NCBI GenBank assembly: GCA_000934665.2
Contig: JYFJ02002726.1
Span: 1 to 51,966 of the forward strand
Length of the DNA: 51,966 bases
Source of the DNA: Catajapyx aquilonaris
Lineage: Eukaryota
Direction of reading: 5' to 3'
The stretch's first letter is position 1. Each line of letters starts with the position of its first letter. The notes beneath the pieces are model-generated. The model was not told where the DNA came from and ran no database searches. It saw only the letters and a list, made by a program, of their open reading frames with translations. The position numbers and the translations under genes were made by a program. Below are positions 1 to 51,966 of the stretch, piece by piece.

Positions 1-17
1 AGAGAGAGAGAGAGAGA
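1..17. repeat. (AG)n microsatellite, truncated by the window edge
   Basis: agagagagagagagaga at the window start. Confidence 0.9.
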
Positions 18-96
18 ACAACTTTATCCCATTCAGATAAATATTCATTAATAATTACGTATATTAATACCCTAATTATTTACATTTTAATGTTGC

Positions 97-263
97 GCTC
101 AGTACGTAGCCTACAGCACCTGCAAAGCGAAAGAACAATAGCATATAAGTTACTTTTTTTTAAATGTCAGCAGAGCAGATAAGGTGCCAGACATCATAGT
201 GTGCATAACCCACATTCATTTAATTATTCCTGCTGCCGACAACAACATGACCCTCAATCGAAG
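97..263 (+). repeat. Dispersed repeat, copy 1; copy 2 is split between about 1605-1630 and 2014-2130
   Basis: Both copies share the blocks gctcagt..acctgcaaagcga, gaaagaacaat, cagagc(a/t)gataagg(t/c)gccagacatc..gtgtgc(a/g)taacccacattc and atgaccctcaatcgaag. Confidence 0.8.
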
Positions 264-357
264 CGTCATACAACCTATACGAGCGTCAAGAAGCACCTGA
301 ACACAGCTTTATCGTATCTAAAATAATACGTAAATTAATTATGCACTAATAAGCTAA

Positions 358-1584
358 CACAGACCCTAGAAACCAATACCGTTAGCTGATTCTGCTATAG
401 ATGTCTGGGTGTTGATTTCATAAAAAGTACTTTAAAAAGTTCCATCGCCTACCAATTTTCCACAAACTCACATTTTACTTTCCATCGCCATAGAACCACT
501 GTGTTAAGGTTCTAAGGGAACTTACCATCATGAAGATAATTTATTCAAGAACCAGTTTGTCAGAAAATGAGGTCTGATGATGACTACTCCTCTTTTATTT
601 TTTTCCCCTCTCCACACTACGTACTCTTTACTCCGTGTTTCTCGAGGTCCCATGGAGCTTTTCTTCTTAGTATAAATGTATAATTATTGAGTTTACTTGT
701 GGTTTTATTATAGGGCCTATGAGATGAGATAAACTAAATGGCTACGTGGGGCTCTATTGAATCGCATGATTCCTTTCGTTACATTTATGGGGAATTGGTA
801 GTAAAGAAATACAGTATAGGCTATACCTACCACTAAAATTAGACCTTATGCGATGAACGTGCGTTATGCACATTTAGGAGTAGGCCTACAACTTGGTGAC
901 CAGGATAAGCCACAGGCTACACATAAAGTGTGTCATACTTGTGTCTCAGAAGTCCTCCAAAAGGGGTCAAAAGATGAGAAAAAAATATTTCCCATTTGGA
1001 GTTTGGAGGGAGTAAAGTATCAGTCATCATTACTGATGTGCTTTCAGGGTTCCCCTGAAAGCACAGTAATGATGACTGATACTTTTGTTTGTGTAGCTTA
1101 CACAGATTCAATCGTAATAATAAAGACGGGACATTTCTATCGGAACCTCCCGTCGGCAATACGCCATGTTCCTCTTGGCCCAGGAACACTTGTAGGCCTA
1201 CCTACACTTAACAGAGAAAGTACGTAAGAAGACATGCCAAAATACTCTGAAGAATATCATACTCATGAATCATGATGATGACTTTTACAAAAAAATTAAC
1301 CTTCAATCTCACCAAATTGCAGGCCTATTACATGGATTGACAATATGCAGTGATCTGAAATTTTTTCATGCTTCTTGGACAACAAATTCATATATTTAAT
1401 AAAGGAAACATATAATATAGGCTCCTTTCCCATATCTTCAAATCCACTTTGTGGAAAATAATCCATGGGTGATGGAGAAAAACGGAGGTATAATCATTTG
1501 AAATCAGCACACCAAACAAAACATTAGTATATCAGTCAAAATCTTGCAAGAAGTTTTCAATTACCTAATTTTTTTAGGCCTGTG
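358..1584 (+). mobile_element. Decayed, internally deleted DNA transposon, Chapaev3 (CMC superfamily)-like
   Basis: Termini are CACAGACCCTAGAAA ... TTTTTTAGGCCTGTG, flanked by TAA on both sides (355-357, 1585-1587). There are subterminal inverted motifs (gtgttgatttca / tgaaatcagcac). Frameshifted transposase N-terminal remnants read LGDQDKPQATHKVCHTCV, KHSNDD*YFC and YRNLPSAIRHVPLGP. The family assignment is from recalled motifs. Confidence 0.55.
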
Positions 1585-1689
1585 TAATTAGTAATTATTT
1601 TTTAGGCTCAGTCCGGTACCTGCAAAGCGATAGGCCTAATCATATATTGTATAGTAATGAAGTATAGCCTATAAGCCTATACTATACTT

Positions 1690-1978
1690 GGGGCAACCAG
1701 GCAAGATAACTCATGCGTTTGGGGAGGTGGCTTGTGAACTTGGCAACCAAATAATTAACCACGTCCCCTACCGGTCGACCAATCAGGATTCGATTTCAAA
1801 GGAGGTGGGCGGTATGTTCTAAAACCATGTTTACACTACGCAATTGGTAACCAAGCAGGGGGAAATATCCCACCAATCGTTCTAAATTCCATACAAAAAA
1901 AACTCGGCAAGGGGCGGGGCTAATTATGGTTGCCAAAGTCACAAGCCACATCCCCAAACGCATGAGTTATCTTGCCCC
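1690..1978. mobile_element. MITE with about 55-bp terminal inverted repeats
   Basis: Left ggcaagataactcatgcgtttggggaggtggcttgtgaactttggcaacca is the near reverse complement of right tggttgccaaagtcacaagccacatccccaaacgcatgagttatcttgcc. The TSD is not clean. Confidence 0.8.
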
Positions 1979-3460
1979 TAAGAGTACTACAGTATCTCGC
2001 CTACTATGCATCAGAAAGAACAATCGCTTGCACTTTTTTTTTAAATAAAAATTCCAGAGCTGATAAGGCGCCAGACATCCTTGTGTGCGTAACCCACATT
2101 CCACAATCAACATATGACCCTCAATCGAAGTAGTCAAGCATGAGTATGTGAGTGTGTGAGACTCGTGAATACTCCCGCCAGATGCCTCTACCGTCAACGA
2201 GGCCTTACGAAGCCTGATCCCCAGCGCCTCCAAACGACCTCACTGCAAACTAGATCGCTCCGTTTATTACATGCACACACATACACTGAAGGAAATTAGG
2301 GGGAAAAGAAGAATAAGAAGAAGGGGGGAGAGAGAGGAAAGCCAGAGAAGGAAGGAAGGATTGTTGTGCAGCCTTCTATTATAGTAGTGTTTGGTGTTGT
2401 AACTGGCCTGGACACCATCAAGGAGGAGGGGGGACAAGAAGCGTTGCCTGGGGGATACATACACACGCCAACAGTTGAGGGACTGCAGCCTGGTTCTGTG
2501 TGAGCTGGGGGTGGAACAGGGCAGGGAGCAGTTGTTAGACGGAGGACTTCACAGGTGATTTGTTATGTATGGGGGTGACTTACATGGTGGTTGGGCGAAG
2601 AGAATTTTTAATTTCAAAAAAAAGAGGGGGGGATTTGGTCCATTGTGTGTGCACCAAAATGGGGAGTGACGTCAAGGGGGAATTTTTGTCAACAATTGAT
2701 GTCATTGGTATTGCCTGGTTGCGTATGTGTGGAAGGGGAGAGAGAACATTCGGTGCGGATGGCAATGACACTAGTAGCACAGAGGCACACACTGTACAAT
2801 GGAATGTTCATGTTGCCACATCATGGGCTGAGTCATATTAATTGGCCAATCAGAGTTCATAATGAAAATCTTGATTAACATATCGGCAGACATATCGGCA
2901 GTATTACAGCCAACTTGTAGCTCGTTTGCCTACATCGTACTGACTGCAATAGTGCATGGATTGGCAATATGTAATTAGAGCACCTGATACTGGGACACAA
3001 TTCGAGCCGTAGTGGTCAATATAATGTCATATTAAAAGGTGGGATGTTATTGTAAGGAGTGGGGAGGACGGGGATAAAATTGCAAATAGAAGGGTAAGTG
3101 TAAAAATAAGGCTCATTTAAATTCAACAGAACGACTAACATAACAAGATGTGGAACTTTTCTGGGAAGAATTTATAAATAGGCAGGACTGTAGTGACAGT
3201 TGGTTTCCGAAAGCATTAATCAACCTTCGCAGGAAACAATGTGTTTCACATGGCTGCTGAGAATAATTTTTATTTGCAGAGTACTAATGTTTTTTCATAG
3301 GCCTATTAATGTTGTAATTTTGAAGAGTGTACCTTTTTGTCACACTTCATGTGAAATGTGTCTGAAAACATGCACCTGCATGTTACAGCATTGGAAAAGA
3401 CATAAAATTGATTGTGAAAGCTTCAAATTGCCATCATGGAACATACGTACGTACTTAAAT

Positions 3461-3770
3461 GAATAGTGTTGTGATCTGTAATTATCTGTGTAGATTTATG
3501 CAGACAGCTAATGTGAGAATGAATATCTCTTTGAGCCCACATTTGCCTGTGTAATGCTTGATTCCTGCATTTAGAAATGTATTTATTGATTGTTGAGATG
3601 TTCTGGTTTTGCTTGCATGCAGACCATCAACAAACAAGCAATAAAAGCATTTCAAAATACAGGAAGTGCTTTTTACATCTTTCCCTAATCAAGCATTGTC
3701 AGACAAATGTGGTCTCGCATTAGCTGTCTGCATAAATCTACACAGATAATTACAGATCGTAACACTATTC
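3461..3770. mobile_element. MITE/foldback element with about 58-bp inverted arms
   Basis: gaatagtgttgtgatctgtaattatctgtgtagatttatgcagacagctaatgtgaga (from 3461) pairs with tctcgcattagctgtctgcataaatctacacagataattacagatcgtaacactattc (to 3770). Confidence 0.8.
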
Positions 3771-4011
3771 GCACATGCACGTATCAGGAATTTCAATCAT
3801 GTTCTGCTTTGTTAACTGTGTTTGTGAATGTTCATTGCAGAAATAATTCATGCATCATTTGTGTATATGTTTATAAAATCAAGACTAATGTGGCTTCATG
3901 TCATAACGACATCACTTGATGATGAAAGTGTGGGCCGACGACTAAACTAATGAAATTAAAATGTTTTTCCCCCCAGGTTTGCGATGGTAGAATCTTGATG
4001 ACACGCCGGGC

Positions 4012-7000
4012 ATGAGTAGGAAGACGAACAGTGCGACTGCCCGTCTGCGGCAGGACTTCATGAGACTGAAGAGGGATCCCGTCCCTTACGTCACAGCCGA
4101 GCCCCTCCCGTCCAACATACTGGAGTGGTGAGTCTCCCCAAGCCATTGAAATGTCAAAGAGAGAGAGACAAAAAAATGCCATTTTAATTGCACAACATTA
4201 GCAAAATTGTGTAACAAGCAGAACTAATTGCTGGGCATCTGGCAACAGTGCGGCAGGGTTGCCATGCCGCAAGTAGTGTTGCCATGCGCCGCACAGGTAG
4301 TAGGCCCCGTCTTCTCTATCCTCTCCGCCCCTCCCCCTCCCTGACTACTCCTTCACCTTTTTGGAAAATGGCGGACGAAGTTCTGCTTGAGCTTCTTCAC
4401 ACGGAGCTTGTCAGGTCCTTTTCGGCCGAAGACGATGCGGAGAAGACCAAGGCTGTGACCCGCCTGGAGTCCATGGGGTATCACGCGGGGTACAGGGCCA
4501 TAGAGAGGCTCCTGAGGGACAGTCCCAGGTTCAAGGACGAGCTGGACACGATCAAGTTCATATGCAAGGACTTCTGGACAGCGGTGTACAAGAAGCAGGT
4601 GGACAACCTGAGGACCAACCACCAGGGGGTGTACGTGCTGCAGGACAACTGCTTCCGCTTCCTGGCTAAGGTGTCGTGCAGCGGGCAGCACCTGGAGCAG
4701 GCCCCGAGGCTGCTGGCCTTCACATGTGGGCTGGTTCGAGGGGCGCTGGCCGACCTGGGGATAGCCTGCGTGGTGACGGCTGAGGTGACGGCGATGCCTG
4801 CATGCAAGTTCCAGATACAGGTGCAGAGGGCGTGATTCGACCCGCCGGTTGATGCCAACACTGGGGAGCAGCCGGCGATGTTCTTGGTGCAGATGCACAG
4901 ACTCAAGTGTCAGATTATGAACAGGTTTTGGGGAGCAGACGGCAGCGTTTTCGAAGCTTGTACGCATGTGGTGCCCCTCGACTCGTAGGCGCGAGGCGGC
5001 AGATTCTCGGCGGTGTCAACCAGGATTGTGGAAGAATTTGCAGACTGTTGCAGCATTGTTTTGTATTGTGTTTTCTAGAAGGGGGCCAAGCCCAGTTTTT
5101 CATCAGACACTGATCAGCCAGTTGGACTCATATCAACAAGAATAATGCAGTGTGCAGGGCCCGTTGGCGCAGTTGTCGTACATTTGCTATTGTTTCTACC
5201 CCTAGAATTGTACAGTAAATTCCATGAACTATTCCACTTGCAGCACTTGGTGCTCTTCTGTAGTTAAAGCTATGTTATGGTGTTGGGCTTTTGGACTTGT
5301 ACATGTCATAATGACTTAAAATCACTTGTGTTTTGTGGGTAGACGGTGGGGGCAATTATTTAAAGGATCGTGCACTCTTCCCTAGACATGTAACTAATCT
5401 TGGGATAGAAAAGCTTGTGCACATTAAAATATTTATGAAACCTAGCTTTTGTGTGTAATTAAAAGGCATTTTCTCTCTTGCATTTGCTCATATTTTCTTG
5501 CCAGTGTTCTGGCTAGTGCATTTGGGACATGTTGCATCAACAGCTAACCACCAAAGTAAATGCCCCTCTTTTTTTTTGAAGGCACTATGTTGTAAAAGGA
5601 CCTGAGAAGTCGACGTTCGAGGGAGGCCTGTATCATGGGAAGTTGATCTTCCCGACTGAGTTTCCATTTAAACCCCCTAGCATATACATGCTGACACCAA
5701 ATGGAAGGTAAGCACCAGGTTGTAACTTCCTCCGCGATGGAAAAGTGTTGAAACATATTAGTACAGTAAAACTTCTATAAGTCGAATCTCCATGGAACCA
5801 GGAAAAAACTTCGAGTTGTAGAAGATTCGAGTTTTAATAGAGAAGTTTGGAATTTTTTTAACACATGACTCTTTGAGGAAGCCTGTCTCTATAACCAGCG
5901 ACAAAAGGTATAACTTATTAGTATAACTTAAAAATCACTGTCACTATCAAACAATGCTCCTCATTGTTTTGTTGTGGAAAAAAAAACTCCGGTATACGGA
6001 CATTTGCCTACTCTTAGATTCAAGGATTCAATTGTCACAATCGAGTCAAGCACTTCTTTCGGTACGTCTGGTAGACGGAGATCAGGAAATCGAGCCTTTC
6101 TGTACATGTGGCCTACTCTCGACCCTTCGGTTGGGAAATGAGAAAATTTTCCTTACTCTCCAACATGAACTTCGACTTAGGGAGACTGAAAATGCATTGA
6201 TATCCCATCGTAAGGCCCTGCCTGCACTTCGAGTTAGGGAAGCATATTTCCTATTATTTTACATTGTGACCAACCAAGCTCATCATTTTCTTCGACTTGT
6301 GGAGAACTTCGACTTGGGGAAGTTCGACTTATAGAAGTTTTACTGTATTAAAACAACTGTCATGTAATGAGAATCAGTTAGAAGCTACATCTCACAGTAT
6401 GTGGCGATAAGGAAGTAATAAAGGATATGTTAGTGATTTTTTCCTGTCCTGCACATTCATCTATCATGCTGTGTTGCAAAGGGAAGGATCTTGCATCTTA
6501 ATTTTATAGTAATGGTAGATGAAGGACAAGTTCTAATAGTATGTGCAGTGCTTTAAAAATTACATTTAATGTAATGTATGATTATTATGCAATACTCCCT
6601 CAGCACCATGCTATGTGGCATTACAACAGGCAGTGGCTTAATTTCGTTTATGGCAGTTTTCATAAATAATGTGACAAAAAATTGGACTTCATTTACCATT
6701 ACCAGAAAATGCAAAATAAATTCTTGTGCACTTTCTAATCCACCCTGTTCTGGGAACTGGTGTGCACTTTTTGGGGGAGTGGTTACCCCCTTGTGTACTT
6801 ACCCCCTTACTGTACTGTTAGTATGTTCAAATCTTTTTGCATAGCCAAATAAAAATTATCCTTGCTTATCTACCTTCACACGAGATGGTATGGCCACGTT
6901 AAAATTTAGTTAGAAATTTTGTACAAAAAAGTGCTGTGAGGTTAGTGTAAATGGGGCCCACTATAAATGGAAGTTACAGGATTGTTGTAATTACCCAGAC

Positions 7001-7630
7001 TTTGGCAGATATGCACCACGAAATTATAGTAGCAATTTATTAAAGCGATATACACCTGTTGCACCCAGGTTCAAGACCAACATGAGGCTGTGCCTGTCCA
7101 TAAGCGACTTCCACCCAGACACGTGGAACCCAGCGTGGAGCGTGGCAACTATCCTAACAGGTCTACTGAGCTTCATGATGGAGAAGAGCCCCACATTGGG
7201 CAGTATAGAGACATCTGACTTTGAGAAGCGTAGGCTGGCCTACCAGAGCCTGGAATTTAACCTCAGAGACAAAGTCTTTTGTGAGCTGTTCCCAGATGAA
7301 GTTGAGGTACAGCAGTTAATATTACCTTAGTGATGTGTACCTGCATTTTTAAGTCTTGATCACATTGCATGTCTTCATCTTGCCGGCATTTAGGAAATCA
7401 AGGCTGAGTTGAAGCGGAGGCGTGATGCTGAGCTCAATGCAAATGGGAGCAGAAGCGGATCGCAAAGCACAAGTGATGGTGCCATCTCAGCACTACCCCC
7501 ACAGTTAGGCCAGAACCAGCAGGACCAGAGCCCCCTGCAGAGTGCCCTGGCCAACATTGTTGTCATCCTAGGGTTCGCAGCCTTCGCATACACTGTCAAG
7601 TATGTGCTCAAAAGCCTCGCTACTGAGTGA
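4012..7630 (+). CDS. UBE2J2: Ubiquitin-conjugating enzyme E2 J2 (Ubc6, tail-anchored ERAD E2); coding exons 4012-4127, 5582-5707, 7069-7306, 7394-7630
   Basis: The spliced frame reads MSRKTNSATARLRQDFMRLKRDPVPYVTAEPLPSNILEW|HYVVKGPEKSTFEGGLYHGKLIFPTEFPFKPPSIYMLTPNGR|FKTNMRLCLSISDFHPDTWNPAWSV... It has the catalytic Cys in RLCLS and a C-terminal TM segment LANIVVILGFAAFAYTV. Introns are GT-AG with matching phases. Confidence 0.95.
4368..4835 (+). CDS. TRAPPC6B: Trafficking protein particle complex subunit 6 (Trs33/TRAPPC6B-like), intronless, 155 aa, nested in a UBE2J2 intron
   Basis: MADEVLLELLHTELV...LESMGYHAGYRAIERLLRDSPRFKDELDTIKFICKDFWTAVYKKQVDNLRTNHQGVYVLQDN...FTCGLVRGALADLG carries Bet3/TRAPP family motifs. 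Start context is aaaATGg, codon usage is GC3-rich, and ATTAAA occurs at 5423 and 5458. Confidence 0.95.
   Translation: MADEVLLELLHTELVRSFSAEDDAEKTKAVTRLESMGYHAGYRAIERLLRDSPRFKDELDTIKFICKDFWTAVYKKQVDNLRTNHQGVYVLQDNCFRFLAKVSCSGQHLEQAPRLLAFTCGLVRGALADLGIACVVTAEVTAMPACKFQIQVQRA
5764..6345. mobile_element. Tc1/mariner-pogo (Tigger-like) MITE in a UBE2J2 intron
   Basis: Perfect 23-bp TIR CAGTAAAACTTCTATAAGTCGAA / TTCGACTTATAGAAGTTTTACTG, TA target-site duplications on both sides, and repeated subterminal ttcgactt/ttcgagtt motifs. Confidence 0.9.
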
Positions 7631-10600
7631 CGATGCCACCACATGTCTCCCTCATATTCTTTTCTCCCCAAACCCCCCCACCACGTGATTGTGGACTGAT
7701 TTGTGGCTGAGGCTGCACGCCCTACTCTCTCCCCTACTCTGAAAGAATGAAGTGAGAACAAATCTGAGGATTCACCTTTGGTTTATCTATGACCTATACA
7801 GTAATTTTTTGACTTTGGTTAACGCTTTTTGCACGGCTCCTAGGAGAGCAAGAGGCGAAAGGCTTGCACTGTAGAGTCTCAAATGAAAACCGTATTTGTT
7901 GCAACTCTGCCCCCCAAACCCAATGATTTGAAATTTCAGGCCGTGTATGTGAAGTTAAGCTGTTTATTTTCATAAATATAATAATCTCAATTATATCAAA
8001 TTTTTTTTGTCTATTATGTTACATATTAATTATTTTCTGTTTTGCGTTGCAAAACCTGATGTTTCACCAAATAAATGCCTCATATTTTCCATGCTGTAAA
8101 GTTCAGTCTGGTATGCCATGTACAAGGAAATAAATTATTGCTTAAAACCTTGTGTATTTTCATGTAAAGCCGGTCCATGCAAAAATTGGAAGTGTATATA
8201 TGTATTTGCATGAATGTACCATATATGCAGGAAATGATAATGAAACTTTGCATGTACTGTACATTGGATTTGATTTTTGAAGAAACCTGCGATAGTTTCA
8301 TCCCCCTTTTCTTCAGAAAAGGCCTCATCAGGTGACACCATGCGTTAAAGCTTTTTGTACGTGCAACACCTAATGAACAACTGACAGCGCTCATGTTTAT
8401 TTGTACTGCACTCAGTCTTGCGGCATGTGACTTGAAGAAACTACCCACGTCCACATTTCACAACTTCCTCCTCCCCAGTAAGACTTGGACCTTACGAAAT
8501 AGTCGCCAGTACATAAAAAAAAAATACATTTTGCGGTGAGCCCCTGAGAGTGGGAGCCCAACTGAAGGAGTCGGATGTCAGGCGCATCCGACACGGAGAA
8601 TGGGAGTTTTGCAGACTCCGGAACCGGGGTCTGGAGATGCTGATGGGGGGAGGAGGAAGTACAAGAAGAGAGGGGGGAGACTGAAGAAGAAACCGAAGAA
8701 GGAAGGCAGTCGCGTGTTGCAGATGAAGGGTGCGTCCCATTGAAGCACCTGCTCATTTCCATTACACTATTGAGTGGTATGCTGCATCGGCCCAACACAA
8801 ATAAACCAAGGTTCTTGCAGACAACTTGGCCAAAACATGCGGGAGCCCGAAAAGAGGGTCGGTTCATCGAAAGGAAGTAAATGATTTACTTATCCATGAA
8901 TAGACGGCTTGTTCTTTGACTCTGTCCAGAGGGGCCTATGGTGTCCAAAAATGGGAGGTTTGCCTACCGTCCATCGACACCTCAAAGTGAAATTACAACC
9001 AAACATGACCCACTGATTGATATGGTCGAGTGACGCGGGTTGATTAAGGGCACCGGAACTGATGAAGTGGAGGGTCCCTTGCTACCCACCAAAAAGACTG
9101 GAAGCGACGACCCCAAGGCCTCATTATTTCTTAATGACCATTTGGGGGCGAAAGGGCAGCTGTGGTTGGAAGGAAACAAGAGACCGACCCCACATCCATA
9201 AGACCCACTAAGACCCAAAATTAGAAATGACCAACTTTTGTAGGGATTTGAATGTAGGAATCGACAGTGTGTGTCCCTCCCCTCACAGAAAATGGTCCAG
9301 ATGTGTCACCCATGAGCAAAAAAAGGGGAGATTTATTTCTGGGAGGTTGAGGAAGCTGGGTTCAGATGAATGTGGAACTTGTGTTTGGACATGGTCACGG
9401 AAGAGGAGATTCAGAGGCTGACCCTTTTTGGTGGTTTGTCGGCCATTCTGTCGGCGTGGGGCAAGCAAAAGGAAGCCGACAGTTTGGTATTGAGAGGAAC
9501 ACCTGAGACTGGCTCAGCTCAACCTGCAAGACCCCGCCTTCTCCCGTGCTGGCCATCAAAGAAAAGGCCGCCTTCTCTCAGACCCAACCAACCTTCCAGG
9601 TTATATTTTGCTTCAGGGTGAGAACAGAAGGACGCTTCTTAACATGCAAAAAAAAAAAATGTGTACCGGTTTGGGCCATATTGATCTGTCCTGTATTGGG
9701 CTGATTGCTAATTATTTCAATGCACTAATTTGATCGTGATTTATGCAGATAAAATTACGGCCATTAACTTGATTTGCTGACGGTGCTGTGTACATGTTCG
9801 ATGATGATGCAGTTTCCTGCTGGCTAATGTTGATATTATCTCTCGTTATTCCTGTAGCGCCGATGCCACTGATAGCATAGTATCAGGTTAGGTAAACCCG
9901 ATTTTATATGGCGGAGTATAAGCCCGCACATATGCGCTTTTATTAGCCTCCTTTAAATAAATAAATCCGCATTTAACATGATTCTACCCGTACGAAACAC
10001 ATGGTTGCCAATTAGTTGTACCTAAACTCTATACACATGAAATTTTCCACGCAAATGTGGAACTGTTAGGTCAAACGCGAGTGTCAAATGTAGTTTGGTT
10101 GATAAGCATTTCATAGACTGTGGTTCTATCATTAGTAAGCCAGCACGTTGTCAGTGTTATTACTGTTATAACATGACATACTCTCGTCAGGTGCTGGTGC
10201 TTGATGGCCAAGTGTCGTCGAAATGCAGTGGATTTTAATCGGCAGATTATAGTGCAGCTTCCATCTACGTCTATAGTTCACTTCTTCATCTAACCGTAAG
10301 TATCTACTAGAAGCCGTCTGTGAATGTGATTATTGACTTTCTCATCTTTCGCACCTCGTGTATGAATGTGCATGTATACTTTCGGCGGGGCTGTGCATAT
10401 GCATCATGATATAATAGGAATAATAATAGGAATGATTTTAATAGGAATGGAGATTTTGACTTGGCCCATAGTAATGTGTATAGGATATAATTTAATACTA
10501 TGGTTAGCATTGCCGACATACCAAACCATGCTTATCTGTATCAGAAATATTTACAAGTGAAATCCAAAACCACTAGGGGTTCAAGTTCGCATGACCCCCT

Positions 10601-12782
10601 ATTGAGCAGTGCGTCCTTGGATGGGTCAACCTATCCTTCAGTGGGTTGTCCCAAGACCTGACGAAGAGGGGAAATTCCGTTGCCCCCTGCCAGCAATACC
10701 CTCTCTTTGCACCGGCACAGAAGCCAAAACACCCATTTTAAGAGTCCCCTCTCTTTTTTGTTATTCCTCTGTTGAGTCGGGTCCATCAGCAAGAACTCTG
10801 GCACACGCCCCCCCTGCAGCACAGAAGCCGCAGATTTATTACCCCGGCGATGGACTGTCCTGTGTCATGTCCGGTCAGGAGAGGTCCAGGGGGGGCCAAG
10901 AGACTGCTCCTTCCGGGCAGCTGTTCCTCTTGACAAACTTCGGAAGAGTGTGTTTCAAGGGAGGAGGATGAATATTTCCGTGGCGGCGCCTCTATATCAA
11001 AGCCCACTGGACCAAAATAAACCAGGAATAATTGGACCACATGTGCCCCTCTTTCTTTTTCAAAGGGGGCGAAAAATGGGGGCGAAAAAATGTATCATCA
11101 CTTCCTTTATGTCTCAGTACAATGCAGTGATGGAATTGTTGGCTATTCAAGAAAGAAAAACCAAGAAAATTTATTGCAAAATAATAATTTAGTGTCAAAT
11201 TTTCGTCACACTGCTAGATACACTGCTAACTTAGCAGTAACAGTGCCAAAACTGGCAGTGGGACGAAAATTCGACCCTTATTTTTTTGGTCAATATGGTA
11301 CTACGTCCATTTTTCTGAACATGCCCCTTAGCAATTACAGCCTGCGTGACACGATTTTTTTCCCCCCATCCTGTGGTTTTGGGGAAATAGGACCCATGGA
11401 ACCCTGGCGACGTTTTGCTTGATTGACTCATAAATTTTCGGTCTTCCCTTGAAGCCGAAAAAGGCCTAGAGCTCCTTTTGGCATTGATAAAATGTTGTGT
11501 CGGTGAGTTTTGAATTTCACAAGACTTTTCGAGAGAGAGGTTTGGGAGGGTTACCCCCCTTCAACTTTTGCGGTCAGCTTATTATGAAAAGGCTAGTCGT
11601 CAGATTTTGGGGTGTTTAGGAGACAGGGGACAGCCCAAAAGCCGCGTCTTGTTACCCTCTTCTTCATGTTACATGCCACACATTGTTGTGGTGTAAATAA
11701 GAAGGAGATGTTTGGTACGTGAAAGCCAATGTCCTGCTGTGACTTTTCCAGAAGGTCAACCCCTTTCTGGGGGGGAAAAAGGTGACTTTCGGCTTTTCTT
11801 AGAAAGTACAGGGTGAGTCAGTAGGTAGCACAAGGCGACGATATTAGCCCCTAAAACTGGTGAAATGGCGTCACGGGGCACGAGTGGGTTAATGCCTGTC
11901 ATGTGTTTCTGTCAAAGTCACCGTGGGTCCTAATTGCGGCACCCTCGCTTAGACTGCCAACAATATATTGTGTGAGAGAGAAGGGGGGGTGCTAGTGAGG
12001 GTACGTTGGGGTAGGTGTTCATTAGTAGAAGTTTTTCGGTGGGGGTGGTAACCGAAGCTGCTCTGGAAATGAGGAAAGGCATCATCTTGAGTGAAAGATG
12101 CTAGCGTGCTTCCGGTGCTGGAGCATCCGTCCTCTCCTCTTACTAGAACTTAGCTTAACCCACACACCACTTTTGGAATCACGGACTTGTGCCTCTGGAT
12201 ATGTGTATATGCAGCTACTAGGTGTCCACCAAGAAGCAGGAGATTTAGTATGATTCACCCGAGATTTATCTGCACGGTGTTAACCAGAGCCTATTACTAT
12301 AATATAGGCTCTGGTGTTAACTCTTGGAAGGGTTTGCTGGGGTGAATAATCCCTATCTTCTTCTCTGGCATCATCAGCAAACCGGTCACATTTTAGGCCC
12401 TATCTCTTCACCTTGGACCCAGTCATGTGATGATTTCTGGACAGGGCCGGATACAAGACCCCTGGGGGCTATTGTCATTGGCAGCTTGATGGGTGATGGT
12501 GCAAGCAAAAGGGTTGGTTTCAGAAATAGCGTTGGAAGCATCGTGATCAAAGCGATGTCTGAGCCAACAAGAAGTCGTGCTGGCGATGGGCGGTCACACC
12601 TAACAAAATAAACGCTGACTGACTTTTCCATCAACTTCTGGTTAGTTTTGACAGCAGAGCTTTTATGCCGGCGTGTGGATTAGTGCTTTTGGTTTCCTCT
12701 TACGCGGGGACCTCCTGTTTCCGAGTTTCCCCGGAAGCTCAACCAGAAGCCCACTGCATCGGTGGTCCATTTCATTGCACTG

Positions 12783-12975
12783 CAGGTGTGCAACAATTAT
12801 ATTGCAAGGCGGTTTTTTGGGGGGGATTTTCCAGCTGCACGTGGGGCCAAAATTCAAATGGTAAGGGTGAGTCAGAGGTGGGTCAGTTCGCTTCAGCTAG
12901 GTAGGGTTTCCCTTGGGTCTCACAAAACAGGTAAGCGTTAGATTTGTCATAGCGTCTTCCAAGTTGTAACACCTG
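12783..12975. promoter_or_regulatory. Candidate twist enhancer (NF-kB/Dorsal, TAGteam/Zelda, Snail-type E-box and AP-1 motifs)
   Basis: CAGGTG 12783, GGGATTTTCC 12823, TGAGTCA 12868, TAGGTAG 12898, GGGTTTCCC 12904, CAGGTAA 12928 and CACCTG 12970. Motif evidence only. Confidence 0.35.
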
Positions 12976-14379
12976 CTTGGCACCTCAGGCTATACACGCT
13001 ACAAACTGGTCTGGTATACAGCTGTGATAGTATATGGGACCACCGGCACGCATAATCAGCGTTAGACCAGCTGGCTGTGAAGCCGCAAAAATTAAGGCCG
13101 ATTATTACTGTTAATACTTGCACATTATTGGAGATTACCTCTGATTTGAAACAACTGCGGCAGTAGCCTATATTCCTCTTGGCACAGTATTGCGCGGGAT
13201 ATTAAATAATATCCACTATGACAATAAGGATGAATGCATATGCGTTAGCTTCGACTTTACTTGGTGCGCCTGCATAACACTCATAACACTGGTCAGTAAG
13301 TGACTGAAACACTTAGAATTTGACACACTGTAATCACAGCAAGTTATGCAATAAATGATAGGTCAATCGGACAAGTCACTGATACCAAAGGCTTCTACGT
13401 GCCAGTTTTTTTGGAGCCAAAAAATATCTCCTAAATTTGAGAGTTTTCCATCATATTCTGGATTTTCAAATTAGCTTCTTTGTGCAGATGATTTGGTATA
13501 TTTCAAAAGTGATTGTGTGGTGATTCTTTCCATTCTTATCGCGAATGTGAGCTCAAAGTGAAGATGTCACAGGCGTCAGGCGGTGTAGGTGTCCGTTCAA
13601 CAAAGTCGTGGATTTTGACCCATGAGGTACGATTGTCAGTTGCTCCTATGATAACTCTTTTACCGCATAAAATATGGTCAAGAGCTAATAATATGGTACA
13701 GTAGAGTGGTCGAAAAAGAATGCCTCGATTCTGAAACCATATTATAACTCGAAAACTTGTAGACATCTAAGAAAAAACTTGTAGACATGCTAAGAAAGGT
13801 CTACAGTTTTGGTCTCACCTTATTCTATATGAGCTCCATTATTTTGTCGCTCGGAAAATGTAAATACTCTAATCGGTGTCGTGCCTAACCCGGTCAGACT
13901 CATGTCTGAAGTCGCCTTTGTCCTACTAAGGTGCTGGAGATGCCGGATATTTCCAGCACCATTTATATCTTCACAAAAAAGTCAACATTAATTTGTACAT
14001 TCTATAAATGAAAATATCTAAACGTTGGCCTATAATTATGAACCATATGGTCTTCAATTGACGAATCTTGCTGTATAATAATCAAGGCAGTTAAGCGAGA
14101 AAGACATATCCGAAGAGCACCATCTGAGAGTTATGCATGGCGTGATGAATAACATCATTGCGATCTTTTCATAGTATGAGCTTCATTTAAGGATGGCAAC
14201 GGGGAAAAAACATGATAGCATGTATGTGTTTACGCAAACGCACATTACACTGGACATACACCCAAATATTTGGTTGGCATGTTGTTGCTTTTCGTCCTTC
14301 GAATAGCATTCAAGCTATGTGCTGCAGTGCAAAATATTTTCGGCCGGTCGCTACATGAACTTGCCAATCAGAGCACGCC

Positions 14380-14480
14380 AATTCATGTAATGTCATGTGA
14401 ATAATCGGGGGCTTGTTTATGATATTAAGTACTATCACAAATAAGAGCCCTCGATTATTCACATTGCATAAACACGAATT
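14380..14480. repeat. Imperfect palindrome/hairpin of about 100 bp
   Basis: atgtgaataatcgggggcttgtttatgata ... tatcacaaataagagccctcgattattcacat. Confidence 0.75.
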
Positions 14481-15118
14481 GTTTTAGTTCATTAGTGACT
14501 TCATTTTTAAGAAGGCCAAATATGCATTTGTCTTATCAGCTGGTGTCACGTGTCATTTCTAGACACCCATAAGTGCATAATTAGGTGTCAATTACTGGTA
14601 GCGTGCATCCCCACCTGGTGCCAGTGAGTCACTTCTGATACAACTGTCAACGCGTGCCACCGTGCTAAATAGTTCACGTGATTCATGAAAACAATGCCCA
14701 CAGATTCTTCGAAATATACCCCTGATTTACATACTTGATAATGCAATAAACGGCGTATACCAGGAGCCCGTACACATGTCCAGCATTCATCTTAGCCCAA
14801 CCAGTCGTCTCCAGTATTTTACGACTTCAAAAAACACGGCCTAAAATAATGATGAAATGCACCCTGGAGGACCCCAAGCACCGCCCCTTCCAAGCCCCCA
14901 GAGCCTATACCCTCGTCTGGGCGGAGTCTATCTCTCCAAGAATCCTCTTCCCCTCCTTCCCCCTTCCCCCCCTCCAAAAAGGGCAGGTGGAAAGTACCCC
15001 CCGATGAAGGCGGTGACATATCGCCAAGGAGAGTCTTTGAGAGAGCTGCACTTTTGTCACGCTCCGCAACAGCTGCATCTTCCGGTTGTCTCAAAACCAG
15101 TGAGAAAGGTCAGTCACG

Positions 15119-15829
15119 ATGCTTAGGAGCATGGATAAGCCAGGTTCGACCCAGTATGACTTCAAGTACGAGGTACCATCCCCACCGTACTACCAGACGG
15201 ACTTTGTCAATTCGTCTCCGGAGTCGATGTATCCCAACCAGCAGCAACAACAGCCGCAAGTGTATGCCACACCTGGGTTTGTGAACTACCCGTACGACCC
15301 GACCATCATGTGCAAGACCGAGTTGGGGTACCAGACGCTGATGGCCCAGCCGAAGACCTACGCGCCTGTCATCTCGCCAAAAGAGCGCAAGAGGAAGAGG
15401 GCTTCGTCGGCTGGAGGCAGCACCAGCGGAAGCGACACTGAGGAAGGCAGCACCAGCGGGGACAACTCGTCGTCATCTCTGTCGTCCAAGAAGCTGAGGA
15501 GACGGGCCCAGTCGTTCGAGGACCTCCAGAACCAGAGGGTGATGGCCAACGTTCGGGAGAGACAGAGGACCCAGAGCCTGAACGACGCTTTTGCCAAACT
15601 GCGCCACACCATTCCGACCATGCCATCGGACAAACTGTCCAAGATCCAGACCCTCCGGTTGGCATCCAGCTACATCGACTTCCTCTCTCAGGTCATCCTC
15701 ACCGGAGAGACAGAGTCCAAACCACCAGCATGCAACTTCTACGGTGTCCAGCAAGGTCTCAGCCAGGCATTCGGACTCTGGAGGATGGCCGGGACATGGA
15801 GCGAATCGGAACTCAACTCCATCTCGTAA
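15119..15829 (+). CDS. twi: Twist-family bHLH transcription factor (start could also be the ATG at 15131)
   Basis: The bHLH reads [59 protein letters not shown]. There is a C-terminal WR motif ([14 protein letters not shown]) and basic NLS-like stretches (KERKRKR, KKLRRR). Confidence 0.93.
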
Positions 15830-16496
15830 GTTGTAATTGTCGCAATCATTTAATTGTAAATACAACCGGGACAGTATGTTCCTGTTGCATTTACAAAATA
15901 TGGTCGCATATTTTGGGAAAGTGTTGTGCAGGGACTCCCTGGGCAGGTCGAGAAACTCTATCTGCCCCACCAAGTTGACCCTGCGCTAGTGACCTTGCAA
16001 CCAAATGGGTCAAGTTTCAGTAGCTGCAGGTTCAACCGATGGTCCCATCCACCCAGGGGTCGCTTCCTAATCATGATTTAGGATCGAGAGGCGTGTCCGA
16101 CTTCCCAAAATTTTCTCTCTCTTTTTTTTGGTTCTCAGTTTCGGAACCCAGCATCCCCCCTCGACCTTTTCGTCATTCCCCAGGCGGTCCTTTGTTGTCG
16201 CAGCCTCCTGTCCTTTTTGTCAGACAGCACTTGCTCCCCATCCATCTGCCTTTTTCCCTCTGAAGCTTCCTGCTGGCTTCTGGGAATCTGCAGAAGCCAG
16301 TTTCTTCACACCTTATCTGCTCCGCTTTCTTTCAATTTCTGACAAAATGAGGTTCGGGACAGCGCGACTTTTTCAACCCAGCTATTTCGGTATACGGAAT
16401 GTTTGCGTATTGGAACATTTGGAAGCCCAAAAATTGAATGTAAACACTTATTTATTTTGAGGCGGTTAGTTTTGTGCATTGTAATTGTTTTTGGGT

Positions 16497-17088
16497 TCAT
16501 ATCATGTGGACATCGCACACTTCATGTTTCGGCGGACCTTCTACGTTGTATGGTGTCTGGTAGGCATGGTACGGTCCTTTAGGCGGGTCACCAGATCGAG
16601 GCATGGTCAGATAGGTCGGGTTCAGCGCAATAGGGTACTTGGTAGTCCATGGGTACAGCGGAGGATTAGGCCACCTCCTCTGCAACTCCAATTCTCGTGT
16701 GTACACATGACGTGGTGGGTACGACAAGGGTGTCGTAGCTGCTTTTATCAGCTTCTGTGCATTTTGGGTATATATCAGAGTATCCAACAGTTCGCGGCGA
16801 CGACCTGCAAGTTACTAGTGTCAGTAATTTACATGGTAAAGGAACAGACCAGGTCATACCCATTTGTGGTCCCACGACGTATATCTTAGGTTCGAACCAG
16901 AATCGCTTGTATTTATCAACAATCGGCTTCTCCTTTCCCACATCCTTGTGTACGCATGGTTCGCCCTTGGTCAGATTGCAGCAAGTTGGTCCCAGGTACT
17001 CAGACCGGTACATGCAGTTCGGGAACTGCTGCCCAGGAGGTCTTGGACACCCGCAGTCATGTCCTTCCCTTTTTATAGCCCGTACCAT
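16497..17088 (-). CDS. Putative unannotated two-exon gene (exons 17088-16860 and 16804-16497), 178-aa Pro/Tyr/Cys-rich protein of unknown function
   Basis: Start context ACCATGG. A 55-nt intron G|GTATGA...TACTGAC...TTGCAG|GT joins two ORF-track fragments in phase (229+308 nt = 179 codons). AATAAA lies 40 nt after the stop (16456-16451), and X-box GTTGCTTGGTAAC at 17134-17146. Confidence 0.65.
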
Positions 17089-17133
17089 GGTTCTAACACC
17101 TTCCTAAGCTAAAAGTTGGAATACGCTTGTTCT

Positions 17134-17146
17134 GTTGCTTGGTAAC
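17134..17146. promoter_or_regulatory. RFX X-box upstream of the orphan antisense gene
   Basis: GTTGCTTGGTAAC fits the GTNRC-N(1-3)-RGYAAC consensus, about 45 bp upstream of the ATG at 17088. Confidence 0.55.
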
Positions 17147-20100
17147 ATGTTTTGCCCCCATCAAATGCGTTTGGCATAAGCGTCCAATTAGACATGCGAC
17201 GAAATACGGCGCCCGTCATGCGAATCATAAATCGGCGCCTCGTTGAAGTCGGTACCGTTTTTTCACAAAGGTCCGGTCAGTAAAAGAGACCGCGTTCTGA
17301 ATCATCCATAAACAAGTGCAGTAAATTTTTTTGACTCGGCCTAATTTTTGGGCAGGTATTGCCATCTGCTTCTTCGGTTATTTTATTTCCTGAGGCCAAG
17401 AAGGCCAAAGATTGTTCTACCAGATCGTGGGCTGCTGAGTGTGATTGCTTTTCCACAGACCGACTGTTACATTGACAGGCAAGGGAAAGGAGGTGCCCAA
17501 ACGGTGGTCACCATAATCCCAAGCCCATTTAGTTATAGGCCTCCCGCGGCTGCAAAATCTATTAGGTTTGCCCAGAAAATTGCGAAGAAGTCAATTGTGT
17601 TAGTTCATCCTCCTGAAAAAAAAGTGGTTTTTGGCAAGACTATTCGGACAAGAGAATGAGCCAAAGGAGCGCTCTTAGCAATCCGTCTTCCCTAAAAGAG
17701 TGTGAATATATCCGGAGATTCTGGACACGAGCCCAAGACTGAGGGTGTAAGATCTTAAGGAATCGCTCGGGATACGCCCCAAGTTTTTTTTTTGGGAAGA
17801 TTTCTATGCACAACACACGCTTTCAAACTAGTTTAAAACTACTGAGTTTGTAATGCCAAGTGACAAGGATGTTATTAACACATTTATCTTTTCGGTTTTT
17901 TTTGCAGGTAAGCTTTGAGGCGGCTGCATTTGCATTTGGTTTGAAGCCGAAGATTGGTGCCAAGGATTTGTGTGATTTTTGTCTGCAGCTGGAGGTGGGA
18001 TGCAGCCTTATAATGTATTCAGAACTACTGCCTATAGTTGGCTAATTTTTTTATATTGACAATCATGTTCAAAATGCAAGGCCTTTTGCAGTAAATTATT
18101 TTCATAGCACAGTATTTTTACAATTGTGCTGGGTGTGTATAGATTATTCAGATACTCTCTGCATTGTTAGCATGCTGGATTTTTTAAAAAATGGATAAAG
18201 ATTTATGGCATGAACGTCAGAACCAAGTTGTACAAATATTATTTAGATTTGTAATAAAATATTTTTAACTTGACTCCTATTTTTCTTTATCGCAAATATC
18301 TAGACATTCGGGCACACTTCTGCTGATAAAGAGTGCAGCATCTCAAGTAAAACTGTGCTTATCTCCTATTTACATGGATTAAGAACTGGGTCCGAGATTG
18401 GATTCCGTCTTGAGTCAGCAGACTCACTCGAAATGACTCATTCCAATAATATTCACTCCTGATCACATCTCAAATCGGGTTCGAGTGACCAACTTCAGGC
18501 TTAAACTAACTCTAAAAGTCAGTGGACATAGCCTCGATTTTTGGTGAAACTAATAAATATTCTGGGACTGAATCTTGATAGTGCATTTCAAGGGAAATGA
18601 TGGGGGATAAAACGTCAGAGCCGGAAGCGCACATGGCATTTTTCCATCAACGACATCGCGACAGTGGAGCCTTTGAGATCCGAAGGGTTGACACACACTA
18701 ACAGCCAGACCAGAACTTTAAAAAAAAAGTGCCCATTTACTTAACACTTTGATGCTTTTTTTGCCGCTGTAATACATCGTGGTTGTCATTTCACAAGATT
18801 GGATCATGTGTCGCTTGGGATTCCACGAGACTGATTCAAGTGTAGGGGACATCGACTTCTGCTGTGACACTTCGTCCGATCTATTTCCGAGTAACTAATT
18901 AGGTTGAACGGAGCCTGTAAAAGTGACAGAAAATTGAAAAATTAACCCGGGGTTTTAGTCGACAACAATAAAATTTTCCACTTTTCTAGCTGAAGAATAT
19001 TTCCTGTCTTAGTTACAACCGGCGGAAATAAATAGGGTTATTTTCCGCTCACCCTGTAGTTGGCTGTCGGATGTAGTCAGATTCATTAGCTTACCGCCAT
19101 TTTTTTGTCGTATAATAATATGATTTCGAGAGAAAAACAGGAAAGACACCATTTTTCATAAGATGCTATGGATTAGATGCCATGGAAACATATTCATCTT
19201 CCCATTTTTGTTTCCAACTCCGCCCAATGTGTCGCTTTTGACTAACGATCCGGAAAGTGTGAATTCGAGTCAGGATTTTCATGTCGTTTGATTGACACCT
19301 GCCAAAAACAGGTCCGGACTTAAAATTAATGAAGTAGCTGCAAGTAGTTTTAAGTCGTAGTAAGTAGCATGAGTCTGTACTTTTTTTTCTTCTTCTTTCG
19401 TAAGTGTTCGTAACAAACCACGGGAGAGAGGCCTCCAACTCGACAAGATGAATCAGAGACATATCACATTACTAGTGATGTGACAAAAAAACGTGTCGCA
19501 GTTTTCTATCCCATGGCCTTGTTGGCCCTGGACTTAGCTTCAGTTTTGCTACCGACAAAAAGACATCTGACTCATCCTATCCGATTTACAAATAATGCAT
19601 TTAGTAACTTAATTAATTAGATAATAGCCGACATACTAAGCTGTTCGGCGGCTTAACAAACGAAATCTTCAGACTCAATTTCATGTGCTGAAAGAGTGGA
19701 GCCGCTGTCAATCACATGCCGCAGGTAGCCCAATTCAGGCGGCTCCACACATGCTTTTATAGTGATCCCAGCATGTCAGTGTAGGTTGTGACGTAGTTAA
19801 TCCCCATCCATTGATTACCATGTGTTACAAACAGACTCTCTCACCTTGATTCCCACGCTTGGCCAATCGTAAGCTCAAAGGGGGCGCGGATGACGTTTTT
19901 CATCTCTCGAAAATGAATCTTCGACGTGGAAATATGGTTCTGGAACTCTGTTGAAAGGAGGGGACAGCACGTGACAACCGGAAGAGACACCATCAGTGGC
20001 AGCTGCTCAGAAGAATGTCCCAGGGGACAACAAAAATCCCGATCATTTCAGACCATGTTTATTTACTCAGTTCCGGCTTCCATGTCAAATGTCAATACCC

Positions 20101-23100
20101 ACAGGGTGATCCGCACAAATTATGAAACACCCTATACCGAACAAGTTGCTCGTTAGCACACACAGGAAGAACTTTTGAGAAGTATATTTTTGGAGACGGA
20201 CAAGTGATGCGCACTTTTTTACGAGTGACCCCTAAGTTTAACCTGCGTGCGTTTGGGATCAAAAACTGGTCGTCGTAAAGTTTATAGGTCGTTTGATGGC
20301 TGCCACGGAGTGACTTGAACCTCTCCAGTGTCAAGCCGCAAACCCAAAACAGTAGTAACTGACAAGATATACGAGCGTGTTTATGCCTGCTGAGAGCCGG
20401 GAGCCTGCTAATTCTGGCGCTTTTCGAAAACGCCAAAAACTTGAATGGGGACTTGGGTTGGAAGGAGCCAGAATATAGAACCAAATTTTTTTTTAAAAAA
20501 AATCGACCCTGGAATTTTAGTTTAAAAAAAAAAAGGATGGTCCCGATATCACTTGAACCTAACAATGGACAAGATTTAAGAGATGCAACCCTCGTGCAGT
20601 TTTCCCTTTTTCTTGGGAGTTGATATTCACGGCTAATTTGACCTAAAGGAAGCCTGAAACCTGGCTCGTAACTAAGGATTTCAATGGCACGTGGGACACA
20701 AATTTTGGCCCCACCGGTCTTTGAAGCACGTCGGACCTGTCTCACAATTTGGGGCCGATTTGTGCCGGAATTCTCAAGTTTTTACTATCCAGAAGACGTT
20801 TCGTTAGAATCAGTCATAAATCCGGTCATTTTTTTCACACACGTTTGATATACCGACCGGAATATTTCAACGTTGCTGGTTTGTTTAAAATTGAGAAAAG
20901 CACCTTTGTAGTAGCGTGAAATCTCAGAAATCTCTCCAGGATTTGTTAATTCAAACCAGAAGCTTTTTTTCTTTTCCTCCTGTGCTTGGGGGAAGGGTGT
21001 CATCTACGCCTTGTCAATGAAAGCCGGCATTCTGAGTCCTCTGAAGAAGTTGTGTGAGTGCTTTTTGGGGGTCCAAGAAGGGTGTTTGCCACATAGGCTG
21101 GCAATGAGCGTGTCGAGAGGTGACAAGGCGACGCAGACAGAAACACAAGACTCACCGGCATCCACCGCATCCCAAAATGTCTGTTGCATAACTCTTTTAA
21201 GTTTCGTAATTCATGTTACGAAACAATTTTATTTTCCGCAATAATATTGGTGGTGTATAGGACATAATATAGGTGCAGGTGACGGAGATGTCTGATGCCC
21301 TGACACCTTTGTTGCTGGCACTTCTTTGGCGCACTTTGCCGCTGCAGCAGCTACTGTCAGTCACATTCTTGCGACTATAACTATAGACTCTGATTGCGGT
21401 TCTAGAGTCAGCATTGCAGACAGTTGTTCTTGTACGTTTCGGAAAGGAACAGCTGGACCAGCTTTATCTGGAGCAGTGGAGTAGCCACAGGATTTCAATT
21501 ACAAAGCTGCTTGAGGAAACCTTGACCTGTGACATGTTCATGCCAATTTTTCATATGAAGTGGTGCACCGTAATGATCATACATTCAACACTTGTTTTAT
21601 CACACAATTTTTTTTTCCTCCTGTCTCGTACCCGGAAAGCTTTCTTGGCATGTTTTCCCAACCAGAAGTCAGTCGGAAGTCACAAACATCGTTAGTAAGC
21701 CACCGGAACACTTCGCCTTCTTCTTTTTATACGTCTTCCTTGACTTTAAAGAACCTCCAACTCCTTTCTATCCGTATCTGAATGAGCAGTTTTCGGTGAG
21801 GTTTGTGCCGCCCTTGCCCCGGGCAAAATAGCAACCGGATTCTAAATTTGGGGCCCCCACATTTCATGACCAAACCCTCATTATGAACGTCCTGGTTGGC
21901 TTATTTTTGTAAGAGCTGTCATTTAAGTTAGGAGTTTCCCATGTAATGTCCTTCCTCGCCACATAAACCCCTTTTGGCTGTCACTGGAAACTGGATGAGA
22001 TATGGCCACAAGTAAGATCTTCAACGACACATATTTGCAGGGAAATTAGATCTCGAGGAGAACAATTTTTTTTAAAGGCGCGGCTCTCTGAGCTCACCCA
22101 ATATTTTAGGTTAATTAAAAGCCGGCACCCGTTTTATTCTGAGCGGCCAGGAACACAAGGAGATATTCTTAGCACCGCGGCGTCTCTGTACAGGTAAATT
22201 TAGATGGGTGGCAATCAACTAGATATCATGGGAGGGAACCTACTTGGCTTCTATGGCCAATGACACACACAATTTTTATTGGAGATGATGACCGTTGCAA
22301 AGATTTTTGACGTTTCAAAGGGAAGAGGCGTGACAAGCCATGAACAGACATCAAAGGAAGGTTTCTTCTGTGGGTGCTTTTTCACTAAAGGTCGTGGTAA
22401 GGTGGCACCTTTTAGGCGTCGACGCATGCCACTCGTCGTTTACGTGCCGTCACTTCAGAGACGCTGTCTTTAAACTAAAATCTTCCACACTTCTGCTGAA
22501 AAAGATGTGCTTCTTGTTGGGCACTGGACTTATGGGGATGCTGATGCTTGCCATCACTTTGGCTTTGATTAAGACTCTGCCAAGTGATGTGCGCATCTAA
22601 TTTGGGACCGGAGCAGTTTTGGGTGATATTTGAAAGCGGCTTGTAACATGTTCATTTTTTATTCTTCAATGTAGGGAAGGGAATGCAAAAGGGTGGTTTT
22701 TAAAAATTGTACACAGAGCGTAAGCACATGGCCACACGCTGGACAATCAATGGTTCAAGCTAAGGCAATCAGCTGCACGACAACCATCGACTGCGCTTGC
22801 TTTGTGATACCATCTCTTGATATGCTAGGAGAGTTATGTACTTTTTTTTCTACAGGTAACTTACATGAAATTTGAACAGGTGATAAAAGTCTTAAGCTCA
22901 AAACCTTTCACTTCGTATTTTTACATTCACTCATTGTCACAGCGGAAATGGAAGAAATTGGAGTCATAACCTAAGTGACCCTGCACTTTTCATTTTTTTT
23001 ACACCTCGTTCAGAGAGAGAAAAAAAAAACAACTGTGTCTGTCTTTTATGCCTTCCGGTCATAACGTCACTCCCAGACACACATTTGGGAACCTTGCTGT

Positions 23101-24792
23101 GCCATGATTTGGCACAGCATATTATTGTCATGCGTCAGACTGACTGCATAGAAAAATACTGGATAGCATGGAAAAGACTTTCATGATGCTTCTTGGAGTG
23201 AGTCCTTGATATGACCTGCCATCCCCCCTCACATGTCCTGGATATGGAAGCAAGTGTTTACTTTTCACAGTTCAAAAGTGCGGAGCTGTCTCAAAAATTC
23301 ATGTCTGCATTGAAATTGGCCCCCTGAATAATGAGCAATCAGTCTTTGAAATCATATTAAATTTGTTGTTGCGGAAGGGGAGAGGGGATGGTATGGACTC
23401 CTGTTAAATTACTTTTTCAGTGGTACTTGCCATTACCTTGCAATGCTACCTTAGGGGATAAGCTAGGACCGAGTACACAGAGACAGTAAAATATACAAAG
23501 CGAGTTTGATTACAGCTGCCGCTTTAGCTCGCACACTATCATACATGCCTGATGCAAACTTCTAGTTCTTAAATAACTGCTACCAGCTGCTACTTAGCAG
23601 AAATTTTTATTTTAAAGTGTAACAGCATTCGGCAACTACTTGGGCTCGGCATTACGCCATTTTCATTTCATGCAGTTTCTAGGCAAAGCTATCAAAGAGC
23701 ATACATTTTTCACCAAATTGCATTCCTAGTCAAATGTCAGATCACGAAACAGTTACTGCTGCCTTGGCATTTCACTCTGGCAGTTGCGAAATGCAGTGTG
23801 ATCCCTACATGTAAGAAAATGAAAAATAAGTACTGAAAAAATTGCAACAATATTCCACTCCTGTCATTTAGACAATCTGCAACACTGCATGAAGTTGGAT
23901 TTACACTATACAATATTACAAACAACCTTTGAGTGACTAAAAGACATATGATTGGAGCTCTTTGGTAAAACACATAAGGCATTTAGCTGCTTTTTGTTGG
24001 TTTTTTGGGGGGCTTAGTTGGTACGGGAAAATGTCTCTCAGATCTCTCTTCTTATTGTCGGTTTATTTGAGGCAATACTGGTCTTTCAATTTTCCTGGTA
24101 GAAAGGAAATGGTGTGGCTGGTGCATATCCATAGCCAAGTAATCTCTCAGCCAATACAGACTGTAAAATATTGCTTGATCCACATGCTCAAGTAATATTT
24201 CAGTCAGCATGACTGTGGCTTACAGTTGCTGACAGTAAACATGCTGTAATGCTTTTCACCCCCCATTTTAAATCTAAAATGACATTACATTCCTCCTGCA
24301 CACCTCTGTAAAGTTGAAGTTTTGCCAGTTCATATAGCTTAAGCCATACTGAGGAGAAAGGATTTTTCAGTTGAGTTCCAGATTGCACAGATGCATTGTA
24401 AATTTATGCTACTTCCCTGTTAATTAAACTACAGATCCCTGCATTACCTTCAGTGTGACAATATTCTGAAGTGAACTGCTGCATGGGAGTACACGAGTGA
24501 GAAAAAAATACTGATCATCCCTTCTGATATGAGATCCTGTTCGCAGCCCAAGTTATGAAATAACAGTAACAACTTCCTTAGGAGTTTCACATTCCATAAA
24601 CTTAAGTAATGCTGATAACTCATTAGTAACATTATAGCATGTTTTTATGTGAATGCACTCTTCCATTCACAACATCTTTAAAACAATTAATCTCCATGTT
24701 CACTCAAGTCCTATTTTACCTAGAAAATGTGTGGGACCAGTACTTGGGAGAGCTGCACTCAGGGTTGGGATTTAGAAACCATGGGGCAGGTT

Positions 24793-25743
24793 TCATGTCC
24801 CTTGCAGGGTTAGGAAGGGCAAACTGTCTCTCCGCGTGAGGACGCAAGCGAGCACGAACAGAAGCCCAAAGTAAATGTTGAGCTTGGCAGTCCTCTTGGG
24901 CACATCCTTCACCCTCCCGCACCGAAACTGCTTTTCCAGGCGGAAGGCAGACGGCAGTGTCAGCAGTGGGAAGAGGAACCAGTATGAGTGGTGCAAGGCC
25001 AGCACCACCAGGGCTGTGTATGGAGAGAAGAGGAGGAAGGCGTACAGCACATGCGAGGCGGTGTCCCCAACCAGAATGGCCAGCGTGACGATCCCAGCAC
25101 GGGCGTCAGACTCCATGTCACGCGTGTTGTTGCTGTGAAGGATGGCCTCCGTGTTGAGGGCAAGCGGGACAGCATAGTACATCGCGCCCCAGTCGAACCG
25201 CCCAGTTTGGGCAAGGAACGAGAACAGCAGCGTTACAGGCCCGAATATGACCAATATCAGAACATCACCTAGCGCAATGTACTTCAACCCAATCCCTCCT
25301 GTGTACAAAAACGAGCTTGACAGGCCACCAAAGTACACCAGGGCAAGGTGCTCCATACGTGCTGGCGACAGAGCAGCCAACACGATGAACCCCAAGCACC
25401 CCAGGCCGTACAGGGTGGCTCCAAGCGTCACAACCTCATCCTGCGACAGTATATGGTCAACCAGGGTCCGGTCCTCACTAGCTTTCTGGCTGTCTATTCC
25501 CTTCACATAGTCATAGTACGTGTTGACCAGGTTTCCAGCGCCATGGACCGACAGCGCCGTAAGTAGCGTAACCAGCAGCGTAGCCAGGCTGCAATCCCCT
25601 GTGCTCTTGTGTGCCAGCGCGCATCCAAGCAGCACCGGCACCAGCGATGCAGAGAACGACCACGGTCGCAGCGCCAGGACATAAGAGGAGAACTTCATCA
25701 GGGCCGGCGCCTCCTTCGGCCCCTTCACATTATTCTCACTCAT
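24793..25743 (-). CDS. UBIAD1: UbiA prenyltransferase domain-containing protein 1 (heixuedian; vitamin K2/MK-4 prenyltransferase), single coding exon
   Basis: YVLALRPWSFSASL, GNLVNTYYDYVKGID, DRTLVD, YTGGIGLKYIALGD and AILHSNNTRDMESD (NxxxD motifs), with multiple TM segments. A splice acceptor ttccag lies directly before the ATG, implying an upstream exon. Confidence 0.96.
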   Translation of the reverse strand: MSENNVKGPKEAPALMKFSSYVLALRPWSFSASLVPVLLGCALAHKSTGDCSLATLLVTLLTALSVHGAGNLVNTYYDYVKGIDSQKASEDRTLVDHILSQDEVVTLGATLYGLGCLGFIVLAALSPARMEHLALVYFGGLSSSFLYTGGIGLKYIALGDVLILVIFGPVTLLFSFLAQTGRFDWGAMYYAVPLALNTEAILHSNNTRDMESDARAGIVTLAILVGDTASHVLYAFLLFSPYTALVVLALHHSYWFLFPLLTLPSAFRLEKQFRCGRVKDVPKRTAKLNIYFGLLFVLACVLTRRDSLPFLTLQGT

Positions 25744-25844
25744 CCTGGAAGGTAAACACACCAGTTACTACACCGCAACACTTCATCGCACTTGTACTAC
25801 AAATAAAACAATATTTGCACCCTGCTGCGTTATCTACATGCAAA

Positions 25845-26192
25845 CGTTTGCTTGTTTGTTTGCCCAGATGTGGGTTTCCATGGAAATCTTGACAAGCAAA
25901 CGCCCGTTTCCATGGAAACCCTGCCGGTTGGAAATCTGGACAAACAGACGAGCACACACTGCCACCCATTTCTATGGAAACCCACATCTGGACAGACATA
26001 CCTGGTTGCCATGGAAATGGGTGTTTGCTTGTCCAGATTTCCATGGCAACCAGGTATGTCTGTTTGCTTGTCTGTTTGTCCAGATGTGGGTTTCCATAGA
26101 ATGGGCAGTGCGTGTGCTCGTTTGTTTGTCCGGATTTCCATGGCAACCAGAACAGGTACAGTATGTCTGTTTGTTCGTTTGTCCATGGCAAC
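25845..26192. repeat. Foldback/minisatellite array containing about 8 X-box-like CCATGG-centred palindromes
   Basis: Units occur at 25874, 25906, 25968, 26005, 26037, 26090, 26134 and 26179. Perfect 27-bp arms at 25992-26018/26037-26063 lie within an imperfect palindrome at 25929-26140. Confidence 0.85.
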
Positions 26193-26831
26193 CGGGGGGG
26201 TATGCTATTAATAGTGCCTACAACGCTAATATTTTGAGTAGGTACCTCCCGACGAGGCCGGCAGCAGCATGTCAGGTCATCATCATCGGGCAGAAGGAAT
26301 TCCGCCCAAAGAACGGTGCACAGCACAGCAGCATCTGGGTTACCGCATCGACACACACTCTGATGGTTGTGGGGCACTGGCGGACAGAGGGCACTGGGGT
26401 GTGTGTGGATCTGAAATGCATTGAGCGGAGGTAAAGGCACCTGGTGGAGGGGACTCGTCACTAATGGGAGAGCGGGTAGTAGGCGGGCGGACGGAGGATG
26501 GAAAACATGGTGGATCACCACACCGCTTCCCTTCATTCATCTCTCTCTCCGTTGGTGATGATGGAATGATTGGAGTTATGTAATAACCAGTGTATGTTAT
26601 GCACTCGGAGTGTGTCCCCCGGGGCGGATTGTCGGACAGGAGGAGGGTGACAATGTGCCGTGGGACAGGATGAGATGGGGCCGCACAAGCCACCTTGGCC
26701 CCCCCTGGAACACCTTTTGACCCCAGGGTGAGTTGGAACGTTCCAAAGTGTCTACTCATGTACCTGTTCTATGTACATTATTATTGGAATGTTGCGCTTG
26801 CAGGCCTAGGAAGTGAAGACAGAGCCCAACC

Positions 26832-29800
26832 ATGCCGTCGCAAGTCATGGCCCAGTTTGTGACTGGGCTGAAGGCCAGAAGCGAGGAGACCAGGACGAAG
26901 GCAGCCAGGGATCTCTACCATTATGTACTGCACCCATTCATAATAACAACAACAACAATAATAATAAACAATAGGCAATAGAATGCGACAAATCAATGCT
27001 TGAAAGTTGCAGTTGACAACTTCCTATCCAATTTTTACAGTACAATTTGTAAGCGACAAATGCAACCATAAAGTAAGAAATGAAGCATTGCTTTTGTGCA
27101 GATGATCAGGTAGATCAAGTTAGATCCGGTGTGATCCGCACGATTTCAGGCTTGAGTTTGGTCGCTGATTCATTGGGACAGAATGAGTAGTGGAATGATC
27201 GTTTCATTTGTGTCTGGGCAGGTTATGACTGAACTGAGGGAGGTGCCGGTGGAGGACTTGTCTGCCTTCATGGATGACTTCAACCACCACATTTTTGAGA
27301 TGGTTTCCAGCTCCGACAGCAATGAGAAGAAGGGTGGGATACTCGCAATTGGTATGTTATCAACTTGGTACTCATGGATGTCGAATTATTTACACGTAGG
27401 ATGTCAATTACATATAGGGGGTGCACATCCTCTCTGATTTAAGCTTCGTGCAAATTTGCATGGTGATTTTGCCCATTATGTCTTCATTACAATGATAATA
27501 GCTTGTTAATAATACACATTAGTAGTTAGTGAAACGCAGTTATTTATATTATGCGCAATTTCCAGTGAGCCTGATTGGTGTAGACGTGGGGAACACCTCA
27601 ACACGTATCAGCCGCTTTGCTAACTACCTCCGCAACCTCCTGCCATCTAACGATGTTGGAGTGATGGAGCTGGCCGCCCGTGCTGTTGGCAAACTTGCCT
27701 TGGTGTCTGGCACTTACACTGCGGAATACGTGGAGTTTGAAGTGAAGCGTGCATTCGAGTGGCTAGGGGGAGACCGGCAAGAGGGAAAGCGCCATGCAGC
27801 AGTCTTGGTTCTTCGGGAGCTGGCAGTGGCCATGCCTACCTTCTTCTTCCAGCAGGTGCAACAGTTTTTTGACGTCATCTTCAATGCAGTGAAGGACCCC
27901 AAGCCAGTCATCAGGGAGGGAGCAGTCGAGGCCCTGAGGGCTGCTCTGGTTGTGACGGCACAAAGGGAATCAACTAAACAGATGCAGCAGCGGCCTCAGT
28001 GGTACAAACAGTGTTACGACGAGGCACAGCATGGGTTTGATGACCTTCCAGTCAAAGAGAGAGGTGTCAACAGGGAGGACCGGATCCACGGATCACTGCT
28101 GGTCCTCAACGAACTGTTTCGGTGTTCAAATGCTGACTGGGAAAGGGTGTACGGGGACCTTAAGGACAAGATGCATCATCAGCAAGGACCAGCCCCATCC
28201 AGGGTGAGTCTATTACTGTCACTGTATTTTCTCGCATCAGATACTGGTCGTTCGAGATGGCCAGGTGGACTGTAAGGCCTACCTGGTCATCGCTGGTAAC
28301 CCCATCTTGATGGGAATATGCCGTGAAGGAAATGTATGTATGTATGTAGATCAGAAAACTGATGACGTGTGTGTGTGGGCCAGTGATGTATTGACTGCAG
28401 TTGGTATTGGACATGTGTTCTGAAACGTGAAATACTTATGTTGTAGGTATCAATCTTGAGCCTGGGTAACAGGTCAAAACCTCAGCAGCTGTTCTCAGCC
28501 AGCAGCCTCCAGACGAAGCTGTCTAGTTCCAGTTTTCCATTCAACTTGACCATCCCAGCTGCTCCTGGGGGTCACCATGCTGTGTTCGAGAGTGCTTCAT
28601 GCAGGCAGCTCATGTCGGAGCACTATGACCATGTGTGTGGACAAGTCTTCCTCCAGAGGGGACTCAGGAATCCATATATTCAACAGGCACTCCTGTCTGT
28701 CCTCCCAAGACTGGCTGCTTTTAACAAGGACAAGTTCATCAAGAGGTGAGCTTCTGTGAAATGTAGTAATGTTAAAATTGTGAACAATTTGGGTTGCGGA
28801 GTATATATGAAAAGGATTACGAAATGTTCTTGCCCCACTCCTTCCCCCACCCCTACTACATCCTCCCCATGCCAGACGAGAGCTACAGTTGAGTCTCTCA
28901 TGGCAGCGGGTTAGGTATGGCACCAGTGGAAATCTATGCAGAGTTTCTTTGCATGCAGCTTCGTTTGTTACTCACTTGGTTTTTATCCCCCAGCTCTCTT
29001 TTTCCAATACCAGATGCGCTGTTCAAATGAAAGGTTTTCTCACTGGAATAAATTAGCCATGCAATAATTACGATGTAGAAAGATAACCATACTGCTTCCC
29101 TTTTACAATATGAAGTGAAGAATCTTAACTGCACTGTGAAAGAAATTTGACAAAACAAAAGTATGGAAATTACGACATTGCAGAACATTAGTATGAATTC
29201 ATATAAATTGTATGTGATAATTATATTACTCCTACAAAATTTGTGATCTAGTACGAAGAACCAAGGCAAGAAATATTTGATTTGGGGATATATTAGAGTT
29301 CCCAATGGGAAATTGGTGTGTTGTAGGCACCTTTTGTCTTCACATGCAGGCTGGTGAAATTCAAATATGAGAGTACGAGTGAGTGTCAGGAGTCAGGTAG
29401 TTGACCTCTTCATTTGAACAACATGAATACATTGTGCAATTTCGGCATACTGTTAACATGTTTGACACTTTTAAATATGTTCCTTATAAATGCCATAAGC
29501 ATGAAAACACCATGCACAGCTTTACGGTTTTTTATTGTAAGCATATGTGCTTTTGGCAATGGAGTTTTCACAAAACAGTTTTGAAAGATGTGAAGAAATG
29601 GCTTTGCCTCGCTGCTGTAGATAGGATTGAATCACTCTTTCTCTGGAACTTACCTATTTCTTTGCCTTTCAGCTACCTCCAAGTAAGCATGAGTTACTTG
29701 CTGATATGTCTGAGAGGCAAAGAGAAAGAGAGGAGTAATGGATTTACTACAATTGGACTAATTGCTGTGGCTGTTGACGGCGATCTGAAGCATTTCTTGC

Positions 29801-32800
29801 CTCGAGTTATGGAGGTCATTCGAGGATCTCTGCCAACCAAGGTATTATCTTCTCCTCTGTTTTTGGCCTATGATTTTTCCCTCTGCCTGTAGCCTAATAC
29901 GGTATGCACAAACAAGCAGGGAAAAGCAACTATTTTGGGAAATGACAGGAAATGATGCAGGTGGCTCTGTGTGTTTGTAGGGCGGCATTCTACACTGCAA
30001 GGAAAGAATGCAAGGAATTTATTGTGCCCTTGAACTGTAAGGAACATCATTTCTGTATGGCTGTCATTTCGTGCCTCTTGCATAATCAGTTCAATTAATG
30101 TTTATGTCTGGCGGTACTGGAGTGCAGGAGAGACGGGGATTCATAAATAAGAATTACTGACCATTAAAATGAGATTTGTTGTTTTAGGAAACACCGACAA
30201 AGAAACGGACCCAAGCTATAGATCCAGCAGTATTCACATGCATAACGATGCTGGCCAGGGCAGTGAAGCTGCAGCTCAAGACAGACGTCAAAGATTTGCT
30301 GGAACCAATGCTGGCCACAGGGCTGAGTCCCTCTCTCACAGCCGCCCTTAGGGAGCTGGCCATTCAGATACCACCGCTGAAGAAGGAGATTGCGGACGGC
30401 CTGCTCAGGATGCTTTCCTACACTTTGATGCACCGGCCGTTGCATCATCCTGGGATGCCCAAGAACCTCATTCCCACAATGTCACCAGGGCTGACACCTG
30501 AGCCCAATGACGTAGCTAGTCTAGTTCTGGCTCTCAGGACACTCGGAAACTTTGATTTCGATGGTCAGTTGAAGTCAGTTTCGTTCTTTTGTCTTCCTCA
30601 TTCTGAGGTAGCATGAGTTTATCCATTTCTTTAGTTCCCTAAAATAATGAACCTATTCTTCTGCAGGTCACTCCCTGCTGCAGTTTGTACGACACTGTGC
30701 TGACAACTTTTTGACGAGTGAACAGAAGGAAGTGAGGCTGGAGGCAGTGCGCACATGCAGCAGGCTCTTGAGGCTGGCCTTGCAGACTTGCAATACAAAC
30801 AGGCCCTCCCAGACGCTAATGACCACTGTTGGGGATGTACTAAGCAAGCTTCTAGTTGTCGGAATCACTGACACAGGTGAAGTAGTTGTGCCAAATGCAT
30901 TTGCTATTTCTGGATAGCTCAAAATTAATCATTTCATAGTGTATGCTTATCATACTGGAGTACTTACAGTTAGTGAAGCATGAAATGCAAATGTATGCTA
31001 TTTCACGCAGATGCTGAGGTTAGATACTGCGTTTTGGAGTCACTGGATGCCCGGTTTGATGACCACTTGGCCCAAGCTGACAACCTTGGGGCTCTGTTTG
31101 TGGCTGTGAATGATGAAGTATTCGAGATACGTGAGCTGGCCATCTGCACCATTGGGCGTCTGAGTGGGAAGAACCCTGCCTATGTTTTGCCGTCACTGAG
31201 GACTATTCTTATTCAGGTTGGTTCAGATTTATGGCCCAGTATTCATTCACATGTGGAGCATAAATTGGATTTTCTTCACCATGCTTCTATAAAACTTGGT
31301 GATAGTGTATTATGATGCGCGTAACATCAGAGGGGAAACGACACCTATGTCAACCTTCATAGTGTTGTAAATAGACATTGATTGATCTCACTTTGATTTC
31401 TGGCAGCTTCTGGCAGAACTGGAATTCAGTGGCATAGGACGCAACAAGGAACAGAGCGCACGGATGCTTGGCCACCTGGTGTCAAGTGCTCCCCGCTTGA
31501 TTAAGGCCTATATGGAACCAATCCTCAAGGTGCTAGTCCCCAAGCTGAAGGAGCAAGATCCAAACCCTGGTGTGATGATCAGCGTTCTGACTGCAGTGGG
31601 TGACCTAGCCCAAGTCAGTGGCACTGCCATGCGACCTTGGATGGATGAGCTACTGTCCATTCTCCTGGACATGCTGGCTGATGCTGGGAGTCCTGCTCGC
31701 AGAGGTGTGTCTCTTTGGACTTTGGGACAGCTGGTGGAGAGCACGGGATACGTCATCACTCCTTACCACCAGTTCCCTTCACTGCTGGATGTCCTCCTGA
31801 ACTTCCTTAAAACGGAGCAGCAACCACTCATACGGCGTGAGACCATTAAGGTATTGTTGCTTTTAAAATAATTGCGCAGTTTCAAGAGATGTTGTTTTCA
31901 TGTGAGGTTTATGTGGCTTCTCTTTAGGTGTTGGGACTTTTGGGTGCACTTGACCCATACAAGCACAAGATGGACTTGGGACAAATTGATGCACAAGGTG
32001 GCTCAATAGCATTGGTGTCCATGACTGACCCCAAAGGCGAGATGGAGGCGAATCAGGATCTGAGTACCAGTGAGATGCTTGTCAACATGGGACCAACATC
32101 TTTGGAAGAGTTTTATCCAGCTGTGGCAATATCAATGCTGATGAGAGTGATTCGCGACCCAACCCTTTTTCAGCATCACACCATGGTGGTGCAGGCTGTC
32201 ACATTCATTTTTAAGTCATTGGGGATCAAGTGTGTGCCATATATATCCCAAGTCATGCCCAGCTTGTTCAATGTGATAAGGACGGCTGATGTGAACTTCA
32301 GGGACTTCCTCTTCCAGCAGCTAGGTGTGCTCATCTCCATTGTGAAGCAGCACATTAGGAACTACCTTGACGATATCTTTGAGCTCATCAAAGTAAGTCG
32401 TGATTCTTGATTCAAAAGAAATTTTGTTAATGAGGTGTATCTTTTGCCAGGAATTTTGGACAGTTAACAGTCCACTCCAGACAACGATTATACTCTTGGT
32501 GGAGCACATAGCAATTGCACTGGGAGCTGAGTTTAAGGTCTACCTCTCACAACTAATCCCTCAAATTCTACGGGTGTTGATGCATGACACTAGCAAAGAG
32601 CGGATAGTGACTGCTAAGGTATGCTATTATTTCATAAGTCCTGCAGTGCATTAATGTGTTGATAATATATTGTCATGCTTTATTCTGATTTCTTTACAGT
32701 TACTTAATGCACTCCAAAAGTTTGGGAACAACTTGGATGACTACATGCATTTAGTTCTACCTCCTGTGGTGCGCTTGTTTGATGCTGCAGATGTCCCTAT

Positions 32801-35800
32801 CCCAGTGCGCCGCATTGCCATTGAGACAGTGGACCACCTGAGTGACACGCTGAACTTTTCCGCCTTTGCCTCTCGCATTGTCCACCCGCTGGTTCGTACC
32901 CTGGACACTTGCCCTGAGCTGAGGACTGTTTCCATGGACACATTGTCAGCGTTGGTTATGCAGCTGGGAAAGAAGTACCAGATATTTATCCCTATGGTTC
33001 ACAAGGTGCTCATGAAGCACAGGATCAACCACCAGAGGTATGACCTGCTCGTCTGCAAGGTGGTGAAGGGGTCCACTATTGCGGAGGAGGAGGAAGATCC
33101 ACTGCTGGCCAGGCATAGACACACGAGGCATCGGAACAGAGAGATGGCACTGCTTGCTGCTGATACTACCACCATCAAAAAGGTTGGAATAATTTCTAAA
33201 CCACTTGTTTCAACTTTATTTTAAACATGCCAGTGTAAAATTTAAGTGCAGCTGTATGAAATGACAGCAACAGTGTTTAACTTCCATATTTTTATTTAGC
33301 TCCATGTGTCAGCAGCCAATCTTCAGAGGGCCTGGACTGCAGTTCGTCGTGTGTCAAAGGATGATTGGCTCGAGTGGCTGCGTCGTCTCAGTGTGGAGTT
33401 GCTGAAGGAGTCTCCCTCGCCAGCCCTTCGTTCATGCTGGGCCTTGGCTCAGACTTATGCCCAACTTCCTCGTGACCTCTTCAATGCTGCTTTCGTGTCA
33501 TGCTGGACAGAGCTGAGTGAGCAGCAGCAGGAGGAGTTGATACATAGTCTGCAGCAGGCCCTGCAGGTTCAGGACCTGCCTGAGATTACCCAAGCTATTC
33601 TCAACCTGGCTGAGTTCATGGAGCATTGCGAAAAGGGACCCTTACCCTTAGATCCGCAGCTGCTTGGTGAGAGGGCACTGCACTGCAGGGCATATGCAAA
33701 GGCTTTGCACTACAAGGAGGATGAATTCCATCGTGGACCTACCTCCCAAGTGCTTGAAGCTCTGATTTCAATCAACAACAAACTTCAGCAGAAGGAAGCA
33801 GCATCAGGTTGGCTTCTTCCACCCCTCTCTTCCTGCTAGCCAGTCATATTTTTTAAGGCAGGGTAATTGCAGAGAAATGACTGTGAACCGTTTCAGGGCT
33901 GCTGGAATATGCAATGAAACATCATGGGGCTGATCTGAAGGTGCAAGAACAGTGGTATGAGAAACTTCATGACTGGGAACATGCATTGCATTCCTACAGA
34001 CAGAAGCAGGATCAAAACCCAGACGATGTGGATATTGCTCTTGGACAGATGCGATGCTTGGAAGCACTTGCTGAGTGGTGAGTTAATCCAAACCTAATTG
34101 TGCAGCTGTTCCTATAATTTGGTACATTGCAACAATTGTGCAACACTGTCTTTTTTTTCTTAGGGGGCAGCTGCATGAAGTAGCCAACCGTCATTGGATA
34201 TCATCAAATGACGACAAGAAGCAGAGTATGTCTCGTATGTCTGCTGCCGCTGCCTGGGGTTTAGGCCAGTGGGGTTTCATGGAGCAGTACGTCAACTTCA
34301 TCCCAAGGGACACCCAGGACGGGGCATTCTACAGGGCAGTCCTGGCCATCCACAAGGAGCAGTACCAACAAGCCCAGCAGCTGATAGATGTGGCGAGGGA
34401 CTTGCTTGACATGGAGTTGACTGCCATGGCTGGAGAGAGCTACCAAAGGGCATACGGGGCCATGGTAAATGTGCAAATGTTGGCTGAACTAGAAGAAGTT
34501 ATTCAGTACAAACTTATGCCTGAATGGAGAGATGCCATCAAGAAGATGTGGTGGGACAGGCTGCAGGTATGGCATATGGTTCTAGCTAGAGGGGGTGTAA
34601 GCAATTGTGCGATTGCAACGGTTTGGTAGAGTACAGAGGACTTTTCTTTTTGTCAGGGATGTCAACGGGTAGTTGAGGACTGGCAGAAGATCATCAGGGT
34701 GAGGTCATTAGTGGTGGAACCACATGAGGACATGCACACCTGGCTGAAGTATGCATCATTGTGTCGCAAGTCTGGAAGATTGGTATGTGCTGCCCAAAGA
34801 AATTGACTCCTCACAAATTTGTCTGTATTTTGATAGTGCATTCATCCAATTTTTATCTTAACACTCTTTTGCAGCACTTGTCTCAGAAAGTTTTGGTGAT
34901 GCTCCTGGGGGTGGACCCATCACCGTACCCTGACCAACCATTACCTATACTCCACCCACAAGTCACCTTTGCATACACCAAGCACATGTGGATGGGAGGG
35001 AAGAAGGAGGATGCTTTTAGGCAGCTGCATCACTTTGTGCAGTCATCGTTGCATCCCCAGATAATTCAACTCAGAGGTGCAGAAGACACGCCACATCTGG
35101 TCCAACTCAAGAAGCTTCTGGCCAGGTCAGTACTCGATCCGTTTCCTTCACCAACTGACCATCGCAATTTTTATGCGTTATTCTCGTGTAATTGATTTCT
35201 CCAGGTGTTACCTGAAACTGGGAGAGTGGCAGGAGAACCTTCAAGGGATCAACGAACAGTCCATTCCTGCAGTGTTACAGTACTATGCAGCAGCCACAGA
35301 ACATGATCCTGAGTGGTATAAAGCATGGCATGCATGGGCATACATGAACTTTGAAACTGTACTATTCTACAAACACCAGCAGGGAGGCAGTGACCAACCT
35401 AGGATGGACTCAGGACCAAACAGAACTGGAATTGTACGTCCATTTTAAGATTACTTCATTATTATTGTTGTGCCTTGAAGTACTATTATTATTTTTGTGA
35501 TTATATGTAATTGTACTATTTTTCCTCCCATTTCAGACTTCACAGCAGATGTCATCTTACACAGTTCCAGCTGTCCAGGGGTTCTTTCGATCAATCTCTC
35601 TCTCACATGGCAGCTCCCTTCAGGACACCCTCCGCCTGCTGACCCTTTGGTTTGACTATGGGCAATGGCCAGATGTGTATGATGCCCTGGTGGAGGGAAT
35701 ACGCACCATCGGGATTGACACCTGGCTGCAGGTCATTCCGCAGCTGATTGCTCGGATTGACACCCACCGACCATTGGTGGGCCGTCTCATCCACCACCTG

Positions 35801-38800
35801 CTCATGGACATTGGAAAGAATCATCCGCAGGCTCTGATCTACCCATTGACAGTGGCCTCCAAGTCGGCCAGCCCTGCCAGGCACAATGCTGCGAACAAGA
35901 TTCTCAAGAACATGTGCGAGCATAGTCCCATGCTAGTACAGCAAGCCATGATGGTGAGGGAATTGCATTGCAAGGAAGATGTGTTAGAACTGCCGAAGCT
36001 TGAATTGCTTCATTCTATTCTGAAATTAGGAAAGTGTAGCTGCTTCACCCGTCTCTTTTTCATGCAAAGAAAGTGCAGAAGAGAGACTCGCAGATAATTT
36101 CTTGTCAGTTTTCTGTGTTAGACACGTTTCTTTAAAAATTTCATTCTTTCAGGTGAGTGAGGAGCTGATCAGGGTGGCCATTCTGTGGCATGAGTTGTGG
36201 CATGAAGGCCTAGAGGAAGCATCTCGCCTCTTCTTTGGAGAACGTAATGTGCAGGGAATGTTTGCCACCCTCGAACCTCTGCATGCCATGCTGGAGCGGG
36301 GTCCACAAACACTCAAGGAGACTTCATTCAACCAGGTGATTGTGACTTTTTTTGTGTACAAAAAACTTCATAACTTGTGACTAATTCAATATGGATTCAC
36401 CTCTGAAGCGATGCAGAAGTTATTTGTGTTTGCTGTGTGTAAAACTGTTACGTATTATTTGAGTGCACATATTAGAAGTCTTACTTGCATAATTGATAGG
36501 CTATAGCAAGGTTCACAAGTTGTTATTGCATCACGTTATTATTTGATTTTGATAGTAAATTTTGATAATCTTCTGGAATCTCACATTTAATAATTTCTTG
36601 GCTGTGTGAGAAACGATTGTTTTTAAAAATCCTCCTTATTTTAAAAAACAGGCATATGGTCGTGACCTGGCTGATGCCCAGGAATGGTGCCGTCGTTACA
36701 AGATCTCGGGCAACATACGTGAGCTCAACCAGGCCTGGGACCTGTACTACCACGTCTTCCGACGTATATCTCGCCAGCTTCCGCAGCTTACCAGCTTGGA
36801 GCTTCAATACGTGTCACCAAAGTTGCTAATGTGTCGTGATCTGGAACTTGCTGTACCTGGAAGCTATGTTCCAGGGCAGCCTGTAATACGCATTGCTCAG
36901 ATGCAGAGTTCTCTGCAGGTCATAACTTCCAAGCAGAGGCCTAGGAAGCTCTGCATTAAAGGTTAGTGTCTAGTTGAATCACACCTGAATTGTTTGCCAA
37001 GCATGACTGTGCTTCTTATTTAACATTTTTTGTTATGTTGAGAATGTAGATGCAAGGGAGGTAATATTTATTTCTCAGGGAGCAATGGAAAGGACTTTAT
37101 GTTCTTGCTGAAGGGCCATGAGGATCTTCGTCAAGATGAACGTGTGATGCAGCTGTTTGGCCTGGTGAACACCCTCTTGATCAACGATCCAGACACATTC
37201 CGGCGCAACTTGACAATCCAACGATATGCAGTCATTCCCTTGTCCACCAACAGTGGATTGATTGGCTGGGTACCGCATTGTGACACCCTCCACACCCTCA
37301 TCCGGGATTACCGAGAGAAGAAGAAAATACTGCTAAACATTGAGCATCGCATCATGTTGAGGATGGCACCTGACTATGACCACTTGACCCTTATGCAGAA
37401 GGTGGAGGTGTTTGAACATGCTCTGGAACATACCCAAGGGGATGACCTGGCGAAGTTGCTGTGGCTCAAGTCCCCGTCTTCTGAGGTGTGGTTTGATAGG
37501 CGGACCAACTACACCAGGTCACTTGCTGTCATGTCCATGGTTGGGTACATCCTTGGATTGGGAGACAGGTCAGTTCAGATTTTGTGTTGCTATTTCATAA
37601 GTATAATAATAATTGCTATGAAACAGTGCAATGTGTCACCATTTTAGGGCCAGAATTGAAGAGCATGTTTGCAAATGAGTTCTTCAATTATTATGCATCA
37701 TGAAACTACTTATTAGTTGAATTATGATGTCTCAACTTTTGTACCTGCAGACATCCTTCAAACTTGATGCTGGATCGCCTGAGTGGCAAGATCCTTCACA
37801 TTGACTTCGGGGACTGCTTTGAAGTGGCCATGACCAGAGAGAAGTTTCCCGAAAAGATTCCTTTCCGGCTCACACGTATGTTGATCAATGCCATGGAAGT
37901 AACTGGTATTGAAGGCACATACCGGCGCACCTGTGAGTCTGTCATGACTGTCCTGCGTCGCAACAAGGACAGCCTCATGGCGGTTTTGGAGGCCTTTGTT
38001 TACGACCCCCTCCTCAACTGGAGGCTGATGGACAATATTGCCACCAATAAGGCGAAACATTCCAAAGCAAGAACAAACTCGATATCATCCTCATCACAGG
38101 AGACCGCAGTTGGAGGAGGAGGAGGGGGCGTTGTGGGAGGTGTGGGCATAGGTGCTGGGGAAGGAGGGATAGATATGGTGGGGAACCTGAGCAGCGGAAA
38201 GGGAGTCAAAAAACCAGACATATCAGATGGAGGTGCAGGTGAGTTGCAAGTCCATTAAGGGAATATTTGATCTGAAATAGGCAAAGTACTTGTATACAAC
38301 CTGGGACACTGCTGTTACCGACATCTGTGGATACAAAGTCTTTCTTGATCAAACACATTTTCTTGGGAAGACTTTTATTCACTGTAAGCAAAAGTTTGCA
38401 ATCAGTTCTAGAAATGGGTGGAAAATTCACTCCCTCATTTAGTTAAACGTACATGTAATGAAAGGATTTTATGTTGTGTTTCACTGCTGAATGTCTCTCG
38501 TACTTGGAAATGGCATGATGATGATGATGATTTTATGTTCTGCTGGGTATTTTTCAGACTTAGATAGCAACCAACCTGAAGCTCTCAATAAAAAGGCCCT
38601 GAACATCATAAATCGTGTGAGGGATAAGCTCACAGGAAGAGATTTCTCGCATGAACACGGCACCTTAACTGCACCAATTCAAGTTGACCTGCTGATAAGG
38701 CAGGCCACTTCGCATGAGAACCTGTGCCAGTGCTACATTGGATGGTGGGCTGATTTTTTATATTTTCCTTGATTTTCACAGGTTTGGGTTTTCTAAATAT

Positions 38801-38840
38801 TAATGGAGATCTCGCTCGTTTCAGGTGTCCATTTTGGTGA
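26832..38840 (+). CDS. MTOR: Serine/threonine kinase TOR; about 25 coding exons (first 26832-26924, last 38825-38840)
   Basis: N-terminus [39 protein letters not shown], then HEAT repeats, FAT ([12 protein letters not shown]), FRB ([16 protein letters not shown]), the PIKK kinase domain ([35 protein letters not shown] motif) and the FATC end [14 protein letters not shown]. Confidence 0.98.
26939..26970. repeat. (TAA)/(CAA) compound microsatellite in an mTOR intron
   Basis: cataataacaacaacaacaataataataaaca. Confidence 0.7.
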
Positions 38841-39597
38841 GAGATACTGCCACTGATGCCTTCTAGATCAAGTTCTACTGCTGATCATGTGCGTGTGTGA
38901 GGATGGCTGCACATATGTTTCGTTAGCTTTGTTACATTGTTTTTGGTATATGAAGTTGGCTTTAGTTTTTCTAATAAGATGTGCTTAGCTTTAGAACCAG
39001 TGAAGCTTGAAGTGTAATTAAGTACAAATGTCAAGGGTATAGGAGAGACTTCCGAGTTGGTCATCTCGCTGCTTTGTCTGGCATTTCTTGCACTTGAAGC
39101 TGCAAGAAAGGGTATTTTTTCTTATTTCCTCAAAAGCCATTGCGCATTAGGCAGTACTTAGGACCAAGAGTGCCAAAAAATCATTGCATGATACAAATTT
39201 AAACAAATGCAAAATGGGTACTAAGAAGTTAATTTATTATTGGACGATACAGTGACATCAGTTGTCATGTGATTCATGTTTAGCGGGAAATTGATGTTTA
39301 TTAGCATTAGTTTCTTAAGCTTTTGGCAAAGATTTTTCCATGCCTAGGTGCTGCATTGCAAAACTTCATACAACGCTAGTCAAGCTTCAAATTAAGGTTT
39401 ACATGCATGAACATAGGAACTACGCAGTTTTATTCTGATTGTACAGGTGAATGAAAGATGGCAATGAATTTGCCACATAATTTTGCTGCATAATAGAAAC
39501 AATTACTGTACATAAATACTGGGTGGATTGAAAGTTCCTGTAGAGTACTTTTAGATGAATAAGGAATGGGATGTAATATACAGAAGTTACCAATGCA

Positions 39598-42163
39598 TCA
39601 CTTGGCGTCGTTGATTGTGTTGTTTTCAGTGTGATTATTCCCAACGTGGTTGAGCTCCCCTGGGTGAGAGTTATGGTTTTCAAAGGATACCCATTCAGGT
39701 GTGAAACTCAGGGGCAGCAGCTGGGAGAGGGACACCTTGAGCACCTCAAACCCAGGCTTGCACAAGTAGACATCCATGTCACCTCCAAACTCGGCCAGAA
39801 TCTGCCTGCACTGTCCACATGGCGGAACAAATCTAGATTGCATGTGTGCAGTCACAGCAACTGCTAGGAAACGACGGTATCCTGCACAGACAGCAGTGCA
39901 CATTGCAGTCCTCTCAGCGCATGTGGTCAGGCCAAAAGAGACATTCTCCACGTTGCATCCCTGGAATACTCGTCCATCCTCAGCCAGAAGAGCAGCTCCC
40001 ACTGGGAAGTTGCTGTAGCAGCAGTAGGCCTGTTCACGCGCCTTCACTGCACATTGGATCAGATGCTGGATCTCTGGATCTGTATCAAGAATTAGACAAA
40101 AGGTGAGAGGTTGCTTTTATTTACATTTTTAATCATTTGCATGCTTAATAATGTAGGTTCAGTGCATTTAGTGATTATTAGTTCCAGGGTGTGATGCCCT
40201 GCTTGATTTGGAAATATATTGTTATCAGCAGCTTTATGGGATTTCCTACGTGCTATTGTCCAATACACCTAACATAGGCCAACCTGATGCAGAAATGGAC
40301 AGCATTTTTAGGTCCCAGAGTAAGGAATAAGGAAAAATCCTGTGTATAGTGGAATTAGTACTGAATTGAAAATCATCGTACAAATTAAGCAAATTTGGAT
40401 TGGGGTGAAAAAATGGGTGGGTGGGAGGGACATGACTTGTAAAAAGGCAGTGTATGGTTTGACAATTATGGCATTCAGAAAGTGTATATCTATCAGATTT
40501 GCAATCGTAACTTAATTGCACCAACCATTTGCAGATATGTGTGGGCAATTTATCATAATTGATTACATATGAGTAAAATTACATAATTTCCTGCTCTATG
40601 CCCCCAGAGAGCCTGTTGAACTACTGTGCACAATGTACAGTACATGACCTTACATGAGGAATAAGTGTAGATCGTCCTGATTTACATTTACGCATTAGTG
40701 CCCCTTGAAACATGCACCAGCTATAAGAAACATTTTGGCTATCATTTCCATCCCCTATGCGTATTCAGTAGATTGGAGACGCAAAGGAGACGGAGATATG
40801 TTGACGTTACTCATTATAATTATTTTTATATTCAGGATATAGTAAAACTTTGCCTATTATGGCAGTTTTAGAGCAGTTACGAGATACGCTGGTTTTGCTG
40901 TGTGACATTTTAGATATCACTGTGGCTGTGGGCCAATTATAATGTAACACTGATAAGGAAAGTGCCCAATCCAGTTTAATTCCAAATATGTAAATTTCAT
41001 CATATATAAGGTACTACAATGTAAATATATTGATGATAATTTTTGAATAAGAAAAATATGATATGATCTAACAATTAGAATAAGTGAATTTGAGTTTGGG
41101 TGTCTTGGCTACCATTGTCCGGTAATTAATTAAACAATAATTGCCGAGTTCAGCCAGCATTATAGGTCAAATGGGGCCGAAACATACGACAAGCTGATCT
41201 GCACATATCAAGCGTCACTAGCAGGGAACGGAAATCAATAGTCGACCAGGAGGACATGCAAATGTTTGCACCTGCTCTGAACTCTTGTGTGGGTAATAGC
41301 CTTCAAACTATTTTTTTTTTCTCCTTCTCCTCCTCCCTAGACTCCCTCCTATATCCTTTGCATGTTTATAGACTGCATCGCGACGTGAAAAAAGAAAAAA
41401 GAGCGCCACACGGTTCGTGTTGTTGTTCGAGGATTTTCCAGTCACGACTTCGAAAGCAATTTTCCGATCTTTTCCGATTTCAGCTTTGGTACATCACGAT
41501 ACTATTTCGCAGGTGAGTTTCTTTTTTCTGCATGTCCTTGTAAAAGTTCGGGGGTTTGTAAATTACGCACACAGTAGTAGTACGCATTTATTTTTATCTG
41601 CCAACCGCATGACCCTCTTACGTGTGTTGTCGTGTGTCGACAGTCAACATCGTACGTTGTTTTGCTTCAGAAGGAAATGTCTAGAGAGACTTGCACATGT
41701 GGAAAAACAAATCAACCTGAGAGTACCAACAATTGGACTGTACGTGTTAATGACATAATGTGTCAACCCGCAAAAATGTCAAAGGAACATATACCCAAAG
41801 GATCGCACTTCAATATGGCGAAATCTGCCACAAATGACCGAAAATGACACAGGTGGGACATTCAAAGCAATTTTTGTCAAAACTGTTCTCATGTGGGTTG
41901 ACTCATTATTGCACATCACCGTCCAATTAATATTGCGAGTACACTTGTTTTATTGCAATTTTTGAGCGAGAAATGTTTCGGACAAATGTATCCTGCCCGC
42001 TATGCAACCATCAGCACTTGTGAAATGTGGAAGTAATCCTTTCACCTTGCTGGAGGTGGGCCACTATTTGCGACAAAATATGTAGTAATTAACATTTAGA
42101 CGTACCTAGAGTGGTGAACTCTACCAGCTGACCTATCTGATGACGATCGACCTTCTCTCCCAT
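39598..42163 (-). CDS. CDA: Cytidine deaminase (homotetrameric type); exons 42163-42106 and 40079-39598
   Basis: MGEKVDRHQIGQLVEFTTL|DPEIQHLIQCAVKAREQAYCCYSNFPVGAALL...GCNVEN...CAERTA...PPCGQCRQ has the three Cys zinc ligands plus the catalytic Glu. The intron is phase-1 GT-AG. Exon 1 is less certain than exon 2. Confidence 0.92.
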
Positions 42164-44096
42164 TGCGGCTGCAGCAACTAACTGTAAAGATGAGACGGAA
42201 AATCTCGGCTGATAAATCTCGCAATGGTTGTGACATATGCAATATTGTGACCATTTATGCTTACTTCAGCTGTCCAGATAGGCGGAACAGGGAATGAGGA
42301 AAAACCTTGGGGAGGGGACTGGCGAAAGGGGATTAATTTCACGGAGCCCGATATTATTTTAAAGGCGCACCTATATATACAAGGAGAACCGGTGCTATCT
42401 CTCATCTAAAAACTGGCCGATAAACTGCGAGAAGCCGCTGCCTGCAATGCAGTCCGGGCTGTAAATATTGAGGGTTTAAAAATATAAAGGGGGTTGGGTG
42501 ACGGTCTATTGATTCGTGGGAGGGGCTAAGAAGGTGATTAGTAATGTGTGTAATGAATTGGCGGTGTGCGAATTGGCGGGATTCCAACAGGATGATTGCT
42601 TAGGAGAAAACTGCGGAGCGTTTCTTTTTATCCTTTACGTTTTGGCTCTTAAACTAATGTCCTCTCAGAGTCCTCTTGTGCAATGCCCTCATTGTATGTC
42701 TCTCAGCTAAATTTGAAGGATTTATCACGATTGCTAATTGCATTTAATTGAAATGTGTAAACAAAATGCTTGTGGCTTATCATCACCAACGTAATACACA
42801 TATAGCAAGTGAGCGGACTCAAGGTCGGCGCTTTATCTGTGTGCACCCCCTATAGATTTGTTGGATGGCGATTTCCAAACTTGCATTGCCGAATTTGCCA
42901 AAAATTATTTTCGCGATAACAGCAATGAAAAACATGCGTAGATTATGAGAAAACATGCTTGAAATCGCGAAATATGTGGCGACACAATTTTGGCTCTATT
43001 TATATGTTGGCATATTTTTGCCAGTTGCATACTTTATAGCACTGAATAAGTTAGTTATTAGGTAAATTATATGCGTATTAAAACATTTGTATGTGAAGAA
43101 ATGCTGGCAAATGGTATAATGCGTAACATTACTGGGTCACTTGTTATGCAGGCCTCGTATATCTCTTTAATATTCCGATGGAATTATGTCAAGTGTTATC
43201 GCCATTGAGGTCAAGGCGTCCATTTTCATGGCAGCTGAACCCACACTATAGAAGAAGATGATGTTGAAGTGTCATTATAGGACGGCTCATTAACTGCGAG
43301 ATATAATTATAGAATCTGAAGGTGAGGTCACGTTGTATTTTACTATAGAAGTTGACTGCTGTGGCCATTTCCATGAAAACCGCTCCGCGACAACAAGCTG
43401 TAGAACATTCTTGCCAGTCTTAACATCGGATTGCGTTTTTCGACGTTACGCTCAAAGTGACACAATTTCCGATCGATGAGTGCTGGCCACATTGAGTTCA
43501 TTCAGTTTGCCGGATTTCGTCTTACAATCAGTATAGTTATTGAACCCGCCGGTAAGTTACCCCCAAATCGAGTTTAATATCTCGCAACGATATCCGTCCC
43601 CTTCATATAATATATACACGACACGAATAAACCAATGCGATGCAACAATGACCGCTCCTCGTTTTCAATTTACGCCGCTTGTTGCTGGCGTAAAACGAGG
43701 AGTACCTGTGTGTACTATATATATATGTCAGGTAATCATGCCTGCAACTATATGCAGATGGACGGACATCAAGCGAATCTTTCATGCAAATCACACTGAA
43801 TCTATTTATTGCCAGTAAACGACATAAACAATCGTTCATCTGTTGGCATTCCTGCGAGTTTGTTCACCCTAGCAACACATTTTAACTGGTGCTATACAAT
43901 GTGTGTGTCCCAAGTAGTTTTTTGTGTGTGTGTCGACATCCAGTCTTGTCGACTCCGTGTCGTAACATGACGGGAGGTAGATGACCCTGAGACTGTATGT
44001 ACAGCAGTCTTTGTACCCGTCCCAAAAAGTGCTTACTCAGCGAGTCTCCTCTATTTCCCAGCCTGTACCAGCTGGGGCAAGAGAGCTGAGCTGTTG

Positions 44097-44104
44097 TGAC
44101 GTCA
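44097..44104. promoter_or_regulatory. CRE palindrome upstream of UBE4B
   Basis: TGACGTCA about 290 bp upstream of the ATG. A second copy lies at 2667-2674, upstream of UBE2J2. Confidence 0.3.
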
Positions 44105-44391
44105 CGGGCTAGACCAGGGCAAAAAGAGGGGGGGAATAATATCCCTCAGGATAACACAAAACCCCACCTCCCCTAGTAGGCCACTAGCTGTCTGTGTCTC
44201 CAGCAGAGCCTTATTGTGGGCAACAAACGCCTGTGCTTATTACATTGGTTGTTGTGTTTTCTTAATTAGTTGAAGTGGAGGATGCAGACTGGACGGTGAG
44301 AGACAATTATTAGGAAAGAGGAAGAGTCCACAAAGAGAAGAGGAGGAAAATCCCCCAGCAGAAGGAGACAGCTGCATAGGAGAAGAGAAAG

Positions 44392-47300
44392 ATGAGCGAG
44401 CTGAGCCAGGAAGAGGTGTGTTTGTGTTTTTAAAAAAAATTTAAAAAATGATTGGGCTACCAGTAAGGATTTGGCACCGAATGTGTCGGTATGACTTGCA
44501 CAAATGTGCGCTTGACTTTCAGATCCGGCGACGTCGCCTGGCGCGTTTGGGGGGTTTGGACACTTCCGCAGGCGGGAGCGGACAGTCTCCGGGGTTGGCC
44601 AGAGCTGGGTCGGCTTCCCCGACTAAAGCGAGCCTTGGCACTGGTGAACCGTTTCAGGTGGGTCGCTATGGTGTGGGTAAACTGTGCTGATGGAGATCAT
44701 ACGTTGAATGATCAGTTTGGCCAGTCTTGGTGAGGTTCCTACATGAAACTGATAGCGTTCGTTACAGGTTCCGGCCCCGCCAGCGCCAACCACTCCCACA
44801 TGCTCTAAAGAAGGCGTGGGGGTCGAGACACCAGGTGTGGACCCACCGGATGCTGCCTTGAAGACGGAGGAGCCCCTGAGCTCTCAAGAGATGGACGTGG
44901 ATGATTCACGGGACTCGAGAGACTCGCGGGAAGATGCAATGGACATGTCGCAGTCGCAGTGTGCTGCGGCGACTGCGGATGTTGATTCGGGCATAGAGGG
45001 GATGGAGGTGGAGGACGGCGGAAAGGGCGGAGTGGTCTTGGTGGACGGTTCGGGAGGGAACGGGGCCGGTGCAGGGGCTGAGAACAAGGTTGCGCCACGG
45101 CAGCGCACTTCCAGCTCATGCAACGAACCCAGCCTGGAGCAGATACAGGCGGTGGTGTCTCGCGTGTTCAAGGTGTGCTGGGTTGATCCGACTGGTGGGG
45201 AAGGGGGAGCAGACCCTGGGGTGGACACGGGAGAAGATGTGGCGGACTCGGGGGCCGACGCGTTCCTACCGGGTGTGGCCGAGCGGATGAGGGACGGTCC
45301 CATTCAGATTCCAGACCTCATTAGTCAAATAGGTGTGGAGATATTGGGGATGATAGCATGCGGTAAGGATGTTGGGGTCAAGCTGGATTCCTCAAAGTCC
45401 GTAGACCCGTCTTGGACTGCTGAATCACTGATGATTACCTACCTCATGGACTCGTACTCCAGGGTGGCAGTGGAGGAGCTCAATCATCCCAAAGTGAGTG
45501 CCGATTAAAAAACTGGGGCTAGGTCCAGAAGCAATAATTATCACGCACTGAAACCCTGGATATAGCGGAAATATGTTTATTGCAGGAAATATAGAGGCCA
45601 GGGATCGAGGCAGGGATGTAAATTTTAGTCAGATGTAGTGGATCCCTGTCTATTGAGAAAGTAAGGAAAACCCTCTGTGTAATGAGGATAATAACTGCAT
45701 TAAGGCCATTTCTAAAGCGTCACTTGATTTATATCTCTCATAAAAACGTTGATGACTGGTGGGCAATGTGAATAATGATTTGAAAGGAATTGGTGCAGAT
45801 CCACATTCATATGTGCGAATTTGAGCCTCGAAAAACCCTCCTGACCTGTTCCAGTTCTCTTGTTGCTACTTCCATTCCCCACAGGTATAATCAGGCCACT
45901 AGGGCACCCAAATTGACTGCTGACAGGCCCTGAATTACATGTTGCCTGCAATATTAGTTAATTAGCTTAATATCATCCAATAACTTGTGTTTTAAGGGGC
46001 TTACTTTAAAGCCTTTTCACATTTACGGCGGTTTTAAAATTTTGTTTGTAGTCAAAGGCAAAGTGTACAAATCCTCGACTGTTTAATTTGCAGAGAAGCA
46101 GCATTCCTCCACTGAGTGAAGTCCTGTCTGAGATACGTGCCCAGTGTGTCCAATACACGTCTTTAGTTCTCCAGCGTGTGTTCTCAGATGAGTGGAGGGC
46201 AAATGGAGCCTCTCCACTTCTGGACCTTGTCTTGTCACAAGCACTGCCTAGAGGATTCCTGCCAGAGCTGATCTCAAGGCTCAGTACCAATGAAGACGCT
46301 TCATGCCAGGTAAGGGTATGAAGCCTTCACATGTCGGCCCATGTTGTGTAAGCATTGGCCATGCAGTTCTAAAGCGGTGTTTACATGTGAGCAATTCGAC
46401 GAGCGAAATCGTCGCCGAGGCTGAAACTAACAATCGATTTTCACCTCAAACAATATTGGTTACTTCTTTACTTGGGTTACGTAGCCTAGGCGATGACTTC
46501 TCTCCGCTTCGCTCATCAGATCGCTCACATGTAAACGCACCTTAATGTGGCTTGTAATTTAATTGTTTATTTTTTGGTCTGCTAGGTTTTCAACCCAGTC
46601 CTGCAGGGCTTGTTTGTTGGGATGACTACCTCGTCCATGGTAGGCAACATGCACCGGCAGCCCATCAGCACGCTGTACGAGCTTTGCGACATCAGATGTG
46701 GTGCAAACAACTCCCTCCGCCCAGTGTGCCGCCTGGTGACCCGCCAAGTGAACTTCCTCCCGGAGCCAGTGACTCAGGCTGCTGGACGGGAGCTGGCCCA
46801 CACCTCCTTCCTGGGCCCCTTTTTCTCGGTGTCCGTGTTTGCAGAGGATGAGCCGAAGGTGGCGGAGAAATTCTTCTCGGGCAACCCAGTGACAGACCGT
46901 GCTCTGAACCAAACCCTGCAGCAAGAACTGGAGTACGTGCGAACCTTGCTGCACAAGGTGTTTCACGGCCTGCTGGTCAACCCCAGCTCGAGGGAGGCGG
47001 CCATGGAGTTTCTAGCCATGTCCCTGAGGCGCAACGAGAAGCGCTCTCAGTTGCAGATGGACGAGCGGGCCCTGGCCGGCGACGGGTTTATGCTCAACCT
47101 GCTGAGTGTCATGCAGATGCTGGCATTTAAAGTAAAGCTGGACAAGGTGGACCCGCTCTACCCATTCCACCCTAATTGCCTGGTGGAAGTGAAAAGTGAG
47201 ACGAGGCTGAGGTACACCAGTCAAGAGGCCACAAACTGGGTCGATGAACTAAGTACGTCATGTGTTTCATGCTGCGTTCGTGTGCAGTGTGAAAGAAGCA

Positions 47301-49745
47301 TGTTGCAGTACATTTTGGTCGAGGATCTGTTGCAGGTTGCGCTTACCTTCTTTCACCTCCAGGTCGTGCCCCAGGTCACATGTGGAAGGAGCCGAAATTT
47401 CCGACAGAATGTTGGTTCCTGACCCTACACTGCCACCACCTGGCCTTGTTGCCAGCTTGCCGCAAGTACCAGCGGCGCTTGAGAGCCCTCCGCGACCTGC
47501 AGAAGATGGCGGAAGAGATGCAGCTCTCGGAGCACCACTGGAGGGACCTCCCTGTGGCCTCCCGCAACAGGGAGCTCATACGCAGGTGGCGCCAGCAGAT
47601 TAAGAAGCTCACCCGCAGCAAAACCTGCGCTGATGCTGGTTTGCTGCATGAGGTGCTGCTCACCCGCTGCCTCAACTTCTACACCACGGCTGCTGAGTTC
47701 CAGCTCGGGTTGCTGATTCCTGGAGGCGTCGTTGCTGGGGGGATGAGGGGGTTTGTTGAAGTTCCACTGCCTCAGGAGGCACCGCAAGGGTTCTCGGCAC
47801 TGCCAGAGTGGTACGTCGAGGACATTGCTGACTTCCTGCTCTTCACACTACAGTGAGTTGAATTTATTACGCTGGTATAGTTCATTTTTCATTTCATTTC
47901 ATCTATTTAACCTCCCTGTCTCATTTCACTCATCATAAGTGATATTTTGTGAATAGTAAGCGAGTCGATTTGGGAAGTTTGGAAACTGACAGAATTGTTT
48001 GCTTGTTCCCAGATTTTGTCCCCAAGTGGTGGGCGAGAATACCGAGGATGCCCTGATTCTGTGGCTGCTCCTCATGGTGTGCACTCCGCAGTACATCAAG
48101 AACCCATACCTGGTGGCCAAGCTTATAGAAGTGTTGTTTGTAATCAATCCATATATCCAGCCCCGCACTCAGAAACTCCATGACAGGGTCATGTCGCATC
48201 CAGTGGCCGAGCAGGCATTACCCTCCTGCCTCATGAAGTTCTACACGGAAATAGAGACCACTGGGGCCAGCTCAGAATTCTACGATAAATTTACCATTCG
48301 ATACCACGTCAGCATCATCTTGAAGGGAATGTGGGATAGCCCAATGCATCGCAGGTGTGTTCGCAGGTTCTGTCTTTGCACAATAATTTCATGAAAGCTG
48401 TGTACTTACTATCATTTGAATTTTTTTCTTTTACAGATCCATAGTTGATGAGTCTCGGTCAGGCAATCAATTCGTAAAGTTCATCAACATGCTTATGAAT
48501 GACACGACATTCCTGTTGGACGAGTCCCTCGATTCCCTGAAGCGAATTCACGAGGTGCAGGAAGCAATGGCGGATCAGAAGACGTGGGCCAGTCAGGCGC
48601 AGGACCTGCAGCAGACCCGTCAGAGGCAGCTGACGACTGACGAGCGTCAGTGTCGCTCCTACCTCACCCTGGCCCGTGAGACTGTGGACATGTTCCACTA
48701 CCTCACTGTCGAAATCAAGGAGCCATTCCTGCGGCCAGAGCTTGTGGACAGGCTGGCGGCCATGCTCAACTTCAACCTCAAGCAACTTGGGGGGCCCAAG
48801 TGCAAGGACCTGAAGGTCAAGAATCCCGAGAAGTACGGGTGGGAGCCTAGGCGCCTTTTGGGCCAACTGGTGGACATCTACCTCCACCTGGACTGTGATG
48901 CATTTGCAGCTGCCCTGGCAGCAGACGAGGTGAGGATATGTTCCCCACTTGTTGTAACCATTTCGTGCTGCTACTATGTGCTTATCTGTCTCTGGATCTT
49001 TTTAGCGGTCCTTTACAAAGGAACTGTTCGAAGACGCGGCTCAGCGCATGGAGCGGGCCTTGATCAAATCCGCATCGGAGATTGAGCACTTCAGGGAGCT
49101 GGCTCAGAAGGCGTATAATATTGCAGTTCAAAACATAAAGAAGGAAGTGGATTTCAGCGATGCTCCAGATGAATTTAGGGGTGAGTTGACTCGGGTTCTG
49201 AGGACTTTCCAAACTTGGTGATTGCCAATTTTCCAATCGTCAGATCCCTTAATGGACACTTTGATGGAGGATCCCGTGATCCTGCCCAGTGGGAAGGTGA
49301 TGGACCGACCAGTGATTGTGCGGCACTTGCTCAATTCATCCACTGATCCATTCAGCAGGCAGCCACTCTCGGAGGACATGTTGCAGCCAGGTAATGAAGT
49401 GTTTGCTTTTATAGGCAGCTGTGGTGGTTCGCTAGCAAGGAGCAACAAAAATAAGTTATTTAATCTTATAATCACATAGGAGTCATTTAAGAGCTCGTTT
49501 GCAAAACCACCTAAGTCAGTGGGTTTCCCTGTCGACTTAGGCGGTTTTGCAAATGAGCTCTTCTGTTGGCAAGATGTGCGTGCCAAGTGAGATACTCAGG
49601 ACTTAATTTGTACATGGCCTGAACCCTGACTAAATATTCAAAATTGCTTCATTTCTTTACTGCAGTACATTTATGAAGTTGTTTTATTGCAGCTACTGAC
49701 TTGAAGAAGAGAATTGAGGCCTGGAAGGTACAGAAGACTTCTTAA
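44392..49745 (+). CDS. UBE4B: Ubiquitin conjugation factor E4 B (Ufd2, U-box); about 11 coding exons
   Basis: N-terminus [24 protein letters not shown](G)MEV motif, Ufd2 core ([48 protein letters not shown]) and U-box ([42 protein letters not shown]). The stop is TAA at 49743. Confidence 0.96.
46373..46542. mobile_element. PIF/Harbinger-type MITE in a UBE4B intron
   Basis: Inverted ends agcggtgtttacatgtgagcaattcgacgagcgaa / ttcgctcatcagatcgctcacatgtaaacgcacct, flanked by TAA on both sides. Confidence 0.8.
49489..49562. repeat. 74-bp hairpin in the last UBE4B intron
   Basis: 29-bp arms aagagctcgtttgcaaaaccacctaagtc / gacttaggcggttttgcaaatgagctctt with 2 mismatches. Confidence 0.85.
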
Positions 49746-51966
49746 ATGGCAACTGAGTCATGACATGAAGAATCTCGGGATTTAACCTGGCGTCATGTGC
49801 TGTTGATGTCAGTGCGGGGGAAACTCTGAAGGGGGCTGCTATAAGTTCCTGCTGAAAGAACAATGTGCAACGGCATGTGAGGATCATATGATGGTGAATG
49901 CTAATATGTTATGGAACAATTATACGTGCTGCTTTTAAAAAAATATATGAATGAAAACATGTACAATTCAAGTGTAAGTCATTGCAGTGTAGAAGTTAGC
50001 ATAACAAGTGAATCTCTGTCGGAAAGGATTCGTTGCTTCAGAGACAAGTTTGTTGTAGTATTTTTGTGGTCATCGTACGTGATCAGTATTGGCGCTTGCA
50101 TGGCGTTAACACACTTTGGGACCCACACAAAACACCGTACCATGAAATCAAACTGTAGCACAAAAATGGACAATATTGGATATAGCTAAAGAATTTATTG
50201 GATGTGAGTGGGATTGTTCATCATCAACATCACGACATTTCCCTATGAGGGGTAGTCAGCGATGAAGGGAGACGCAAGCTAACCCAACATATGAACTAAT
50301 AATTGAAACTCGGGATTGTTAAATTGTTTATTACACTTCTGCTTGAAGTAGACCCAAAGGCAGTGAAACCTTGTTAATTTGTAATCAGATAATTTGAAGT
50401 ACGCCTTAATTTGAAGCTATTTGTGCCCCCTAGCTGTTGATATAGGATCTTATGTGTTGTTACATGATATTCATTTGAAATGCATGCCATTTTATGAACT
50501 CAATAACTTGCTAAGCAAAATGGACCTGTTGCTTTTAAAGTTTTAGCTTCAAACTCTGCCAGGCAGGATCCCTGGAAAGTCCACTTTGAATTTTCTGGCT
50601 GTTATGGAGGTCGTGCATCGAAGCATGGCAGGCAGTCCGCACTATCTTTCAACCAACCTGCAAGTGACATGATCTAATGGCAGGACCTCAAGGTTGTCCA
50701 TGTTCTGCTGATGCTCTACCTCCACCCAATTTTCAAGACGCTGCACATAATATGTGAAGTGAACAAGAATTGAAAGGAATTGAAGTGAAGAGCTCGTTGT
50801 AGCATGTCAAGTGACATTTTTTTGCCCTACTGAATATTGATTTAACGAGGTCTCACTGTAGCCATTTATTTTTGTAAAAAAAAAAAAAAACAGAGAACAT
50901 TTTTAGTGATGTGCTGGAGTGATATTGATGTGATAAACCAGCAGGAATGATGGCAAGCCCTAGGACAATTTGTTTTTCCTGTTGGTTAGTCTGCTTATTC
51001 TGCTATCAGAGCAATCAATCACCACACATCTCCAGATGTCAAGGTTGTCCAATGATTATACGGTGCTGGGAAAAAAACTGCCTTGTACGCCTGCAGGCAG
51101 CACAAAGAGGCCAAGCAAGTTATCACTCATACTGTAGTTCCATGTGGCCAGGGCACAAGGCAATTTTTTCCAGTAGTGTACAACACTGTGGATATTTATA
51201 TTTTGTTGTCCTTTTTAACATATATATAATTATAGGTCTCGAGACGTTACTTACCGCTATGTAAAAAGATGAGCTGCCCCTTTCTGTGGGTCGAGAGCCT
51301 CGATAGAAAATAAAGGTGTATTGAAGGCACAATTCGAAAGCATTTCATACTCCTAACATCCGAGTCTAACATAATTTGGGGAGGGGGGGTTGGGTTGCAA
51401 CTCCTGTTTCATCACCTGGGCTAATTCTTAATTACTTGTAATTTCTTACAGACCGTGCTTACTTTTACAAAAATTAATAGCCACTGATTCATGGTGCAGT
51501 GTCAAATACCGTAATGTATTGCCTTGAGGTTGTATCAAAATATTTGTGCAAATGATTACTAACTTGAAGCCAAGAGGCTTCTACTTAGGATGAAACGAGG
51601 TACCACTTTCACCTGTTTGTTTTAATTTCACATCCACTAGAACACCTCACATGCAGTGGCGTCGCTAGTGTTGTTGTCACCCGGTGCGGCTTGGGACGAC
51701 GCAGTTACCTGCTGGCCCTGATATGACACCTGTCCCTAATTAAACTGAGTACTCCTGAAAGGTATAAATAAAACAACAGTGGTCTTTGTAATAATCGGGT
51801 CCTGAACTCCAGCCAAGCCTTCTGCAGGTCTTACCTCATCAGAGGTTGGCGACTGACTGAGCTCGCTCATGTAATGTAAGGAAATGTAATGTTGGCTGTT
51901 ATTCTATTGGCCACTTGTTTGTGTAACTTAGATACTTGTTACCATGTATTCCAGTTGTTGTTTACC

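Follow-up and report, generated by a model that had tools for sequence, protein, structure and literature searches.

Does the DNA downstream of twist in Catajapyx aquilonaris carry a small protein-coding gene on the opposite strand, or do its open reading frames and the signals around them coincide by chance? This question was addressed in the whole stretch of DNA that was analysed, a window of 51,966 nt, in which the original prediction had joined two minus-strand frames into a two-exon gene and had linked its product to cilia and sperm tails. Our preferred reading, held at a probability of about 0.55, is that the candidate is a real, unannotated and lineage-restricted two-exon protein-coding gene, arranged tail-to-tail with twist. 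That it is transcribed, spliced and translated is given slightly better than even odds from its sequence. The features of the locus and of its neighbourhood are collected in Table 1.

Table 1. Positions of the candidate gene features and of the recognisable genes in the window.
Feature	Position	Strand	Description
X-box, palindromic RFX-type	17134..17146	.	46 bp upstream of the candidate ATG
Exon 1, coding part (candidate)	16860..17088	-	ATG start, 76 codons plus 1 base; translation Cys-containing, basic
Intron, proposed	16805..16859	-	55 nt, GT-AG, phase 1
Exon 2, coding part (candidate)	16497..16804	-	2 bases, 101 codons and TGA; Pro/Tyr-rich
AATAAA polyadenylation signal	16451..16456	-	40 nt past the candidate stop
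twist bHLH ORF	15119..15829	+	Pfam HLH 3.8e-17; best PDB match Twist-related protein 1 (TWIST1) 4.1e-26
TRAPP subunit	about 4.2-4.8 kb	+	
UBIAD1	24793-25764	-	
mTOR	about 27.5-38.3 kb	+	
Cytidine deaminase	39.6-40.1 kb	-	
UFD2/UBE4 ligase	44.7-49.1 kb	+	

Reading of the sequence placed the minus-strand start codon at 17088-17086 in the context ACC ATG G, with an in-frame TAG (17106-17104) six codons 5' of it on the same strand. The proposed intron has the donor TGG/GTATGA and the acceptor TTGCAG/GT, and it contains a branch-like TACTGAC at 16826-16820, of which the A at 16821 lies 16 nt from the intron 3' end. The frame closes with a TGA at 16499-16497 on the minus strand, and the joined coding sequence of 537 nt encodes 178 amino acids plus the stop. 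Exon 2 must be preceded by another exon, since its frame reaches an ATG only late on. The AATAAA of the candidate (16456-16451) is one of only two on the minus strand between 15000 and 19000. The G+C content is 51-52% in the exons, 40% in the intron and 43-48% in the flanks. The predicted product has a mass of 20.7 kDa and a pI of 9.3, is hydrophilic and contains 25 Pro, 13 Tyr, 13 Arg, 13 Lys and 7 Cys. Sequence analysis revealed neither a signal peptide nor a hydrophobic N-terminus, and since no fold was confidently predicted either, the product is probably intracellular and largely disordered. The start codon, the intron, the length of the product, the AATAAA and the X-box were thus all present as the original prediction had described them. 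Taken as a generic protein-coding gene, the candidate has a start, splice sites, a stop, a polyadenylation signal and a coding composition above chance.

The strongest competitor of the gene model, which we nevertheless regard as somewhat unlikely, is that there is no gene: the frames would be chance openings in intergenic or twist 3'-flanking DNA and the X-box, the AATAAA and the GT-AG pair would be coincidental. In a variant of this explanation the X-box belongs to another regulatory element. The joining of the two frames was therefore compared with what the window offers elsewhere. An exhaustive search of both strands was made for two-exon models that begin with an ATG, encode 178 or more amino acids in all and have 40 codons or more in each exon, with a GT-AG intron between 45 and 120 nt long. 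The window contained 60 such stop-defined models, most of them over real genes. Seven of the 60 were situated in non-genic DNA. Two of these belong to the candidate locus, where one runs on the opposite strand; the remaining five are spread over three further regions (8.1-8.9 kb, 10.4-11.4 kb and 20.1-21.0 kb). Since so many models can be built, the in-frame joining of two ORFs is by itself no evidence, and for the ORFs of the candidate it is no more than chance, as an origin from chance frames would have it.

The coding composition argued in the opposite direction. A three-periodic second-order Markov model was trained on 20 recognisable exons of the conserved genes of the window and set against a null model trained on 28 kb of its non-genic DNA. 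Exon 1 scored 0.124 bit per codon and exon 2, which carries the stronger signal, 0.168 bit per codon; in both exons the proposed frame was the sole positive one of six. The exon 2 score was the highest among the 71 non-genic ORFs with 75 amino acids or more, and with the two minus-strand ORFs of the locus itself left out, the other 69 reached at most 0.051 bit per codon. A plain codon-usage score gave the same ranking. The spliced candidate obtained 27.8 bits and the unspliced ORF of 140 amino acids 0.0 bits. The signal is specific to one frame in each exon and switches frame at the only well-formed GT-AG pair. When the best one- or two-exon model was taken at each stop codon, the candidate locus came first of 1066 non-genic stops with 28.6 bits (for a variant of 116 amino acids), ahead of a runner-up at 19.3 bits. 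None of 100 simulated non-coding sets of equal size reached 27.8 bits (mean 11.8, sd 2.5, max 19.5), and neither did any of 1000 dinucleotide-preserving shuffles of 16400-17200 (mean 6.6, sd 3.1, max 21.0). The candidate score thus lies 6-7 standard deviations over both the simulated and the shuffled nulls, and chance does not account for the coding-like composition of the proposed frames. This is difficult to reconcile with chance frames, as are the three independent flanking signals that stand where a gene would need them. In favour of chance, the per-codon score of the candidate falls at or under the bottom of the range of the 20 real exons (0.149-0.488 bit per codon, leave-one-out), and its total of about 28 bits is far under the 100-190 bits of the neighbouring genes.

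Two further observations were made during scoring. The runner-up is a Lys/Gly-rich ORF of 47 amino acids at 8600-8743 (+), whose score is probably a composition effect. The plus-strand ORFs 16485-16889, 16739-17107 and 16840-17112, which lie opposite the candidate, had negative scores and no Pfam match and were set aside as shadows cast by the minus-strand frame.

The position of the splice junction was examined with the same score. By coding score the proposed intron ranked second of 166 splice variants, with the longest ORF retained, behind a variant of 116 amino acids with its ATG at 17013 and an intron at 16920-16755 (28.6 bits, versus 27.8 for the proposed model). The coding score alone therefore leaves the junction unfixed; what favours the 55-nt intron is that the frame stays longest with it and that its splice consensus is by far the better one. 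In comparison with its neighbours this intron is less typical, which would suit a chance pair of splice sites. At eight of eight short-gap junctions of mTOR and UBE4 the shortest frame-compatible GT-AG intron measured 70-134 nt, lengths that are lower bounds only, and the candidate intron would be the shortest of the window. The tract before its acceptor is also weaker, with pyrimidines in 7 of the 13 bases preceding the AG, where six acceptors of the neighbourhood have 10-12, a comparison made by eye. For two of the neighbouring junctions, confirmation came only from the conserved mTOR sequence. Overall, we take the splice signals of the candidate to be neutral or a little unfavourable.

The plus-strand sequence of the X-box is GTTGCTTGGTAAC and its minus-strand sequence GTTACCAAGCAAC (GTTACC A AGCAAC), with two perfect half-sites separated by a spacer of 1 nt. 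The minus-strand form, GTTACCAAGCAAC, matches GTNRCCNRGYAAC perfectly, and no other perfect match occurs in the window, against an expected number of 0.14. The X-box is also the sole site in the window of the form RTNRCC N1-3 RGYAAC, given by Laurencon et al. (2007; PMC2375033) as the strictest consensus for Drosophila RFX targets, and it fits GYTRYY N1-3 RRHRAC as well. Shuffled sequence contained on average 1.13 strict sites per window, so that the presence of one such site in 52 kb is unremarkable, as the explanation by chance would hold. The placement is another matter: the chance of a strict X-box within 150 bp upstream of this ATG is about 0.003 (1.13 x 150/51966), and a distance of 46 bp from the candidate ATG, close to the 45 bp originally proposed, is beyond chance. 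In Table 2 of the Drosophila study the palindromic X-boxes of dRfx-dependent genes are situated mostly 60-141 bp from the ATG, and some D. pseudoobscura X-boxes reported there lie 5-56 bp from it (PMC2375033). The candidate shares with these dRFX targets a proximal palindromic X-box, and one site listed in the same table, GTTACC T AGCAAC, differs from that of the candidate in the spacer base only. In that work a single-species X-box ahead of an ATG is described, with respect to the most degenerate consensus, as not predictive of RFX control, and it was conservation in a second species that made the motif predictive (PMC2375033). The candidate product also differs from dRFX targets in that it has no orthologue among known ciliary proteins. 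Control of the candidate gene by RFX is therefore a tentative proposal, plausible on the evidence of the motif but less likely than not, and a function of the product in cilia or the axoneme, to which the same single motif points, is unlikely.

Homologues, families and folds were searched with separate exon translations, by which a match needing both halves together would be missed. In Pfam, exon 1 hit no family at E up to 1, and no match was obtained for the unspliced or the opposite-strand ORFs of the locus. A match of exon 2 to PF15234 (LAT; E 0.006, 16.8 bits, under the 27-bit cut-off) was rejected as a match of Pro/Tyr composition. A phmmer search with exon 2 against 1.84 billion representative proteins gave no match at E up to 0.001, and word-index searches with each exon separately found none among longer proteins. 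Among the 177,635 distinct PDB sequences, searched by phmmer at E up to 10 in a copy that we assume to include the solved doublet-microtubule proteins, none matched exon 2 and exon 1 retrieved one chance RNase (E 4.3). Metagenome scans with both exons yielded pattern matches only, none of which was confirmed. The ESM Atlas returned only unnamed bacterial clusters at 0.79-0.91, and with recognition scores of 1900 and 1418, where most known families reach 2300, these were discarded as noise. Rfam recognised no family in the whole window. AlphaFold2 folding of exon 1 alone gave a pLDDT of 41 and no secondary structure, and was uninformative.

This lack of a homologue in the Pfam, PDB, phmmer, word-index and metagenome searches is what chance frames would produce, and its weight was judged from the neighbouring UBIAD1. 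This protein is 64-72% identical to named arthropod proteins (orthopterans, mayfly, hemipterans, beetles, Daphnia). With relatives at about 70% identity in UBIAD1, a small fast-evolving protein would be undetectable, and the blank is weak evidence against the gene. One protein 95% identical to UBIAD1 indicated that a close relative is sampled at least in part, which makes the blank slightly more than nothing. Exact look-up found neither the unspliced 140-aa ORF nor the UBIAD1 protein in the collection, and since UBIAD1 is missing too, the lack of an annotated candidate product says nothing on this species. Of the original prediction, the gene model is upheld by its frame-specific and top-ranked coding score, which no shuffle equalled; the link to sperm-tail and microtubule-inner proteins, drawn from the P/Y/C-rich composition, found no backing from any Pfam family, PDB chain or relative.

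A less probable alternative to a protein-coding gene, which we consider quite improbable, is that the locus has a promoter and polyadenylation site of its own and is transcribed, but yields no functional protein, either as a non-coding antisense RNA of the twist 3' region or as an unselected, very young de novo ORF. It would account for the lack of a relative in the phmmer search of exon 2 and in the other searches, for the low-confidence fold of exon 1 and for the weak codon bias. The arrangement with twist would also suit it. The two are convergent, their stop codons lie 668 nt apart, and no AATAAA or ATTAAA was found on the plus strand between the twist stop (15829) and 18253, so that the transcripts may overlap. 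On the other hand, such a transcript leaves unexplained a frame-specific signal of 28 bits in keeping with the codon statistics of ancient conserved genes, and the overlap with twist is itself a possibility rather than an observation. A third explanation is very improbable, namely that the locus is a remnant, whether a pseudogene in decay or a piece of a transposable element or retrocopy, and still coding-like in composition: such a composition without a detectable family would fit a diverged relic, but the frame is intact across 178 codons with start, splice, stop and polyadenylation signals, the long frames of the locus contain no transposon or other Pfam domains, 15000-19000 holds no terminal or internal repeats beyond short chance matches, and a retrocopy would have no intron.

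The relation of the candidate to twist depends on how far the twist transcript extends. The original prediction had placed the gene antisense inside the twist 3' region; its position downstream of the twist stop, pointing towards twist, agrees with this as regards location only, and nesting within the twist transcript is a possibility. The TAA of twist overlaps a perfect donor-like GTAAGT hexamer (15824-15832). Given this hexamer and the lack of a canonical plus-strand polyadenylation signal before 18253, the 3'UTR of twist may undergo splicing or be of great length, and it may run across the candidate. Between twist and UBIAD1 lies an interval of 9 kb, in which the candidate is situated and no other convincing frame was found.

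Taking the candidate as a protein-coding gene, its predicted promoter, with a canonical palindromic X-box, would initiate transcription a few tens of bases 5' of the ATG. If bound by RFX at this site, the gene would be turned on in ciliated cells; in insects these are chiefly type I sensory neurons. There is reason for caution about the testis, which the original prediction had named as an alternative. The mRNA would undergo one splicing event, removing the 55-nt intron, and would be polyadenylated about 60-70 nt past the stop. In its most specific form, the proposal is that of an RFX-target orphan whose product, basic, disordered and Pro/Tyr-rich with a mass of about 21 kDa, belongs to the sensory cilium (or the sperm axoneme), and which is overlapped by a long twist 3'UTR; this full combination is decidedly unlikely.

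Small axonemal and microtubule-inner proteins are often basic, hydrophilic, Pro/Tyr-rich and extended or disordered. The predicted product resembles the SPMIP, CFAP and SAXO proteins only in this character, being small, basic, hydrophilic, Pro/Tyr-rich and probably extended or disordered. It has no match above the gathering score to SAXO/STOP or other curated small axonemal Pfam families, and in the PDB search for solved microtubule-inner and sperm-tail proteins its exons match no chain beyond the chance RNase. With arthropod orphan genes the candidate shares a short ORF, one short intron, weak codon bias, low fold confidence and the lack of a relative among the 1.84 billion representative proteins searched with exon 2; its orphan status is provisional, as a fast-evolving orthologue may be out of reach or unannotated.

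If the gene is real, one lineage-specific component would be added to the RFX-controlled ciliary gene set in a poorly sampled arthropod group. It would also mean that a short intrinsic test, consisting of a frame-specific coding score trained on neighbouring genes together with promoter and polyadenylation signals, can extract unannotated small genes from raw sequence. A convergent overlap with twist, if true, would be relevant to the antisense regulation of developmental genes, and would make a natural sense-antisense pair of a mesoderm regulator and a cilium gene. No current view would be overturned by this. Small orphans and targets of RFX are familiar kinds of gene, and specialists would not be surprised.

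Some features of the wider neighbourhood were recorded in addition. The likely mTOR/UBE4 introns at 31851-31927, 36962-37078 and 48355-48436 are 77-117 nt long and have strongly T-rich acceptors. Their donors (GTATTG, GTTAGT and GTGTGT) are non-consensus, and GTRAGT-type donors seem uncommon in this genome. Just upstream of UBIAD1, the segment 25650-26540 contains long ORFs in several frames on both strands with recurring peptide motifs, e.g., GNPHLDKQTS; it looks like a tandem-repeat block and inflates ORF-based gene models there. The genes for UBIAD1, mTOR, cytidine deaminase and the UFD2/UBE4-type ligase are clustered within 25 kb (24793-49085). UBIAD1, MTOR and UBE4B adjoin likewise on human chromosome 1p36, and the UBIAD1/mTOR/UBE4 cluster may be an old conserved linkage in a compact arthropod genome.
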